64,000 nucleotides of DNA from Nitrosopumilus sp. (lineage in GTDB: Archaea; Thermoproteota; Nitrososphaeria; Nitrososphaerales; Nitrosopumilaceae). The stretch spans positions 1,440,001 through 1,504,000 of the forward strand of contig OZ245003.1 in assembly GCA_965223425.1 (NCBI GenBank), written 5' to 3'. Positions 1 through 64,000 of this stretch are shown here, piece after piece (within the stretch, counting starts at the first letter, position 1; each line of letters starts with the position of its first letter). The position numbers and the translations under genes are program-made. The notes under the pieces are model-generated. The model made no database searches. It was not told the DNA's origin and saw only the letters and a program-made list of their open reading frames with translations.

Positions 1-823
1 CGCCAGTTAGCATTTTTCCATATGCCACAATGTCTGGAATGCTTTTTTGCTCTTCATATTGTGACATGGAGCCCAACCTTCCAAAGCCTGTTGCAATCTC
101 ATCTAAAACAAACAAGACATCATATTTTTTACAGAGCCGGCTGATCTTTTTCTGAAATCCTTTTGGATAAATTATGACTCCTCCTGCAACTTGTGCACCG
201 CTCTCCATGACAAAGGCTGCAACATTGTCATTTTTAGCTAGCTTCTTTTCAATTTTATCTAGGCAATAATTTTGATAGTCGTAATCTGTAAACCCTTTTG
301 GAATTCTGTATTTATTTGGGACAGGAAACTGGGTTGCAGCAAACAGCTGTTTTTTAAACTTGCCAAAAAATTCTGGAACATATCCAACAGACATTGCGCC
401 AAACGTATCCCCATGATATCCGTTTTCAACTGCTGCAATCTGTGTCTTCTTTTTCTCTCCAACGTTTTTCCAGTATTGCAGTGCCATCTTAATTGCAATC
501 TCCATTGCAGATGACCCGTTATCTGAATAGAATACCTTGTGCATTTTAGGCGATATCTTTACAAGATTTTCTGCAAGTTTTTCAGCAGGCTCGTTTGTGA
601 GGTTGAACATGGATGAGTGCTGTAGTCTCTTGCTTTGGTCTGCGATGACTTTTACTAGATGTGGATTAGAATGCCCCCATACATTGCACCACATTGATGC
701 CACGCCATCAAGCATTTTGTTGCCTTTAGAATCAGTTAACCACATGCCTTTACCCCGGGTGATCTTCTCAAAGGACTCCCATTCATTCATCTGGGTATTT
801 GGGTGCCAAACAGAACTTTTCAA
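1..823 (-). CDS. bioA: adenosylmethionine-8-amino-7-oxononanoate aminotransferase (3' part outside window)
   Basis: Manual translation from TTG at 823: VWHPNTQM, LDGVASMWCNVWGH, FYSDNGSSAMEIAIK, GYHGDTFGA, LDEIATGFGRLG, PDIVAYGKMLTG (class III PLP aminotransferase); divergent from bioD. Confidence 0.93.
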   Translation of the reverse strand, partial: MKSSVWHPNTQMNEWESFEKITRGKGMWLTDSKGNKMLDGVASMWCNVWGHSNPHLVKVIADQSKRLQHSSMFNLTNEPAEKLAENLVKISPKMHKVFYSDNGSSAMEIAIKMALQYWKNVGEKKKTQIAAVENGYHGDTFGAMSVGYVPEFFGKFKKQLFAATQFPVPNKYRIPKGFTDYDYQNYCLDKIEKKLAKNDNVAAFVMESGAQVAGGVIIYPKGFQKKISRLCKKYDVLFVLDEIATGFGRLGSMSQYEEQKSIPDIVAYGKMLTG

Positions 824-872
824 CTGATTTTGTATGGTTTAAGATCTTAATAATTAACCGATGAATTAATCA

Positions 873-1583
873 ATGAATCATTTAGAATCTATTTTGTTGA
901 AATCTATCTTTATTGCTGGAACTGACACTGATGTTGGAAAGACATACATCACAGCAGGCTTGGGCGCAACACTTCGAAAAATGGGAATTGACGTTGGCGT
1001 GATGAAGCCGTTTGCAGCGGGAAGAACACCCCAGAAGAAAGGCTACAAATCAGAGGATGCTGAAATTTTGTCTCGCGCCGCACAAGTCTGTGATCCGGAA
1101 AACTTGGTGAATCCCCAGTTTTTTCCAATCCCTGCATCCCCTTACACTGCGTGGAAGAGTTTGAAAATAAAGCCAAAAATCTCCGCCGTCTTATCTAGTT
1201 TTAAAAAACTATCAAAACGTCACGATATGTTGCTTGTAGAGGGAATGGGCGGGGTTATGACTCCCATTCTAAGGGAGTACTACATTACAAGTTTGATCAG
1301 AGAGATGGGGATTCCGGCAGTCATTGTAACAAAAACTAGGATTGGAACTGTCAATCACACCATAATGACAGCAAAGATGTGCGAAAAATATAAAATTCCA
1401 GTCAAGGGAATCATAATCAACAATTTTGATAAAGGATATCCTGTAAAAGAACTAAGGCGGGACCTGCAAAGCCTTACCGGAATCCCGGTCTTGGGCTCGA
1501 TTCCGTTCATTAAAAACATGAGTGATTCGGCGTTGTTTAAAATTTTCAAAAAAAATATTGATTTCAAACTGCTCTTGGCGTAA
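873..1583 (+). CDS. bioD: dethiobiotin synthase
   Basis: GTDTDVGKT P-loop, MKP, VEGMGG, GTVNHT motifs. Confidence 0.95.
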   Translation: MNHLESILLKSIFIAGTDTDVGKTYITAGLGATLRKMGIDVGVMKPFAAGRTPQKKGYKSEDAEILSRAAQVCDPENLVNPQFFPIPASPYTAWKSLKIKPKISAVLSSFKKLSKRHDMLLVEGMGGVMTPILREYYITSLIREMGIPAVIVTKTRIGTVNHTIMTAKMCEKYKIPVKGIIINNFDKGYPVKELRRDLQSLTGIPVLGSIPFIKNMSDSALFKIFKKNIDFKLLLA

Positions 1584-2153
1584 CTACTGCACACGCAATA
1601 TTTTGAATTTGCTTGCGCCGCCTGCGCTGCTGCTGCTGCCAAACTGCGCTATCTCAAAGATGATTTTTGAAAACGAGCTGTCTTCTTCTTCCTTGGACAA
1701 AACAAACGATTTTTCTTTAATCGGAATGTTTTCTGATAACACCACCCAAATGTTATTTTTCTCTGGCTGAATTTTTTCCAGCTCCGAGATTTTTTCTTTG
1801 ATTGCCTTTAATTCTGATGATTTTGGAATGCAAATCACCAACGCCCTCTTTGGGTCTTTTTCTAATGTTTTGATGTCTGGAATTACAATGTCTAAATCAA
1901 TTCCTTGAAGTTCTATTTTTCTTTGACTGGTAATCAGAGCGCTGGTGAGCAGGTAATGCAGCAGCCCTGTAGCTAGAATTCCTATTGCCTCGTCTTTTTC
2001 TCCAAGGGAAGCAACTTCATCATAGCAATCTCTGACAACTTTGTCAATTATCTGATCAAATTTTTTCTCAGAAATTAGCTGCGGCACAGTCTGTGAATTT
2101 CTGATATACTCAAACAAGAAATCCTTGACCGGGTTTGTCTCCTCATCCATCAT
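1584..2153 (-). CDS. hypothetical protein
   Basis: 189-aa ORF overlapping the stop of the HMG-CoA synthase gene. Confidence 0.75.
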   Translation of the reverse strand: MMDEETNPVKDFLFEYIRNSQTVPQLISEKKFDQIIDKVVRDCYDEVASLGEKDEAIGILATGLLHYLLTSALITSQRKIELQGIDLDIVIPDIKTLEKDPKRALVICIPKSSELKAIKEKISELEKIQPEKNNIWVVLSENIPIKEKSFVLSKEEEDSSFSKIIFEIAQFGSSSSAGGASKFKILRVQ

Positions 2154-3544
2154 TCATTAAAGACGTAACGCCTTTCGCCTCTGGATTCTGTTTCAGTTTT
2201 TACATCTATGAGCACAAACTCCTTCTTTGTATGTACCATTGACTCTTCAGGGGTCAGCATATTTTCGTGCAGCTTTTCATATTCTTCCAATGTTAGCTTT
2301 CTTCTTTTGCCAATCTCTGCCTCTAAATTCATGTTCTTTACTACCTGCTCATATTCTGGTTGAATGACCCCGCTGAACACCATCGCACTGCTTCCGCTGC
2401 CATATGATCCAAATCCTACTCTTTTTCCTTCTAGTTTAATCCCTTTTTGGAATTCAAATTCTAAACTGCTTCTAAATCCCAAGTATAATGATGCGGTGTA
2501 CAAATTTCCAATCATGCTGGATGCAACAAGCGAACTTGCAAGTTTTGACTCGTACACTTCTTGAAATTCAGGAGTTTTTGAAAACAGTTTTGTAAACTCG
2601 TGATCATTTGCCATAAACTCCTCATCGCCTAGCACTGATTCAATTGTTCCTCGCGGATCTTTTGGTGTGGGTTCCTCAACGCCTACCTCCTGTAAAATTC
2701 TCTTCCAACGTGGGAGCTGACGCCACTCGTGTCTGATTAGGTATGCTAGCGCCTTTTTTCCCATGTTGCTGTATGGCAAGTGCATGTTAATGTAATCCAT
2801 GTGGTCTAGAATCGTCTCACCTGGCTCTATGTTGATTAGCCGTGTTGAGATTACCTTTTTCTTATAAGCCTCGAGTGCTTTTCTTACCTGAATCATGTAA
2901 AGCAGGTTAGAGTATTGTCCATGAACGATTGGTGTTTCTTTTCCAAAAGGTCTGTAAAAATCATACTCATCTTTAATCGACGTTGATGTGACTTTTGGAT
3001 CAAACGTCAACAATCTTGGGGCATCATTGAGAAGCATCACCACAGATCCCGCACCCTGAGTCATTTCCCCGCTAGAACCCATGTCGTATTTTGCAATATC
3101 AGACACCACTACAAGTGCATATTTTCCTTCTGCCTCCCCTGCTCTAATCCAATTTGTGTTGTCGTACAATGCATACGAGCCACTGACACACGCAAACTTG
3201 GTTTCAACTCCGCCACAGTGCTCAAATGCCCCCTGACCATAAACCTGCTCTAGCATTCCAATAACATAGGAATTCATTGCCTTTGACTCGTCAAATGACG
3301 ATTCAGTTGAAACGTATAATCTCCCAATGTCTTCGGGGGATAGTTTGTTTTTCTGCATAATTTTCAAACATGCATTTGCTGCAAGACATGCTGGATCCTG
3401 GTTTGCATCCACAATTGCCATCTGAGATATCCCTAGCCCTTTTTGTAACTTTACCGGGTCTAATCCCCTAGCTGCGGCAAAATCAGACGCATCGATGTAT
3501 AATCTAGGGATGTATATTGCAATATCATCTATTCCTGCCGCCAT
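2150..3544 (-). CDS. mvaS: hydroxymethylglutaryl-CoA synthase
   Basis: GIDDIAIYIP, STESSFDESK, ETKFAC, SDIAKY, GEMTQGAG, GNLYTASL, SYGSG motifs. Confidence 0.93.
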   Translation of the reverse strand: MAAGIDDIAIYIPRLYIDASDFAAARGLDPVKLQKGLGISQMAIVDANQDPACLAANACLKIMQKNKLSPEDIGRLYVSTESSFDESKAMNSYVIGMLEQVYGQGAFEHCGGVETKFACVSGSYALYDNTNWIRAGEAEGKYALVVVSDIAKYDMGSSGEMTQGAGSVVMLLNDAPRLLTFDPKVTSTSIKDEYDFYRPFGKETPIVHGQYSNLLYMIQVRKALEAYKKKVISTRLINIEPGETILDHMDYINMHLPYSNMGKKALAYLIRHEWRQLPRWKRILQEVGVEEPTPKDPRGTIESVLGDEEFMANDHEFTKLFSKTPEFQEVYESKLASSLVASSMIGNLYTASLYLGFRSSLEFEFQKGIKLEGKRVGFGSYGSGSSAMVFSGVIQPEYEQVVKNMNLEAEIGKRRKLTLEEYEKLHENMLTPEESMVHTKKEFVLIDVKTETESRGERRYVFNE

Positions 3545-3885
3545 AAGCTTGGCTCCGATGATTCACTAATAAGGATTATTGTGCGATCAGCTAAGCGAAA
3601 TATGTCCTGGTTAGGGAATCATCTCTCATGCGCAGGTTCAAACCGCTGATCTGATGTCAGATTTGAGATACATTTTGCCTAACTGACTTTTGTCGTATGA
3701 CTTTACGTCCACAAGCCAACTGACAAAAGAGTCGGGCCATGATCTACGATGTCACATAAGAAGCAAAATTATTTTGGGATACCACATGACTTCACGGGGC
3801 TACATTCACGTGACATATCATCAATTCAGAGGAAACATTGAAAATGAATCGCCAAAAAAAAGATTTATTGATTTAAGGAAGAAAA

Positions 3886-4758
3886 TTATTGGTATTTTTT
3901 ATTGTCTCTTAGATATTTTGAGATAAACCATTTTACAAATACAAAGTCATTGTTTTTCAAATAAGAGAACTCTAGTTTTTTGATGTATGTCTGTTTTTCT
4001 TTTGGTTTTATATTCATCATCGGATATTTGTTCTTGTGCAAAATTAACAGCGTTAGCATTCTTCCCATTCTTCCGTTTCCATCAATAAAGGGATGAATTA
4101 ATTCAAATCTTCTATGAAATTTTGCAGATAATTGTACTGGATTAATCTTTGTCTTGATTTTGTTGTACCATTTCACTAATTCTTCAATGTCTGAAATTAC
4201 ATCAGCCCATAAGGAATACTCTGTTTTTCCCAGATATGGGGCTACATCTTCTCTCCTGAAACTTCCTGCATTATTTATGTCGGTTTTTTCAAACAATATT
4301 CCATGCCAGTCAAGAATCAATTTTTTAGAAATATCCTTATCTGTTTTTAGCATGCCATCGAAAATTATTGCCATCTGTTCGGCCTCTACAATGTCTTCAG
4401 TGGAGGTATCTTTAGGAGACAGGTGATCCTCCAATAATTTCCTTGTTTGACCCAGCGTCATAGTACTCCCTTCAATTCTTTGTGTGCTGTATACATGACT
4501 GATTTTGAAACCATGATGCTCTGATTTTAGAATTTTTGGATCAGTTTTTTTCGAAAATTCCAAGTATTTTTTTTTAATTTTTTCCAGTAACGGATTTTTT
4601 TCTTCTTGGAAAATTTCTTCTTCAAATTCTTTTTTTATCTGTTCCATATTGTTAGGTATTTTTTTGCCCAGATATCGTTCATATTGTTTTATGCTGGTTT
4701 TATGAGTTAGATAATGGTACTCTCTGTTGCCTTTAGTTCGTTTAGTTACTGATGCCAT
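3886..4758 (-). CDS. Fic family protein
   Basis: Intact Fic motif HPFIDGNGRMGR; STQRIEG motif. Confidence 0.92.
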   Translation of the reverse strand: MASVTKRTKGNREYHYLTHKTSIKQYERYLGKKIPNNMEQIKKEFEEEIFQEEKNPLLEKIKKKYLEFSKKTDPKILKSEHHGFKISHVYSTQRIEGSTMTLGQTRKLLEDHLSPKDTSTEDIVEAEQMAIIFDGMLKTDKDISKKLILDWHGILFEKTDINNAGSFRREDVAPYLGKTEYSLWADVISDIEELVKWYNKIKTKINPVQLSAKFHRRFELIHPFIDGNGRMGRMLTLLILHKNKYPMMNIKPKEKQTYIKKLEFSYLKNNDFVFVKWFISKYLRDNKKYQ

Positions 4759-4861
4759 GCAATGCCTTACCCAGTATATTATTTAATTATTTACAAAATA
4801 ACTATATTACACTGGGTAATAGTTTTATGCTGCAAAGCAGTATGAAATTACGACTAATCTC

Positions 4862-5099
4862 TTACAGGTCATCATGCAGGCAGAACAGCAGATGCCTCCT
4901 GCGTCCGGGCATGCAGTTTTCTGGCCTTTCTGCCAGTGCAGGATGTGATATGTTCTGTGTCGTGTGGTTTCTGTGCCTGGCCCACAGCTTCTGAACCCAT
5001 CGTACTGACACTTTCATGGATTGGGCTATCTGGGAGTTGGTAATCTGACCGTTTCTCTTTTCTTGCACTCTGTTGTACCTGCGGGTTCTTTAGTTTCAT
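4862..5099 (-). pseudogene. transposase N-terminal HTH remnant (IS481-like), frameshifted
   Basis: NSQIAQSMKVSVRWVQKLWAR HTH segment split across two frames; higher GC than flanks. Confidence 0.6.
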
Positions 5100-5391
5100 G
5101 TTGTCTGGATGCTCCAGACTTCGTGTTTTCCTACCTTTTTTTCCAGACCCACAACCCTTGTTTCCTGTGACAGTAAGGTTGGTGCACCTGCTCTTTATCG
5201 ACTTTACAACTCAGACAAGGGGTGAACTACTTTTTGTACAAGATAGCGCAAAAAACAGGCAGTCTGCCATGATTGCAAGAGAGATGTGTACATCAGAGGC
5301 CCGTCCAGAAACTGTGGGGGGTTCGTCGATTTCGGGCTCCGGATGTTTTGGTGCTTTTTGACTCGTTTTTTATTGTCTGATCAATATGTCC

Positions 5392-6096
5392 TTATTTTTT
5401 TAGCTCAGTTTCAAAAATATTTTCAAACGTTTCGTATGGCTGTGCTCCAAAAATTCGCGTAGTTTTTCCATCCGGACCAATTACAAAGAATGCAGGAGTT
5501 CCGGTTAGCTCTAACAGTTTGGCATCATCATTACTTGCAATAATTGTCTGTGAATGTGTTCCTTTTTCCATACATTCAGACCATTGAACGGCATCTAGGT
5601 CTATTTCTTGAGCAAACTTTAACAAGTTCTCAGAAGATGCCCAACCATTGTTCTCCCCTGTCCAATTATCGTATAGAATGTCATGGTATTGCCAAAATAA
5701 TCCTTGCTCGTTTGCACAATGGGCACCATGAGATGCATTGACTGAGTCAGGCCCTATTATGTTATAGTCTTTGAAAATCATTTTGACTTTTCCGGCTTCA
5801 ACATAGTTTTTCAATATGTCATCTTCAGTAGAGTGAAAGAAAACATTACAGAAGTGACATTGATAATCTCCAAATTCCACCAAAGTTACTTGTGCATCAG
5901 GGTTTCCAAGAATCGGTGAGCCGTTATCCAGAAATGTATTCATTGTAATTTTTTGCGGTTCTGATTCTTTAATGACTGGTGCTGGCTCTAATGTGAGCTC
6001 TTGCTCGTTTGAAATTCCATCAAATCCCACAAATGCCATAATTATTGTTATAGAAGCAATTCCTGCACCCATTGCCAAGGAAGGGCCATGTATCAA
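5392..6096 (-). CDS. DsbA family thioredoxin-fold protein
   Basis: EFGDYQCHFC CxxC, GTPAF cis-Pro motif, N-terminal membrane anchor. Confidence 0.92.
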   Translation of the reverse strand: MIHGPSLAMGAGIASITIIMAFVGFDGISNEQELTLEPAPVIKESEPQKITMNTFLDNGSPILGNPDAQVTLVEFGDYQCHFCNVFFHSTEDDILKNYVEAGKVKMIFKDYNIIGPDSVNASHGAHCANEQGLFWQYHDILYDNWTGENNGWASSENLLKFAQEIDLDAVQWSECMEKGTHSQTIIASNDDAKLLELTGTPAFFVIGPDGKTTRIFGAQPYETFENIFETELKK

Positions 6097-6475
6097 TGAT
6101 GTTGAAATTTTTTCAACCCATTTAGTCTTTTGTGACTACATCCATCATGTTGTTTTTCAGCCAAATTGAACGCTGTATCATGGCAGCTAAGCAAAATGCG
6201 CTCTAACACAAGCCAAATCCAGTACAAAACACAAACAGATCAAAAGGATGCAACCCCGATGATTTTCGTTGTCAAGACAAAAAACCAAACAGAATGGTAT
6301 CAAGTATTATGGCATCTTAGTACATGCGCCGTGCACTTTCAGAATACCTGAGGACAGCAAACCGAATTGACGGGATGAACACATTGGCCGAAAATCTCTC
6401 GTGGCAAAGGACACTTGATCGGCACCCACATGAGATGATCATTCTCCTCATCAATAACTAAAAAAACAGGATGGT

Positions 6476-7540
6476 GTGAGTGGATGTATGAAAAAAGTTT
6501 TTGTGAATGGATATGGCTCTATTGGCAGCAGGATTACTGCATTTCTCAAAGATGATCCAGAGATTAACCTCATTGGGGTAGGCAAGTACTCTCCAGACAA
6601 TGATGTTAATGTTGCAATTTCTAGAGGATTGAAGGTTTATGTCCCTGAAAAAAAATTAAACGAATTCAAAGACTTCGATGTGTCAGGAACAGTTGAATCT
6701 GCACTTGATGACTGCGATTTAGTAATAGATGCCGCCCCTGGCAGTCATGGTTACAAAAACAAAAAAAATGCCTACGAACCAAGAGACATTCCTGCAATTT
6801 ACCAAGGCGGAGAAACCACAGCTGGGTCTGAGGCTGTTTCTGATTTACTGTTTAACTCTAGAGTCAACTATGATCTTGCGTTAGGCAAGCAACATGTAAT
6901 GCAAGGCAGCTGCAATGTGACTGGGATGGGGAGGATTTTAGAACCTTTGCGGCTAAAATTTGGCAAAAGGCTAACTCGGTTTGATGTAACATTGATCCGG
7001 CGATGGGCAGACATTGAACAGACTGACAAAGCACTTTCAGATACCATAGAGATGACAGAAAAACCTCATCACGGAGATGATGTCAAGACATACTTTGGAA
7101 AGGATGCGCCTCTTTTTGTTAGGGCAATAAAGGTTCCAACAAGACAAATGCATTTACACATAATGGATATCAGATTCAGGGACGCGGCCCCAAAGCCTTC
7201 TGAAATCCATGAAATTTTTACAAACGAATTTGGAGTGGCAACTTTATGGACTGCCAAAGGAACTAAAGAGGTTCGAGAGTATGCCCAAAACATGGGCTTT
7301 CACTTTACTGATACAAATATGATTCACATCCATGCCAATATGACTGCCTCCATAGGAGACACTGTTCAGATGATGTATTCGGATGATCAGACGGGGATTG
7401 TAATCCCTGAGAACCACATGCTTGTGCAAGCAATGCTGTTTGGAAAGCCTTATCAAGAAGCATTTGAACACACAAAATCAATTTTCAACATGGATGAAAA
7501 AAAACAGAAACTGCAAGAGCATTTTGCCAAAAAAGCCTAG
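6476..7540 (+). CDS. gap: archaeal type II glyceraldehyde-3-phosphate dehydrogenase
   Basis: VNGYGSIG, YQGGE, SCN catalytic Cys, RRWAD, HHG. Confidence 0.9.
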   Translation: MSGCMKKVFVNGYGSIGSRITAFLKDDPEINLIGVGKYSPDNDVNVAISRGLKVYVPEKKLNEFKDFDVSGTVESALDDCDLVIDAAPGSHGYKNKKNAYEPRDIPAIYQGGETTAGSEAVSDLLFNSRVNYDLALGKQHVMQGSCNVTGMGRILEPLRLKFGKRLTRFDVTLIRRWADIEQTDKALSDTIEMTEKPHHGDDVKTYFGKDAPLFVRAIKVPTRQMHLHIMDIRFRDAAPKPSEIHEIFTNEFGVATLWTAKGTKEVREYAQNMGFHFTDTNMIHIHANMTASIGDTVQMMYSDDQTGIVIPENHMLVQAMLFGKPYQEAFEHTKSIFNMDEKKQKLQEHFAKKA

Positions 7541-8790
7541 GTTCTAATTCGCTCAATTCTAATTTTCTGAGGTATGTTCTTTGAAACCTTTTCGACGATT
7601 ATCCTTAGCTCCTCCACTTCCACTTTGTCTCCCTCCTGCGGTATGTCTTGTAACCTTTCATGGAGTAGCCCGTTAAGTGACGCATAGTCATCCCCTTCCG
7701 GAATTTTAGTTTTGAAAATTTCATTAATTGTGTCGATTTCAATATCCCCGTTTGTGATTATTGTGTCTTGATCAATTTTCTCATACCCTGTTGATCTGGT
7801 CAGATCTGTTTCATCTTCAATCTCTCCAACTATCTCCTCAAGCAGGTCTTCTAAAGTAACAAGCCCTTCAACGCCTCCGTGCTCATCGACAACAATTGCC
7901 ATGTGTGTTTTTCTTCCCTTCATTTCCTTTAGCAAGGAACTGATCATTTTTTCTTGAGATGCAAACACGGGTTTTCTTGCAATCTGTTCAAGATTCACCA
8001 TCCTGTTGTCCTTCTCTAATTCCTTAAGAACATCTCTGGCGTGAATGAATCCCACAATATCATCGCCAGTGTCTCCAAAAATCGGGATTCTTGAATGCCC
8101 ACTCTGATTAATTTGAGGCAAGGCCTCAAAAAGCAACATTTTAGAATTTAATGTAAACATTTTGGTTCTAGGTGTCATTACTGAACGAATTACTGTGTCA
8201 TCAAACTTCAATGCTCCATGGACAAGCTCCATCTCTTCTTTTTCAATGGCCTTCTCTTCTAATCCTTGATCAATAACCCCTTTGATTTCATCCTCGGTAA
8301 TTGGGGGAGGCGTGTATCTGCTGCCAGTTATTTTTACAACCCCTTTGGTAATAATTTCAAAAAATTTTACGACTGGGTATAATGCATAGCTGAATGCTAG
8401 TAAGACAGGTGCGTATCTTAATGCAATTTTTGTAGAGTTTGCATTGCAGTATGTCTTTGGGGTAATTTCACCAAATACCAGGATTAGAAATGTCATAATC
8501 CCAATTGCAATGCCTAAACCGTCATTTCCAAATAATCTGATTGCCACACTCGTTGCAAGCGCTGAAGCCCCCACGTTTACAAGGTTGTTCCCAAGATTTA
8601 CACTTGACATCATCCAACTCGGATTTGTTTTTAGCTTGTACAGTGCTTTTGAGCCTTTTTGCCCTTGATTAAAAAGTTGCACTACCTTTGATTTTCTAAC
8701 ATTGACTAAAGCCACTTCCAAACCACTAAAGAATCCAGACAGGCCAATCAGGACGGCCAAAGCTGCAATTTCAATCCATAAATCTACCAT
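7537..8790 (-). CDS. CNNM/CorC family (DUF21-CBS-CorC) membrane protein
   Basis: FFSGLEVAL, FGEITPK, VMTPR, HSRIPI, VDEHGGVEGLVTLEDLLEEIVGEI. Confidence 0.92.
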   Translation of the reverse strand: MVDLWIEIAALAVLIGLSGFFSGLEVALVNVRKSKVVQLFNQGQKGSKALYKLKTNPSWMMSSVNLGNNLVNVGASALATSVAIRLFGNDGLGIAIGIMTFLILVFGEITPKTYCNANSTKIALRYAPVLLAFSYALYPVVKFFEIITKGVVKITGSRYTPPPITEDEIKGVIDQGLEEKAIEKEEMELVHGALKFDDTVIRSVMTPRTKMFTLNSKMLLFEALPQINQSGHSRIPIFGDTGDDIVGFIHARDVLKELEKDNRMVNLEQIARKPVFASQEKMISSLLKEMKGRKTHMAIVVDEHGGVEGLVTLEDLLEEIVGEIEDETDLTRSTGYEKIDQDTIITNGDIEIDTINEIFKTKIPEGDDYASLNGLLHERLQDIPQEGDKVEVEELRIIVEKVSKNIPQKIRIERIRT

Positions 8791-8942
8791 GATATCCTCC
8801 AGAAAACTTTCTCAGAACAACTACTGTGTTACTCATTTATTTTTTTAACACCATCTTTAGGCTACCATATTTTTACAAAACTGGAATTTAACTCTTGAGA
8901 TAGATGTTAAATAATCCGAGTCAATTGAGCCTAAAGATAAGG

Positions 8943-10280
8943 CTAATTTTTTGGAGGCCTTGCAAATCTGTTTTTAGGATCACGGTGATAATCTACAGGA
9001 AGCATGGCGTCTTTTTGCCTGCCCGTAAGAATTCCTACTACTGTGTCATCCCTTTTGATTATCTCCCCATCAATCAATTTTTTAATTCCGACAACTGTTG
9101 CCCCTGATGCCATTTCGCAGTCAAACCCGTTAAGGCCAACTGCAGACATGCCATCTAACATTTCAGAGTCTGAGACTGTAGTTACTACACCGTCAGTGAA
9201 CTCTAATGCGCGCAGTCCTTTCAAAATGTTTGCGGGTCTGCCAATTTGGATTGCAGTGGCTTTAGTTTTTGGTCGCAATCCCTCCTTATCTAAATGATCA
9301 TAATATCTGGCAATTAATTCAGTGTTTGGATTTCCTTTATTCCATCTGAGCTCTTCATCTTCAAATTTGCCGTTGTACAAATCAGATAACGTACTTGCTC
9401 CTTCGGAATTTATGACTGCAATTCTTGGAATTTTCTTGATCCAGCCCCATTCATGTAGTTCCATCAACGCTTTTCCGCAACTGGAGGTGTTTCCTAAAGC
9501 ACCTCCTGGGTATACGATCCAGTCAGGAGACTCCCAATTAAGATACTCTAATGCTCTAAATAGAATTGTTTTTTGTCCCTCAATTCTAAATGGGTTGATA
9601 GAGTTTACAGTGTATCCATTGTGGTTTTGTGCATCATCTAGTGATTGTTTTAGCGCATCATCAAAATTTCCGTCAATTTCTACAATTTGTGCTCCAAATT
9701 GATATGCTTGGCTGAGTTTTCCTGGCGCAATCTGTCCTGCTGGTATGTATACATCGCAGTTTATTCCTTCATTTGCAGCAAACATTCCGGCAGAAGCTGA
9801 TGTGTTTCCCGTAGATGCACAAACAATTTTTTTTGCGCCTACCATCTTGGCATGAGTTACAGCAGTTGCCATTCCGTTATCCTTGAAGGAACCGCTCGGA
9901 TTGTATCCTTCAGGCTGTAACCACAGCGTATCATTTGATATTCCTATGAGTTCTGCAGCTTTTGACATTTGGTATGGCTTTGACTGCCTTCCCTCTGCAC
10001 CATCAAGGGATACTAAATATTTTGAACATTCTTCTACGTTATTGGTATCTATCTGACAAAAATTCAGTAGTTCTCTAAATCTCCAAACTCCGCTTTCATT
10101 GAAAATACTGCCTTGGGGATTTCGTCTTTTGTAAAATACTTCTTTGAGTCCATCAGAAAGCCTATTCTTATATTTGACATCTAGCAAATGTTCTTTCTCA
10201 CATTGCACGTTTGCACTGTCTATTGGATATTCTAAACCACAGTTAGGATCAATGCATTTTAGATATGCGTCACCTTGCAT
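8943..10280 (-). CDS. thrC: threonine synthase
   Basis: NPSGSFKD, CASTGNTSAS, NSINPFRIEGQKT; likely start MQGDAY at 10280. Confidence 0.92.
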   Translation of the reverse strand: MQGDAYLKCIDPNCGLEYPIDSANVQCEKEHLLDVKYKNRLSDGLKEVFYKRRNPQGSIFNESGVWRFRELLNFCQIDTNNVEECSKYLVSLDGAEGRQSKPYQMSKAAELIGISNDTLWLQPEGYNPSGSFKDNGMATAVTHAKMVGAKKIVCASTGNTSASAGMFAANEGINCDVYIPAGQIAPGKLSQAYQFGAQIVEIDGNFDDALKQSLDDAQNHNGYTVNSINPFRIEGQKTILFRALEYLNWESPDWIVYPGGALGNTSSCGKALMELHEWGWIKKIPRIAVINSEGASTLSDLYNGKFEDEELRWNKGNPNTELIARYYDHLDKEGLRPKTKATAIQIGRPANILKGLRALEFTDGVVTTVSDSEMLDGMSAVGLNGFDCEMASGATVVGIKKLIDGEIIKRDDTVVGILTGRQKDAMLPVDYHRDPKNRFARPPKN

Positions 10281-10383
10281 TGCTCTTTGAGAAGATGGCT
10301 GATAATTTAAAGCAAATGTGTAAATTTTACACAAGGCAAGCTAATTTCCCAAACTTTAGATTAGATAACTGTTTTCACTAACT

Positions 10384-11390
10384 CAGCTAAGCGAAATCTG
10401 CCCCAAGCCTGAGATCATGTATAGGCGGTTTGGGCTGGCGTATGGGAAGCGATTCCAGCTGCACCTTAAACGTCAGCATGGTCATGACACTCTGCCTTTC
10501 AGTGCCATCAGAAAGCAGTGCCCTGACAATTATCCATTCATTGTACAATACCAGAGAATGGTAAAAGCACAGCATCTGCGATTCCATGTCTGTGATTCGT
10601 GTCTTGGCCCTGCACTCCTCGATTTTGCCGTACTCGTCTTTATCCACCATCTTTTGGCATAGACCTCGATCCTGACTGCGGGATGGTTTGTTGCAAACCC
10701 GATGTGCCTCCTTCTGGGTCATCAGAGTCTTTGGCCTTTTTTCTGTCAGCTGTTATCATAGAATATTTGGCAGCAGAACCCAGGTTGTTTTCAATTACGT
10801 TCCTTGAGATCTTTTCTCTTTTCTCCTGTGCAAACTTTTGCAGGACTGCCACTACGTTGTACGTGTTCCTGCACGGCATCAGAAACTTTACGTTGTTTTC
10901 CTGTAGCCTGCTTATCACACCAACTGAGAAGAACTCACAGTCAAGCAACGCCAAGTGTATCCTGATGCACCCACTTTTGTCATGGTTTTGGGGACAGCAT
11001 CCACGTAATCAGGCATGATGCGGCAAGAACGATACGCATCTTGTTCAATTCCCTTGATTGCCGATGCAATCCACCTGTCAAATGGGGTACTGCAGTGTTT
11101 GTGCCTTTGCGCATCTGCATACGGAGGAATCCATAGCGGCAGCCTTTAGCATGCTGCAGTTCAGATCATCTGTTCCAAACGTTGCGTTGTACCTGTCTGA
11201 TGTGTTGGCGCATGCAAGCATGTTTTTTGTGCCGTCTGCAACATCTTCATATATGCGTGGATTGTTTAACAGTTCGCGGCCCTGTCTGGTTTTTTATCTC
11301 AACAACAAAAATCAGGGGGTCGTACCCTCATTGATCTGCTTGCATTTTGTAGCCAATTTGGCCTGAATTGGAGCAGATTTCGCTTAGCTG
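10384..11390 (-). mobile_element. degraded ISH3-family IS
   Basis: TIRs CAGCTAAGCGAAATCTGC (10384) and reverse complement ending 11390; fragmented transposase (LLDCEFFSVGVI, FLMPCRN). Confidence 0.8.
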
Positions 11391-11398
11391 AGTTTCTA

Positions 11399-12689
11399 GG
11401 TTCTGTGAAGTTATCGGGAGTTAACCCCTATAACTCGACTTTGACATATCGACTATTCGGATTGCCAATGGTGTGCAGGATTCCGTCATCGCCGGCTCAA
11501 AAGTGCCGGACTGCGCTTCACATATGTCATCTCTACTGCCCCTAAACCTAGGGGGCGGCTTGCGTGATATGTTGTTCATGGCAGCGACAATATCCCTGTC
11601 CATAAACAAACCGCAATTATTACACGACAGTTTACGATGCTGTTGCATGTCCTCTTGGAGTCTCTTTCCGCATTGCGGACACTGCGTGCTCGTGTTTCTT
11701 GGGTCTACTGTCTCGACTGGCGGGAGCCCGACCCGTTGGGCTTTGTATTCTATTTGGCGTTGCAGCTCGTAGAATTGCCACCCGTTCAATCTGCGCCTGT
11801 ACTTGTTGCCCTGACCATTTCCTTTTTTGTAGAGTTTTCTAATTCCTTTCAGGTTTTCTAGAACGATTGCAGCCTTTTCTTTGACGGCATTATCCACAAT
11901 ATCCTTTGATATTCTGTGGATGCATTGTTTTGTTCTATTGGTCATTCTTCTCTGTTTTTCCTTCCAGAACTGGTTTTTCTTCCTGCGGTCATTTCTGTGG
12001 AAGCCTGCCCTGGCGTGTACTGTGTTCTCCTTTATGGATAACAGCTTGTTTGTCTTGTAGACTGTCACCCCTTCCTCGCTCCCACACGTCACATTTCTTA
12101 GGTTTCTGTCTATTCCAACTTTCTTGGTGCACTCTATCTCTTGTACTTTTTTTGAAACACAAAGACTGATGTTGAGGGCAGTCAGTGAAAACGAGCGCAC
12201 CGTCAGGGCGGGATCAGACAGGATTTTTTGGGCGTGATCGTTGAGTAAAATGTTGATTGGGTTATGTTTCTTGTATGGGATTGTTAGTAGTGCACCGTTG
12301 TGTTTTATGCCGTAACAGTTTGTCATAAAGGGATTTTTGACTATTGGGTCTCTTATTCTGACACCTCGTTTGACTGATTGTTTTCTGTTTGATAATGTGC
12401 CTGCAGCTCTTGATATTGCACATATCTTGTATGACGATAAAATGTCATAGTTACGTAATTCGTGATAACATAACATGGACAGCCTCTTCATATTGTGAGT
12501 GTCTTCTTTCAACCCTATCTTGATGCAATGATTGGCCATCTTTGTGAATGTAGCCGCCATATCCATTAGGTCAGAGTTCGGCGCATATTTCTGTGATATT
12601 GGCTTTATCGCCTTCAGCGAATATCTTGCGGTTTGGAGGCTTGTACATTTTGGGAATTGACATGTAACTCCCGATAACTTCACAGAACC
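11399..12689 (-). mobile_element. TnpB-only element bounded by perfect 25-bp terminal inverted repeats
   Basis: GGTTCTGTGAAGTTATCGGGAGTTA at 11399-11423 and exact reverse complement at 12665-12689, TA on both flanks. Confidence 0.8.
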
Positions 12690-12695
12690 TAACAT
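11421..12695 (-). CDS. tnpB: TnpB RNA-guided endonuclease (true start probably near 12617)
   Basis: RuvC-I GIDRN, RuvC-II VLENL, LQRQIEYKA, zinc finger CPQC..CNNC, RuvC-III DRDIVAAMN. Confidence 0.93.
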   Translation of the reverse strand: MLGSVKLSGVTCQFPKCTSLQTARYSLKAIKPISQKYAPNSDLMDMAATFTKMANHCIKIGLKEDTHNMKRLSMLCYHELRNYDILSSYKICAISRAAGTLSNRKQSVKRGVRIRDPIVKNPFMTNCYGIKHNGALLTIPYKKHNPINILLNDHAQKILSDPALTVRSFSLTALNISLCVSKKVQEIECTKKVGIDRNLRNVTCGSEEGVTVYKTNKLLSIKENTVHARAGFHRNDRRKKNQFWKEKQRRMTNRTKQCIHRISKDIVDNAVKEKAAIVLENLKGIRKLYKKGNGQGNKYRRRLNGWQFYELQRQIEYKAQRVGLPPVETVDPRNTSTQCPQCGKRLQEDMQQHRKLSCNNCGLFMDRDIVAAMNNISRKPPPRFRGSRDDICEAQSGTFEPAMTESCTPLAIRIVDMSKSSYRG

Positions 12696-12879
12696 AATAA
12701 ATTACAAAAACATATTTTCAGCAAAAACCAGACATACTTGTTAATTGGCTAGATTGGGAAATACGTTGAATACCCAACGTTTTGTTTCAAATAATTAAAC
12801 GGTTTGATGTTTGAGGCAAAACTGCTGGATGCCAATTAACAATACAAACTCTTTTTTGACCAAATAAAATAGAAAAAGG

Positions 12880-13140
12880 ATGGGCAGAACTATTTTTGTT
12901 AAAGAAATTATCACCATACTAAAAGAGCCAAAGCTTTGTCCCACTTGTAAAAAAGACGATAGGCTAGAAAAAGATGTTATCCGAGAGCAAAGATCAGGCG
13001 GGAAAACAATTCTTTGTTCTAGATGTGAGGCGCTAATTGTAATTACAAATCATAATTTACGAAATGTTGAACTCTCACCAAAAAAAGACGACGTTGTAAT
13101 GCTAAAAGAGCCCCATTTGGTTAGAAAAGTAACGTACTAG
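12880..13140 (+). CDS. small zinc-ribbon hypothetical protein
   Basis: CPTC...CSRC. Confidence 0.75.
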   Translation: MGRTIFVKEIITILKEPKLCPTCKKDDRLEKDVIREQRSGGKTILCSRCEALIVITNHNLRNVELSPKKDDVVMLKEPHLVRKVTY

Positions 13141-13433
13141 TCATCAGATTTTTCTAACAGTTTTTTGATAACGTGGCTTCGAACATTTGCAACCTCCCAA
13201 TCTCGAAGATTTTCATTTTTGCATTCCTCTTTAATTATAAGACCTGCCAAGCCAGCACTCCAGATATGGCGCCTTGGATCATAAACCTCGATTATTTTTC
13301 CATGCTTTCTGATTTTGATTCCACCATGGCATCTTTCAACCACTTGTAAGGCAACTTTTTGATAGACTTTTTCAAAATTAACCATATTAGAAAACCATTT
13401 GGCGATGTCAAAAAGGTTCTCATTGGAATGCAA
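13137..13433 (-). CDS. hypothetical protein
   Basis: 98-aa ORF with host-like composition, convergent overlap with neighbour. Confidence 0.65.
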   Translation of the reverse strand: MHSNENLFDIAKWFSNMVNFEKVYQKVALQVVERCHGGIKIRKHGKIIEVYDPRRHIWSAGLAGLIIKEECKNENLRDWEVANVRSHVIKKLLEKSDD

Positions 13434-13589
13434 TAATAATAATATACCATAAAAATCAGAATGAAACTTGCTGATGATTAATCAATAAACTAAGCTATTG
13501 CTGACAGATGATGAGTTTGCCGAATTATGAAGCATGTTTTAAAATCAGAACATCATAAAGTACCATGACCCCAGTCGCAACTGTGTTCA

Positions 13590-14101
13590 AACTACCTTGC
13601 GCACCACCTTCCACTTGTCGCGTATCCATTCTCTGCGGTTCCACTGTTTGAGTCCGGTGGCATCGGCCACCAGGGTTACGTGTCAGAATGCATCATGAAC
13701 GTATATGGCGTTGCCGTGAATGCTGATGTCGAGCTTCTTCATTCTTCTGCACAGTGTGGAATAGTGCGGTGAGTCATGTCCTTCGAGCATCTTATCTGTC
13801 ATCCCAGACAGCTGCCTGAATGGAACATCAAGGGCAGTTCTCAGTGCAGTTATCGTCATGAGCATGGTGTCTACATACTAGAACAGGGCTCACTCCTTGC
13901 CGCAGTTGACCTGCTTTACCTCGCAGCTCCAGTCCGGATTATGCTGTACTACCAGCTCTGCACCTGGCCGTATGTACTTTGCATTATCGGTCAATACCTA
14001 GAGCATGCTGTCATGATCTAAAGCTTTTTCGGTCAGAAACATGTGTGTTCGTTGGTCAGTTTAAACTGCGTGGTAGATTTTAGGTGTGTTGTGCAACAAG
14101 C
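13590..14101 (-). pseudogene. IS5-family (IS903-like) transposase remnant
   Basis: PFRQLSG, PHYSTLCRR, then past a stop LVADATGLK..REW; end sequence GCTTGTTGCACAAC at 14101. Confidence 0.75.
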
Positions 14102-14122
14102 TAGTACCCAGTGTGGTTTTTG

Positions 14123-14193
14123 TGGACTTGTCGGGAATCGAACCCGAACCTACGAGTTTTCAGTTCATAATGCTACCATTACACTACAAGCCC
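14123..14193 (-). tRNA. tRNA-Phe(GAA), atypical
   Basis: Cloverleaf GGGCTTG-TA-GTGTAATGGTAGCAT-T-ATGAA-CTGAAAA-CTCGT-AGGT-TCGGG-TTCGATT-CCCGA-CAAGTCC-A. Confidence 0.75.
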
Positions 14194-14290
14194 ACAATCT
14201 TTTTAATATGGTATGGTGATAATAATATTGAGTTTTCAGTTCATGCTAGTTTTACACTGGCCTTTTTTTCTTTTATCTGATCGCCTTGTC

Positions 14291-14337
14291 GGTTCTGGAA
14301 GATTTTGATGATCAGATCACTAAAATTTACCAGAACC
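14291..14337. repeat. 47-bp palindromic dispersed element, copy 1
   Basis: GGTTCTGGAAGATTTTGATGATCAGATCACTAAAATTTACCAGAACC. Confidence 0.85.
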
Positions 14338-14503
14338 GGCAAACCACAAAAACGCTGGACTGATCTGCAAACGCCCACTAGGAGCTTCGTTCAATTATGG
14401 TAATCTGACACGCGCCGGTTCGGTCAGGAACACGATTTTAAAGAATACCACACATTGCCTGCCCCAGACGATCCAAATCAAGGATCCGTTGATGACCGGC
14501 CGC

Positions 14504-14884
14504 CTATGGCTCCAACGGGCACGTCACGGTCACGTCCTGCGGCATGAACAGCACCCTCATGCCAGAACCGAACATGTCCCTGCACGTCTCTTCCATGTCG
14601 TCTCCAATCATGGACAGGTATATCGGATCCTGATGGGCCGCGGCACTGCTTTCATCGAAGCTCCCTTTCGCGTTGCTCGCGCCACGCGCATCGCCGGTGC
14701 TACCTGATGGTGATGCGAGGCCCACGTACAGGTTGTCAAAATACACAGATCGATAATAGGGATCCTGCGTACGGTCATATATGCCTAGCGTAACGTCTGC
14801 ATAATCATCCGTAACAATTCGGATTTCTGGAGTGCCGTGCCTAAATTGGATGTAAAATCTGTGATTTTGATGTGTTTTACGCAT
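14504..14884 (-). CDS. hypothetical protein or gene fragment
   Basis: 126-aa ORF in the same frame just after the stop of the upstream fragment. Confidence 0.4.
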   Translation of the reverse strand: MRKTHQNHRFYIQFRHGTPEIRIVTDDYADVTLGIYDRTQDPYYRSVYFDNLYVGLASPSGSTGDARGASNAKGSFDESSAAAHQDPIYLSMIGDDMEETCRDMFGSGMRVLFMPQDVTVTCPLEP

Positions 14885-14890
14885 GCAACT

Positions 14891-15467
14891 TCAGAAACTC
14901 GAACTGTTACTATTTTGTACAGTACCACAATCATTACCTTCACAATAAACAGCAAAATCAGTAGGAGTGTGAGCTGTTTCTTCCAAAGTTACAAAAGGAA
15001 TATCATAACTAAATTGATCATTGAAAAATTTATGGGTTTTTACAATTCCAGCAAAGTCTGAATATAATCCATAAAATGAAGCTGGTGCATTTATAGAACC
15101 AACATTAACGATGCTTTGAGAAAAATTATCTCTAGTATCATCAACATAATGATATACAGAACCATCAGGACGCATCGTAGAAACATCATCATTTTCTAGC
15201 AAAACACCAATACGCAGATCAACAAATGTGTTATCATCAGGATCCTCATTTACTATTTGCAATTGAAAAGTACCCGATGAATCAGTCAGATCACAAACTT
15301 CTGTTCGACCGTTTTTTAAAATTTGAGAGGTGCCGTTAGAGAGGTTTTTATCATAAGCACATACACGGGCGCTATCCATAGGAATAAAAGAAGAATCAGT
15401 ATTGATATAATATTTACCATAAGCAAAAATTTGGGCAGGTGCATCAGATGCACCACTAGAAGATCTA
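14891..15467 (-). pseudogene. 3' part of IS630-disrupted secreted protein gene
   Basis: Joins in frame with 17952-19069 (QNYA|RSSSGASD) after removing the IS630 and one TA. Confidence 0.75.
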
Positions 15468-17949
15468 TAGTCTAGAGCAAAAGTTCTTGAGATCAAATAT
15501 GTTAGACAGAAATACATTTTGATCACGCCGCACCACGCATTACAATGCCCACAGTAAAATCCGAAGACCTGAAGAAAGCGTACAAGAGGGAGAAGAATCC
15601 TCGTGTCAAGATCAGAATGGCGGCCGTAAACATGGTATGCATGAACAATGAAAGCATTCAACATGTGGCAGACTCGCTCATGCAGTGCCCCAACTGGGTG
15701 TCCTTCTGGGTGGAACGCTTCAAGGAGGAGAAGGGCGGCATAGACGCCCTCCGGGATCTTCCAAAGACAGGCAGGCCGCCAAAGGTTCGGTTGGACAAGA
15801 TTGCAAGGGTTGTATCAGATGCAAACAGCAGCGGCATTATTACGCCAAAAAGACTCAAAAGCGACATACAAAAAAGATTCAAAGTAAAATACCACATAAC
15901 CAGCATCAGAAAGATAATGCACAAGCTTGGAATGTCTGCCAAGACGGCTCAGCGCATCCACATCAGTAGTTCCCAGATGTAGATTTACCGCAACCGCAAC
16001 TGGCATCGGTTCTACTTGCCTCGATCATTGACAAACAACTCGTTTCTGCTTGTAATGTACACGATAAACAACGCCATGGTGAGTTTTTTTCCCGCAGAAG
16101 ACACTCTTCCGTGCCTCTTTCCCGCATCAAGGCAGAACCTGGCAATCCTCCACAGGTTGTACAGCAGCAGCGGCAGGTAAAACATCAGCAGCCTCACAGA
16201 CAGGGAGTTGCTGCATGTCCTGCCCATGATCTCCTTTATGACGCGAAACCCCGTCTCGATGCCCCATCTCTTGCGGTACTGCTCCGGTATGATGCCTGTC
16301 ATGGCTCTGGCGCTCCTGATGGGAATGTTTGTTGCAAACGCAATGTATTGCTCCTCCCCCTCCTCTTCCCCCTCCTTTTTCTTCTTCTTCTTCCTGTCTC
16401 TTTTGACAATTACAAGGTTGTAGGTCACAGTTACGCCGTCTTTGTTGGTCATTGACTGCTGCGATACCTGGCTTGCCTTTCCGTCCTTGTACATCTTGAC
16501 TATCCTCTTGATCTTGGAGTTCATGATGACAGGCATGATGTAGCGGCACCCGCCCTTTCCTGCCTCTGTCATGCAGTCAACGTTGTAAAAGGCGCGGTCG
16601 TACAGGAACACAGTCTTTGAGTGTGCGCCCCCTCTGAGGATTTTCGTGCGTGTTTTGGCTATAAAATCGGCCAGTTTTTCCTTTGCCGGTAGTAGCTTCG
16701 ATTCCAGGACAATCTGCGAGGAGTCCCTGCCGACTCCGTGCACTGCGACATACGAGAGAAACGTGGATGTTCCTGCCCTTGGACGCGACTTTCTTGTATG
16801 CTCCTGCAGCTGCTCCCCATGGTATGGTATGTCCGTAACGTCTATTGCAATGGCGTCGATGTCCTGCAGCATTCCTGCACGGCGGGCGTGCCGCACCGTG
16901 CGTGCCAGCGTCCTTGCACACCAGGCCTGCACGTCTGCCGGTTTGACGCCACGGACTGCAGACATGACCAGGTCTGCATCAGGCGTACGTGCACCCGTGT
17001 CTTGAAGCCTGTTGTGCCGTACGAGGGATTCTACAAACGTGTTTCTCTCAGACGCCTTGATTAGCACGTCCAGTATGTCATTGCATCCGTATACGGCGTT
17101 GTGCCTCTCAGACATTGGCATGCCAAGCTTTTGAAACGACGAGCGCAGGATTTTAAACCGGTTTGATGTTATATTGTACTGGCGTGCGATCAGTTCGTCA
17201 TGTAATTCGACTTTCATGACATATTGCACGCCGTAGCCTAATCTGGATCTTTGCATTGCAGTTATGCGGTAACGCACCGGCATCTGGGCATAAACCTACA
17301 TCTGGGCACAAATCTACATCTGGGAACTACTGACATCAGCAGGGCAGAAATTGACAAAATCAAAAGGTGGCAACACAATGCAAAAAGGCGGATTTCACGC
17401 CTGGAATTGAAGGGTTTTACAACTGTCGTTTTTGACGAATCGATATTCATCGACGATCCTGCAAGTGGCGCAAAGTACTGGTCACCAAAAGGGGAGCCAA
17501 TCACAACGACATACAAGGGACGGCACGGCAGGAGGGTGGTGGCATACGGCTCCATTGCGACAGACGGCAGGCAGTTCTTTAGGACATATGACAGGTTTGA
17601 CAAGGAGACGGTTCTGCAATACATCAAGGAGATGACAAGTCATTTTGGCAAGGTGACAATCATCATGGACAACGCGCCGCAGCACAAGGCAAGGATTGTA
17701 AAAGAGTTTCTTGCAGGCAACCCCGATGTCAGGACAATATGGCTTCCGACTGCAACGCCTGAGCTCAGTGTAGTTGAGGAGTACTGGCATCAGGCAAAAC
17801 GGGACGTGTCGGTATCTGAATATTACGCTACGGTTGTGCACATGCGCCATGCAATGTCAGAATATTTCAGGACAGCCCGTCCCAAGCTTGATGCGATGAA
17901 GTTTATCTGTAGAAGGTCGCTCACTCTCAAAAACTTTTGATTGACACTA
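15468..17949 (+). mobile_element. IS630-family element A, interrupted by ISH3
   Basis: Ends TAGT...ACTA flanked by TA; ORF halves 15545-15963 (HTH) and 17337-17940 (FDES, MDNAPQHK, PELSVVE) rejoin as AQRIHISRAEID. Confidence 0.9.
15964..17332 (-). mobile_element. ISH3-family IS, intact transposase (ORF 16012-17283)
   Basis: 23-bp perfect TIR CAGTAGTTCCCAGATGTAGATTT, 4-bp TSD ACAT, motifs AIDVTDIPYHG, LYDRAFY, YRKRWGIETGFR. Confidence 0.9.
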
Positions 17950-17951
17950 TA

Positions 17952-19069
17952 GCGTAGTTTTGCAATCGGAACTCTGGATATTCATTTGTAAAGTCGTCAA
18001 TGAACTTTTGAGTAAACGTTGGCGTTAGTAGATAATCACCAAAATCACCACCGTTTTCAATTACGTTTCTTAAAAAGTCAGCATAGTCAGACCACAGAAA
18101 TTTTTCAAGATAGATATGTTCTTGTTGAGGTTCAGGAGCAGTTTGCTTAGCAGTTTTAAATTCAGGAACATGCTCAACATCAGAAGTATATCCCATATCA
18201 TATCTATCTACAGGGTCACCATCAACTAAGACTTCTTCAATAAACCTATGTTGTTGAAGATCATAACTATTTGTCAAACTATCAGATGGGACAAAAATCA
18301 AACCATCATCAGTTCGTTGAAGCTGAAACAGATAACGATCATAACTATGAAAATAAAACCTATCACGGTCATGATATAAAGGTTCATCTAGTCTAAGATC
18401 AATACTACCAGAAGTACCATTTACAGAATAAGGAACCTTGATAGAATATTTAGTTCCAAAATGAGGAGTATACAAATCCGCTTGTTTAAAATGGAATTGT
18501 TTATCTTCATTTAAAACAGTGATCTCTTCAGGAACAAAGACAAAAATTCGTGCGAATACATTATCAAGATTCAAAGAATCAAGATCATCATACACAGAAG
18601 TACCGTTAGGATGATACCAAGATAAAGTATACTGAATCGAAACTGTTTGATTCACAGAAATAGAATTAGGAATTTCTACACTATGTAGAGTACCGGGAAG
18701 TTTCTCATGACTATGATGTCCATATGAATTACCACCACCAGTAAACACATACTTTTCTAAACTGTTATCATCTGAAAGTTTTGCAGATATAGAATCATGT
18801 ACATTTGATTTACCAGAATTCTCCAGTATTGATCCAATTATAGATACTAGGACGAATCCTTTATCAAATAAAGTTTCAACTGAATCTTCATTCACACAAG
18901 CTGGTGTTCCTCGTATACTCTCCATTAATATTTTAGAATCTCTGCATTGTATCTGATCTAGTGGTGTTCCACTTTGGAATTGTTTGTATGGTGTATCTGT
19001 CTCTGCAAATGCAGGCGTTATCATTAATCCGATTGCTAGGAATAACCCTAACATTGTCTTACCAATCAT
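17952..19069 (-). pseudogene. 5' part of large secreted/surface protein disrupted by IS630
   Basis: Signal peptide MIGKTMLGLFLAIGLMITPAFA, PYKQFQSG..IQC..PACV N-terminal motif typical of thaumarchaeal secreted proteins. Confidence 0.8.
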
Positions 19070-19134
19070 TGAATTTTTTTGTATAACTTATTATATTAAA
19101 CTGTCCTTTGTTTTCAGTAGTTGGGATTGTACCG

Positions 19135-21402
19135 TAGTGACTAGGATAAATAACCGCTCATCCTTGTTATCCTGACCTCACGTCTATACAGCATTGTCCA
19201 TATGGATTCCTTCATCACCTTTGTGCTTTCATACATCACGTTTGCAGTGGCCCTTCTTAACAGCCTCCACTGCCCCTCCGTGGTATTCAGCTCCGGGGTG
19301 TACACGGGCAAGTAAACAAGGACTATGTCGCCGTCATACGAGTCGACAAAATCATTGACCATCTTTGACTTGTGGTATGATGCGTTATCAAGAAAGACGA
19401 TGATCTTGCCGTGCTTGAGATGCAGGTGTCCGAGCATGTCCACAAAGCCGTAGCTGTCGGCCTTGGCATAGAACCTGCAGTCAAAGCCGCCGTCGTACAG
19501 CGCCCCAAACGAGTAGAACCTTTTGCGCGACAGGCTGACTGGAGTGGTGACGGGCTTGCCCTTGGGGTACCACCCGTTCTTGGTATTCCACCCAATGATA
19601 AAGGAGGCCTCATCAACTGTAATCACCGTATGGTCTGGATGACTCTGGATTATCTCCCCTGCTTTTTTTTTAAACTCTTTTTTCTCTGATTCTGAGGCTG
19701 ACTTGGGTGCTTTGGACGCGGCTTTCTGCACGAAAAGCCCATCCTGTGCAGTATGTCATATATGCTGACAGTGGCATACTGCACGCCGAACTTTTTTCTG
19801 ATGTGTGCGGCCAGCAGCGGTGCCGTCCACACTCCGGACTCAAAGCCGCAACTGCGCGGGCCTGCCAGCAGGTCTGCGCGCAGCTGCTTTGTCTGTTCCG
19901 GATCGAGCTTGTTTGGCGCGCCTTCATTTTTGATGTCGTACCTGCCGTAGGTGCCAAGCTGTGCGGCGCGCACAAGCCAGCCCCGTACTGTGGAATATGA
20001 CCTGTTGAGTGCCATGCATATCCGGCGTATGGACATGCCCTCCTTGCGTAGTGACTAGGATAAATAACCGCTCATTCTTGTTATCTTGACCTCACGTCTA
20101 TCCAGCATTGTCCATATGGATTCCTTCATCACCTTTGTGCTTTCATACATCACGTTTGCAGTGGCCCTTCTTAACAGCCTCCACTGCCCCTCCGTGGTAT
20201 TCAGCTCCGGGGTGTACACGGGCAAGTAAACAAGGACTATGTCGCCGTCATACGAGTCGACAAAATCATTGACCATCTTTGACTTGTGGTATGATGCGTT
20301 ATCAAGAAAGACGATGATCTTGCCGTGCTTGAGATGCAGGTGTCCGAGCATGTCCACAAAGCTGTAGCTGTTGGCCTTGGCATAGAACCTGCAGTCAAAG
20401 CCGCCGTCGTACAGCGCCCCAAACGAGTAGAACCTTTTGCGCGACAGGCTGACTGGAGTGGTGACGGGCTTGCCCTTGAGGTACCACCCGTTCTTGGTAT
20501 TCCATCCAATGATAAAGGAGGCCTCATCAACTGTAATCACCGTATGGTCTGGATGACTCTGGATTATCTCCCCTGCTTTTTTTTTAAACTCTTTTTTCTC
20601 TGATTCTGAGGCTGATTTTGGGTGCTTTGGACGCGGCTTTCTGCACGAAAAGCCCATCCTGTGCAGTATGTCATATATGCTGACAGTGGCATACTGCACG
20701 CCGAACTTTTTTCTGATGTGTGCGGCCAGCAGCGGTGCCGTCCACACTCCGGACTCAAAGCCGCAACTGCGCGGGCCTGCCAGCAGGTCTGCGCGCAGCT
20801 GCTTTGTCTGTTCCGGATCGAGCTTGTTTGGCGCGCCTTTGTTTTTGATGTCGTACCTGCCGCAGGTGCCAAGCTGTGCGGCGCGCACAAGCCAGCCCCG
20901 TACTGTAGAGTATGACCTGTTGAGGGCCCTGCATATCCGGCGTATGGACATGCCCTCCTTGCGCATGGCATATGCCAGCAGCCTTGCTGCGGCCCTGGGA
21001 TCTGTCTCCTTTTTTTGCATGCTGCGCAGGCGCGCACTGGAGACGCCGGACAGGAACCTTCTGTCTGCCGGTATTGCAGAATTGTTGTATTTCATGCGGA
21101 TTCTGCCATACACTGGGATCTAGATCTTGTGGTTGAATAATGTTGTCTGTTTTGTGAGCGATTGTTAATCCAATTCACTACGCATGGCATATGCCAGCAG
21201 TCTTGCTGCGGCCCTGGGATCTGTCTCCTTTTTTTGCATGCTGCGCAGGCGCGCACTGGAGACGCCGGACAGGAATCTTTTGTCTGCCGGTATTACTATG
21301 GAATCGTTGTATTTCATGCGGATTCTGCCATACACTGGGATCTAGATCTTGTGGTTGAATAATGTTGTCTGTTTTGTGAGCGATTGTTAATCCAATTCAC
21401 TA
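19135..21402 (-). mobile_element. IS630-family element B, outer copy (frameshifted, interrupted by its own isoform)
   Basis: Ends TAGTGA/TCACTA; 19135-20048 plus 21183-21402 reconstitute a copy near-identical to the inner one. Confidence 0.9.
20049..21180 (-). mobile_element. IS630-family element B, intact inner copy (transposase 20055-21113)
   Basis: VDEASF, LDNASYHKS, YTPELNTTE DDE motifs; flanked by CG on both sides. Confidence 0.93.
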
Positions 21403-22374
21403 CGGCAGCAGGTACTCCAGAACTATCTCGCCGTTGTATCTTTCCAGAAACTCCCTTGCCTTTTTGGATTTGTGATATGACGCATTGTCTACAAACAGCA
21501 GCACCTTGCCGAATCTTTTGTGAACCCGTTCCAAAAAGCTGCAAAAGCCGTCGCTGTCTGGCTTTTCATAAGACATAAGGTAAAACGCGCTTGCCGACAG
21601 GACTCCAAATGTATCTTCTCTTGCGTGACAAAACAGAGGGGGATGTGGCGCGCTTGCCGCGCCTTCTCCACCCGTAGCCGGGCCTGTCTGGTGCCTTTTG
21701 AATCGAGGATGCATCGCCGGCCAGTACGGCGTATCCCTGCGCCGACTTTTCTGCAACGGGTTTTTTTGCCCGCTCCTGAAACTCTTTTTGCTTTCTTTTT
21801 GAGGCTGATCTTGGGTTTTTTGGACGCGCCTTGCTCCACGAAAAGCCCATCTCCCTGACCAGCTGCAGCGCGCCTGCCTTGCTGTACTGCACGCCGAACT
21901 TTCGCTTGATGTGCAGCCTTGCGAGGTTGGAATCCCACAGGCTGCTCTCAAAGCCGCATGACTCCGGCCCCGCATCCAGGTCCGCTGCAAGCTGTCTTGT
22001 CTGCGGCCCGCCTATCAGGTGCTTTCGTCCCCTGCCGCTGCGCTCGAACCTTGCGCGTATTCCCTCGTCCTGTGCGCGGTTGAGCCATGCAGATATGGTG
22101 GACTTGGGCCTTCCCAGCATCCTTCCAATCCTGTCTAGCGGCACGCCGTCCTTGCGCTGCATGTACGCAAGCAGCCTGTCGCGCCTTCTGGGATCAGTCT
22201 CCTTTTTGTATGCCCTTTTGAGGTCTGCAACGGCCGGTGTTTGGCAGAAATTTTGCCCCCCTGCAACCTGTCTCTTTTTTTGTTTGTACATGCAGTGTGT
22301 GCGATATGGCCGGTCTTGGATCTTTTGGCCAAAAATAATTGTCAAAATGGTTCAGGTTTTTTATGTACTTACTA
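21403..22374 (-). mobile_element. IS630-family element C, frameshifted and 3'-truncated
   Basis: ORFs 21566-22345 and 21400-21990 (GDASS, VDNASYHKS); end TAGTAAGTACAT; homologous to 59561-60353. Confidence 0.85.
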
Positions 22375-22436
22375 TGTTCTTGTTCATGCGCAATGATTTA
22401 CAAGCACACCATGGAGAAAACCATTCTGACCAAAAG

Positions 22437-22883
22437 CTAGGCCTCCATTGTTTCTTTGAGAAGGTTTTTTCTGACAAGAATTGGAATGTTATAAAATGAT
22501 GCAAGTGCCATGGCATCCGATGCGCGGTAATTTCTCAATACCAGGTCTTTTTTACCTGTAAAGTACAGGTTTGCTCGCAATACTTTGCCACTTTCATAGA
22601 TCTTTACCTTGACTAGAACCAGTTCATTTTCTTCACAAATTTCCTCAATCATCTTGTAAATTGATGGGATTTTTTCACCTTCCTCTTTTTCATCAAAACT
22701 TGAGATGTGCCTTACAACCTCTCCAGAGAATGCACGCATGTGAAATTCCTTTCCGCTGTCAGCCTTTAGGACAACCATGCCTTCAACTGCGTATGGATCA
22801 ACAAATCCAACGTAATCAATTTTGACTGATTCATAATCAGGCTCCTGCACTTGATCAATGTCCATGGTACGCATAAACTTCAT
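22437..22883 (-). CDS. bifunctional nuclease domain (DUF151-like) protein
   Basis: VKVKIY..ANL..RASDAMALA..PILV motif. Confidence 0.8.
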   Translation of the reverse strand: MKFMRTMDIDQVQEPDYESVKIDYVGFVDPYAVEGMVVLKADSGKEFHMRAFSGEVVRHISSFDEKEEGEKIPSIYKMIEEICEENELVLVKVKIYESGKVLRANLYFTGKKDLVLRNYRASDAMALASFYNIPILVRKNLLKETMEA

Positions 22884-22998
22884 GCTTAGTGCTTATAAAG
22901 ATAGCAAAGTCAGGAGATCAAATCAGACATGTCATTGTAAATTATTTTTTAATAGTTAAGACTAGTGCGCAATCCCAAATTATTTAAAATCCCTAACT

Positions 22999-24828
22999 AT
23001 GGATAGCTTGATGTCAACTAATCCAGAGCGTGCAATATCTTATGTTCTAAACAAGTATGTCACAAAATACATGGACAAGGATGTCCTGATACTCGATCAG
23101 AACACATCTACAAGGGAGGCAGCCAGAATGCTACAACACTATGAAACAGACGACATAATTGTCAGAGACGAAGATAACCTTCCAGTAGGAATTGTAACTG
23201 ATGAAGATATACTAAGTAAGGTAAGCGATGTTACAGTTTACGCAGAAGCCACTACGCTAAAAGACGTCATGAGTGCGCCACTCATCACAATTAATGAAAA
23301 AGCAACGCTGCAAGATGCACTACATAAAATGAGAGACAACAACATTAGAAAACTTCCAGTGCTAACAAAGAAAAACCAGGTGGTTGGAATGATCTTTCAG
23401 ACAGCTATTGCAAACGTGATTAGAAACGCCACTGCCACTGCACCGCGTCTTTTGAGTCCCCCCGTCAAAGCAGTTCTTGGCAATCTTGGGTTTGTGCTAC
23501 AATTTGCAGGGGTTTTACTGCTCGTACCGGCCATTGTTGCAACAGTTTTAGAGGATACCACAACTGCTACGGGGATTTATCTAACTACTGTTCTTTTGCT
23601 GGTTACTGGATTCTTTCTAAATTCTTATGGTGAAAAATCAAGCCTCAATCTGCAGCAAGCGTCAATTTTGGTTTTTTCAAGTTTGTTTTTGCTGTCTTTG
23701 TTTGGAACCGTACCTTATCTGTACGTGTTTACTAGTGGTGAAACCAATGTGGAGGTATTTGGAAATGCATTCTTTTCAAGTGCCGCAGGATTCACAACTG
23801 GCGGAATATCGTTGTTTGATGAGCCAGAAAGTCTTTCTCAAAGCTTTACTTTCTATCGTAGTTACACTCAGCTAGTGGGAGGCATGAGTTTCATTTATCT
23901 GGTAATTACAGCATTTTATCCAGAATCAAAACTGCAATCCATGCGCGGCTTCATATCAGGAAGAACGCTTCACATGAAGGAGCTTTTCTCGACCATCACA
24001 ATCATCTTTGCAGTGTATATTGTAATTGTTGCAACTTTGCTGTATATCCTGGGCGCATCAGAGAATTTACTGGATGATTTTTCATTGGCGATGAGCACTT
24101 TAGCAACAGGAGGATTCATACCGACATCGACAATTCTTGATGATCTGTCGTGGCAAGAACATGTTGTTTTGATGGGCGCAATGATACTTGGCGCGCTGCC
24201 ATTTACATTTCACTATGCGTTTGTTAGGAAAAAATTCCTTTCACCAAAACTTGGAAAGGAGGTTTTGACATATTTTTCAATTTTGGCCGCTGCTATTGTT
24301 TTGTTTATTGCAATCAGCGGGTTGGATCCTATGGAAAGCGCGTTTTATTCCATATCAGCTAGTACCACTGCAGGACTCCAACAAGAAAGTCTCGCGGGGT
24401 TAAATGGAGGAGCGCACACCATTTTGATAATTTTGATGTTTATTGGAGGGTGTGGATTTTCAACTGCAGGGGGGTTGAAAATATTTAGATTATTCCATTT
24501 GCGCGATGTTAGATCTCTTTTTAATAAAATAAAAAGAGACAAACTGTCAAGCCAGGCAAAAAAAGAAGTCATAGCTACTCTAATCATTATTGCGTTATTT
24601 CCTACAATCTCAGCAATCACAGGGGCACATCTTGCAGCTACTGAAGAAGTGCCATACCAGGAAGCATTCTTTGAGGCAGTAGGGGTCATCACTACTGGGG
24701 GGCTGTCTGCAGGAGTAATTGATTCGGACACAGATCCTGCAACAAAGATTGTTCTAGGATTTTTGATGATATTTGGAAGACTGGAGATTATTGCAATTAT
24801 CTACATCTTTGTTCCTAAACTTAGCTAG
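22999..24828 (+). CDS. trkH: CBS-domain fused TrkH-type potassium uptake protein
   Basis: N-terminal CBS pair; pore motifs FTTGG, LATGG, STTAG, GGCGFSTAGGLK, MIFGRLEI. Confidence 0.9.
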   Translation: MDSLMSTNPERAISYVLNKYVTKYMDKDVLILDQNTSTREAARMLQHYETDDIIVRDEDNLPVGIVTDEDILSKVSDVTVYAEATTLKDVMSAPLITINEKATLQDALHKMRDNNIRKLPVLTKKNQVVGMIFQTAIANVIRNATATAPRLLSPPVKAVLGNLGFVLQFAGVLLLVPAIVATVLEDTTTATGIYLTTVLLLVTGFFLNSYGEKSSLNLQQASILVFSSLFLLSLFGTVPYLYVFTSGETNVEVFGNAFFSSAAGFTTGGISLFDEPESLSQSFTFYRSYTQLVGGMSFIYLVITAFYPESKLQSMRGFISGRTLHMKELFSTITIIFAVYIVIVATLLYILGASENLLDDFSLAMSTLATGGFIPTSTILDDLSWQEHVVLMGAMILGALPFTFHYAFVRKKFLSPKLGKEVLTYFSILAAAIVLFIAISGLDPMESAFYSISASTTAGLQQESLAGLNGGAHTILIILMFIGGCGFSTAGGLKIFRLFHLRDVRSLFNKIKRDKLSSQAKKEVIATLIIIALFPTISAITGAHLAATEEVPYQEAFFEAVGVITTGGLSAGVIDSDTDPATKIVLGFLMIFGRLEIIAIIYIFVPKLS

Positions 24829-24863
24829 GATAGGGTTTAATTTCGTAAAAAAAAATTAAAATT

Positions 24864-25694
24864 ATGAAAGAGCAGTCAAGCAGGAGCGCAAACAAGGGCA
24901 AGAAACTGATTGTTTTAGGGTTTGTGACAATCGTAATTCTATTTTTAATTTATAATCGATATCAAGATCCAGAATTACTTACACCTAGTGCAATAGATTC
25001 CATTCAAAGAATAGCATACGGGTTTTACATAACGCTTGTTGTGTCATTTGGGGCAATCGCTTTTGGGATGTACCGATACCATAAAGAAAAAGTAGAAACC
25101 AAAGGAAAGGATCTGTCAACAATGATTGCGCTAGCAACTTGGAATTCAAAATCGCGAAAAATCTTTATTGTGACATTCATAGGGTACGGAATATTTTTCT
25201 CATTGGCATCTGGAACACTGGTATATCAGCCGGAGGTTAATTTTGCGATTCATTATGGCGCAACAATTCCATCGGGTTTTATCGCACCATGTTGTGATGA
25301 ACCAGGATACATGCCAAAGATAATCGTCTATCTAACAGAACATGTGGGTTTGCAAATAATTCCAATTAATTTGACATTACAGATAATTGTCTCATATTTA
25401 GTTGGATTGAATGCTTCAATTGCAGTATGTGCTTATGCAATCTCAAAGAGGGGAAGGGGGATAAGCACGATTGGAGCAGCTACGGGGTTGTTCATCGCAT
25501 GTCCAACTTGTGCCGGTACGTTTCTTTCAATATTTCTCGGAACTGCAAGCGGAATTGCTTTATCAATTGCACTTACACAAATGCAAACGTTATTCATTGC
25601 AATATCAATTCCAGTATTACTTGTTACGCCGTATGTAATGGCACGAAAATTAAGAAATGCAGACGGCAGTTGTAAAGTAAACCCTACTGGTTGA
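24864..25694 (+). CDS. membrane protein with CPTC motif
   Basis: Multiple hydrophobic helices, PCC and ACPTCAG. Confidence 0.8.
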   Translation: MKEQSSRSANKGKKLIVLGFVTIVILFLIYNRYQDPELLTPSAIDSIQRIAYGFYITLVVSFGAIAFGMYRYHKEKVETKGKDLSTMIALATWNSKSRKIFIVTFIGYGIFFSLASGTLVYQPEVNFAIHYGATIPSGFIAPCCDEPGYMPKIIVYLTEHVGLQIIPINLTLQIIVSYLVGLNASIAVCAYAISKRGRGISTIGAATGLFIACPTCAGTFLSIFLGTASGIALSIALTQMQTLFIAISIPVLLVTPYVMARKLRNADGSCKVNPTG

Positions 25695-25938
25695 ACTTTG
25701 TGACTCGGGGGATTTTGTGATTTCCAACATCGTACCCATCCCGTCTTAGAAATTTTAGAGTAAATTTGTAAATTAATTCGTCATGATTTACTTGTTCTAA
25801 TATTTCAGTCCACAGAACCTTTCCTTTTTCCTCAATTTGTTTTTTGAAACTAGGGTTCATAGACTCAGCAATATCTTTGCACTGATCAAGAGTTTTTCCA
25901 TTTTTGTATGCACGAACACGCCTATCACAACTATCCAT
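25684..25938 (-). CDS. hypothetical protein
   Basis: 84-aa ORF, host-like composition. Confidence 0.7.
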   Translation of the reverse strand: MDSCDRRVRAYKNGKTLDQCKDIAESMNPSFKKQIEEKGKVLWTEILEQVNHDELIYKFTLKFLRRDGYDVGNHKIPRVTKFNQ

Positions 25939-26140
25939 AGTCAGAGTATCAAGTCACCGCCTGCCCATGTATGTTTTTGCCCTGCAGTATCAAGTGAACG
26001 TGCGCATCTGTGCCCATTTTTTTGCAGTTGGCCCTCCACAGGACCACAGCAGCAAAGCCTGCAGTAGCTGATGCAGTCTAGGTGCCGTCCGGCGAGGCGG
26101 TGTTTGGAGGGGATTCAAATACCAGACAGAAAAAACAGAA

Positions 26141-26377
26141 GTGATGGGCATCCAGTCACCCTTGGAATATGTAGATTTTTTCATAAACCTCAACATGGGA
26201 GAGAATGTAAGTTTGCTAAGTTTCGTTAACAATGAGAAATTAGTACTAAAACAGAAACTCGAATACAAAAATTTGGAAAAAGAACCAATCAAAAATGGAA
26301 TTGAGATCTTAGAAGGGTTAGCAAGAGAGATTAATGAGGTTGGAGAAAAAACAGTATTAGAAAAATATCGAAAATAA
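26141..26377 (+). CDS. hypothetical protein
   Basis: 78-aa ORF co-oriented with the downstream gene. Confidence 0.7.
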   Translation: MMGIQSPLEYVDFFINLNMGENVSLLSFVNNEKLVLKQKLEYKNLEKEPIKNGIEILEGLAREINEVGEKTVLEKYRK

Positions 26378-26389
26378 CTAGGAGGGACA

Positions 26390-26965
26390 ATGGACAAAAA
26401 TTCAGAGATCATTAGGACAGAAATCATCAGAATTCTTAACGAAAATGGAAAAACTCGCGGAACTGAACTTGCCAAAAAAGTGATAGAAATGGTGGGCAAT
26501 GAGAAAATGGTTTACAGGGAAATCAGTGCACTAGTAGAATCAGGGGAAATAGAGAAGAGAGTCCACAGCAAATCACACATAGAATACGAACTAATCAGTT
26601 TATCAGAATCTGTCAATAGTCAACTGAAAAATCTTCATAAAGAAGTAGAGATAATTTTTGAAGAAATTACAAATTTGGATATGGCAAGTAAAGAAGAAGA
26701 AGAAGAAGAATTTTCTTTTCATGAAAGGCTAAGAACATTAATTCATTTCATACATATTGTACAATCAACGGATGGAATAATGAAGTTGTTATCATTTTAT
26801 CCTGCATTCAAAAAAGACAAAATGTTTTCACAAATCAATAGAAAGATTGATGATTGTTGGCAAGCAATAATGAATGGCATTGCACACCAGCCGGAACAAG
26901 ATTTTCTAAATGAAATTCTTGCAAATTTAAGAATATCGCGTCTTGATTCAGATAATGTAAACTAG
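26390..26965 (+). CDS. winged-helix domain protein
   Basis: N-terminal wHTH-like segment (TELAKKV..YREISALVESGEIEK); GGAGG upstream. Confidence 0.75.
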   Translation: MDKNSEIIRTEIIRILNENGKTRGTELAKKVIEMVGNEKMVYREISALVESGEIEKRVHSKSHIEYELISLSESVNSQLKNLHKEVEIIFEEITNLDMASKEEEEEEFSFHERLRTLIHFIHIVQSTDGIMKLLSFYPAFKKDKMFSQINRKIDDCWQAIMNGIAHQPEQDFLNEILANLRISRLDSDNVN

Positions 26966-27234
26966 ATTTTTTTTAATTTATCAACAATGACCTTGAGAAT
27001 CTCTTCATCGTCAAGAAGAATCAACGGGAAGTTGTTTTCCTCACTTGCCTTACGAAATTCTGTATCTTTTGTGACTATAATCATGTCATTTTCACGGGCA
27101 TAATTGATTATAGAATAATCCGAGCCTAGCTTTTTGCCTGTGTTTTGTAGCTTGCGAACACTATAGGCATCATAACCGAGTTCCTTTAATCGTTCATCCA
27201 TGCCATCTAGATTTTCATCAACTAGAACCTTCAT
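26962..27234 (-). CDS. PIN-like (DUF5615/Mut7-C-like) protein
   Basis: MKVLVDENL, SDYSII, IIVTKDTEF. Confidence 0.85.
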   Translation of the reverse strand: MKVLVDENLDGMDERLKELGYDAYSVRKLQNTGKKLGSDYSIINYARENDMIIVTKDTEFRKASEENNFPLILLDDEEILKVIVDKLKKI

Positions 27235-27315
27235 GTTATTTTATCATTTGATTTCAATATTAGTGTAAACCAGCATCTAGGATCAAGTACTTATTTCCAA
27301 TAAACACAATATTGT

Positions 27316-27552
27316 GTGATGGACACTAAAAAAGAAGATAGTTCAGAAGAATCAAAAAATAACCATATTACATATTACAAATCATTAACCAAAACAATCT
27401 CTGATATTCAAGAAGAAAAAAAGATGGAAAATGATCCAACAATCAAAAATCATCTTGATCAAAGAATAGGGGCCATGGAAAAGGACAGAAAAAGAATAAG
27501 AGAGATGTTTCCAGGCATTTCAGAAGAGGAATGGAATGTCGACTCCGCCTGA
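27316..27552 (+). CDS. hypothetical protein
   Basis: 78-aa ORF. Confidence 0.65.
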   Translation: MMDTKKEDSSEESKNNHITYYKSLTKTISDIQEEKKMENDPTIKNHLDQRIGAMEKDRKRIREMFPGISEEEWNVDSA

Positions 27553-27745
27553 AAAAAACCACAACAAGCATCTTGACTTACTTCAAGATTACAAAACACA
27601 CCTCATAAAATACATCCAAGAATTAGAAAAGATGGATCAACAGTCAGAATTTGCAAAAAAATGGAACGAAACTACGATAAAAGAGCGGAGAGAAGAACTT
27701 CAAGTGATCGATAAGATCCTAAAAAATCTGATCAGATTTAGTTAA
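27536..27745 (+). CDS. hypothetical coiled-coil protein
   Basis: 69-aa ORF overlapping the previous gene. Confidence 0.6.
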   Translation: MSTPPEKNHNKHLDLLQDYKTHLIKYIQELEKMDQQSEFAKKWNETTIKERREELQVIDKILKNLIRFS

Positions 27746-27756
27746 TGGAGTTTCGG

Positions 27757-27801
27757 AGGCCCGATAAATTTGTGATCAGATCATCGAAATTTAACAGGCC
27801 C
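27757..27801. repeat. diverged 45-bp variant of the palindromic element
   Basis: AGGCCCGATAAATTTGTGATCAGATCATCGAAATTTAACAGGCCC; same TGATCAGATCA core and AAATTT arms. Confidence 0.6.
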
Positions 27802-28015
27802 GCCGTTTCTTAGTCAGATCATAAGGATTGACACAAAAATCATCTACATGCTCTGACGGAACCCCATCAAACCATACAAGTTCCTTGTCAATTTTGAATC
27901 CTTGGAAATCAAAATCAGATTTTGACTTCTTTTTTACAAAATCTATTTCATTTTGAATCATTTTTCTAATTTCTTCTTGTTCTTGTTTTGTTAATTCATA
28001 GCTACATGACATCAT
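27791..28015 (-). CDS. hypothetical protein
   Basis: 74-aa ORF whose stop lies inside the palindrome. Confidence 0.5.
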   Translation of the reverse strand: MMSCSYELTKQEQEEIRKMIQNEIDFVKKKSKSDFDFQGFKIDKELVWFDGVPSEHVDDFCVNPYDLTKKRRAC

Positions 28016-28182
28016 GTCGATTTGGACAAAATAATCCCATGTTGAGGATTGATTTTGCTTTAATGAATGGCTTGTTTAGTTGTTGAGAACTTCTATAGTC
28101 TTTCACATTCAAACATCTTAGAATCTCCAAGATACTTGTGAAATGTCACGATGTTTAGAAGTGACTACCATTTAGATATTTT

Positions 28183-28563
28183 CTAAATATCAGCAGTAAT
28201 CTTCTTTATTTTAGTAATTAAGCGAATTTTTGTATTAATTGGCATCTCAGGCTCCATGGCAAAGTAAACAATATTTCTTTTTGTATAGATTACCATTTGA
28301 GACACTTTTTCTCTTTCAACATGGACATATCTCACTTTACCAAGTGTTCTATCAAACTCTTTTCTCATTGCTCGTCGTTGTGCGACTTGTTTACAGAAAT
28401 GCTCCTCTTCTTTTTGCGACTCGAGACTTGTCTTACCGGCCTTCATGATTGCTTCACGGATTTTCCCTTTTGAATCAATAATTGCCGCAAATCTCATTTG
28501 GGGATCTAAATTAAGGATTTTTTGAACAATATTGAGCAAGTCAGTTTTTTGCTTTACTGCCAT
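28183..28563 (-). CDS. roadblock-like protein
   Basis: From MAVKQK: LDPQMRFAAIIDSKG..LGKVRYVHVEREKV, a thaumarchaeal roadblock-like pattern. Confidence 0.75.
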   Translation of the reverse strand: MAVKQKTDLLNIVQKILNLDPQMRFAAIIDSKGKIREAIMKAGKTSLESQKEEEHFCKQVAQRRAMRKEFDRTLGKVRYVHVEREKVSQMVIYTKRNIVYFAMEPEMPINTKIRLITKIKKITADI

Positions 28564-28618
28564 ATCTGAGTTCAAAAATTTCCTTACTAAATATAAGCCA
28601 TTGAAAACACATGTCTGT

Positions 28619-29236
28619 ATGGCAACCCCAATTTTTAGAATCCTTGATGAATTAGATGCACAATCAAACCTAGAAAAAACAAGGAAGGTCGACATTTTGC
28701 CAGAAGACAAAATGTGGGCAATAACTAAAGGAACAGGAAAGCTGCTAAACATGGTTTTGCGCATAAAAAACGCAAAAAACATGCTGGAGATAGGCATGTC
28801 TGTAGGATATTCTACGATATGGTGTGCAGAAGCCATATCTAAGCAATCAGGCAAAATCATCACAATAGAGCAAAGTCCAAGTAAAATCAGAAGGGCAAAA
28901 GAAAATTTTCAAAAGGCAGGGATATCAGACATGATCACCATAAAAGAAGGATTGGCATTGCAAATACTTTCTGAATTAAGTTTAGAAAAGAAATACGCAG
29001 AATATTTTGATTTTGTTTTAATTGATGCAGATAAAGAAAACACCATAGAATATTTTGACTTGGTATTACCAATGGTTAAAACTGGAGGCATTATTGTAAC
29101 AGACAATATGCTATATCCCGAAAAATACCGAAAACACATGGAAAAATTTTCAGATTATCTCAAGGGAAACCCTAAACTTCACACTACAACGTTAGATATT
29201 GGCAATGGTGAAGAAATGACTATAAAGCTATCTTAA
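28619..29236 (+). CDS. SAM-dependent O-methyltransferase
   Basis: LEIGMSVGYST, FDFVLIDADK, GGIIVTDN. Confidence 0.9.
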   Translation: MATPIFRILDELDAQSNLEKTRKVDILPEDKMWAITKGTGKLLNMVLRIKNAKNMLEIGMSVGYSTIWCAEAISKQSGKIITIEQSPSKIRRAKENFQKAGISDMITIKEGLALQILSELSLEKKYAEYFDFVLIDADKENTIEYFDLVLPMVKTGGIIVTDNMLYPEKYRKHMEKFSDYLKGNPKLHTTTLDIGNGEEMTIKLS

Positions 29237-30725
29237 TTGTTTTTGTTTTTGTTTTTGTTTTTGTTTTTGTTTTTGTTTTTGTTTTTGTTTTTGTTTTTGT
29301 TTTTGTTTTTGTTTTTGACGGTTTCTTTTTGGGAGGTTTTTTTGCAAGAGATTTTAATTTGCTGTGCTTTTCGGAAATTTGCTTTTTAATTTTTTGTTGC
29401 TCTTTTTTTAATTTTTGATTTTTTGTTTTTATTTGTTTTTCAATTCTTTTGCGTTTCCCTTTTAGAGATTCAACTGCCTTTTCTTCTTTTTTGAGTTGTT
29501 TGGCCAATACTGCTTGAGAATAAAGTCTCTTTTTTTCTTCTTGTGTTTTTTTGACTATCAATTCTTTTTCCTTTGATATGGCATTAATTAGCTGGAGCCT
29601 TTCCTCTTTGGCTTTAATCAAATCTTGTTCTTGCATTTTAATTAATTTTTTAAGCTTATTAGATTCTACAAACTTGGCTTTTTCTTCGTTGACTTGGGAA
29701 ACAATTTCATCATAATCTTGTCTAGTTTTTTCTAATTCAGTTTGCTTGAATTTAATTTCATTGGCATATTTGGCCTGCTCTGCCAACCTAGATTTCTGGT
29801 CTTCGGCCATTTTTGCCAATGAATTTTGTTCATTTTGTATCTGTTTTTCAATTTTTTCTTGCTCTAATCGGGCTTGCTCAAGTTGTTTTTTTTGCCTAAC
29901 AAGTTCTTGTGAGATTTTGATCTTCTCCAAATCAATTTTTTTGATTATAGATTCTCGTTCCTTTTTGACTGTAGCAAGTTCTCGTTTTTGTGCTACTATT
30001 TCTCTAGATAATTTTGTTTGCGTTTCAACTCTAAATCTCTCATCCTTAATTTGGGACTCGAGCGAAGATCTGTCTTGAAGAGTTTGTTGCTCGTATTCTT
30101 TTCTATGAGAAACCAGTTCTGCTAATTTCAAGCGACGCATGCCAAGCTCATGTGAAGTTTTCTTTTGATTTTCAATGTTGCCTTCTTCTTGCTCGATGTT
30201 TTTAGTGACTTCACTTAGTTCCTTTGATTTGTCTTTAGGAGCCTGTCCTTTAGGTAAAGTTCCATGTACTTTTTGCGTAGGTTCTAATTTTTTAGAAATT
30301 TTTGGCGGGAAAATATTTTCTGTGGATTGTGATGTTTTAAGGGATTTGTCTTCAGCAATGATTTCTTCTTGAATCGGGGGTTGGAGTTTTGATTCTAGGT
30401 ATGCTTGATCAGAATGATAAAGCGGTTTGTTATTTACCAACATGTCATAGATATGTTGCAATCGTCCTAGATCACCATTACCAGTATCAATTAATTGTTG
30501 AATTTCTGGAAGAATTGGATTTTCTTGTTTAGATTCTTCTTCTTCTTCTTCAATTGAAAATGATGAATTTAATTTATTTTCAAGGTAAGCTTGATCAGAA
30601 TGATATAGCGGTTTGTTATTTTTTAAAAATTCAAGTATGTGACATAACCTACCTGAATCGCCTTTGCCAGTATCAATGAAACTGGTTACTTTTTCGATTG
30701 CTTGTGTAAGAGTCAGTTGCTGCAT
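29220..30725 (-). CDS. coiled-coil protein with duplicated N-terminal domain and (KT)n tail
   Basis: Repeat GxGDxGRL.HI...L.NNKPLYHSDQAYLE x2; long K/E/Q coiled coil. Confidence 0.85.
   Translation of the reverse strand: MQQLTLTQAIEKVTSFIDTGKGDSGRLCHILEFLKNNKPLYHSDQAYLENKLNSSFSIEEEEEESKQENPILPEIQQLIDTGNGDLGRLQHIYDMLVNNKPLYHSDQAYLESKLQPPIQEEIIAEDKSLKTSQSTENIFPPKISKKLEPTQKVHGTLPKGQAPKDKSKELSEVTKNIEQEEGNIENQKKTSHELGMRRLKLAELVSHRKEYEQQTLQDRSSLESQIKDERFRVETQTKLSREIVAQKRELATVKKERESIIKKIDLEKIKISQELVRQKKQLEQARLEQEKIEKQIQNEQNSLAKMAEDQKSRLAEQAKYANEIKFKQTELEKTRQDYDEIVSQVNEEKAKFVESNKLKKLIKMQEQDLIKAKEERLQLINAISKEKELIVKKTQEEKKRLYSQAVLAKQLKKEEKAVESLKGKRKRIEKQIKTKNQKLKKEQQKIKKQISEKHSKLKSLAKKPPKKKPSKTKTKTKTKTKTKTKTKTKTKTKTKTIKIAL
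29239..29316. repeat. (GTTTTT)13 microsatellite
   Basis: 13 perfect hexamers. Confidence 0.97.
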
Positions 30726-30853
30726 GATAACCCTCTTGTAGTTACTCCTGTGCCACTATAGTAAAAATAACTTGTTAAAAAAATTCACACAGACATGAAT
30801 TTTTGATGATTTGACCCAAGTCGATTAAAAGTTGTTGCCTAAAAGAAAGATAC

Positions 30854-31663
30854 TTAGATTTTGAGCCTAAATTTTTGACTCAAAACTATCACAGATGTCA
30901 CAGACACCCCAAGAACGATTAAAGCAGTTGAGCCAAACTCTGGCACTATAGTTGTGCCCGCAATAGTCAAAGTTTGGGATTCAGAGTCCAGTGGAATAAA
31001 CAATACGTTAAGATTATCTTCTGGAATACTTTCAAAATCATCAATTTTTTCACCATCCACCCAAATTACAAATGGGCCATCAATTAGGCCCGGATCTAAT
31101 CTTAATTCCAATTCGTTATTTTCAGATCTTGGTTCACCAATTATTTCAAACGTAATAGCTTTTTGATCTTTATCAACAGTGGCAGTCGATAACAGTCTAT
31201 TGAAGTCATATTCAACAGCAAAGCCTTCTTCATCATCATCATCAAATTCTCTTCCAACATTTGGAATAATTGAATATCCATCAGTTACAACAACAGTACC
31301 AGTCATCCAAGGGTGTAACAAGCAAAAGTATGGATAATGACCTGCTTCTGTAAATTTATGAGAATATGATGTTCCAGGTCCAAGTATGTTACTGTCAAAT
31401 ATTCCATCCCCGCCTTCAGATATAATGCCTGAAGTCGCAGTATGTGCAAAAGTATCAGCATTTTTCCAAACAATAGTGTCGCCCACCAGAATTTCAACAT
31501 CGCCTGAAGTTGAGCCGTCTTTTTCACTTTGCCAAAAATATGGCGCATCAGAGCTTGCCGCACCGGTAGGGATGTTTATGTCGTAGCTGGCCTGAGCAAA
31601 TGCACTAGTTGAAAATGGAATCAGAAATACTACAAATGTTAAAAGAAAAAAGAATAATTTCAT
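30854..31663 (-). CDS. cupredoxin (plastocyanin-like) PEFG-CTERM protein
   Basis: Signal peptide, AHTATSG, YFCLLHPWM, C-terminal VPEFG + TM. Confidence 0.92.
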   Translation of the reverse strand: MKLFFFLLTFVVFLIPFSTSAFAQASYDINIPTGAASSDAPYFWQSEKDGSTSGDVEILVGDTIVWKNADTFAHTATSGIISEGGDGIFDSNILGPGTSYSHKFTEAGHYPYFCLLHPWMTGTVVVTDGYSIIPNVGREFDDDDEEGFAVEYDFNRLLSTATVDKDQKAITFEIIGEPRSENNELELRLDPGLIDGPFVIWVDGEKIDDFESIPEDNLNVLFIPLDSESQTLTIAGTTIVPEFGSTALIVLGVSVTSVIVLSQKFRLKI

Positions 31664-31762
31664 AAAATAATGATTATAATTTAATTAAAAGGGTTTACGG
31701 TGTTCACAACCACATACAATATTGTTCTTGCTGTTTATTAATCAGATAGGGGGAATCCAGAT

Positions 31763-31987
31763 ATGAGAACAGGAATACTAGTCATCATTATAGGAACAAT
31801 CATGTTTGGGGCGGGACTAGTGTTGTTTTATTCAATTGAACTGGGACAGACAGATCCCACATTGAGATTTATCAAAAATGGGGGCACGTTTATTGGCATT
31901 AGTGGAATGGGAGTAAGTTTGGCAGGAATTTTGTTGTATCTTATCAGTAAAAATGAACCGCCAATAAAAGAAAATATCGACATCTAG
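31763..31987 (+). CDS. small membrane protein
   Basis: Two hydrophobic helices. Confidence 0.7.
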   Translation: MRTGILVIIIGTIMFGAGLVLFYSIELGQTDPTLRFIKNGGTFIGISGMGVSLAGILLYLISKNEPPIKENIDI

Positions 31988-32278
31988 GCTTGTGAAAGCA
32001 CTCTTGTATCCACTACAGCAGTTACAAGTTTACAGCTTCTTTTGCAAAACAAAACTTCCTTGTTTGCCAAAATTCGAATAAAAGTTGGAATTTTTCTGCA
32101 GTATGAAGAATTATTTTCACAGTTAGGACATGTCCAAAAACAGTTTCATGCAAAAGGCATTTTTAAGACTCGTGAGGGCATTACGGCTTTCTGACATATT
32201 GGCAACAAGTAGAAATTGTACGGATAACAGGCAGGCAGGTAACTAAATTATTATAATAAAGTAAACCAACACTGAGAG

Positions 32279-32704
32279 ATGCCTGAGAAGATCTGGATTG
32301 GAGCATTATATCTTAAAGAGGAGGGAGGATACGAGATAGTCCTAAAGTCATTAAATCATTACAAAAACAGATTAAAAACTCTGGGAGATAGCCCAGAATT
32401 AAAAGACGCAGCTGCGATGTTTGCATCTGTTTTAAATCAACAAGCAAGAAAGATAGTGCCAAAAATCGATGAGACGGTTCAAAAAATTCAAGACAATTTA
32501 GGAGACATTCAATCAATTAGCAAACTCAGTGAGGATGTCCCATTTTTAGAAAAAGCATTATCATGTTATGAAGCAGACATTCACAGGGCACAAGATACAG
32601 GGCATGAATATTTTGTCAAACTGATAGGAAATATGATGGATGCAAAAAATGATCTAGATGCCATAAAAACAGCACTAGACAAAATAAAACAGTATTCAAA
32701 ATAA
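32279..32704 (+). CDS. hypothetical protein
   Basis: 141-aa ORF. Confidence 0.75.
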   Translation: MPEKIWIGALYLKEEGGYEIVLKSLNHYKNRLKTLGDSPELKDAAAMFASVLNQQARKIVPKIDETVQKIQDNLGDIQSISKLSEDVPFLEKALSCYEADIHRAQDTGHEYFVKLIGNMMDAKNDLDAIKTALDKIKQYSK

Positions 32705-32721
32705 AACAGTATTCAAAAGAA

Positions 32722-32952
32722 TTACAGTCCTTGCAGATACCAGTCCAAATACGGTGTTAATGCCTTGCATTGTTTCTTCTTTTCAGGCTCATTTTCAGCA
32801 TCCTGAATCTTTTGAATTTTTCCCTGAAGATAGTCTGAGATTAACGCACTTTTAAACAAAGGCATTATTTGGCTTAAAATCTCAAGAATTTTCTCCGAAG
32901 AGGTATTCTCAAAGTTATCCAATGCCTGTCTAACCTGGTCTTCTAAAGACAT
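32722..32952 (-). CDS. hypothetical protein
   Basis: 76-aa ORF. Confidence 0.7.
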   Translation of the reverse strand: MSLEDQVRQALDNFENTSSEKILEILSQIMPLFKSALISDYLQGKIQKIQDAENEPEKKKQCKALTPYLDWYLQGL

Positions 32953-32987
32953 GTGATTCTTGAAAAAATCCCATTATTATTTGATAG

Positions 32988-33215
32988 TTAGAGGACATCC
33001 TCATCATCCCAAGTGAGTCGGAACTTGCCTGTAACTCTAAACATCTTAAATTTTCCCCCTTCTTTGAAATTGAGTTTGTAGGACTTGTGAGAGGTATCCT
33101 CAATTTCCAAAGTCACATCATCTTTTATGGTTTGAAAAATTATTGGATCATTTGAAATTTGTTTCCATTCATCTTCGGCAAAATCCATGTAGAATTTGGT
33201 GTATAACAATCCCAT
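32988..33215 (-). CDS. hypothetical protein
   Basis: 75-aa ORF. Confidence 0.7.
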   Translation of the reverse strand: MGLLYTKFYMDFAEDEWKQISNDPIIFQTIKDDVTLEIEDTSHKSYKLNFKEGGKFKMFRVTGKFRLTWDDEDVL

Positions 33216-33258
33216 AAATTGATTAGAAACAACACTTGAATAAATGATTAGATTAGGA

Positions 33259-33305
33259 GGTTCTGGAAGATTTTGGTGATCTGATCACTCAAATTTACCA
33301 GAACC
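33259..33305. repeat. 47-bp palindromic element, copy 2
   Basis: GGTTCTGGAAGATTTTGGTGATCTGATCACTCAAATTTACCAGAACC. Confidence 0.85.
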
Positions 33306-33435
33306 ACCGTGACCCTCTTATCCATCATGGAATTGATGATATTGGATCTTCACAATCTGAGCCAATCATTTTCTTTCCTACTTGGTTCTATTTTAATTTT
33401 CGAGGTGCAACACACATGAAAACAAAACAGATCTA

Positions 33436-33911
33436 TAGTGTCGATCAAAAGTTTTTGAGAGTGAGCGACCTTCTACAGATAAACTTCATCGCATCAAGCT
33501 TGGGACGGGCTGCCCTGAAATATTCTGACACTGCATGGCGCATGTGCACAACCGTAGCATAATATTCAGATATCAGCACGTCCCGTTTTGCCTGATGCCA
33601 GTACTCCTCAACTGCACTGAGCTCAGGCGTTGCAGTCAGAAGCCATATTGTCCTGACATCGGGGTTGCCTGCCAGAAACTCTTTTACAATCCTTGCCTTG
33701 TGCTGCGGTGCGTTGTCCATGATGATTGTCACCTTGCCAAAATAACTTGTCATCTCCCTGATGTATTGTAGAACCGTCTCCTTGTCAAACTTGTCATATG
33801 TCCTAAAGAACTGCCTGCCGTCTGTCGCAATGGAGCCGCATGCCACCACCCTCCTGCCGTGCCGTCCCTTGTATGTCGTTGTGATTGGCTCCCCTTTTGG
33901 TGACCAGTACT
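33436..33911 (-). mobile_element. 5'-truncated copy of IS630 element A
   Basis: Near-identical to about 17475-17949; truncated where palindrome copy 3 begins. Confidence 0.88.
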
Positions 33912-33958
33912 GATTCTGGAAGATTTTGGTGATCAGATCACTCAAATTCACCAGAACC
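33912..33958. repeat. 47-bp palindromic element, copy 3
   Basis: GATTCTGGAAGATTTTGGTGATCAGATCACTCAAATTCACCAGAACC. Confidence 0.85.
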
Positions 33959-33967
33959 GATTAAGAT

Positions 33968-34546
33968 TTACATGTCCAAGTGATCTTTTGGCATGATTAT
34001 TCCCAAATAGCTGACAATTGCGGGGAATGTTATCTCATAATCCTTATCATGTCGGATTACCTCAAAAACATGATGAATGAGTTGTTGAATGGTTAAATGC
34101 TCATCTCGATACAAGGTTTTGTTTGGATTTTTTGTGGAATCTAAAACAGTGAACCCATTATCAGTCTGAAATAAATTTCGTAAAAGCGAGTTTGCAGTTT
34201 TTATCTTCTCGTCTACATCCTTGTGAGGATAGTCTGTACCCAGTCTTTTAATTTGAGATTTCAAATCATGAAAAGAACTATTTGTATTCCGTTCAATGTG
34301 CTGTTGGGATTTTTGTCCATAATTTTCAGTTGGGCGATAAAATTTCATATTTCCTTTGGTCAGTACAACAATGATTTCTTTTTCAAGCAAAGAATCTCTT
34401 GTTTTTTCAAATGTGGTTTTTGCCATAAATTCCGGAACGATTATCTTCAACAGTGCATTGTGATGAGAGTGCGGATTATTTTTGATACAATCTAGCAATA
34501 TCCTTTCACGCTCATATATCTCTAAAGTGGGCTCATGATGACTCAT
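33968..34546 (-). CDS. hypothetical (winged-helix-like) protein
   Basis: 192-aa ORF. Confidence 0.7.
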   Translation of the reverse strand: MSHHEPTLEIYERERILLDCIKNNPHSHHNALLKIIVPEFMAKTTFEKTRDSLLEKEIIVVLTKGNMKFYRPTENYGQKSQQHIERNTNSSFHDLKSQIKRLGTDYPHKDVDEKIKTANSLLRNLFQTDNGFTVLDSTKNPNKTLYRDEHLTIQQLIHHVFEVIRHDKDYEITFPAIVSYLGIIMPKDHLDM

Positions 34547-34737
34547 TATTACTAGGTCGACCTACATTATACAGGTCAACTATTAATCAGTATCTATACT
34601 GCCAGCTAAGCGAAATGGATCATGCTTGTTTTGTTGAGATACTAAGATCATATTTAGCAAGAAGAAATGATATGTTTTTTATGTGATCTACTCAATTTAG
34701 GCACAAATTATCGTTTTTATGATACATATTTAAAATA

Positions 34738-37585
34738 GTAAGAGGCTAGGTCTCTAGTACAGTCTCAGTATCTCTTCTTGAATGCTGGTGCCCCTTTTCT
34801 GCCATGTCAGCAAGCAGCTCACAAGTATGCCAAATACCTTCATGCCTGCTTCGGGGGGTTGTCGCCAAATTCACATCAAGCTGCCACCACCTGAATATTT
34901 CGCCTTGCGGCGCACTCTAGACGGTTTAACACTTCCAAGTTCCATCCTATTGTCTTGCACAGTCCAAACCGCCTTCTTGTGGATGTCTTTCTGAACCTGC
35001 ACAGCAACCTGTGGCCCTCTGTCTCCTCTGCTCCAAATATTCCCTCTATCATGCCTCGTTTTTTGTAGATCTCCCCGTCAAACAGCCCTGCGGCCTTTTT
35101 CCTGAACTTTTTTGTTCTGTTCACGGCATTGCCCCTCTGTTTTATGTTCGGGGTCATGCCGGCACCAAAGACAAGCCTGCAGTTCCTATCAGAATCATAC
35201 CCCCTGTCTGCGTTGAACCTGCCTGCAAAGGCAATGCCTGTCTTTTTGATCTTCTTTAGCAGCGAGGCAAAGACTGTAGTGTCTGCCATCCTGTTGGATG
35301 TGATGCGGCAGGAGAGTATGACCTGCAGGCCCAGTACCGAGGCCACGTGCCATTTCAGGTATTTCTTTTGACGCTTTGCCTCCGGTTTGTGCCTGTTTCT
35401 GGCCTTTTTTTGCACCCTTTCATACCTGTCAGTGGCAACGCCGCTGCTGTCTGATGCCAGCGTGAGATCAGAGGCATCAAATCCTGCAAGGCACGATGCT
35501 GCCGTGACGGCAATCATGTCCTCAAGCCACGCAACAGGAATCTTTTGCATGAACCTGGCAATGGTGCTGTGATCCGGCAGGGGTTCGTTCCACGGCATCC
35601 TCAGCAGGGCTGCAAGATTCTCCATGTCCCTGAATGTAAAGTCAAGGCACACCGTGAGTATGCAGAGAAATGCAAGCTTGTTTTTGTCATGTACCGGTTT
35701 GCGCCCCGCACCAGACCTTCTGGCATGTACGGGACACGGATTTTTCACAATCAAAGAAACTATATGGGACGTGAGAAAATCCAGTTCTTGGGTGTGGGCA
35801 TCGTGATAGTACTTCCAGTACTGATCACGTCTCTTATGACAATTCATTAGAGAACTCACATCCTCCCTGATCAATATGCGTGAAAAATCACAAAATTAGA
35901 TCATTTGGTCGAATTTGGCGACAACCCCCCCTGAATGTAAAGTCAAGGCACACCGTGAGTATGCAGAGAAATGCAAGCTTGTTTTTGTCATGTACCGGTT
36001 TGCGCCCCGCACCAGACCTTCTGGCATGTACGGGACACGGATTTTTCACAATCAAAGAAACTATATGGGATGTGAGAAAATCCAGTTCTTGGGTGTGGGC
36101 ATCGTGATAGTACTTCCAGTACTGATCACGTCTCTTATGGTAAGTCATTGGGAAACCCACACCTCCCTGATCAATATGCGTGAAAAATCACAAAATTAGA
36201 TCATTTGGTCGAATTTGGCGACAACCCCCTGCTTCGGTGACAAGACGCTGTCTAATCTTGCGCGATATGACGACCCGGCGAAGCATTCTTTCTGATTCGT
36301 TGTTTGTGGGATCCATTCCGGGATGCTTTAGAAACGTAAACAGGTTTGGTGTGGCCTTTTCCAGCTTGTCTCCGAACTTGCAGTCCGGACAGCCCTTGTA
36401 CGAATCCGCAATTGCCGTGCAGGAGATCACAAACGAGTCATAATGCGTGTGCGCGTCAGGCCGCAGCGCAACCTGCTTTGCATCGTGGTATAGCAAACGC
36501 AGTTTCTCATACAGCATGGTTTTTGGTTCATCATCACCATCACCATCATCCTGTTCAAATTCGGCATCACACAGTATGCGTGACCAGCACCGTTGAATCG
36601 TTCTGAAACTGTTGTATGCCGCATAACCGTCGACTGTCACGGGAATATCCCAGTGAGGAAAGTGAAGATCCAGTACGGCAGCGGCCCTGCTTCTGTCCAC
36701 ATGAATCAGTACCGCATCATCACCGATGCATACCCAGACATATCCCAGTTTGTCGTATATTGTATATGACGTCTCATCAAGTTTCAGGTATTTTGATCTG
36801 CCAATATTTTCTTTCCATGACTCTACCTCTGACTCTAACGCTCCTCCTAATGCAAACAGCGCGTTTTGTATTGTTTTTTTGCAGATTGACGTGTCATACA
36901 GGCTTGCTGCCTCCCTGATTGAGTTCAGGCTGCAGCTTTGTTTATACATCGACATGGTTATTGTCATGAGGTTCTTGCCAATCGATGTTCCGTCTATTCC
37001 GACCCGGGGCGTTGTGACATGTCCGCACCTGCAGGTGCAGTGCTGTATGACGTTGTTTGTGGATACGGTCCTTGGAATCTCCGGAATGTCGACTGTCATC
37101 TTTGTCGTGGTCTTTGTAACTGTAATGCCTTTGCTGCCGCACTTTGCGCATTTCTTTGGCCTGTGCACCGTTGTGTGACAAGGCCTTCTCTTGTGGGATG
37201 CGCCGACGTGGCCTGCCCTTGCTCCGCCCTTGTTTGGAGGGGGGGAGGGGGGGGAGGAACCGCCTTTTGCACGGTCTGCCTTTTTTCGGCGCGTGGGAAT
37301 GGAGTTTGCCGACGGCGGTGAGTGCGGATTCTCGTAGAACGCTACGCGCCTCTTTAGTTCCGCTATTGTCAAATCCTTCTCGGCTTCCCTTGCCTGTAAT
37401 TTTTTTACATCGCCTGCCAACTGGCTGACAATCTTTCGCAAGCTGTCGTTTTCAGCAAACGATTTTGCCAGAGCATCCCGTAATATCTTGATCTCCGAGT
37501 CACTCATTAGACAGAATCAGGGATCATCGAATTTGGATCAGTATGATCTAGAATGTTTGAGTTCGTGACTAACCTAGCCTCTTAC
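34738..37585 (-). mobile_element. IS66-family element (single ORF), interrupted by IS5
   Basis: TIR GTAAGAGGCTAGGT at both ends; transposase 36229-37507 (NPHSPPS, LDETSY, VDGYAAY, QRCWS, PTNNESERMLR); C-terminus continues below 34854. Confidence 0.9.
34855..36228 (-). mobile_element. IS5-family element (transposase 34876-35874) plus 300-bp partial isoform
   Basis: TIR GGGGTTGTCGCCAAATTC, 9-bp TSD CTGCTTCGG (34846-34854, 36229-36237); PDHSTI, SDSSG, ADRGYD, KRGMIEGIFG. Confidence 0.9.
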
Positions 37586-37589
37586 AACT

Positions 37590-38100
37590 GATATCTACAT
37601 ACATTCATTAGACAAATTGCACTGGCATGAATTGCTAGTACAGAATGGACTAGTCGGCAAAGGAAACATGAGAGTTTTAATCGGTGATGACCATATCTTT
37701 TACAAATCATTCAAAGTAGATAATTTAACACTAGTATCTATACCTCAAATAATATTGGATTTGTATAACGAAGGAAATGTATGCATTGAGGCAGGAGATA
37801 TGCTATTAGAAAAAGTGGAGAAAGATGCTTTACGAAAATTATGAGACAGAGATATCAAAAAAGAACTTGGTAACAGTATTTTCAAGAGTAACAAAACCAC
37901 TTTGTTTACTTGGGGGCTGGGCAGTTTATTTAACTGTAAATGAAAATTACAAAAAAGACAAAAGAAGAGATCATCATGGATCAAAAGACATTGACTTAGC
38001 ATCCATTTTTCAAAAAATGAATCTAAAGAACCATTAATCAGTTCTGCATTTAATCAATCTGTCAAAGCATTAGAAAGAATTGGATTTTATTCAGTTGGCT
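37590..38100 (+). pseudogene. remnant of an antitoxin-like / nucleotidyltransferase gene pair
   Basis: 5'-truncated ORF (LVSIPQIILDLY) overlapping a frameshifted ORF with LLGGWAV...GSKDIDL. Confidence 0.6.
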
Positions 38101-38110
38101 TCTGCATATC

Positions 38111-39295
38111 TTAACTAGTAGTGTTTGTGAATCTCTTGCCTAACCAATCTGAAAATATGGTATCAACAATACGATATTTTCCATCTCGGTATTTCTCTAC
38201 AACATCCTGATTTATCAGCCTATTGATAGTTTTAGGAAGGCTAGACTGGGGTTTTCTAATTTCTGCAGCTATGGTACTGGGGTTTTCTATGTTGTTTGCC
38301 AACGCAATTAGGATCTCTTTTTCCAAATCAGAAAAAGTTTTGAAAATATTGTTAAAGTCAGGATCTAGCTGTGCTATCATTTCCGAATACGCTTTTTCAA
38401 CATCTTTTTGCAAAACTGATTTTTTATTTTTATCTAAACTATTTAGATAAATCTGTAATCCTAGCCGTTGTACATAATCTGGCAGACCTCCGCTGAGAAG
38501 AAAAATCTTTTCCAAAGATTTAGCCTCAATAGAAATTTTAACTGTTTGTAATCTCTTCTTGACAAAAGAATAAACAGATACTTTTGTTAGCGGCCCTACA
38601 CGGACTTCAATTAGCTGCTTATAAAATGGAGATTTTGCGTCATAAATCATTTGTTTCATTATCGTGGGCGCAGAACCTGAAAACACATAAGCCACACGAG
38701 ATTGTGACTGCATCAACCTTCTAAACATTCCAAGAAATTCATCTCCCCACTTTAGTAATTCTTGAAACTCATCAATCATCACTACAAATGAAATATCTTT
38801 ATCATCCCCCAGCTTTTCTGTATAGCGTAAGGCATGCTCCAATAATTCATCCTCATCAATCTTTGGCTCTCTAAATTTTGTATGAAAGGTAACAAATTCT
38901 GATACACCTATGTCAAATTCTAATAGTTTGTCTTTCACATTATCAAAATTTTCTGAGAAGATCTTTGTTATTTTTTCTTTGTAAGACTTGTCGCCGGTAT
39001 GTTCGGCATAGGAATTCAACACTTTATTCATGTAGGCCCTGCCAAATCTTTCCTTTGTTGAAATCCCATACGAGTCAAAAATTACTGGGATTGTTTTCTT
39101 GTTCTTTGACAGCTTTTCTTGAATGTTTAGTAGTATTGATGACTTGCCGGTTCTTCTAAGCCCTAGGAGAATTGCATTGTTTATGTCTCCCTTGGCAGTA
39201 CCTGAAAGTATTGCAGTAAGTTTTTTGAGCTCTTTTTTTCTATCGATAAAGTATTTTCCTGTAACTGGCTTTCCAACTATGAACGGTTGCTGCAT
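38111..39295 (-). CDS. archaeal AAA+ ATPase with C-terminal wHTH
   Basis: PF..G.PV....FIDRKKEL, GLRRTGKSS, IDEFQ, FSGS, SGGLP. Confidence 0.9.
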   Translation of the reverse strand: MQQPFIVGKPVTGKYFIDRKKELKKLTAILSGTAKGDINNAILLGLRRTGKSSILLNIQEKLSKNKKTIPVIFDSYGISTKERFGRAYMNKVLNSYAEHTGDKSYKEKITKIFSENFDNVKDKLLEFDIGVSEFVTFHTKFREPKIDEDELLEHALRYTEKLGDDKDISFVVMIDEFQELLKWGDEFLGMFRRLMQSQSRVAYVFSGSAPTIMKQMIYDAKSPFYKQLIEVRVGPLTKVSVYSFVKKRLQTVKISIEAKSLEKIFLLSGGLPDYVQRLGLQIYLNSLDKNKKSVLQKDVEKAYSEMIAQLDPDFNNIFKTFSDLEKEILIALANNIENPSTIAAEIRKPQSSLPKTINRLINQDVVEKYRDGKYRIVDTIFSDWLGKRFTNTTS

Positions 39296-39451
39296 GACCA
39301 ATATATGCAATATTACATATATATGCATTTTTGCATATTCACAGTGTGTTGTTTAGACTACGGTGAGCTTGAATTATGTTCGATTTGAATCCATTAGAGA
39401 TTTTATCCAATCAGAAAACTCTATTAGAGAATTGACGTAGGTATTCCCTTT

Positions 39452-41644
39452 TTATTCTTTGTCAATAAAGTCGTGTATACCAGGAGGATCCGGGGCCAAT
39501 CCCTTTCTCTTTCGGATGTCAGATACTGCTGTTGCTAGCATTGGTTTTGGAACCTCGGTCCATTCCTTGAAGGATGTATTCCATGTTGCACGTCCAGCAG
39601 TCTGGCCCCTCATCTCTTCAGACAAGGTAAACGTCTCAGAAGCTGGAATCTCACCGGTGACAATACTTGATGCGCCTTTTTGTACCATGTCAAGCACCTT
39701 ACCGCGTTTACCAGAAAGAACAGTTGCAACATTTCCAACCAGATCTGTTGGAACACGAACTTCAATTGCCAATGTTGGCTCTAAAACTGCAGTGCCTGCA
39801 GTCAGTAATGCGCCCATGCATGCCCTACGAGAAGCCGGCCCCAATTGAGACAGGCCCCTATGAGCAGTATCTTCGTGTGGAACAAAGTGAGTAAATATGA
39901 ATTTACAGTTTCTCATTTGCTCTTTACAGAGGGGTCCCTCTTTCATGACTTCATCAAATCCAGAGTTGATAGAGTCAGTAGATTCCTGGACAAACTGAAC
40001 ACCTTTTGTTCCATTAATCAAAACATTGCCACGTGAGTCAAGTTTCATAACCCTCTTAATTGTATCAGTGTCCCAGCCTGCACCCTTGAGCAAATCTGCA
40101 ACAATTTTCTTATCTTTCATATCACTGATTTCACCAGTTCTAAGCATTTGGGCAATTTCAGGCTCTAACGGCTCTACCTTCATGAAGATCTTGTTGTGTC
40201 GGTTTGGGGATTTTGACATGATTGGTTCACATCCGGCTTTTACAGTTTCTCTGTAGTTAATCAAAGGTTCAGATGTGATAATCTCTACTTTTGTGTCTTG
40301 GATTCGATGAATCGCAACGTCAAGGTGTAAAACGCCCATTCCAGCAACGATAGTCTCACCACTTTCTTGATCAATTTTTACGACAAGATTAGGATCTTCG
40401 ATGGTTAGCTGCTTGAGTACATCAACTAGCTTGGGCAAGTCTTTAGGGTGTTTTGGCTCAATTGCAACTTGAACAACGGGTTCTGAGACATACTTTACGC
40501 CCTCAAACATTGGAATGTTTTTAACAGAAGAGAGAGTGTTTCCGGCTCTGGCCTCAGTTAGTCCCAGCAATGCCGGGATGTTACCTGCACCAAGTTCTCC
40601 GACTTGTTCTCTTTGGTTTCCCATGAAAAAGTTTACAGATTGAATCCTTCCTTCCCTTTTTTCATCAATAATGTTAATGGTTTGTCCGTCTTTGATGGTA
40701 CCAGAAAAGAGTCTGCCTATGGCAACAGGTCCAGCTGCAGGATCCAGCACCATATTAACAATCATCATAATTGTCGGGCCAGTATCATCACATGCAAGCA
40801 AGGCCTTTCCAATGTCAGATTCCAGGTCGCCTTTCCAAATTTGTGGAATTCTGTATTTGACTGCTTCATGTGGGGGGGGATGGTGCTTAACAACCATTCC
40901 AAGTACTGCATCTGCCAAGGGTGCTTTTTCTACAAGATCTGCAACCTTTTCACTTTCATAAGCATCGATAACGTCTTTGAATGTAATTCCTCTTTCTTTC
41001 ATCAAATCAATGTTGATTGCCCATCTATCTTTTGCAGAGCCAAATGTAACACTAGCATCCTGAATGGATACTTTCCATTTTTCCTTGTATTCAGGTTCAG
41101 CATATGTGTCGATTAATTGATTAAAGTTTGAGACGACTTCTGCCAATTGCTGTTGCATTTTCTCAGGGGTCAATCTGAGTTCTTTGATGAGCCTGTCTAC
41201 CTTGTTGATAAATAAAACAGGTTTTACTCTTTCTTCAAGTGCCATTCTAGTTACAGTCTCAGTTTGAGTCATGATGCCTTCCACTGCATCACACACGACT
41301 ACTGCGCCGTCAATTGCCCGAAGACTGCGAATGACCCTTCCACTAAAGTCTACGTGTCCAGGGGTATCAATCATGTTAATGACATATTCCTTATCTTTGT
41401 GAGTAAAATGCAAAGTGACATTTGCCTGATAAATTGTAATTCCTCTTTGCTGCTCCTCTTTATCAAAGTCCATTGCCAGTGCCTTGCCGGCAGCAGATGG
41501 GGCGATAATACCAGAATACGCCAAGAGGCTATCACTCATGGTAGTTTTTCCGTGGTCAACGTGAGCAATAACGCCAAAGTTACGAATTTGATCCTTGTTC
41601 TTGATGATTTTAAGAACCTCACCAGTTGACTTGTATTTTACCAT
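39452..41644 (-). CDS. fusA: translation elongation factor EF-2
   Basis: AHVDHGKTT, RGITI, DTPGHVDF, NKVD, PHEDTAHRG diphthamide loop. Confidence 0.98.
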   Translation of the reverse strand: MVKYKSTGEVLKIIKNKDQIRNFGVIAHVDHGKTTMSDSLLAYSGIIAPSAAGKALAMDFDKEEQQRGITIYQANVTLHFTHKDKEYVINMIDTPGHVDFSGRVIRSLRAIDGAVVVCDAVEGIMTQTETVTRMALEERVKPVLFINKVDRLIKELRLTPEKMQQQLAEVVSNFNQLIDTYAEPEYKEKWKVSIQDASVTFGSAKDRWAINIDLMKERGITFKDVIDAYESEKVADLVEKAPLADAVLGMVVKHHPPPHEAVKYRIPQIWKGDLESDIGKALLACDDTGPTIMMIVNMVLDPAAGPVAIGRLFSGTIKDGQTINIIDEKREGRIQSVNFFMGNQREQVGELGAGNIPALLGLTEARAGNTLSSVKNIPMFEGVKYVSEPVVQVAIEPKHPKDLPKLVDVLKQLTIEDPNLVVKIDQESGETIVAGMGVLHLDVAIHRIQDTKVEIITSEPLINYRETVKAGCEPIMSKSPNRHNKIFMKVEPLEPEIAQMLRTGEISDMKDKKIVADLLKGAGWDTDTIKRVMKLDSRGNVLINGTKGVQFVQESTDSINSGFDEVMKEGPLCKEQMRNCKFIFTHFVPHEDTAHRGLSQLGPASRRACMGALLTAGTAVLEPTLAIEVRVPTDLVGNVATVLSGKRGKVLDMVQKGASSIVTGEIPASETFTLSEEMRGQTAGRATWNTSFKEWTEVPKPMLATAVSDIRKRKGLAPDPPGIHDFIDKE

Positions 41645-41692
41645 ATCCGCAAACCCTAGCAATCAGGTATTAAACCTTAGCCTCACAAAAGA

Positions 41693-42598
41693 TCAGTAGA
41701 TCATCTGATTGCTAACGTTACGAATTTTTTTCGCAGTTACAAAATGACAATCTTTTTTTCGTTTCTTTTTGGCCTCAAAAAGGGCAAGCAGTTGAGCAAA
41801 AAATGTGCAGTATAGCATCTGAGAAATCTTCTCGGAGGGGACGCTTGGGTGAATTACATGAAGCCCGACTTTTTTGAGATTTTGTGCAAGCTGTTTGTTA
41901 TGAGAATTCTTTTCCTCAAAGATAATGACAGTGTCACCTTTTTTAGCTGAAAACAATTCCATATGAGAAAACTGCTCTATTTTTGAATAGCGCGCATCAG
42001 AACCCAGGATTTCATAAAACTTTGCAGCGCAATACATTGCCAGTGGATACGTAAACAGATTACCAAGAACAAAGATCCTCTTTGACACTTTGGATTTTTT
42101 GGCATCTATCTTTGCCTTTGAGAACAATTTTGTTTCTTTGGAAATCCGTATCCTTTGTACCAAAGAGACGCACGTCAAAGCGCTTTCCAAAAAGGAGATA
42201 CTCCCAGCAGTAAAGACATCATTGTTTGAAGCAGTCAGATGTATGATTTTGCCAGATGCCTTTGCAAGCCTGCTTTTAGGCTTGGATGTTATGGCAGTTG
42301 CCCTTTTTGCAATCTTGGCAACTTTGATGTTCGTAATGGTGTTTCCAGATATGGAGACAAAATAGACATGTTTTGATTTTGCCAGTTGCCTACTCCTGTA
42401 CAAATCAAGTGGATCCATTGCTTTTACCCTCCCGCCTGAAAATGATTCAGCAAGCATTGCAGATACTAGTGAATCCCCGCTTCCCGAAAAGAGGGTGTTT
42501 TTTTGCTGATTGGCAGATAGTGGTTTTTGCTTTTGAAATGATTTTAAAAAATTCAATTGAAGATGGATGTCTTTTTCATATGCCTCAATAGTATTCAT
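41693..42598 (-). CDS. SIS-domain sugar isomerase
   Basis: GSGDS, VSISGNT, EQFSHME. Confidence 0.85.
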   Translation of the reverse strand: MNTIEAYEKDIHLQLNFLKSFQKQKPLSANQQKNTLFSGSGDSLVSAMLAESFSGGRVKAMDPLDLYRSRQLAKSKHVYFVSISGNTITNIKVAKIAKRATAITSKPKSRLAKASGKIIHLTASNNDVFTAGSISFLESALTCVSLVQRIRISKETKLFSKAKIDAKKSKVSKRIFVLGNLFTYPLAMYCAAKFYEILGSDARYSKIEQFSHMELFSAKKGDTVIIFEEKNSHNKQLAQNLKKVGLHVIHPSVPSEKISQMLYCTFFAQLLALFEAKKKRKKDCHFVTAKKIRNVSNQMIY

Positions 42599-42679
42599 AG
42601 TATCAAATGATTTCTGGCATATATTAGAAAAACGATTTTGTTGGTTTTGGTTTTTATTACGATAATTTTGCAGTCAATC

Positions 42680-43507
42680 ATGGAAATTTCTGTGGGACAT
42701 ACCCCCGATTCGGATGACGCATTCATGTTTTATGGAATGTTTACAAACAAAGTCATGTCTCCAGATTTTAAGATAAACCATGTAGTTGAGGATATTGAGA
42801 AATTAAACCGTAAAGCAACTGATCCAGAGCTTGACGTTACTGCAGTTTCAGTTCACGCATGTGCATACATTCCAGAATACACAATACTTAGAAGCGGCGG
42901 AAGTTTTGGAATTGGTTATGGGCCAATAGTTACTGCCAGAGAACAGATGAGTATTGATGACATAAAAAAATGCAAGATCGCCATTCCAGGTAAAATGACA
43001 TCTGCATTTTTGTTATTGCAGTTAATGATTGGGAAGTTTGACTATGTTGAAATGAATTTTAGTGATATTCCAAAAGCTGTAAAATCAGGTAAAGTTGATG
43101 CAGGACTGGTAATTCATGAAACCCAGCTGTCATACGAGCAAGAAGGAAATGTCAAGATTTTAGATGTTGGGGAATGGTGGGACAAGGCAACAAATGGATT
43201 ACCAGTTCCGCTAGGAATCAATGTCATGAAGACCGGTTTAGGCATGGAGGCTATCGTCAAATTTGACAAATATCTTCAGGAATCAATTGAATTTGGAATT
43301 GCCCATTTTGAGGATGCAATCAAATACGCAATGCAGTATTCCAGAGGAAAATCACAGGATTTGATCGAGAAATTTGTAAAAATGTATGTAAATGAGGTAA
43401 CAGTTAACATGAAAGATTCGGGGGAGCAGTCAATTCGAAAACTCTTTGAGATGGCAAAAGAAAAGAACCTGGTTCCTGACTTTGAGATATCCATTGCCAC
43501 CAAGTAA
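42680..43507 (+). CDS. mqnD: 1,4-dihydroxy-6-naphthoate synthase
   Basis: GHTPDSDDAFMFY, SFGIGYGP, PGKMTSA, LVIHE, PVPLG. Confidence 0.9.
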   Translation: MEISVGHTPDSDDAFMFYGMFTNKVMSPDFKINHVVEDIEKLNRKATDPELDVTAVSVHACAYIPEYTILRSGGSFGIGYGPIVTAREQMSIDDIKKCKIAIPGKMTSAFLLLQLMIGKFDYVEMNFSDIPKAVKSGKVDAGLVIHETQLSYEQEGNVKILDVGEWWDKATNGLPVPLGINVMKTGLGMEAIVKFDKYLQESIEFGIAHFEDAIKYAMQYSRGKSQDLIEKFVKMYVNEVTVNMKDSGEQSIRKLFEMAKEKNLVPDFEISIATK

Positions 43508-43534
43508 TTATAGAACAAAAAAATTTTAGAGTTA

Positions 43535-43825
43535 ATGGGAGACGGAATTGGCGGTCCTGTCACGGGGACTCTAACTAACAATGCATTTCAGATGGTGGTC
43601 AGTCATGTAAGAAAAGACAACAAAGAGGAATATGGGAAAACAGAAAAAATCATCATTGCAAAAATTGACAATCCTGACGATCCCCAATACGCAGAAACTA
43701 CCCCAGAACAACTAGAGCAAGCACTTGAAGGAAAATTTGTTTCATGTAATGTTCAATATAGAGATACAAAGACAGATGCGCTTGTTTGTAATGTTTTTGT
43801 TCAAAAACCACCTGAAGGATTTTAA
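43535..43825 (+). CDS. hypothetical protein
   Basis: 96-aa ORF. Confidence 0.7.
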   Translation: MGDGIGGPVTGTLTNNAFQMVVSHVRKDNKEEYGKTEKIIIAKIDNPDDPQYAETTPEQLEQALEGKFVSCNVQYRDTKTDALVCNVFVQKPPEGF

Positions 43826-43870
43826 AGATAAGACATGCCTAATATAGGATAAATTTCAAATGAGGTTAGA

Positions 43871-44149
43871 ATGCTTGTAGATAAAAGAATTCTAGCAGGA
43901 GGCCTTGCAATGATCATTGCAGGGATGATAGTTGCAGCTGCCACAGGAGAAGCACCCACAGGTCAATCCGGAATGACTGAAGAGGAAATTATTGATTTGA
44001 TGGTAGCTGAAGATGAAAATCAAGCTTACCAAATGTTGTCTGGAATACTGGTCGGAATAGGATTCTTGCTAGTATTGATTAGCTTTGGTGCCAGAAGAAG
44101 AAGAAGAAAAGGCAGTGTAAAAAAAGAAGAAGAAAAACCTGCCGAATGA
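43871..44149 (+). CDS. small membrane protein
   Basis: Two TM helices. Confidence 0.7.
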   Translation: MLVDKRILAGGLAMIIAGMIVAAATGEAPTGQSGMTEEEIIDLMVAEDENQAYQMLSGILVGIGFLLVLISFGARRRRRKGSVKKEEEKPAE

Positions 44150-44185
44150 TTAAACCTTTTAATCTCAATTTATACAACTTGCACC

Positions 44186-44500
44186 ATGATTCAGGCTGAA
44201 ATTAGCATATATCCAATGGCAACAAAGACTACTAGTGCCAGTTTTTACATTGCAAAGGCAATAGAAGCAATCCAAAACATGGAAAATCTAAGATATGAAA
44301 TCAGTTCAATGGGGACTGTTTTGGAATCAGACAGCATTGACGCAATTTACGATGCATCAAAAAAGATGGTGGAAACAGTCCACAATCTAGGGATCGACAG
44401 GGTTGAAGTTGTGATCAAAGTAGACTCGAGAAAAGACAAACAAGTCAGAATGGAAGAAAAGATCAGTTCCATAAAAAAGCAATTCCAAAAAAATAGCTAA
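44186..44500 (+). CDS. MTH1187 family thiamine-binding protein
   Basis: AEISIYP, SMGTVLES, RV..IKVDSRKDK. Confidence 0.88.
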   Translation: MIQAEISIYPMATKTTSASFYIAKAIEAIQNMENLRYEISSMGTVLESDSIDAIYDASKKMVETVHNLGIDRVEVVIKVDSRKDKQVRMEEKISSIKKQFQKNS

Positions 44501-44889
44501 AGCCCCATATTGGTATTGACCCAGTCAATTATGGCCATGATGTTTTTTACATTACCAAACTCTTCGCCTTCAAGACTTACAAACAGGAGATGATTGTTTG
44601 GGAGCGGTACCGTAATTCGCTTGATTTTATCATATGCAACAATTGCATATTTCCCATTTCCGATTTTAGATGCAAGTTTATCCCGTCTGTCCCAAGACTC
44701 GATGGAGCGTTTTAGAGATTCCTTTGTTTCATCGACGCTAAGATAGCTGCTTGTATTGTCACGAACACTATTCCAGAGAATAACTCCGTCATGATCACAA
44801 ATTATTGCAACCCTGGAACTAGGAATTTCACCTAGAATCATGTTGAGAAGTTTTTCTTCATTTTCATGAATATTTTGCGTGGCAGACAT
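44497..44889 (-). CDS. roadblock-like protein
   Basis: RVAIICDHDG..IGNGKYAIVAYDKIKRITVP. Confidence 0.75.
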   Translation of the reverse strand: MSATQNIHENEEKLLNMILGEIPSSRVAIICDHDGVILWNSVRDNTSSYLSVDETKESLKRSIESWDRRDKLASKIGNGKYAIVAYDKIKRITVPLPNNHLLFVSLEGEEFGNVKNIMAIIDWVNTNMGL

Positions 44890-44994
44890 TATTGTAAAAT
44901 GGGGTCAAAGTAAGATAATGTTGATGTTTGACTAACTATAGAACTGTTTAAAAATTTTAGATATTTTTAACAAATTTTAGGAGACATGCGAAGG

Positions 44995-46113
44995 TTAAAA
45001 CTTCCTTAAGATTCCAAAATGAGTGTTTCTCTGAGCAGGCGTTCGTCCAATCTCGTTTACCATTGTTGCAAGTTCGTCAACAGACGAGGTAGTGGGTTTT
45101 CCTGCAGCACGGTAAATCTCTTCAGAAAATGCCGTTCCTACCAAATCGCTTCCACCGTTAGATAATGCAACTTGTGCTAATTTCTTGCCGTATGCAACCC
45201 AGTAAACTGAAATGTTGTTCAAAGTGTTTGCAAGCACAAGCCTTGATAATGCAACTATCCGCAAATCATACACAGATGAGCATTCGTTGCTTACTAGATG
45301 TTCCTGCTCCAACTCTGTATTATCCAAACTGAATTTCAAAGGAATTAGCGTTATGAATCCATTGGTTTTCTTTTGCAGCTCTCGAATTTTGATAAGATGA
45401 TCAACAATGTGTTCTGGTTTTTCAATATGTCCATAAAGCATGGTAACGTTGCTTTTGATTCCCATGTTGTGGGCCTCTTCAATTACATCAAGCCATTCTT
45501 GACCTGAACATTTTCCTCTGACTATCTTATCTCTAATTTCAGGATGGAATAGTTCTGCACCTCCGCCAGGCATTGAGTCAAGACCGGCATCTTTTAAACG
45601 AGATAAAATTTCCCTAGTGGGATTTTTTGTTAACTTGGACAAGTAAAAAATCTCTGCTGCAGTCAGTGCCTTGATGTTAAGTTCCGGATGACTCTTCTTG
45701 ATAGTTTTCATCATATCCTCATAGTATTCTAACGGGAGTTTTGGATGAAACCCCCCAACAATGTGAACCTCAGTGGCACCCATCTGTTTTGCAATTCCAA
45801 TTCTTTGTTCAATTTCCTGCGGAGTCAAAGTATATGCATCATCGGCCCCGTCCTTACGATAAAAGGCACACATTTGACAGCTGGCAGCACAAACATTTGT
45901 GTAGTTCATGTAGTAAGATGCTGCAAAGGTGACAGTGTCGCCGACTAGTTTTTTTCTTGTAACATCGGCAACTGCTCCAAGTAAATGTAAATTGTCATAA
46001 TTCATCAATTCAAGACCATCCTTGTAAGAAAGTTCTTCTCCGGCAATGGCTCTATCTAATGCTTGAGAATCTCCCACTAATTGTTCTAGCATATTTGTCG
46101 GTTTGTTTATCAT
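44995..46113 (-). CDS. mqnE: CofH/MqnE family radical SAM (aminofutalosine synthase)
   Basis: NYTNVCAASCQMCAF, EVHIVGG, MPGGGAE, TMLYGHIE; near mqnD. Confidence 0.8.
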   Translation of the reverse strand: MINKPTNMLEQLVGDSQALDRAIAGEELSYKDGLELMNYDNLHLLGAVADVTRKKLVGDTVTFAASYYMNYTNVCAASCQMCAFYRKDGADDAYTLTPQEIEQRIGIAKQMGATEVHIVGGFHPKLPLEYYEDMMKTIKKSHPELNIKALTAAEIFYLSKLTKNPTREILSRLKDAGLDSMPGGGAELFHPEIRDKIVRGKCSGQEWLDVIEEAHNMGIKSNVTMLYGHIEKPEHIVDHLIKIRELQKKTNGFITLIPLKFSLDNTELEQEHLVSNECSSVYDLRIVALSRLVLANTLNNISVYWVAYGKKLAQVALSNGGSDLVGTAFSEEIYRAAGKPTTSSVDELATMVNEIGRTPAQRNTHFGILRKF

Positions 46114-46166
46114 GATATATTCCTTATAGTCTCAAGAAATAAGTAGCTAGTCATGATAGCAACATC

Positions 46167-46340
46167 ATGGTACTTCCCTTAGTCGATGAACATAAGCCGA
46201 AATGTTACTTGTGCCATCAAGGATTCCAAAATATCGAAGAATTAAGAAATCATCAAAATGCCAAACATGGGGATTTCTTTGAATCACATGAAAAAGAAAC
46301 GGGCCGAGGGCCAGCACCCGGCGATGTTACTGTGTTTTAG
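46167..46340 (+). CDS. 57-aa C2H2 zinc-finger protein (not in ORF track)
   Basis: MVLPLVDEHKPKCYLCHQGFQNIEELRNHQNAKH... Confidence 0.75.
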   Translation: MVLPLVDEHKPKCYLCHQGFQNIEELRNHQNAKHGDFFESHEKETGRGPAPGDVTVF

Positions 46341-46824
46341 ATTTCTTTTTTTGAATGGATTTTAATAGATCTTGTGCGATATCTTTTGAAATGCTTGCCA
46401 AATCATAGTGTTGATCAATAGACAATGCTTTTTTGAAATATTTGATTGCGTTTTGTAGTTGCCCCATTTCACCTAGTGAAAGTCCTTTGTATGCAAAAGC
46501 CATGGTACATCTGTTATCAATTTTCAAAACAGCATCATAGCAATCTATTGCCTTTTGATATTGTTGATCTGAATGTAGTGTTACGCCTTTGTTTAATAGC
46601 GCATCAATATTGTTAGGGGAGAGCAAAAGAGCTTTGTCATACGAACGGATGGCAAGTTTTAACCTGCCCATATTTTGTAAAGTAACTCCTTTGTCAATGA
46701 GCGCACCAGTGTTATCAGGTTCTTTTTTGAGCACTAAATCATACAAACGTAATGCCTCAGAATAGTTCCAGACTTCTGCTTGCTCAAATGCTTCTGCCAG
46801 CATCAGATCTATCTCATCATTCAC
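46327..46824 (-). CDS. TPR protein
   Basis: Repeated AL.xKG..L...A...YD.AL. Confidence 0.9.
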   Translation of the reverse strand: MNDEIDLMLAEAFEQAEVWNYSEALRLYDLVLKKEPDNTGALIDKGVTLQNMGRLKLAIRSYDKALLLSPNNIDALLNKGVTLHSDQQYQKAIDCYDAVLKIDNRCTMAFAYKGLSLGEMGQLQNAIKYFKKALSIDQHYDLASISKDIAQDLLKSIQKKKSKTQ

Positions 46825-46877
46825 ATATCTGATAACATTTTGTTAATAATTAAGATTCGCTAATTGTCAGCACAAAA

Positions 46878-47105
46878 TCAAGATGCATTCTTGTCTCTGG
46901 GATCAATTTCTAATGATTTGTTAAAACACCCCATTGCCTCCTCGTATCGTCCCAAGCTTCTAAGAACTATACCCTTGCTATTCCAAAGATCAGGATCATT
47001 CTGATTCAGGAGAAGAGCCTGTTCAAAAAAACCAAGTGCGTCATCAAATTTTCCATCTTCTAAAGATTGTTTTCCTTTTGCAACAAGATTTTCTGTTTCA
47101 TCCAT
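46878..47105 (-). CDS. small TPR protein
   Basis: LWNSKGIVLRSLGRYEEA. Confidence 0.88.
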   Translation of the reverse strand: MDETENLVAKGKQSLEDGKFDDALGFFEQALLLNQNDPDLWNSKGIVLRSLGRYEEAMGCFNKSLEIDPRDKNAS

Positions 47106-47228
47106 AAATTACAATGTATGGGATTTGTATTAAATTTGAATATCCCATATCAAAAAATAGGCAGTAAGATTAAACAGATTTACAATTAACTAATGAAAAT
47201 TTAAATAAATTTTTCACCATAACAACAT

Positions 47229-47672
47229 ATGAAGATGGATGAAACAGACTACAGAATTCTCAAAAACTTGATGGTCGATGCAAGACTTTCAGCAAGGCAA
47301 CTTGCATTAAAACTTGGAATGTCAACTGTAACAATACTATCTAGGATTAAAAAGTTAGAAAAAGAGAAGATAATTCAGGGATATACGGCAATCATTGATC
47401 ATGAAAAACTAGGGTACACACTTACGGCAATTATTGAAATCATAGCAAAGAACGACAAAATTCTAGAGATTGAAAACGAACTGTCGAAATTTGAAAACGT
47501 GTGTGGAGTCTACGACATAACAGGTTCAACAGACACGCTGATAATAGCAAAATTCAAAGAACGTAGTGATTTGAGCAAGTTTGTAAAGGAACTGGCCATG
47601 ATACCAAATGTAGAAAATACAATCACCCATGTGGTTCTAAATACCACAAAGGAAGATTTTAGATTAACATAG
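47229..47672 (+). CDS. Lrp/AsnC transcriptional regulator
   Basis: MDETDYRIL..DARLS, RIKKLE..IIQGY, YDITG. Confidence 0.93.
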   Translation: MKMDETDYRILKNLMVDARLSARQLALKLGMSTVTILSRIKKLEKEKIIQGYTAIIDHEKLGYTLTAIIEIIAKNDKILEIENELSKFENVCGVYDITGSTDTLIIAKFKERSDLSKFVKELAMIPNVENTITHVVLNTTKEDFRLT

Positions 47673-47682
47673 GTAAAATAAA

Positions 47683-48237
47683 TTGAAACAGCTCAATATC
47701 TTTTTAATTTCCGTAGTTATTTTGGGAGGGATGCAAACAACCTATGCACAAACAGATGAATTGAATATGGAGCTTGAAGTTTCAGATGAAGAAAAGACAA
47801 TACTGTTTGCAGGTTTTGCTATTGCAGTTATTGCAATTTTCTTGTTTCTAGCAAAAGACATCATTCTCAGGAAAAAAACATCCTATGATAAAAATGATCT
47901 TGAATCAAAAAAAGACAAGACATATGAAAAATATCACTCAGGTTGGGGAGATGATTATGAAGAATTAGGAAAGAGAAAAAACACAACAGAAGATAAAGAA
48001 TTCCGCGATGCTGCAAGTAACGATGAACTGCCAAATTATTATGAGATCCTCAAAGTTTCAAAAAATGCAACACAGGAAGAAATCAAAAATACGTTTAGGG
48101 AACTTGCAAAAAAAACACATCCAGACAAAACAAAGGAAGATTCTGAAAAGAAGATGGCAGAATTAAACAAGGCTTATGAAATACTTTCAGACAAACAACG
48201 CAGAGAAAAATACGACAAATATCTAAAAGCTAACTAA
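47683..48237 (+). CDS. membrane-anchored DnaJ-domain protein
   Basis: NYYEIL, HPDK, AYEILSD. Confidence 0.9.
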   Translation: MKQLNIFLISVVILGGMQTTYAQTDELNMELEVSDEEKTILFAGFAIAVIAIFLFLAKDIILRKKTSYDKNDLESKKDKTYEKYHSGWGDDYEELGKRKNTTEDKEFRDAASNDELPNYYEILKVSKNATQEEIKNTFRELAKKTHPDKTKEDSEKKMAELNKAYEILSDKQRREKYDKYLKAN

Positions 48238-48638
48238 AAAGAATTTAATTTAATAATAATCATGCCAAGTTCGATCGAAGTTGGAGTTTGAACACTGTCT
48301 GTAAGATTAGTAAAAATTTCAACATTTAATAGATTTCCATCATGTCTTATTTGGGTAGATATTTTTAGCTCGGCAAATTCGGTATTTGGCCCAAGCATTT
48401 TTTTTGTCAAAAGCGGCACCACGGAAAGATCATTGATTGCACATTTCATCTTGTAGGCAAACTTATCTGAAAAATAAGCGCCACCACGAGTAGTGGGCTC
48501 ATTAACAGGAATTGTCGAATTTATGATAGATACATCAGTAATCGGATAAGTTTCGTCATTTAGGTAAAGCGTGTATTTTGGGGAATTTTTTTGGTTATTT
48601 TCCATCAAAATTTCAAGCAAATCCAAATTTACGGACAT
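48234..48638 (-). CDS. hypothetical protein
   Basis: 134-aa ORF. Confidence 0.7.
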   Translation of the reverse strand: MSVNLDLLEILMENNQKNSPKYTLYLNDETYPITDVSIINSTIPVNEPTTRGGAYFSDKFAYKMKCAINDLSVVPLLTKKMLGPNTEFAELKISTQIRHDGNLLNVEIFTNLTDSVQTPTSIELGMIIIKLNSF

Positions 48639-48742
48639 TCAAAATTAGCCCAATCGTAATTCTATTGAATCTTTCTAAGCAAAATTAACCAAAACTAAAC
48701 ATTTGTTCTAGCCTACAAAAGGCATCTTTAAAAATAAGAATT

Positions 48743-50074
48743 TTGATCCGAGTGATAGTGCAGCAATTTGCCAATACCCATTCAATGAGAAATGAAATTC
48801 TTAATCTTATGATTCAAAACAGATTGGACGATGACTGTTATGTTGAAATGCTGGATTATGTAATTGATTTATTTGAAAGCCAGGGGCTAGGGGTCGAATG
48901 TTATGGATATCACAACATCAGTCATGAATTAGAAGTAACATATGTAACACTTTTAGCTACAAACCAAACCATAATACAGCTAACAGATGAAGATAGAAAA
49001 TATTTGTATGTTGCAGCGTTACTGCATGACTTTGATCCTGAAAAAAGTGTAGACAAGCCTCATGAAGAAAGTGTGATTAAATTTATTACAACAGATAAGA
49101 AACTGCGTCAATTAGTTGATTCTACAAACTTGGACTTGGAAATCATAAAAGTGTTAATTTTACGAACAACGTACCCTTGGAGCGGAGATCTTAGAAAAAA
49201 TGCAGAGATGCAAATAAAACAATGTTTTCAAAATTCAGATTTGGCAAGAACCAACCAATCATATCAGCAGCACGTAATGAAAATGGGCGAATATCTATCA
49301 GTTACAGATAGAATTAGCGGGTATGCATTAGGGGACTTTACAAAAGCAATGGAAATGGCAAAAATGAACGCACATGCACTTGCATGGAAGCCATCGCTAA
49401 TTGTCAGAAATGCTGTTGCATACTTTGAAGAATTATTAAACAAGGAAACAGAGATGGTAAAAGGAATTTTGAAAATACTTCCAAAAGAAATGAGAAAGAA
49501 TTTTTTTAATACTGTTTTGTCGTTTATGAAAATCAGACAGCAGGAGATCACAATTCAAGCTGATTATGCGTATGAAAATCTCAAGCTGATTCCCACAATA
49601 GAGGGCATGAAAACAAGAGAAGATCCAAACTTCATCAAAGCGTTATATGACATTTTCTTAGAACTGCCAAGACCACTTCAATTTGAAAAAGAAAATTTTG
49701 AAGAGTCCATCAGGGATCCGCAAAGAATCATCAACACACTTAGGCTAAATGACAAAAACGGGGAGATTGTAGGATTTGTCAAGGGAGGGCCGCTTGAGAA
49801 ATACAAACTGCGTGAAGAGATCAGAGACGAGAATTACGGTCTAGGAAACACAATATTTCTAGAGCCATTGGCATTGAAGATGGGGTATTGGGGACTAAAG
49901 GGGGGAAGCGAAATGCGCCATATGTTTATCATGCAATCCCACTCTATGAGGTACAAATACCTGACAAGTTTCGCACTACGGGACGTTATTCAGGCCAGAA
50001 TAGACAAGGAACAGGCAGAGTTTGTAACACAATTTAATCCTGAGAGATGGGACTACTATAGAATCAAAATTTAG
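48743..50074 (+). CDS. HD-domain protein
   Basis: YHNISH, AALLHD. Confidence 0.85.
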   Translation: MIRVIVQQFANTHSMRNEILNLMIQNRLDDDCYVEMLDYVIDLFESQGLGVECYGYHNISHELEVTYVTLLATNQTIIQLTDEDRKYLYVAALLHDFDPEKSVDKPHEESVIKFITTDKKLRQLVDSTNLDLEIIKVLILRTTYPWSGDLRKNAEMQIKQCFQNSDLARTNQSYQQHVMKMGEYLSVTDRISGYALGDFTKAMEMAKMNAHALAWKPSLIVRNAVAYFEELLNKETEMVKGILKILPKEMRKNFFNTVLSFMKIRQQEITIQADYAYENLKLIPTIEGMKTREDPNFIKALYDIFLELPRPLQFEKENFEESIRDPQRIINTLRLNDKNGEIVGFVKGGPLEKYKLREEIRDENYGLGNTIFLEPLALKMGYWGLKGGSEMRHMFIMQSHSMRYKYLTSFALRDVIQARIDKEQAEFVTQFNPERWDYYRIKI

Positions 50075-50083
50075 ATTCATCAT

Positions 50084-51535
50084 ATGAAAAAATTATTTTT
50101 GGAGGCATTGGATTCAACAATCCAAGGGCAGGTATGTGCCCAAAAAGAATTCAAGGAATTTTTTTCAGTAGATGCAAGCCCATATCAGATTATTCCACAG
50201 GCAGTAGTGATTCCAAAAAATGAAAAAGACGTAATCAATGTAATAAAAATTGCAAGAAAATTCAAGACATCAGTAACCGTACGAGGTGCAGGAACAGGCC
50301 TGGTGGGAAGCGCGTTAAATCATGGAATCATAGTTGATATGAAAAATTTTGATTCGTTGGTAGTTGATAAGAATCACGTTACAGTCGGCCCGGGCACAAT
50401 AAAAGGAATTTTAGACAAGAATCTAAAGAGCCATAAAAAATTTTTCCCTCCAAACCCCTCAATTGGCTCTTTTTGTTTGGTAGGAGGCATGTTAGGGAGT
50501 AATTCTAGCGGAAGCAGGAGCTTAAAATACGGAAGCGTGATTGATAACGTAATTTCTGTTACATTTGTTAATGGAAATGGGGAAAAAATTACGCTGCCAG
50601 ACAATAAAAAAATAGGAAAAAAGATTTTAAAACTTGCAGGGAAAATAAACGAAAAAAAGTTTCCAAAGGTAACAAAAAATTCTTCAGGATACAGGATTGA
50701 TAAAATAAGATCAATCAACGATTCTCACAAAATAATCATAGGATCAGAGGGAACACTAGGAATTATTTTATCAGCAAAGATAAAGATCAGTGATGAGCCA
50801 AAAAAAAGAATTCTTTTTGTAATCGAGTATAACTCGGTAAAAGATGCAGCAGAAAACTGCATTACAATAAACAAGACTGACCCTTCGGCAATTGAATTTG
50901 TTGATAAAACCATACTTGATCAAATAAAATTTAATTTTAACAAAAAAACAAAGTGTATATTATTTGTAGAATATGATGAGAGGATCATTCCCAATGAAAA
51001 GAAAATAAAGTTAATTGTTACAGGAAAAATTATTAAAAAATTAACAAAAAACTTGGAGATTGCCAAATGGTGGAAATATAGGGATTCATCGCTGCATTAC
51101 AGTTTAAAATCAATCAAAAATAAAAAGATAATTCCACACATAATTGAGGATGCGGCAGTTCCTTTAGAGAGGCTTTCGGAATTATTTTTAGTGCTAAGCA
51201 GGATTAATGAAAAATACAAAACAAAATCAGTTGCTTATGGACATGCTGGAAATGGGAATATTCATGTTTGCCTGATTTTAGACAAATCGGAGGGCAAAAT
51301 TATCAAAAACATTGCCAAGCAGTATTTTAAAGAAATAATCAAAATTGGGGGAACTATTACGGCTGAGCATGGGGACGGTCTAGCACGCTCAGAATTTGTC
51401 AAAAATCAGTATGGGGCAAAAAACTATCACATATTCAAAGAAATCAAAAAAATGTTTGATCCGCAAAACATACTAAATCCAGACAAGATAATCACAGAAA
51501 AAAGTACAATCATAAAAAATCTTGTAAATTTCTAA
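50084..51535 (+). CDS. FAD-linked oxidase (GlcD/D-lactate dehydrogenase-like)
   Basis: RGAGTGL, GSEGTLG, GHAGNGNIH, AEHGDG, FDPQNILNP. Confidence 0.9.
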   Translation: MKKLFLEALDSTIQGQVCAQKEFKEFFSVDASPYQIIPQAVVIPKNEKDVINVIKIARKFKTSVTVRGAGTGLVGSALNHGIIVDMKNFDSLVVDKNHVTVGPGTIKGILDKNLKSHKKFFPPNPSIGSFCLVGGMLGSNSSGSRSLKYGSVIDNVISVTFVNGNGEKITLPDNKKIGKKILKLAGKINEKKFPKVTKNSSGYRIDKIRSINDSHKIIIGSEGTLGIILSAKIKISDEPKKRILFVIEYNSVKDAAENCITINKTDPSAIEFVDKTILDQIKFNFNKKTKCILFVEYDERIIPNEKKIKLIVTGKIIKKLTKNLEIAKWWKYRDSSLHYSLKSIKNKKIIPHIIEDAAVPLERLSELFLVLSRINEKYKTKSVAYGHAGNGNIHVCLILDKSEGKIIKNIAKQYFKEIIKIGGTITAEHGDGLARSEFVKNQYGAKNYHIFKEIKKMFDPQNILNPDKIITEKSTIIKNLVNF

Positions 51536-51605
51536 ATTAACTGAACATTGAATCAAAAAAACCATCAAAGAAACTCTTTATTAACAAAAAATTGTCCAAA
51601 ATGTC

Positions 51606-52034
51606 GTGGTCAGTCTGAGTATTTGGATCGTGGCAGTGTTACTAATATTTTCCATTAATTTTACTTCAGCATTTGCATTAACAGACTTGCAAAGATCAAC
51701 AATTAATGAACCAAGATTAGAAAAGGCATTTGGATCACCAATAGGGAGTCATGTTAACATAGATCAACAAATTCAGATTTCAGTAGACATTACAAACAAT
51801 CAAGAAAAATCCCAATCATTTGTATATCTTGTTCAAGTTAAAGATGAAGCAGGATTTGTTGTTTCATTAGGATGGATTAGTGGGCAACTGTCACCAAATC
51901 AAAAACTTAGCCCATCTTTATCATGGACCTCAGATGGGGCAGGAGAGTTTACTGCAGAAATTTTTGCATGGAGCGGTCTGAAAAACCATAGCGCATTATC
52001 TGAATCGACTGCATTACAGATAACTGTCAGTTAA
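51606..52034 (+). CDS. secreted Ig-like hypothetical protein
   Basis: Signal peptide; YLVQVKD..G.V, SLSW motifs. Confidence 0.75.
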   Translation: MVSLSIWIVAVLLIFSINFTSAFALTDLQRSTINEPRLEKAFGSPIGSHVNIDQQIQISVDITNNQEKSQSFVYLVQVKDEAGFVVSLGWISGQLSPNQKLSPSLSWTSDGAGEFTAEIFAWSGLKNHSALSESTALQITVS

Positions 52035-52231
52035 AATTTTGACAAAATAATTTGCGTGTACTTTATCACAATTATTCAAGAAATACGAATAATTTGTTCC
52101 TAAATCAATAAAAAAAATGGCCGTTACGAAAAAAATCGCGGTACAACATGATTGTTAAGATCGGAGGTTTGCTTCTTGGTGAAAAAAGTTCAACAACTTC
52201 TTGCTAATATAACCTAGAGCCTAGTGCCATT

Positions 52232-52375
52232 ATGACAATAGGATATTGTGTCAAGTGCCGTGATAAACGAGACATCGAAGGCGCTAAGCCATACACCATG
52301 AAAAATGGTAAGCCTGCAATCAAAGGCGTTTGCCCAACATGCAGTACTGCCATCTTCAGAATTGGCAGGGGATAA
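52232..52375 (+). CDS. 47-aa zinc-ribbon protein (DUF5679-like; not in ORF track)
   Basis: MTIGYCVKCRDKR...MKNGKPAIKGVCPTCST. Confidence 0.8.
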   Translation: MTIGYCVKCRDKRDIEGAKPYTMKNGKPAIKGVCPTCSTAIFRIGRG

Positions 52376-52393
52376 AATTCTCAGCAGAGGGTT

Positions 52394-52645
52394 TTAGAAA
52401 TGCCATTCATCAGTAAGGCCATTCCATAGCGAACGCATTGGGGATGGATCTTTTTCTATTTCCTCATAAATTCTATTTTTTAATACAAAAAAGAAATTCT
52501 CCAAAGCATCAACGCCGCCATCAGCATACAACTCTTTACCAATCTCAGTGATTCGCTTATGTTTTTCAGGGATTTCTGAAGAATCAGGATTTTGCAGGCA
52601 AAAGGTCATCAAATCAATTAATTCTTCCTCCAACATAAAGTCCAT
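52394..52645 (-). CDS. hypothetical protein
   Basis: 83-aa ORF. Confidence 0.7.
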   Translation of the reverse strand: MDFMLEEELIDLMTFCLQNPDSSEIPEKHKRITEIGKELYADGGVDALENFFFVLKNRIYEEIEKDPSPMRSLWNGLTDEWHF

Positions 52646-52701
52646 AATATTTCAAATTTTTCGTCAAATTTAGGTATTGAGATTTAGAATAAAAAAAGAG
52701 A

Positions 52702-53079
52702 TTACTTGAGACGCCTATAGATCTCTTTGAACTCAACTGATAGATTATACGACATGTTAAGCAGATGTGCAAGTTGGTTCATAGATGTTTTTTCATGTCC
52801 TAATTGTCGCAGTATGGTCAAGGCCTTTTGTGGAGAACTAACTAACAACGAACTATGTCCAGACCATGTCTTAAAGGCTTCTTCAACATCCAAGGAGAAA
52901 TTCAGGACAAACTCTTTCCAATTGGGCATTGACTGTAGTGCTTTTTCATTAAGAAGCACTTGGGATAATTCACGAAACTCGTTTTTTCTATCCAAATACA
53001 ACATGCCAAGGGCTTGTTTGATCTTTTCCTCTTGGTACTCTGAGGTATTTAGCATATACATTCCGGCAATAATGCTCAT
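52702..53079 (-). CDS. hypothetical protein
   Basis: 125-aa ORF. Confidence 0.7.
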   Translation of the reverse strand: MSIIAGMYMLNTSEYQEEKIKQALGMLYLDRKNEFRELSQVLLNEKALQSMPNWKEFVLNFSLDVEEAFKTWSGHSSLLVSSPQKALTILRQLGHEKTSMNQLAHLLNMSYNLSVEFKEIYRRLK

Positions 53080-53197
53080 GTAATATGATACTCACAATCA
53101 GTGATAAATACAATAGTTTGTTCTCTGAAAGTCTGTTACGATTTTTTAATAAAAATTAACAAATGTAAAGTCAAAAAAATAAAAAAGAGGCCAAAGC

Positions 53198-54496
53198 CTA
53201 TTGGAATGGATCAATGAACGGGCAGTTAACAATATGGTCACTATCCATCGGACGTGCAATGCCAATGTCAATCAAACCAGCCTCCCTGTATGCATTCAAA
53301 TCACCAATTGTCTCTAACAACTGAGCGTTTTCTGGACTAGCCCAACCTGTTATGAAAATTCTCCACATAGGAGAATAGTTTGCATCACCAGGAGCTCCTG
53401 CAGCTATCCCTGCCTGGAATCCTAAAGGACCAGAACCAGTCAGACCATTTCTGAACTGAAACAGGTCTGTTGCTGCTGAACTTGCAATCAAACTCGCAGA
53501 TGTTGGTGCGCTTACAACACCCATCATTCCTGCAGGACCGCTAGGAGTAGCATCTGTTACAATGTAATAGATTGTTCTGCCATCCGGGCCCCAACCACGA
53601 TGAGCAATGAAAGTTACAGTCATCTCTTCTGTATCAATATCAAGGACTTGACCGCCACCATATGGCGTTTCATCAGTTAAAGTTTTGTCTTCTTTAACCG
53701 TCATCTGGCCTTCAGGCCAGACAATTTGCGGCATATTCAAAACCACACCAAGTTCTGCCAATGTAATTTCATCATTGTCAGCTGCATCCACAATCATTGC
53801 GTCGGAGTCAAGGACTCTGGGCGTGGTGCCTTCATTCCATGTAACATGGACATGGGAAGTCAGTGCGCTATACACATCTGCTTGTGCAGGAGTGCTTGTA
53901 AAGACCTCACCTTGATACCCATGAACACCGCCGCCTTCAATGCCGTTGGTGAACATGTATGTTCTTGAAAGTGCGTCATCAGGGGCATTTACCAATAAAG
54001 GAGCAAGTTCAACCTGCCAGCCTTGGTTTTCGGTAATGATGTCTGCATGTGAAGGATCACTAGAATCAGTGATGATAAAATAAACATCTCCACCGTTATA
54101 GTAGCCATGATGCAAAGGAATTGTTGCTGGAACATTTGCTCTTGATAGTCTAAGTACAGATCCCAAATCTGCCTCAGTTACTTCTTCCATGTGTTCTTCT
54201 TCATGAGTATCATTCTCCATGGCTTCTTTTTCCATGTGTTTTTCTTCATGAGTTTCTTCTTCAGTAGCTAGTGCTGCAAAAGTTGCCTCTTTTTGTTGTT
54301 CTAACCATGCGGCTTTGCCGCCTGGAATCTCAGAACAGAACTGCAATCCACAAATGCCGGTACTTGCACCATATTGTGGGGTACTGGTGCCTTGACTTTT
54401 GAGAGCTTCAACATCTGTGAAATAGTCAGTAGTCAATCCTGCTGTAAAGAAGGGTAGCATTGCAAAAACTGCAATGTATCTTAGACTCTTGTTCAT
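53198..54496 (-). CDS. secreted protein with two YxIxTD..YSxL/PM repeats and His/Glu-rich linker
   Basis: Signal peptide; internal domain duplication; HEEKHMEKE/HEEEHMEE. Confidence 0.8.
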   Translation of the reverse strand: MNKSLRYIAVFAMLPFFTAGLTTDYFTDVEALKSQGTSTPQYGASTGICGLQFCSEIPGGKAAWLEQQKEATFAALATEEETHEEKHMEKEAMENDTHEEEHMEEVTEADLGSVLRLSRANVPATIPLHHGYYNGGDVYFIITDSSDPSHADIITENQGWQVELAPLLVNAPDDALSRTYMFTNGIEGGGVHGYQGEVFTSTPAQADVYSALTSHVHVTWNEGTTPRVLDSDAMIVDAADNDEITLAELGVVLNMPQIVWPEGQMTVKEDKTLTDETPYGGGQVLDIDTEEMTVTFIAHRGWGPDGRTIYYIVTDATPSGPAGMMGVVSAPTSASLIASSAATDLFQFRNGLTGSGPLGFQAGIAAGAPGDANYSPMWRIFITGWASPENAQLLETIGDLNAYREAGLIDIGIARPMDSDHIVNCPFIDPFQ

Positions 54497-54550
54497 AGAA
54501 TGAAAAATGGGATTTTTCTTTAAAAGAATTTATCCAAATCAGGCACAGGG

Positions 54551-55174
54551 CTATACAGAAAGTTCTGAGAACCTATTTTCAACATAATCCCAGTTGACAA
54601 CATTCCACCAGGCTTTGACATAATCAGGTCTCTTGTTTTGATGTTTTAGATAGTAAGCATGCTCCCAGACATCTAATCCTAACAAAGGTGTTTTCTGAAG
54701 AGTCCAAGGACTGGTTTGATTAAAAGTCGTAATAATTTCAATTTTGTTATAAGTGGGGTTAAAAACTAACCAGCACCAACCACTTCCTTGAAGTGTGATT
54801 GCTTTTTCTGAAAAAACTTTTTTAAAATTTTCAAAGTTATTAAAATAAACATCGATAGAATCTTCAAGTTTTCCTCCAGGCATCCCATCACTGTTCGGGA
54901 TCATTGTTTCCCAAAACAATCTATGATTTTCAAAACCCCCACCAAAAAAATTAATTGCATTTTGTCCAGATTCAGGAATTGATTTTAAATCAGAGAGGAT
55001 AGATGAAATGTATTGAGGGTGAGATTCGCCTCCAACTCGTTTAAGAGAGTTGTTTAGACCATCAACATATGATTGATGGTGTTTTTGGTGATGAATCTTC
55101 ATTGTTTCTGCATCGATAAATGGCTCCAATTCATCATATCCGTATGGCAGTTTGGGAAGTTGATATCTAACCAT
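54551..55174 (-). CDS. sod: Fe/Mn superoxide dismutase
   Basis: HHQKHH, NHRLFW, GSGW, DVWEHAYY. Confidence 0.96.
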   Translation of the reverse strand: MVRYQLPKLPYGYDELEPFIDAETMKIHHQKHHQSYVDGLNNSLKRVGGESHPQYISSILSDLKSIPESGQNAINFFGGGFENHRLFWETMIPNSDGMPGGKLEDSIDVYFNNFENFKKVFSEKAITLQGSGWCWLVFNPTYNKIEIITTFNQTSPWTLQKTPLLGLDVWEHAYYLKHQNKRPDYVKAWWNVVNWDYVENRFSELSV

Positions 55175-55258
55175 AAATCAAATTATTTGAATCCACATAT
55201 ATTCTTCAAGAACAAAACCCAAATCAAGTTTTTATTGAAAAGCATTTCTGAGTACATT

Positions 55259-55876
55259 ATGAGAAGACTGGGAACGACTGATTTAGAAATTTTACATTTA
55301 GCTATTCAAGAAAATGGAACATTTAATGAAAGCAACCTAGAAAATTCAGAATTAAAGAGGTTGGGAGTAGGGAGAATTCTAGATGCGTTGGCATCACTAA
55401 AAGATAGAAAGATGATCTCGCTTAACAGTGATGGTTCTTTTTCCATTACAGATGTTGCAAAAGAGATTCTTTGGACTGATAAAATTCCAACATGGGCAAA
55501 AATCCTGCGTCTTCTTCAGATAAAATCTTGCAATATGAAAGATATGGCAGACATCCTCAGAACAGCAGAAGATAAACTCATAGAAGATGTAGAAAGGTTA
55601 AGAAAAAATCAGCTCATTCTAATGTCACCACAAAGACAAAACGATAGACTTGTCAAGGTGTATGAAATACTTCCTGAGGGAACAGTTCAAATCGACAGAA
55701 CAGAAACGGAGGGATTTGGGAGTAATGCATGTTTTGATAAAATCAAACCGAAAATAGAAATTCTAAGCATGATAAATGAGATTGTAAAAGACATCCAAGA
55801 TTCTCAAATTGAAGAACCAAAAAAAGAAAGCATTTCAGAAAAGCTATATAAATTAAAAGACAAGTTAGAAATTTAA
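55259..55876 (+). CDS. double winged-helix hypothetical protein
   Basis: From MRRLG; two wHTH-like segments. Confidence 0.7.
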   Translation: MRRLGTTDLEILHLAIQENGTFNESNLENSELKRLGVGRILDALASLKDRKMISLNSDGSFSITDVAKEILWTDKIPTWAKILRLLQIKSCNMKDMADILRTAEDKLIEDVERLRKNQLILMSPQRQNDRLVKVYEILPEGTVQIDRTETEGFGSNACFDKIKPKIEILSMINEIVKDIQDSQIEEPKKESISEKLYKLKDKLEI

Positions 55877-57601
55877 TTATTTTGAGCGAATCTTGTCTTG
55901 TATTTGAGCCAAAATTAATTCTGCTTTGTTCTTGTTTTCATAGTTTTCAACAGACTCGTCCATGATTTCATCAATTTCATAGCTTTTATCTACCAAGATA
56001 TTTGCAACATGATCGTCCAAAGTGCCGTTTCCAATTAGATAATATGCAAATACAGTGTTTTTTTGTCCAATTCTATGAAGTCTGTCTTCAGCTTGTCTAT
56101 GAATTGCAGGACTCCAATCAAGTTCTGCAAAGATGACATATTTTGCTCTAGTTAAATTAATACCAACGTTTCCGGCACGAAGTCCTGCAATCATTAACTT
56201 TGATTCACCTTTTTGGAATTTATCAATCTGATCTTGTCTCAGTGAGTCTGTTTGTCCACCAATTATTGATACAGGAGAAAATTCTTGTAGGCTTTCATGG
56301 AGTAGTTTATGAATTACTTTATGATGGCAAAATACAACGACACTTTCTTCAATCTCCATAATATTTTTAACAAAATTAATTACATGTGGGAGTTTTGCAA
56401 CACCTGCAATTTGTCGTTCACTTTGAATAGCCCGTTGATATGATGCAGATTTTGAAAATTCCGTTTCTGCGTCTTTTTGCTCTTCTTCAAGTTTTTCCCA
56501 GATCTTATTTAATTCTTCAATATAATAATCAGTGTCAGATGCAATAACCTCTTTGTAGCGAACCTTATCTTTTAGTTCTTTTAAAACGTCAGATTTTTTT
56601 CGCCTAAGCATTACATGTTTCTGTAATTCATTTCTAAGAGAGGCACGCTTATTCTCTAAAACAATAGCTTTTCCTTTTTCATTGACATAACAAAAATATT
56701 CACAAAATTCTTTAAAACTTCCAAGAAGTCCTGGTTTTATGATATCAATTATTGGCCAAATTTCAGAACCGCGGTTGTAAATCGGGGTGCCAGAAAGGCC
56801 AATTCTATACAATACAGAAGGAAGCGCGGCAAGTTTTTTGACTGCTTTATATTTTTGAGTGGTCTTTGATCTTAGATTGTGAACTTCATCACAAACTATG
56901 GTCTTTATTCCAAGTTTTGCCAGATCATCGTTTCGTTTGAAAAGTAATTCATAGTTGATTACATAAATATCACTTTTTGGAAGTTCTTTAGATTTTCCGG
57001 TTCTAATAAGAGCAACGCTTGGTGTTTTTGACTCAATTATTCGACCGTTTCTACTTTTTTTCTTTAGAAATTTTTCAATTTCTCTTTCCCAATTGTTTAA
57101 CGTGACTAAAGGGGCAACCACAAGAACAGGGAATGTCTGCTTTTCAGTAGCCACGTAAGATAAAGTTTCAACAGTTTTCCCCAAACCCATCTCATCAGCT
57201 AGTAATGCATTACCAGAAGATTTTAACAAAAAGTCTAACCCTTCTTTTTGGAAGTTCAGAAGCTTTCCTCTAAACTGCTCACCAGTTTTTGCTCGTTTTA
57301 GTTTATGTTTAATTGGAGGCAGCGTAGGTTTTGGCGCATAAGTTTTTACAATTTTCCTTTGCCATGCATGTTTTGATAAAATTTCAAGTGGGTATCTGTC
57401 CATGATAAGTTTTATCTGTTTTACATTCTCAATATTATCAGAAACAATTACGTCATTTACATTTTCACCGTACCAAGCCTCAGGAACAAGTCTTGAGATC
57501 ATGCTGACAGCACGATCGCCAGAAATTTTCCAACTCCAAGTTTTAGAATATTTATCAAGCACATATTCTAATGTGCCAATGGTTTCCAGAGATGTTTTCA
57601 T
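55877..57601 (-). CDS. SNF2-family helicase
   Basis: LADEMGLGKT, DEVH, SGTPIYN, QAEDRLHRIGQ. Confidence 0.95.
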   Translation of the reverse strand: MKTSLETIGTLEYVLDKYSKTWSWKISGDRAVSMISRLVPEAWYGENVNDVIVSDNIENVKQIKLIMDRYPLEILSKHAWQRKIVKTYAPKPTLPPIKHKLKRAKTGEQFRGKLLNFQKEGLDFLLKSSGNALLADEMGLGKTVETLSYVATEKQTFPVLVVAPLVTLNNWEREIEKFLKKKSRNGRIIESKTPSVALIRTGKSKELPKSDIYVINYELLFKRNDDLAKLGIKTIVCDEVHNLRSKTTQKYKAVKKLAALPSVLYRIGLSGTPIYNRGSEIWPIIDIIKPGLLGSFKEFCEYFCYVNEKGKAIVLENKRASLRNELQKHVMLRRKKSDVLKELKDKVRYKEVIASDTDYYIEELNKIWEKLEEEQKDAETEFSKSASYQRAIQSERQIAGVAKLPHVINFVKNIMEIEESVVVFCHHKVIHKLLHESLQEFSPVSIIGGQTDSLRQDQIDKFQKGESKLMIAGLRAGNVGINLTRAKYVIFAELDWSPAIHRQAEDRLHRIGQKNTVFAYYLIGNGTLDDHVANILVDKSYEIDEIMDESVENYENKNKAELILAQIQDKIRSK

Positions 57602-57797
57602 AATTTGTCGATAGAATGTTTTTTTGCCTTATGAATCTTTCATGTTCCAATCGATCAACGCAGGGTAAATCAAAAACCTACAATGTTAAAATATAACAAA
57701 TATGGCACATTTAGGGAAAATAGTGAGCCATGGCTTCATCGTGCGGCAGTTCAAGAAATAAAATAACAAATATGGAATCATAAAACACACCTTAGAG

Positions 57798-58184
57798 ATG
57801 GCCGATGAGGGATTTGCATGGATTTATCTAATATTTTTCTTGGTTCCACTAGCAAGAATACTTCCACGCATAGTAAGAAAATGGAGAAACAAGGCACATG
57901 TTGAAAACCAAAATTATGCAAATAACCCAAAAGTGGAACAACGACAAGAATCATTTCAAAGACCACAGAACACGGAAATGAAAGTATTAGGAGAGATTAA
58001 TAGAGGAATTAAAAATTTCAGTAATATTCAAAAAAACCTTGCTTTAAGCAATCAGGAATTGGAAAGTATTTTAAAAAATTTAGAGAAACAAGAATTAATG
58101 AAAGTGGTAAAAAAAGGGAGTTTTTTTGGCATCAAAGTAGAGCTGCGTTCAACTGAAAAAGGTCAGAAAAGATATTATTCATAA
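57798..58184 (+). CDS. membrane-anchored wHTH hypothetical protein
   Basis: N-terminal TM, C-terminal wHTH-like segment. Confidence 0.7.
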   Translation: MADEGFAWIYLIFFLVPLARILPRIVRKWRNKAHVENQNYANNPKVEQRQESFQRPQNTEMKVLGEINRGIKNFSNIQKNLALSNQELESILKNLEKQELMKVVKKGSFFGIKVELRSTEKGQKRYYS

Positions 58185-58247
58185 AAAAAATCCTTCGATA
58201 TTTTAATTAGAACATACGTTTAAAATTCATTAGATGCCAGAAAAGTT

Positions 58248-58928
58248 GTGGAATTCACACAAAATGAAGAAGCCAACGTTGAAAAGCCAATCGTGATTGC
58301 AGCAATGCAAGATATGGGAGACGTTGGAAGTATTGTAGTAAATTTTATCAATGATTCTTTGAGGACAAAAGCATTCAGAGTTGCAAAAACATTGTTTCCA
58401 ACATATGTGATAGATAATGGAGGATACGTTGATATTCCAAATGAGAGTTGGGAATACAGATACGCAGACGACTTGATAATATTTGGTGGGAAAAAAGGAC
58501 AGCCACAAAGCAACAGTGAGATAAACACTTTGTGCCAAGATGTAATTGATGTTGCAAAAAAATACTCTGCAAAATTCATTTACACGTTAGGAGGTTTTCA
58601 TACTAATCGAATTTTAGACAATAACCCAAAGACATACATTACAACAACATCAAAGGAACTAACAAAGCAGATGGGAGGGCTTGACGTAGAAACAACTCCT
58701 CAAAAATCAATAATAACAGGATTTAATGGGTTGATTCTTGGATTTGCAAAGCAAAACGGAATTCACGGGATTGGCATGTATGGTGAATTAAATGAGCCTG
58801 AAATTCCACAATATAGGGCAGCAGTTAGCGTTATCAAAACTCTTGAAAAACTAACCTATAGAAAATTAGGGGACACAGGTCAATTAGAGGCCATGGCAAA
58901 AGAGGTTGAAAGAAAATTTAATAATTAA
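58248..58928 (+). CDS. PAC2 family proteasome assembly chaperone
   Basis: DMGDVG, QPQS, IYTLGG, ITGFNGLILG. Confidence 0.88.
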   Translation: MEFTQNEEANVEKPIVIAAMQDMGDVGSIVVNFINDSLRTKAFRVAKTLFPTYVIDNGGYVDIPNESWEYRYADDLIIFGGKKGQPQSNSEINTLCQDVIDVAKKYSAKFIYTLGGFHTNRILDNNPKTYITTTSKELTKQMGGLDVETTPQKSIITGFNGLILGFAKQNGIHGIGMYGELNEPEIPQYRAAVSVIKTLEKLTYRKLGDTGQLEAMAKEVERKFNN

Positions 58929-58930
58929 AA

Positions 58931-59065
58931 TCAATGAGGATTGCCAACCTGATGAGGTCCAGTATTTTCATCATGACAATCACACAAACACAAATGGGTT
59001 TTGTGGTTATTCATACAGTCAATGCATTCGTAATGTTTTCTTGTTTCACAAGCAGCACAAATCAT
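58931..59065 (-). CDS. 44-aa Cys/His-rich protein (not in ORF track)
   Basis: MICAACETRKHYECIDCMNNHKTHLCLCDCHDE... Confidence 0.55.
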   Translation of the reverse strand: MICAACETRKHYECIDCMNNHKTHLCLCDCHDENTGPHQVGNPH

Positions 59066-59120
59066 CTTACTAGTAATCAACAATAGATGAATTTGAGTTT
59101 TTTCTCATTTAAAAGGAAAG

Positions 59121-60494
59121 TCAATATTCCACCTCACTTCTTGCAAGTAGGTTATAGGTTAGATCGACATATCCTTGTGGATCAACTTCTTTTGCAAATC
59201 CCTTATCGATGTTTATGAGATAAATGGAATGTAGATGGGCATTTAGAATGTCCTCATACCGGATTGGCGGATTTTTATAGTAACGATCGCAAAGATTCTT
59301 GATTTTATCTACATCTTCTTTCTTCCTTGCATTTGGGGGCAACAAGAAAATTTTTGGTATTGGCAAGATTCCAGTAACAGGACTGGCTAATGAAAACTTT
59401 GAACAGTGCTTGCTATATCTTGAAACTTTACTCATTATTCTGGCAGCATAATAATCAACTGTGTCCATTGCATTCTCAGGAGGAGTAAACCCAGTCTCTA
59501 TTTCAACAATGGTATTCCCATCACCTTTTTTTGCAAAGATATCACATACTAAAATATCTGAAAGCGTCTGCTAAACGGGCCGCAGGCAAGACAGCTTGCA
59601 GCAGACCTGGATGCGGGGCCGGAGTCATGCGGCTTTGAGAGCAGCTTGTGGGATTCCAACCTCGTAAGGCTGCACATCAAGAGAAAGTTCGGCGTGCAGT
59701 ACAGCAAGACAGGTGTGCTGCAGCTGATCAAGGAGGTGGGCTTTTCGTGGAGCAAGGCGCGTCCAAAAAACCCAAAATCCACCTCAAAAAAAGAGCAAAA
59801 AGAGTTTCAGGGACGGGCAAAAAAACCCGTTGCAGAAAAGTCGGCGCAGGGATACGCCGTACCGGCCGGCGATGCATCCTCGATTCAAAGGGCATCAAAC
59901 AGGCCCGGCTACGGGTGGAGAAGGCGCGGCAAGCGCGCCACATCTCCCCCTCTGTTTTGCCACGCAAGAGAAGATACATTTAGAGTCCTGTCAGCAAGCG
60001 CATTTTACTTTATGTTTTATGAAAAGCCAGACAGCGACGGCTTTTGCAGCTTTTTGGAACGGGTTCACAAAAGATTCGGCAAGGTGCTGCTGTCTGTAGA
60101 CAATGCGTCATATCACAAATCCAAAAAGGCAAGGGAGTTTCTGGAAAGATACAATGACGGGATAGTTCTGGAGTACCTGCTGCCGTACACGCCGGAGCTT
60201 AATCCCATTGAGATGCAGTGGAGGGTAATAAAACGGGTACTGTCTGCAAAAGTGTTTGGCACGCTAGATGAGATGGAGCAGTCAGTACGCACGCTGTTTG
60301 CCAGAAAGGAGATCCTGCCTGTGAAAATGTTCAATTATTTAATGTGCTAACTATGTTGTCCTTCTGATCCTAGGCGGACTGACTTTTCGTACAATTGAGA
60401 CATAATTTAGTTTGGGCACATCATTTTCTTTGAGATTTTTGGACAGTTTCTCAGTCATCTCATAGACGTCGTTACGGAATTTTTCCAAATCCAT
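59121..60494 (-). pseudogene. host gene split by IS630 element C
   Basis: 5' part MDLEKFRNDVYEM (from 60494); 3' part DIFAKKGDGNTIVEIETG..MDTVDYY (59121-59548). Confidence 0.6.
59561..60353 (+). mobile_element. 5'-truncated IS630 element C
   Basis: GDASS, VDNASYHKS, YTPELNPIE; right end ...GTGCTAACTA. Confidence 0.88.
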
Positions 60495-60510
60495 GATTCA
60501 AAACTATGTA

Positions 60511-61881
60511 ATCTTATGTGCCCCGATCAAGGAAATCAGATGATAAGAGTGGTTCTGGTTCAGAAAACAGAGCCGGTACTGCAAGGATCAGAAATGCAAA
60601 CAAACACACAACCCCAGATCCGAGGATATGCATGTCAGCTGTCTTTGTCGGCCTGGATGTCCACAAGAAGACCATCCAGATGTCAGTCATGGATGAAAAC
60701 GGCGAGGAACTGCTCAACAAAGAGATAGCAAACACAGCCGAAGACATCAGGTACAACATAGGCTGTTTGCACAAGGACTCGAAGCTTGTGATGGAATCCT
60801 CGTCTGTCTGGAAGGCGCCGTTCTTTCAGATAAGAGACGAGCTAAGCATGGACGTGTCGCTGTCAAACCCGTACACCACCAAGCTCATAGCAGAGTCCAA
60901 AAAGAAGACTGACAAGGTGGATGCCAGAATTCTGGCAGACATGCACAGGGGAGGATACATAGTATCGTGCCACGTACCCACGTTGCAGAACATGAACAAC
61001 AGGGACCTGGTGAATTACCGGCACAACCTGGTACGCCACAGGACAGGACTGAAGAACTCCATACACGGCATACTGCTGCAGAGATCGATTCGGCCTGACG
61101 GCAAGCCGTTTTGCGGGCCATGGATTGCGCAGGTTCGAAAGATAAGCGACTATAGGATAGACTCGTACCTGGACACGATAAACAGCATAAACGACAAGAT
61201 ACTCCAGTCAGATGCAAGGGTGCGCCAGGCAGCAAAGGAGAACGAGGATGCAACTCTGCTGCAGACCGTTCCGGGTGTCGGGGCATACTCTGCACTGGTC
61301 ATTGCATGTACAATAGACGGCATAGGAAGGTTCGTCAACTCGCACAAGCTGTGCTCTTATGTCGGCGTTGTTCCGTCTGTGAGATCCTCCGGCGAGTCCG
61401 TGCACTATGGACACATAACGCACCATGGAAGCAGCATATGCAGGTGGGTTCTGACAGAGTGCGTCTTGTCGCATGTAAGGTATGCGCCAGAGTCTGACAT
61501 TTCGATATTCTACAAGAGGCTTGCAAAGAGGAGGGGCAAGGGACGTGCATCAGTGGCTGCTGCCTCAAAGCTGCTGCGAGTCATTTACCGCATGCTCAAG
61601 GAGAGAAGGGCGTTTGTTACAAATTACAGTCAGGATGCCAATTGCGATGAACTCGTTGAGGGACAGACCTAGTAGTCTGTATGCCTCGCCTTGTAATTGC
61701 ATTATACCCTGATAAAAGAATGGAGAATGATACTGAGGGATTGCCTCTGTGATTGCCTCGGATGGATAACTGTTCGCCTCTTTGTTGTCTTGGGCCTTTG
61801 CGGTCTGGAAATAATCCTAGCTTGTGCCGTACCTGTCAGGATGAAAAATGTTGGGAATTCTTATAAGGATGGCACATGGAT
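60511..61881 (+). mobile_element. IS110-family (IS1111-like) element, copy 1; recombinase ORF 60518-61672 (likely start MSAVF at 60632)
   Basis: GLDVHK, VMESS, KKTDKVDA (DEDD), TVPGVG, SSGES, HITHHG; subterminal IR ATGTGCC/GGCACAT; AT at both junctions. Confidence 0.93.
61630..61800 (+). ncRNA. predicted bridge/seekRNA of IS110 copy 1 (mirror copy about 62040-62210 on -)
   Basis: Two stem/internal-loop/hairpin modules carrying matches to target (TGAACTCGT, TTGTAAT) and donor (ATGGAT). Confidence 0.65.
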
Positions 61882-61957
61882 ACGAGTTCACGTCCCCTTA
61901 CAAATAGGCGCGAATTTTACGGAATTTGTGTTGTTTACGCAGAGTAGGTGAACTCAT

Positions 61958-63328
61958 ATCCATGTGCCATCCTTATAAGAATTCCCAACATTTTTCATCC
62001 TGACAGGTACGGCACAAGCTAGGATTATTTCCAGACCGCAAAGGCCCAAGACAACAAAGAGGCGAACAGTTATCCATCCGAGGCAATCACAGAGGCAATC
62101 CCTCAGTATCATTCTCCATTCTTTTATCAGGGTATAATGCAATTACAAGGCGAGGCATACAGACTACTAGGTCTGTCCCTCAACGAGTTCATCGCAATTG
62201 GCATCCTGACTGTAATTTGTAACAAACGCCCTTCTCTCCTTGAGCATGCGGTAAATGACTCGCAGCAGCTTTGAGGCAGCAGCCACTGATGCACGTCCCT
62301 TGCCCCTCCTCTTTGCAAGCCTCTTGTAGAATATCGAAATGTCAGACTCTGGCGCATACCTTACATGCGACAAGACGCACTCTGTCAGAACCCACCTGCA
62401 TATGCTGCTTCCATGGTGCGTTATGTGTCCATAGTGCACGGACTCGCCGGAGGATCTCACAGACGGAACAACGCCGACATAAGAGCACAGCTTGTGCGAG
62501 TTGACGAACCTTCCTATGCCGTCTATTGTACATGCAATGACCAGTGCAGAGTATGCCCCGACACCCGGAACGGTCTGCAGCAGAGTTGCATCCTCGTTCT
62601 CCTTTGCTGCCTGGCGCACCCTTGCATCTGACTGGAGTATCTTGTCGTTTATGCTGTTTATCGTGTCCAGGTACGAGTCTATCCTATAGTCGCTTATCTT
62701 TCGAACCTGCGCAATCCATGGCCCGCAAAACGGCTTGCCGTCAGGCCGAATCGATCTCTGCAGCAGTATGCCGTGTATGGAGTTCTTCAGTCCTGTCCTG
62801 TGGCGTACCAGGTTGTGCCGGTAATTCACCAGGTCCCTGTTGTTCATGTTCTGCAACGTGGGTACGTGGCACGATACTATGTATCCTCCCCTGTGCATGT
62901 CTGCCAGAATTCTGGCATCCACCTTGTCAGTCTTCTTTTTGGACTCTGCTATGAGCTTGGTGGTGTACGGGTTTGACAGCGACACGTCCATGCTTAGCTC
63001 GTCTCTTATCTGAAAGAACGGCGCCTTCCAGACAGACGAGGATTCCATCACAAGCTTCGAGTCCTTGTGCAAACAGCCTATGTTGTACCTGATGTCTTCG
63101 GCTGTGTTTGCTATCTCTTTGTTGAGCAGTTCCTCGCCGTTTTCATCCATGACTGACATCTGGATGGTCTTCTTGTGGACATCCAGGCCGACAAAGACAG
63201 CTGACATGCATATCCTCGGATCTGGGGTTGTGTGTTTGTTTGCATTTCTGATCCTTGCAGTACCGGCTCTGTTTTCTGAACCAGAACCACTCTTATCATC
63301 TGATTTCCTTGATCGGGGCACATAAGAT
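61958..63328 (-). mobile_element. IS110-family element, copy 2 (identical protein, inverted); ORF 62167-63321
   Basis: Reverse complement of copy 1, same 1371-bp length. Confidence 0.93.
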
Positions 63329-63484
63329 TACAAAACTATCTAGTTTTTCGGGGTTTAAGAGTTAGTTGTGATTCAACATGTTTCGTCTCAAGGCACAAAT
63401 CGAGTAAATTACTCAAATAAAATTGAAAAATGAGTAATTTTTCTTCATACTTTGTCTTAACAACAAAAATCAGAATGATTGTCC

Positions 63485-64000
63485 GTGTTCAAAAACAAGG
63501 CTATAACGATAGGATTATTCTCATTTTTAATGCTCCTTTCGTTTATTCCATCTATAGATGCAAAGCTATGGGAGCTAGTAGTCGATGTAAATGTAGAAAA
63601 AGGAGTAATCCATTCAGGCGAAACAGTAGTAATTTCCGGAAAAGTTGTAGATCATGCGTACAAGCCAATGGGTGAGGTCGAGGTATTCATCAGAACAGGT
63701 GCAGATACAACAAAGATATTCACAAACCCAGAAGGCGAGTTTAGAGGTGAATTCAAAAATCTGGAAAGAGTACCGGCAACGTATACAGTTAACGTAGTTG
63801 CATCATGGAACGGAATGACCGGTTTATCAAGCACACAGTTTCAGGTGAAAGGCGATGCAACGCCAGTTTCAGTATTGCAGAAAAAACTAGCTACGGATGA
63901 AGCAAAAAAATATCTAAGCGCTAATGAAAGTGACTTTGAGAAGAATCCAATCGGGCAAACTTTGTTCAAATACTATCATGGTTTATTACAAGAATTAATT
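63485..64000 (+). CDS. secreted hypothetical protein (partial)
   Basis: GTG start MFKNKAITIGLFSFLMLLSFIPSIDA, open to window end. Confidence 0.7.
   Translation, partial: MFKNKAITIGLFSFLMLLSFIPSIDAKLWELVVDVNVEKGVIHSGETVVISGKVVDHAYKPMGEVEVFIRTGADTTKIFTNPEGEFRGEFKNLERVPATYTVNVVASWNGMTGLSSTQFQVKGDATPVSVLQKKLATDEAKKYLSANESDFEKNPIGQTLFKYYHGLLQELI

Follow-up and report, generated by a model that had tools for sequence, protein, structure and literature searches.

A 2.8-kb near-perfect palindrome in Nitrosopumilus sp. is very probably an 80-bp MITE into which an IS110-family element has inserted twice, once in each TIR, with targeting most likely set by RNA. It lies at positions 60500-63339 of the window, by which we mean the whole 64,000-nt stretch that was analysed (contig OZ245003.1 of GenBank assembly GCA_965223425.1, forward-strand positions 1,440,001 to 1,504,000). 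The evidence comprises the anatomy of the locus, an empty copy of the site, a parent IS in the same genome, an insertion position that is used repeatedly, complementarity between a guide and its target, and co-variation of guides with flanks.

Anatomy of the composite and its host element

Positions 60508-63331 comprise the 80-bp MITE with one 1372-bp IS110-family element in each TIR, flanked by identical, direct copies of an 8-bp duplication, AAAACTAT (Table 1). The palindrome arms (60507-61898 and 61941-63332) are 1392 nt apiece and lie 42 nt apart; the left and right IS copies agree at all 1375 aligned positions, and the sole mismatch between the arms (1 in 1385) is a C/T difference within the MITE TIR. 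The sequence-only reading had described two IS110 copies in inverted orientation, an exact 8-bp direct repeat outside both, and a spacer with inverted edges (ACGAGTTCAC and GTGAACTCAT), all of which were recovered as claimed. Its measurements needed revision: each insertion adds 1372 bp rather than 1371, what remains is an element of 80 bp with 12-bp TIRs (GTAYGAGTTCAC) rather than one of 86 bp with 15-bp TIRs, and the core given as AT is TA. The empty MITE that it had proposed as a search target was found at C1:2012427-2012506, bearing its own 8-bp duplication, AATTTATT, and in-silico excision of both insertions reproduces this copy at 80 of 80 bases. Removal of 1372 bp after G, GT or GTA at both ends yields the exact empty MITE and other registers leave 2-4 mismatches; from this 2-nt ambiguity of register, the overlap, it follows that the core is TA.

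Table 1. Positions, in the window, of the parts of the composite locus
Feature	Position	Strand	Remark
Left duplication copy AAAACTAT	60500..60507	.	would have been created by MITE insertion; identical to 63332-63339
MITE TIR outer tip GTA	60508..60510	+	severed from remaining TIR by left IS
Left IS110-family (putative IS1111-type) element	60511..61882	+	1372 bp including one TA core
tnp, 346-aa DEDD transposase/recombinase	60632..61672	+	
Predicted bridge/seekRNA-like scaffold	61626..61780	+	consensus fold of 13 sequences
Guide 1 TGAACTCGT	61648..61656	+	5' side of first loop; complement of A-CGAGTTCA
Guide 2 TGTAAT	61692..61697	+	3' side of first loop
MITE interior, 74 bp, non-palindromic	61883..61956	+	identical to empty copy
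Right IS110-family element	61957..63328	-	inverted, identical to left copy
Right IS, predicted RNA region	62059..62213	-	
Right IS, tnp	62167..63207	-	
Outer tip of other MITE TIR, TAC	63329..63331	+	
Right duplication copy AAAACTAT	63332..63339	.	

Judging by its domains, ends, subterminal repeats and insertion habit, the inserted element probably belongs to the IS1111 type of the IS110 family. The transposase is intact in each copy and matches PF01548 (83.9 bits), PF02371 (65.8 bits) and NF033542, "IS110 family RNA-guided transposase" (215.9 bits, cut-off 140); a possible alternative in-frame GTG start lies upstream, at 60518. Non-coding sequence is short at the 5' end (121 nt ahead of the ATG) and long at the 3' end (210 nt past the stop). 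The ancestral stop codon TAG now reads CAG and the ORF extends 15 codons into the RNA region, and it is through this loss that the predicted RNA overlaps the 3' end of the ORF. Insertion is site- and orientation-specific and leaves no duplication of its own, only the 2-nt TA overlap; IS110-family insertion is not known to make an 8-bp duplication. Subterminal inverted repeats of 7 bp (ATGTGCC/GGCACAT) are set in from the left end by 5 nt and from the right end by 3 nt. Their length sits at the lower limit of the 7-17 bp given for the IS1111 group in the available text of one study (PMC11208160).

The MITE core occurs at five genomic places, one empty, three with one IS and one with two, and each copy has a perfect 8-bp duplication distinct from the others (AATTTATT, TCATCTAA, CCTACAAA, CTTGATAT and AAAACTAT). 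The unit is thus a MITE in its length of 80 bp, its non-coding sequence, its five copies and its 8-bp duplications; a sister MITE also has a perfect 8-bp repeat, ATTCACAC. The 12-bp TIR of the unit recurs unchanged as the right TIR of a 1526-bp IS66-family element at C1:1529633-1531158 (TIRs GTATGAATTCAC and GTATGAGTTCAC, duplication CAATCATC), the parent. A single sense-strand ORF of 476 aa fills bases 77-1507 of this parent, leaving no space for further genes, and matches PF03050 at 97.6 bits (cut-off 23.1) and NCBIfam NF033517 at 154.2 bits, under the cut-off of 180 for that model. IS66-family TIRs are known to begin GTAA, and the earlier reading had taken GTAA ends with 8-bp duplications as the signature of the family and suggested a search for IS66 elements with matching ends. 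That search recovered autonomous single-ORF IS66-family elements with ends GTAYGA(G/A)TTCAC and 8-bp duplications; GTA is present, and the ends here read GTA(C/T)GA in place of GTAA. As far as the available text of the source goes, the ISBst12 group has one transposase ORF, without tnpA/tnpB, and the ends of its member ISDge4 are GTGACT/GTAACT (PMC12898284). The MITE would derive from such a single-ORF (ISBst12-like) IS66-family element, a part of the explanation that, taken as a whole, we hold with high confidence.

Six right junctions of the IS are readable, of which five lie at the same MITE TIR position and one in a look-alike; the flanks of the other IS110 copies are thus not unrelated to one another. 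All IS junctions are oriented with the left end facing the TIR tip. The look-alike (copy c2373, GTA followed across the junction by CGTGTTCAG) matches the guide at 8 of 9 positions and is not a TIR. Another IS66-type end was considered as the c2373 target and rejected, as the site is made up of chromosomal flank plus 3 bases from the start of an unrelated 1.25-kb IS.

The sequence of events would have begun with the landing of the 80-bp MITE, generating the AAAACTAT duplication. The IS1111-type element would then have recombined site-specifically at the TA of TIR bases 2-3 (G-TA-YGAGTTCAC), once per TIR, the second copy presumably coming from the first. Orientation-specific insertion into two inverted TIRs would bring the copies face to face with left ends outward, and the 74-bp MITE interior would come to lie at the centre of a near-perfect palindrome of 2.8 kb. 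The split between the TIR tip and the rest of the TIR would probably block mobilisation of the MITE.

A predicted guide RNA and its variation among relatives

What most likely sets the choice of target is a predicted RNA whose coding region lies immediately 3' of tnp. An alignment of 13 sequences yields a consensus fold with 25 pairs, of which 12 show compensatory changes, and with two internal loops, each bounded by an outer stem and an inner hairpin. In the first loop, a 9-nt guide would pair with TIR bases 3-11, and a second, short one would correspond to no more than the tip, (T)GTA; the second loop would match the element's own ends, and the RNA would be made and would be bound by the transposase. 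Guide 1 (TGAACTCGT) is the exact complement of MITE TIR bases 3-11. Guide 2 (TGTAAT) corresponds in sense to the left junction, T-G-TA-AT, with only the TIR tip matched. The guide was located by aligning IS copies; a search for exact matches in the 3' sequence past the stop did not find it, because it lies within the read-through end of the ORF. A search of positions 60300-63500 against Rfam in E-value mode returned no bridge-RNA family, the only matches being two microRNA models that hit the centre of the palindrome with 30.3 and 25 bits, well short of gathering scores.

On the right side, guides were assessed as the longest exact complement of core plus right flank within an element's own 3' region. 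Among elements that are relatives, and hence not independent samples, such complements of at least 8 nt were present in 7 of 18 own pairings vs. 4 of 304 cross pairings, left-flank matches reached 6 nt or more in 5 of 14 own vs. 3 of 180 cross pairings, and all 8 of the own right-side matches of at least 7 nt fell at the same scaffold position.

Guides in the relatives change along with their flanks. The closest relative (73% aa, G054, a different genus) is inserted between GTA and CTTGTTCAC of a full-length IS66-family element (PF03050, 116.5 bits), the same TIR position that the window copies use; this composite is flanked by an 8-bp duplication, AAAGAGTC, and just 7 of the 9 guide positions match its TIR. 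The earlier proposal that the IS110 element is programmed against IS66-type ends draws support from this relative and from the TIR-complementary guide of the window copies. A 90%-identical variant carries the guide TGAAGTCAT, in which both changes are complementary to the sister TIR GTATGACTTCAC; the variant itself lies outside such a TIR, with flank TA-CTCTTCAG. For the G018 relative (L016), guide and flank agree only once a 1-nt shift and a single mismatch are allowed. Three cases would point to a possible re-tuning of the guide: GTACGAGTTCAC here, GTATGACTTCAC for the variant guide of this genome, and GTACTTGTTCAC in a second genus. At the DNA level 4 of 41 genomes match, the window's own included, and the others do so at just 67-85% identity, so that an orthologous empty site could not be sought there.

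Arm preference and rival explanations

Use of the available arms is uneven in a manner that the 9-nt guide does not account for, and this counts against RNA-set targeting. In favor of the overall explanation, 5 of 23 genomic TA-YGAGTTCA sites are occupied and every one of these five is a MITE arm. Occupancy is 5 of 10 for MITE arms vs. 0 of 3 for exact-match TIRs of IS66-type ends, which share the same 11 bases. Arms with TA-TGAGTTCAC-CTACTC, which need a G:T wobble, are occupied in 4 of 5 cases, whereas only 1 of 5 arms that match the guide perfectly is occupied. Both this preference and the empty IS66 ends favor the view that the transposase protein itself reads the TIR and that RNA complementarity is incidental. 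We consider this very unlikely, given that guides at a fixed position vary among relatives and fit each one's own flanks, that the scaffold contains compensatory pairs, and that RNA guidance has been demonstrated experimentally for the IS110 and IS1111 groups, as stated in the available text of two studies (PMC11187229; PMC11208160). A different question is whether the single MITE::IS copies spread as composites by means of the IS66 transposase, rather than by separate IS110 insertions. Copies c1158 and c1201 have a common 1-bp deletion and 2 substitutions yet different 8-bp duplications, and the IS is in the same arm in all three singles. Conversely, a composite's outer end (GTAATCTTATGTGCC) resembles an IS66 TIR in nothing but GTA, and intact window copies can instead move a defective IS110 in trans; composite spread is therefore unlikely in our estimation. 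It concerns the spread of copies and is compatible with two IS110-family insertions into a MITE in the window.

The same 77 bp follows the IS right end in three single copies, as it would if the 76-bp hairpin belonged to an IS110 element of ~1.45 kb and the palindrome were a self-insertion with no separate MITE. This is scarcely credible: the 80-bp unit also exists without the IS and then has an 8-bp duplication of its own, it shares its 12-bp TIR exactly with IS66-family elements of the genome, the c2373 IS copy lacks the unit, and no 8-bp duplication is expected from an IS110-family insertion. Long palindromes are also a known failure of assemblers, and the true locus might be a MITE with one IS that was mirrored in a fold-back. 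Contigs and unitigs were taken from 4 of the 6 public runs carrying locus sequence, and it is in favor of a fold-back that none of the contigs spans the MITE core with both IS right ends; the contigs of these 4 runs likewise list no joint that skips the whole composite to give an empty AAAACTAT site. However, an X1 unitig (record 1, 60369-60534) links the unique left flank to the IS left end, and X1 record 8 and X3 record 16 (from 63303 onward) link the inverted IS left end to the unique right flank, whereas a single-IS locus should show the MITE TAC tip on one side; X1 is perhaps the source sample of the assembly and is to that extent not independent support. Moreover, the MITE interior at the centre is asymmetric, forms no palindrome and agrees fully with the empty copy, and the 8-mers on either side are in direct, not inverted, orientation; all of this makes a fold-back highly improbable.

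Relation to known systems and significance

Read as a MITE with an IS110-family insertion in each TIR, the locus is a new example of a known habit of the IS110 family and presents no new mechanism; it is less novel because IS1111-group elements aimed at transposon TIRs are already known. IS4321 and IS5075, which Partridge and Hall reportedly described in Tn21 ends in 2003, are likewise IS110-family elements with subterminal inverted repeats that enter another transposon's TIR at one set position and in one orientation, and for this reason both TIRs of one host can be hit, in inverted orientation. Their host is a Tn3-family transposon, whereas here it is an IS66-family (ISBst12-like) IS and an 80-bp MITE; furthermore, insertion here is at TIR bases 2-3, so that the left side of the target is arbitrary flank, and the organism is an archaeon, its SSU rRNA scoring 1460.5 bits with the archaeal model and 1090.1 with the bacterial one. 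An IS1111-attC group was reportedly described by Post and Hall in 2009. REP-targeting IS110 elements such as ISPpu9 appear in the available text of another study (PMC12288879). As far as these sources were available, both resemble the present case in that repeated, often mobile or palindromic host sequences act as safe landing sites, and differ in their targets, which are an integron recombination site or a REP element where the present one is the end of a DDE transposon family. According to the available text of the papers on the IS621 bridge RNA and the seekRNA of ISEc11, ISKpn4 and ISPa11, a DEDD recombinase works with a non-coding RNA that has short matches to both target strands, and in the IS1111 group this RNA lies downstream of tnp in elements with a long right end and subterminal repeats (PMC11208160; PMC11187229). 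The element described here resembles that group, within what those texts cover, in having its predicted RNA 3' of tnp, a long right end and subterminal repeats. In contrast to the bridge RNA and seekRNA as presented there, its left-side guide has shrunk to the TIR tip, and its predicted RNA overlaps the 3' end of the ORF. Titles and the first parts of abstracts on IS110 and IS66 in archaea contained no IS110 insertion into IS66 ends, and the supplements of seekRNA and bridge-RNA papers may list archaeal or IS66-targeting members.

The locus provides a clean natural instance of a recombinase, guided by a predicted RNA, that is aimed at the end of another transposon family, and it carries the IS4321/IS5075-type habit over to archaea and IS66-family hosts, documenting a conserved predicted 127-nt guide-RNA scaffold in one archaeal family. 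With empty, singly and doubly occupied states coexisting in one genome, it offers a test bed for the setting of guides, for the tracking of a host element over time and for silencing by insertion. Tentatively, and at somewhat below an even chance, an archaeal IS1111-type clade may be specific to ISBst12-type IS66 elements and their MITEs, re-tuning its guide as host TIRs diverge; with the cut at the TIR tip, only bases inside the TIR would need to be read. Such a clade would amount to a naturally occurring parasite of a different transposon family, or a brake on it, that works by RNA guidance.

A doubly occupied MITE in the window

An inverted repeat with arms of 1392 nt, separated by 42 nt, occupies window positions 60507-63332. 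Each arm is a copy of an IS110-family (IS1111-type) element, here called the IS, with one ORF whose 346-aa product has both IS110-family transposase domains and also exceeds the threshold of the NCBIfam model 'IS110 family RNA-guided transposase'. Between the copies, 1375/1375 aligned positions agree, and the whole block begins with GTAAT and ends with ATTAC. The host is an archaeon, since the SSU rRNA of the genome scores higher on the archaeal than on the bacterial model (1460.5 versus 1090.1 bits).

When the 77 bp between the copies served as query, five genomic places were found (identity at least 98.7%): the window, three where the query follows one lone IS copy, and one without the IS. 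The empty MITE that the sequence-only reading had proposed to look for is thus present, with its own duplication, and in silico removal of 1372 bp per end of the window block regenerates it at 80/80 bases. This match is obtained only with a cut after G, GT or GTA (2-4 mismatches in other registers); therefore, each insertion added 1372 bp, with TA as the overlap of element and target, and the sequence targeted is G-TA-YGAGTTCAC. The values proposed earlier (86 bp for the element, 15 bp for the TIRs, AT for the core) were a few bases off: the element is 80 bp by excision and by the empty copy, its TIRs are 12 bp, and the core is TA by the register test against the empty MITE. The three singly occupied MITEs have 8-bp duplications of their own (TCATCTAA, CCTACAAA, and CTTGATAT). 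This is a real MITE, with an empty copy in the same genome. A sister MITE is also present, unoccupied.

Locations of the features discussed (plain numbers, window positions; C1, contig of the genome under study)
Feature	Location	Details
IS copies in the window	60511-61882 (+), 61957-63328 (-)	1372 bp each
Direct 8-bp repeats flanking the block	60500-60507 and 63332-63339	AAAACTAT
Predicted guide 1 of the IS	61648-61656	TGAACTCGT, just 5′ of stop codon
IS630-type transposase remnant	59646-60350 (+)	DDE_3 71.7 bits, HTH_33 42.5 bits
Small ORF	60356-60494 (-)	start 60494, 14 bp from MITE
Empty MITE	C1:2012427-2012506	80 bp, GTACGAGTTCAC...GTGAACTCATAC; AATTTATT on each side
Sister MITE	C1:633474-633553	80 bp, TIRs GTATGACTTCAC, 8-bp duplication ATTCACAC
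Parent element	C1:1529633-1531158	1526 bp, ends GTATGAATTCAC and GTATGAGTTCAC; duplication CAATCATC
Sister IS110-family element	C1:323375-324352 (-), 2046356-2047333 (+), 2067597-2068574 (-)	three copies
Empty site of sister IS110-family element	near C1:325945-325970	
IS variant, 90% identical	C1:2105157-2105911	predicted guide TGAAGTCAT
IS110 left end with IS66-type remains	C1:325987-326622	TIRs GTGAAGTCATAC
Multi-copy IS	C1:2375021-2376268	~1.25 kb, TIR CAGCTAAGCGAA
11.2-kb stretch	C1:2185618-2196856 (L044 619-11857)	inverted GTATGAGGTCAC ends, 8-mer AAAGTAAA both sides
Locus L031 in a relative	G120 C2:1471470-1475447	~105-bp element, TIRs GTACGCGGTCAC / GTACGAGGTCAC

A palindrome of this kind might arise as a fold-back assembly artefact, which is unlikely here given the two outer junctions in contigs of public sequencing runs and the asymmetric centre of the assembled block. 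A unitig of run X1 (60369-60534) joins the unique left flank to an IS left end. On the other side, unitigs of runs X1 and X3, from 63303, connect the unique right flank with an IS left end in inverted orientation. With one IS at the locus, one of the two sides would instead show the MITE tip unoccupied. These unitigs enter the repeat by only 27-29 nt, as expected of 31-mer graphs. As assembled, the centre of the palindrome is the asymmetric MITE interior, with no mirrored half. The X3 contigs contain the empty MITE as well.

Directly upstream of the palindrome lies an IS630-type remnant with an element end near 60355. Its internal motif GAACGGGTTCAC has ~30 genomic occurrences, and a multi-copy boundary at 60355/60356 is marked by loose ends in 4/4 runs. 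The MITE sits just upstream of the start of a small minus-strand gene that is itself disrupted, since the IS630-type element truncates it at ~60355.

Target sites and IS66-type hosts

BLAST with one arm returned seven copies or pieces at identity of at least 99%: the two in the window, c1158, c2373, c1201 and c1806 (both split), and c332. An insertion of ~1.1 kb interrupts c1201, c332 ends at base 914, and c1158 and c1201 share the same 1-bp deletion and two substitutions; only the window copies, among the seven, have an intact transposase. Left ends start with GTAAT after unrelated flanks in 17 of the 18 ends listed, diverged fragments included. The sequence-only reading had asked whether other copies share these flanks, and 5/6 readable right junctions of the 99% copies enter the MITE, while one (c2373) enters a look-alike, CGTGTTCAG, composed of chromosomal flank and the three bases that begin an unrelated 1.25-kb IS. 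This non-TIR site matches 8/9 guide positions; therefore, it is the sequence that is recognised and not the TIR context. The ~1.25-kb IS whose copy abuts c2373 is found in at least eight other places (copies 93-95% identical).

TA-YGAGTTCA occurs at 23 sites in the genome. All five occupied sites are MITE arms, and the unoccupied ones comprise five MITE arms, three exact-match IS66-type ends, and 10 unrelated sites. Occupancy of the MITE arms is uneven (4/5 before CTACTC versus 1/5 before GTCCCC).

Sites resembling the 12-bp TIR include pairs ~1.5 kb apart, and a search for IS66 elements with MITE-like ends, also suggested earlier, yielded the parent element, with an 8-bp duplication and a single 476-aa ORF over nearly its full length. 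Its product matches DDE_Tnp_IS66 (97.6 bits); with the NCBIfam IS66 model, its 154.2 bits fall short of the cut-off of 180. IS66 ends are generally described as starting with GTAA, which together with 8-bp duplications had been read as the family signature; the duplications hold, but parent and MITE ends are GTA(C/T)G, not GTAA. In its single ORF, its duplications of 8 bp, and its ends of GT type, the parent fits the ISBst12 group of the IS66 family (PMC12898284).

Support comes from G054, a genome of another genus, where the closest relative of the IS (73% aa identity) has a left flank ending in GTA and the right flank CTTGTTCACGTGG. Downstream are a 456-aa IS66-family transposase (116.5 bits) and the TIR GGTGAACAAGTAC, after which comes AAAGAGTC, an 8-mer that also stands before the GTA. 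This is a full-length IS66-type element with an IS110 relative at the same TIR position, and the guide predicted in this relative matches that TIR at 7/9 positions.

Other associations were observed. At C1:325987-326622, GTA is followed by ~105 nt from an IS110 left end, joined to the 3′ portion of an IS66-family transposase gene with its TIRs; this looks like a decayed IS110 insertion at one end of what was a full-length IS66-type element. The L031 element lies downstream of another IS110 relative; IS66-type MITEs therefore adjoin this IS110 family in a third genus too. The 11.2-kb stretch, which may be a large transposon bounded by IS66 ends, encodes three transposases (one of the IS66 family, two DDE_Tnp_1) and a PKD/Ig-like surface protein of 2107 aa, and its far end holds a 91-bp MITE.

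A predicted guide RNA

IS110 and IS1111 elements have been shown experimentally to choose targets by bridge RNA or seekRNA, and the IS1111 group encodes its guide RNA downstream of tnp (PMC11187229, PMC11208160). The IS has the IS1111 layout: its left end is short, its right end is long, and its subterminal repeats measure 7 bp. Its first predicted guide is perfectly complementary to A-CGAGTTCA of the TIR, and lies inside the ORF because ACAGTCAG stands in place of the ancestral stop, which reads ACAGTTAG in most relatives. The predicted second guide matches T-G-TA only, in keeping with a target at the extreme end of a mobile element, where the outer flank is arbitrary. A consensus fold (13/16 extracted segments, leaving out L017, L025, and the sister element) has 25 pairs, 12 with compensatory changes, and two internal loops. 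An outer stem and an inner hairpin close each loop, an arrangement resembling the loops by which bridge RNAs bind target and donor.

Homologues came from the same taxonomic family (17/151 genomes with a match at E <= 1e-40). From 23 loci, 16 with a recognisable right end were kept; L019, L026, L029, L031, and L036 lacked one, and L020 and L042 were near-duplicates. Two elements of the study genome brought the set to n=18. Within the 3′ region of each element, we measured the longest stretch exactly complementary to the core and right flank taken together, and applied the same test to the left flank in the same sense, TA-anchored. Complements of at least 8 nt to the right flank were found in 7/18 own versus 4/304 cross pairings, and left-flank matches of at least 6 nt in 5/14 versus 3/180, ratios that overstate independence because the tested elements are relatives. 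Own right-flank matches of at least 7 nt fell at one scaffold position (8/8), and own left-flank matches of at least 6 nt directly 3′ of the first hairpin.

The sister IS110-family element (50% aa identity to the IS) targets TCAAT-TA-YGCATAAAGTCT. Between conserved GCG and TTGAGG, its guide position reads TTTATGCGT, complementary to the right flank of this element, and both flanks are matched by guides (TTTATGCGT and CAATTAAC). In the IS variant, both changes from the main guide complement the sister MITE TIR, of which the variant guide is the exact complement; this is a hint only, because the variant copy itself adjoins TA-CTCTTCAG.

Comparison with known systems

Among known cases the nearest is that of IS4321 and IS5075, reportedly IS1111-type elements that enter TIRs of Tn21-family transposons with fixed position and orientation. 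The IS shares this TIR-landing habit and is thus a further member of a kind already known. Here, in contrast, the host is an IS66/ISBst12 element and its MITE, insertion is at TIR bases 2-3, the host organism is archaeal, and one MITE is doubly occupied. As proposed in the sequence-only reading, insertion might disable the host element, and the pair of IS copies might invert DNA. A literature search limited to titles and abstract starts gave no match for IS110 in IS66 or MITE ends in archaea. With empty, single, and double MITE states in one genome, this is a well-documented natural system.

What the first reader, a model, noticed from the sequence alone, without database searches (positions are those of the whole stretch)
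61630..61800. Readable bridge RNA whose guides match the MITE TIR and overlap the recombinase stop codon
Seen, module 1: outer stem TCAGG(61630)/CCTGA, then TGAACTCGT (61648-61656, exact reverse complement of right target ACGAGTTCA; one G-T wobble for copy 2), hairpin GAGG-ACAGAC/GTCTGT-CCTC with the TAG stop at its apex, then TTGTAAT (61691-61697, identical to the left target plus core of copy 2; TGTAAT in copy 1). Seen, module 2: stem GAATGG/CTGTTC and hairpin CTGAGG..CCTCGG, then ATGGAT (61762-61767), matching the donor end CATGG|AT; the right-donor match is weak. Established: IS110/IS1111 bridge or seekRNAs use such target and donor loops, 3' of the ORF in the IS1111 group. Inference: a compact archaeal programmable recombinase whose right target guide is encoded in the last codons of the protein.
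Basis: partly seen in the sequence, partly recalled or inferred. Interest (0 to 1): 0.85.

Follow-up and report, generated by a model that had tools for sequence, protein, structure and literature searches.

The report
Archaeal IS1111-type insertion sequence bridge RNA
A mobile DNA element in an ammonia-oxidiser-like archaeon carries, at the end of its recombinase gene, a small guide-RNA gene whose loops match its insertion site and its own ends: a real, cleanly readable but ordinary example of the bridge-RNA recombinases described in 2024.

Summary
The region is the 3' non-coding end of an IS110-family, IS1111-type insertion sequence (1370 bp plus a TA core). Two identical inverted copies sit in the two tips of an 80-bp MITE.

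A covariance model built only from five relatives finds the window RNA at 61623-61781 (70 bits, E 8.5e-12). Its stems covary: 18 of 25 pairs show compensatory changes. Across related archaeal loci all four guide segments track the DNA they should read:
- right target guide: 18 of 36 loci at 8/9 or better, against 0.9% for mismatched pairings;
- left target guide;
- left donor guide: 35 of 37;
- right donor guide: 25 of 30.

The core is TA, not AT. The predicted circle junction is therefore wrong by 3 nt. The left guide matches only G+TA of the target. The overlap of the guide with the last codons comes from a lost stop codon (TAG to CAG); in most relatives the stop lies in the RNA's first stem.

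No expression data could be obtained. Verdict: a new member of a known kind, of moderate to low interest.

The parts
60511..61880 (+). IS copy 1 (1370 bp), flanked by the duplicated TA core at 60509-60510 and 61881-61882
   Evidence: BLAST of the copy against its own genome. Flank comparison and empty MITE tips. Contigs of public runs diverge before 60508 and join at 61880 with 2 ambiguous letters.
60632..61672 (+). tnp, 346-aa DEDD recombinase (ATG start; stop TAG 61670-61672)
   Evidence: Pfam PF01548 and PF02371. NF033542. D9, E55, D94, D97 and S253 are invariant in alignment A1.
60516..60522 (+). Left subterminal inverted repeat ATGTGCC, 5 nt inside the left end
   Evidence: Read; complementary to 61871-61877.
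61871..61877 (+). Right subterminal inverted repeat GGCACAT, 3 nt inside the right end
   Evidence: The same geometry is seen in relatives.
61623..61781 (+). Bridge/seekRNA gene (target-binding module about 61629-61713, donor-binding module about 61714-61781)
   Evidence: Covariance model R1, built without the window, gives 70.3 bits and E 8.5e-12.
61629..61638 (+). 5' strands of stems P1 (GUCAGG) and P1b (AUGC). Their partners are CCUGAU 61708-61713 and GCAU 61699-61702.
   Evidence: MFE; P1 conserved with compensatory changes. P1b in this element is shifted relative to the model.
61648..61656 (+). Right target guide (RTG) UGAACUCGU. It is complementary to the top strand A+CGAGTTCA (second core base plus 8 nt of the MITE/IS66-type repeat tip), with one G-T wobble for the other tip. 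It lies in codons D-E-L-V of tnp.
   Evidence: Family test.
61657..61688 (+). Hairpin P2, with an extra ACAGAC/GTCTGT extension not present in relatives. The tnp stop codon is in its loop.
61689..61697 (+). Left target guide (LTG) CCUUG-UA-AU: five positions for the left target, the TA core, and two bases identical to the first two bases of the IS left end
61718..61723 (+). Stem P3 5' strand GAAUGG, pairing with CUGUUC 61770-61775
61727..61730 (+). Right donor guide (RDG) AUGA. The expected complement of left-end bases 2-5 is AAGA, so it matches 3 of 4.
   Evidence: relatives match exactly in 25 of 30 rows, in three covarying states.
61733..61761 (+). Hairpin P4 (CUGAGG...CCUCGG), with an enlarged loop relative to relatives
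61762..61768 (+). Left donor guide (LDG) AUGGA-UA, equal to the last five bases of the right end plus the TA core
   Evidence: 35 of 37 related rows match exactly, in four covarying states.
61861..61866 (+). TATA-box-like TTATAA, 20 nt before the right-end tip; candidate outward/junction promoter (inferred)
   Evidence: an A/T-only run starts at -21 or -20 in 28 of 32 distinct right ends.
61881..61958 (.). Body of the 80-bp MITE between the two IS copies. The outer G is at 60508 and the outer C at 63331. The 8-bp target-site duplication AAAACTAT is at 60500-60507 and 63332-63339.
61959..63328 (-). IS copy 2, 100% identical and inverted (tnp 62167-63207; RNA 62058-62216)

Best explanation
The stretch is the guide-RNA gene of an IS1111-type member of the IS110 family in a Nitrosopumilaceae-like archaeon. 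A transcript of about 150-160 nt (possibly also processed to a target module of about 85 nt) folds into two stem / internal loop / hairpin modules.

In module 1, the 5' loop strand (RTG, 61648-61656) pairs with the top strand to the right of the insertion point. The 3' loop strand (LTG, 61689-61697) pairs with the bottom strand to the left of it and across the TA core. In module 2, AUGA (61727-61730) and AUGGAUA (61762-61768) read the element's own left and right ends in the excised circle in the same way.

The DEDD recombinase, bound to this RNA, exchanges strands at the TA core. The element is thereby placed 3 nt inside the terminal repeat (G-TA-YGAGTTCAC) of an IS66-type transposon family and its 80-bp MITE.

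Shown by computation: the family, the boundaries, the core, the RNA structure and the covariation of all four guides. Inferred by analogy with IS621 and ISEc11: transcription, RNA-protein binding, circle formation and strand exchange.
For: Protein family.

Boundaries and core: empty and occupied MITE tips differ by the IS plus TA. The MITE carrying two IS copies still has its 8-bp duplication. Contigs from 3 of 4 studies join at 61880 with 2 ambiguous letters.

RNA: a model trained on 5 relatives, without the window, hits 61623-61781. It gives 11 hits in the genome, each at a place where, 20 or 21 had put a copy of this IS or of paralogue B. 96.4% of cells are paired, against 37-48% when partners are slid. 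18 of 25 pairs have double changes; 0 of 500 shuffles reach the observed values.

RTG against the right junction, allowing a register shift of up to 2: 18 of 36 distinct loci at 8/9 or better, against 11 of 1238 cross pairings. Own mean 7.19 against 4.49; 0 of 20000 permutations reach it. With one copy per distinct guide (n=28): 6.93 against 4.44, 0 of 20000.

LTG: own 7.07 against 5.03 of 9. On the five variable positions 3.29 against 1.37 (n=28). With one per guide (n=19): 3.68 against 1.31, 0 of 20000.

LDG 35 of 37. RDG 25 of 30.

Within the genome: paralogue B (50% aa identity) has RTG and LTG at the same positions matching its own flanks, and an empty B target exists. A diverged copy carries two RTG changes that are exactly complementary to the two changes in a variant MITE repeat.

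The order of guides (top-strand match 5' of the bottom-strand match, overlapping in the target) and the module sizes fit the published IS1111 seekRNAs: 82-96 nt short forms and 151-172 nt long forms (PMC11187229 sections 6, 9, 13 read; PMC13604230 passages).
Against: - No RNA evidence: no listed public run is on record as RNA.
- Rfam has no matching family.
- Thermodynamic stability is unremarkable: z -0.27 for 263 nt and -1.02 for the donor module. Only the target module reaches -2.69.
- In this element the RDG matches 3 of 4 bases, and stem P1b is not where the model puts it.
- The MFE fold pairs the LTG with 61640-61647, which would hide it.
- The LTG matches only G+TA of the actual flanks.
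- About half of the related loci match their right flank at 7/9 or less. Many of those copies are decayed.
- The alignment used for pair counts was fitted to the model. Related loci are not independent.
Confidence: 0.88

Rival explanations
1. Only the first module (about 85 nt, 61629-61713) is the functional seekRNA. The second module is not an RNA donor loop; the ends are recognised by the protein through the subterminal repeats or at the DNA level.
For: Siddiquee et al. found predominant 82-96 nt species that contain the two target matches (PMC11187229 section 9). The donor module here is thermodynamically weak (z -1.02). Its RDG is imperfect in this element.
Against: The LDG tracks the right-end tip in 35 of 37 rows over four states. 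The RDG tracks left-end bases 2-5 in 25 of 30 rows over three states. Stems P3 and P4 show compensatory changes. Long forms of 151-172 nt are also reported (PMC13604230 Table 1).
Confidence: 0.08
2. The matches are sequence fossils or DNA-level sites with no RNA role (for example a captured copy of the target inside the right end, or recombinase binding sites).
For: No transcript has been seen. Part of the region is coding.
Against: 28 distinct RTG and 19 distinct LTG variants sit in a conserved scaffold and follow their own flanks. One guide is complementary to the target and the other identical to it, as strand-specific RNA pairing requires. Helices are kept by double changes.
Confidence: 0.03
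3. The element and its RNA are dead relics, and the pattern reflects past activity only.
For: Only the two window copies keep an uninterrupted tnp. The other copies are frameshifted, interrupted or fragments. The RDG has a mismatch.
Against: The two window copies are 100% identical over 1368 bp of BLAST alignment, with an intact 346-aa ORF and the catalytic residues. Five precise insertions lie at the predicted site.
Confidence: 0.1

Closest known systems
IS1111-group seekRNA elements ISEc11, ISKpn4, ISPst6 and ISPa11 (Siddiquee et al. 2024, PMC11187229)
   Same: DEDD recombinase of about 340 aa, subterminal inverted repeats, and the long non-coding region 3' of tnp. The RNA carries a top-strand-complementary match 5' of a bottom-strand-complementary match, and the two overlap at the insertion point. 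Short and long forms are of similar size.
   Different: Archaeal host. The recombinase shows only weak similarity to bacterial plasmid-borne relatives (no more than 36% identity). The RNA scaffold was not found in any of the about 25 bacterial loci searched with the model. The RNA 5' part overlaps tnp by 50 nt. Placement in the IS1111 clade by a protein tree was not tested.
IS621 / ISCro4 bridge RNA (Durrant et al. 2024 PMC11208160; Hiraizumi et al. 2024 PMC11208158)
   Same: Bispecific RNA with a target loop and a donor loop. Each loop has one guide for the bottom strand on the left and one for the top strand on the right of a 2-nt core. ISCro4 and IS621 are the closest solved structures (E 2.7e-10 and 4.4e-9).
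   Different: The RNA is in the right end rather than the left end. The order of guides within each loop is reversed (RTG before LTG). The core is TA rather than CT. The subterminal repeats are 7 bp rather than 2-3 bp.
IS4321 / IS5075 (Partridge and Hall 2003; cited in PMC11208158 and PMC11208160, not read)
   Same: IS1111-group elements that insert at a fixed position inside the terminal inverted repeats of another transposon family, sometimes in both repeats.
   Different: The target here is the tip of an IS66-type archaeal element and its MITE, 3 nt from the end. Nearly all specificity therefore lies on one side of the core.

Membership tests
IS110 family (DEDD recombinases) | N-terminal DEDD/RuvC-like domain plus C-terminal Transposase_20 domain | tested here: met
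   PF01548 E 1.6e-23 and PF02371 E 1.7e-17. NF033542 215.9 bits against a cutoff of 140.
IS110 family (DEDD recombinases) | Catalytic D, E, D, D and the serine of the G..P....SG motif are present | tested here: met
   D9, E55, D94, D97, P248 and S253 are invariant in A1. Assigning these residues as catalytic rests on PMC11187229 section 6 and PMC11208158 passages.
IS110 family (DEDD recombinases) | Site-specific insertion with a 2-nt core at both junctions and no longer duplication | tested here: met
   TA at both junctions. Empty sites have a single TA.
IS1111 group | Subterminal inverted repeats of 7-17 bp | tested here: met
   ATGTGCC 60516-22 and GGCACAT 61871-77, 7 bp. This is at the lower limit given in PMC11208160.
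IS1111 group | The longer non-coding region and the RNA lie downstream of tnp | tested here: met
   208 nt downstream (61673-61880) against 121 nt upstream (60511-60631). The RNA model hit is at 61623-61781.
IS1111 group | [quoted passage not shown] | tested here: met
   RTG 61648-56 precedes LTG 61689-97.
IS1111 group | The recombinase falls in the IS1111 clade of the family tree | not tested
   No labelled IS1111 reference proteins were at hand. The plasmid search gave only generic 'IS110 family' labels.
Bridge RNA / seekRNA | Two stem / internal loop / hairpin modules conserved by covariation | tested here: met
Bridge RNA / seekRNA | Loop strands covary with target flanks | tested here: met
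Bridge RNA / seekRNA | Loop strands covary with donor ends | tested here: met
   In the window element itself the RDG matches 3 of 4.
Bridge RNA / seekRNA | The RNA is made, binds the recombinase and is required for transposition | not testable with these tools
   No RNA holder was listed. This needs an experiment.
Bridge RNA / seekRNA | Match to a curated RNA family | tested here: inconclusive
   Rfam 15 search of 60300-63500 at E up to 10 gave only chance miRNA/snoRNA-type hits on the palindrome. I do not know whether Rfam holds an IS1111 bridge RNA family.

The most novel reading that the evidence does not exclude
This archaeal clade of IS1111-like elements has three adaptations of the bridge-recombinase scheme not described so far.
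(i) A complete BRE/TATA-type promoter lies in the right end, placed so that transcription starts just past the tip. It would therefore drive tnp and the RNA only after circularisation, and read outward into the host transposon when integrated.
(ii) Targeting relies almost wholly on one 9-nt guide plus G+TA, which allows insertion at the extreme tip of another transposon whatever lies beside it.
(iii) The RNA scaffold regularly overlaps the recombinase stop codon.
Probability: 0.25. Interest if true: 0.5.

Novelty: new member of a known kind. Interest (0 to 1): 0.33.

Why it matters
The finding adds a fully annotated archaeal example to the bridge/seekRNA recombinases, with boundaries, core, all four guides and natural target. 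The source is a mesophile-like ammonia-oxidiser lineage in which these elements are multi-copy and diversifying: 28 distinct right guides were seen in a conserved scaffold.

It gives a ready-made natural panel of guide-target pairs for anyone wishing to test an archaeal orthologue. It also corrects the junction that a PCR test would have to look for.

It changes nothing in principle. Archaeal IS110 recombinases are on record (662 in bioRxiv 10.1101/2024.06.21.599552), and bridge RNAs were predicted in 93% of ISfinder IS1111 elements (PMC11208160).

Tried and rejected
- Rfam gave no relevant family.
- MAFFT alignment of eight RNAs including the window mis-aligned the enlarged hairpin. I built the model from five relatives instead.
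- My first regular expression for the right end was wrong and caught only 7 loci (right-hand part). It was replaced.
- With a fixed register the RTG test is weaker: 9 of 36 at 8/9 or better, own mean 4.28 against 3.08. It is still reached by 0 of 20000 permutations. Guides slide by 1-2 nt in the loop, so allows a shift of up to 2 for own and cross pairs alike.
- Rows dropped from the right-junction test: 4 of 41 hits had no right-end motif or under 150 nt downstream (L004, L006, L048:3838, L047), and one was a duplicate.
- Rows dropped from the left-junction test: 11 of 41 had no recognisable left end, plus duplicates.
- Loci that fit poorly: L002 (4/9), L040 (4/9), L041, L044, L046, L051, L056 (5/9).
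- Handshake-like reading of the last two LTG bases: AC/AC in 21, AT/AT in 2, mismatched in 7 of 30 rows. There is too little variation to claim it.
- No consistent match of the bases after the LDG to either the right target or the left end.
- Plasmid tblastn and the PDB search did not place the protein in the IS1111 subgroup as against IS110.
- Public runs: no RNA holder was listed. The tool could not be reached in ten earlier tries.
- Contigs of four runs showed no joint for a circle (61880 to 60511) and no skip of the IS at this locus. Contigs cannot show absence.
- Supplements of the papers were not seen. Supplementary Table 5 of PMC11208160 may list predicted bridge RNAs for archaeal ISfinder entries.
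- Print searches, the two word look-ups inside bioRxiv 10.1101/2024.06.21.599552 and a passage look-up in PMC13343696 turned up no paper on bridge RNAs in Nitrosopumilaceae.

Full report
**What is there**

The window's last 3.5 kb holds two 100% identical, inverted copies of a 1370-bp element: 60511-61880 on the plus strand and 61959-63328 on the minus strand. Each encodes a 346-aa protein. It matches Pfam DEDD_Tnp_IS110 and Transposase_20 and NCBIfam NF033542, 'IS110 family RNA-guided transposase', at 215.9 bits against a cutoff of 140.

The genome is 2.64 Mb in 2 contigs. Its SSU rRNA scores 1460 bits with the archaeal model and 1090 bits with the bacterial one. The nearest relatives of the protein, at no more than 58% identity, are in records titled Nitrosopumilus or Nitrosopumilaceae. 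More distant ones are in Hadarchaeota, Bathyarchaeia and Thermoplasmata, and bacterial ones lie at about 30%.

**Boundaries, core and target**

The 78 bp between the two copies recur five times in the genome. One copy, at C1:2012428-2012505, is free of the IS. With its flanks it reads as an 80-bp MITE: G-TA-CGAGTTCAC ... GTGAACTCA-TA-C, with an 8-bp target-site duplication. In the other three loci the same 8-bp duplication brackets MITE plus IS.

In the window, AAAACTAT brackets the MITE with both IS copies, at 60500-07 and 63332-39. So the MITE came first and the IS then entered both tips.

Comparing empty and occupied tips, the only duplicated letters are TA. The target is therefore G-TA-YGAGTTCAC and the core is TA. 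The IS runs from ATCTT-ATGTGCC to GGCACAT-GGA. By contrast there are 12 unoccupied and 5 occupied G-TA-YGAGTTCA sites.

Of 16 left ends of this IS, 15 are preceded by G-TA; beyond that the flanks differ. The same repeat tip ends a three-copy element encoding a DDE_Tnp_IS66 transposase. That IS66 elements make 8-bp duplications and begin with GTA is my recollection, not a result here. One further IS copy sits at the tip of an element with a DDE_Tnp_1 domain.

Contigs from four public studies hold the IS. In X1, X2 and X4 they diverge into different flanks exactly before 60508. In three studies (X1, X4, X6) they join 61880 to the MITE in the other orientation, with 2 ambiguous letters. One contig shows an empty tip.

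**The RNA**

Relatives found with the genome search and the search for related loci show a conserved layout directly after tnp. Five of them, not including the window, gave a consensus structure and the covariance model R1.

R1 finds 41 hits in 82 sources. They include window 61623-61781 and 62058-62216 at 70.3 bits, E 8.5e-12. R1 also finds 11 sites in the window's genome; each lies where, 20 or 21 had placed a copy of this IS or of paralogue B. None of the roughly 25 bacterial loci searched gave a hit.

On the 38 distinct rows:
- 96.4% of cells are standard pairs, against 37-48% when partners are slid by 1-3 columns.
- 18 of 25 pairs show changes on both sides.
- 0 of 500 shuffles reach the observed values.

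This alignment was fitted to the model, which favours it.

The structure has two modules.
- Module 1: P1 (GUCAGG / CCUGAU), P1b, a loop strand holding the RTG, hairpin P2, a loop strand holding the LTG.
- Module 2: P3 (GAAUGG / CUGUUC), a loop strand with the RDG, hairpin P4, a loop strand with the LDG.

The window element differs from its relatives by enlarged P2 and P4 hairpins and a shifted P1b (AUGC / GCAU).

**Do the guides read the DNA?**

In the window:
- The RTG (61648-56) is the exact complement of A+CGAGTTCA at 61882-90, and of A+TGAGTTCA with one wobble.
- The LTG (61689-97) reads CCUUG-UA-AU. Only G-TA, plus AT of the IS itself, is matched by real flanks.
- The LDG (61762-68) equals ATGGA+TA.
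- The RDG (61727-30) matches 3 of 4.

In the family:
- The RTG matches its own right junction at 8/9 or better in 18 of 36 distinct loci, against 11 of 1238 cross pairings. This allows a register shift of up to 2, and 0 of 20000 permutations reach the observed total.
- With one locus per distinct guide (28 guides), the own mean is 6.93 against 4.44.
- The LTG's five variable positions match at 3.68 of 5, against 1.31 for cross pairings (19 guides).
- The LDG equals the right-end tip in 35 of 37 rows, over the states ATGGA, ATAGA, ATGGG and ATAGG.
- The RDG equals the complement of left-end bases 2-5 in 25 of 30 rows, over AUAG, AUGG and ACGG.

Two checks inside the genome agree:
- Paralogue B (50% identity, 3 copies) has both target guides matching its own flanks, and an empty B target exists.
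- A decayed copy at C1:2105160 has an RTG with two changes. They are exactly complementary to the two changes in the repeat of a variant MITE at C1:633475. That copy's own flank does not match, however.

**Mechanism**

By analogy with IS621 (PMC11208158, passages) and the IS1111 seekRNAs (PMC11187229, sections 6, 9 and 13), the RNA-bound DEDD recombinase would pair the RTG with the top strand and the LTG with the bottom strand of the target. It would pair the RDG and LDG likewise with the circle junction, and exchange strands at TA.

The order of guides is the IS1111 order, with the top-strand match first. The module sizes (85 nt and about 150-160 nt) fit the reported short (82-96 nt) and long (151-172 nt) forms (PMC13604230, Table 1).

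All of this is inferred; no transcript was seen. Free-energy z-scores are modest: -2.69 for module 1, -1.02 for module 2, and -0.27 for the whole 263 nt. In this element the MFE fold pairs the LTG with 61640-47.

**Coding overlap**

In 23 of 41 related RNA loci the tnp stop (TAG or TAA) lies 8 nt into the model, inside P1. L002 does the same. In 7 loci the stop lies just upstream.

In the window element that codon is CAG. The matching change in the P1 partner gives a C-G pair in place of U-A (columns 9 and 127). The frame therefore runs on for 13 codons, through the RTG, to the TAG in the P2 loop. L005 does something similar.

The overlap is real but incidental, and the extra tail is absent from relatives.

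**Comparison and verdict**

The closest known systems are the IS1111-group seekRNA elements. IS621 and ISCro4 are the structural paradigm. IS4321 and IS5075 are the precedent for targeting another transposon's terminal repeats.

The features of the IS110 family and of a bridge RNA that can be tested by computation are met. IS1111-clade placement by tree, and all biochemistry, remain untested.

Archaeal IS110 recombinases and predicted IS1111 bridge RNAs are already in print (bioRxiv 10.1101/2024.06.21.599552, passages; PMC11208160, passages). This is a new member of a known kind.

Noticed in passing
window 61861-61866; relatives L002-L074, right ends: An A/T-only run (TTATAA, TATAAAAA, TTTAAAAA and similar), preceded by GAAAT, starts 20-21 nt before the right-end tip in 28 of 32 distinct right ends. 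It looks like an archaeal BRE/TATA promoter. Its start site would fall just beyond the tip, that is, in the left end after circularisation.
   Followed up: partly
window 60500-60508, 61881-61958, 63331-63339; C1:2012428-2012505, 633475-633552: An 80-bp MITE with a GTAYGAGTTCAC repeat and an 8-bp duplication: five near-identical copies plus one variant. Its tip is shared with a three-copy element encoding a DDE_Tnp_IS66 transposase.
   Followed up: partly
window 59646-60350: An ORF with DDE_3 and HTH_33 domains (IS630-type transposase), apparently a fragment.
   Followed up: no
G000 C1:2046356, 323372, 2067594 (L030): A second IS1111-type family (50% aa identity, three copies) with its own guides. 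Its target is CAAT-TA-YGCATAAAGTCT. One copy lacks the TA at its right junction.
   Followed up: partly
window about 61795-61860 and the same place in relatives: A conserved CCTAGCGAAAGCCAT-like motif between the RNA and the right end (CCTAGCTTGTGCC in the window), of unknown role. A T-rich tract right after stem P3 (61779-61793) may be an archaeal terminator.
   Followed up: no
G000 C1:304064-304160, 362511-362609, 325993-326092, 2105913-2106008: Four left-end fragments of this IS all break at about 97-99 nt. One of them is an internal-deletion derivative.
   Followed up: no
window 61670: One contig of public run X2 reads C for T at the first base of the stop codon (depth 374 of 2492). That would lengthen the frame further.
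   Followed up: no
L003, L005, L038 and other right junctions: 7 of 37 right junctions read TT (3) or TG (4) instead of TA after the right-end tip, and some lack 1-2 nt. These may be decay or imprecise events.
   Followed up: no
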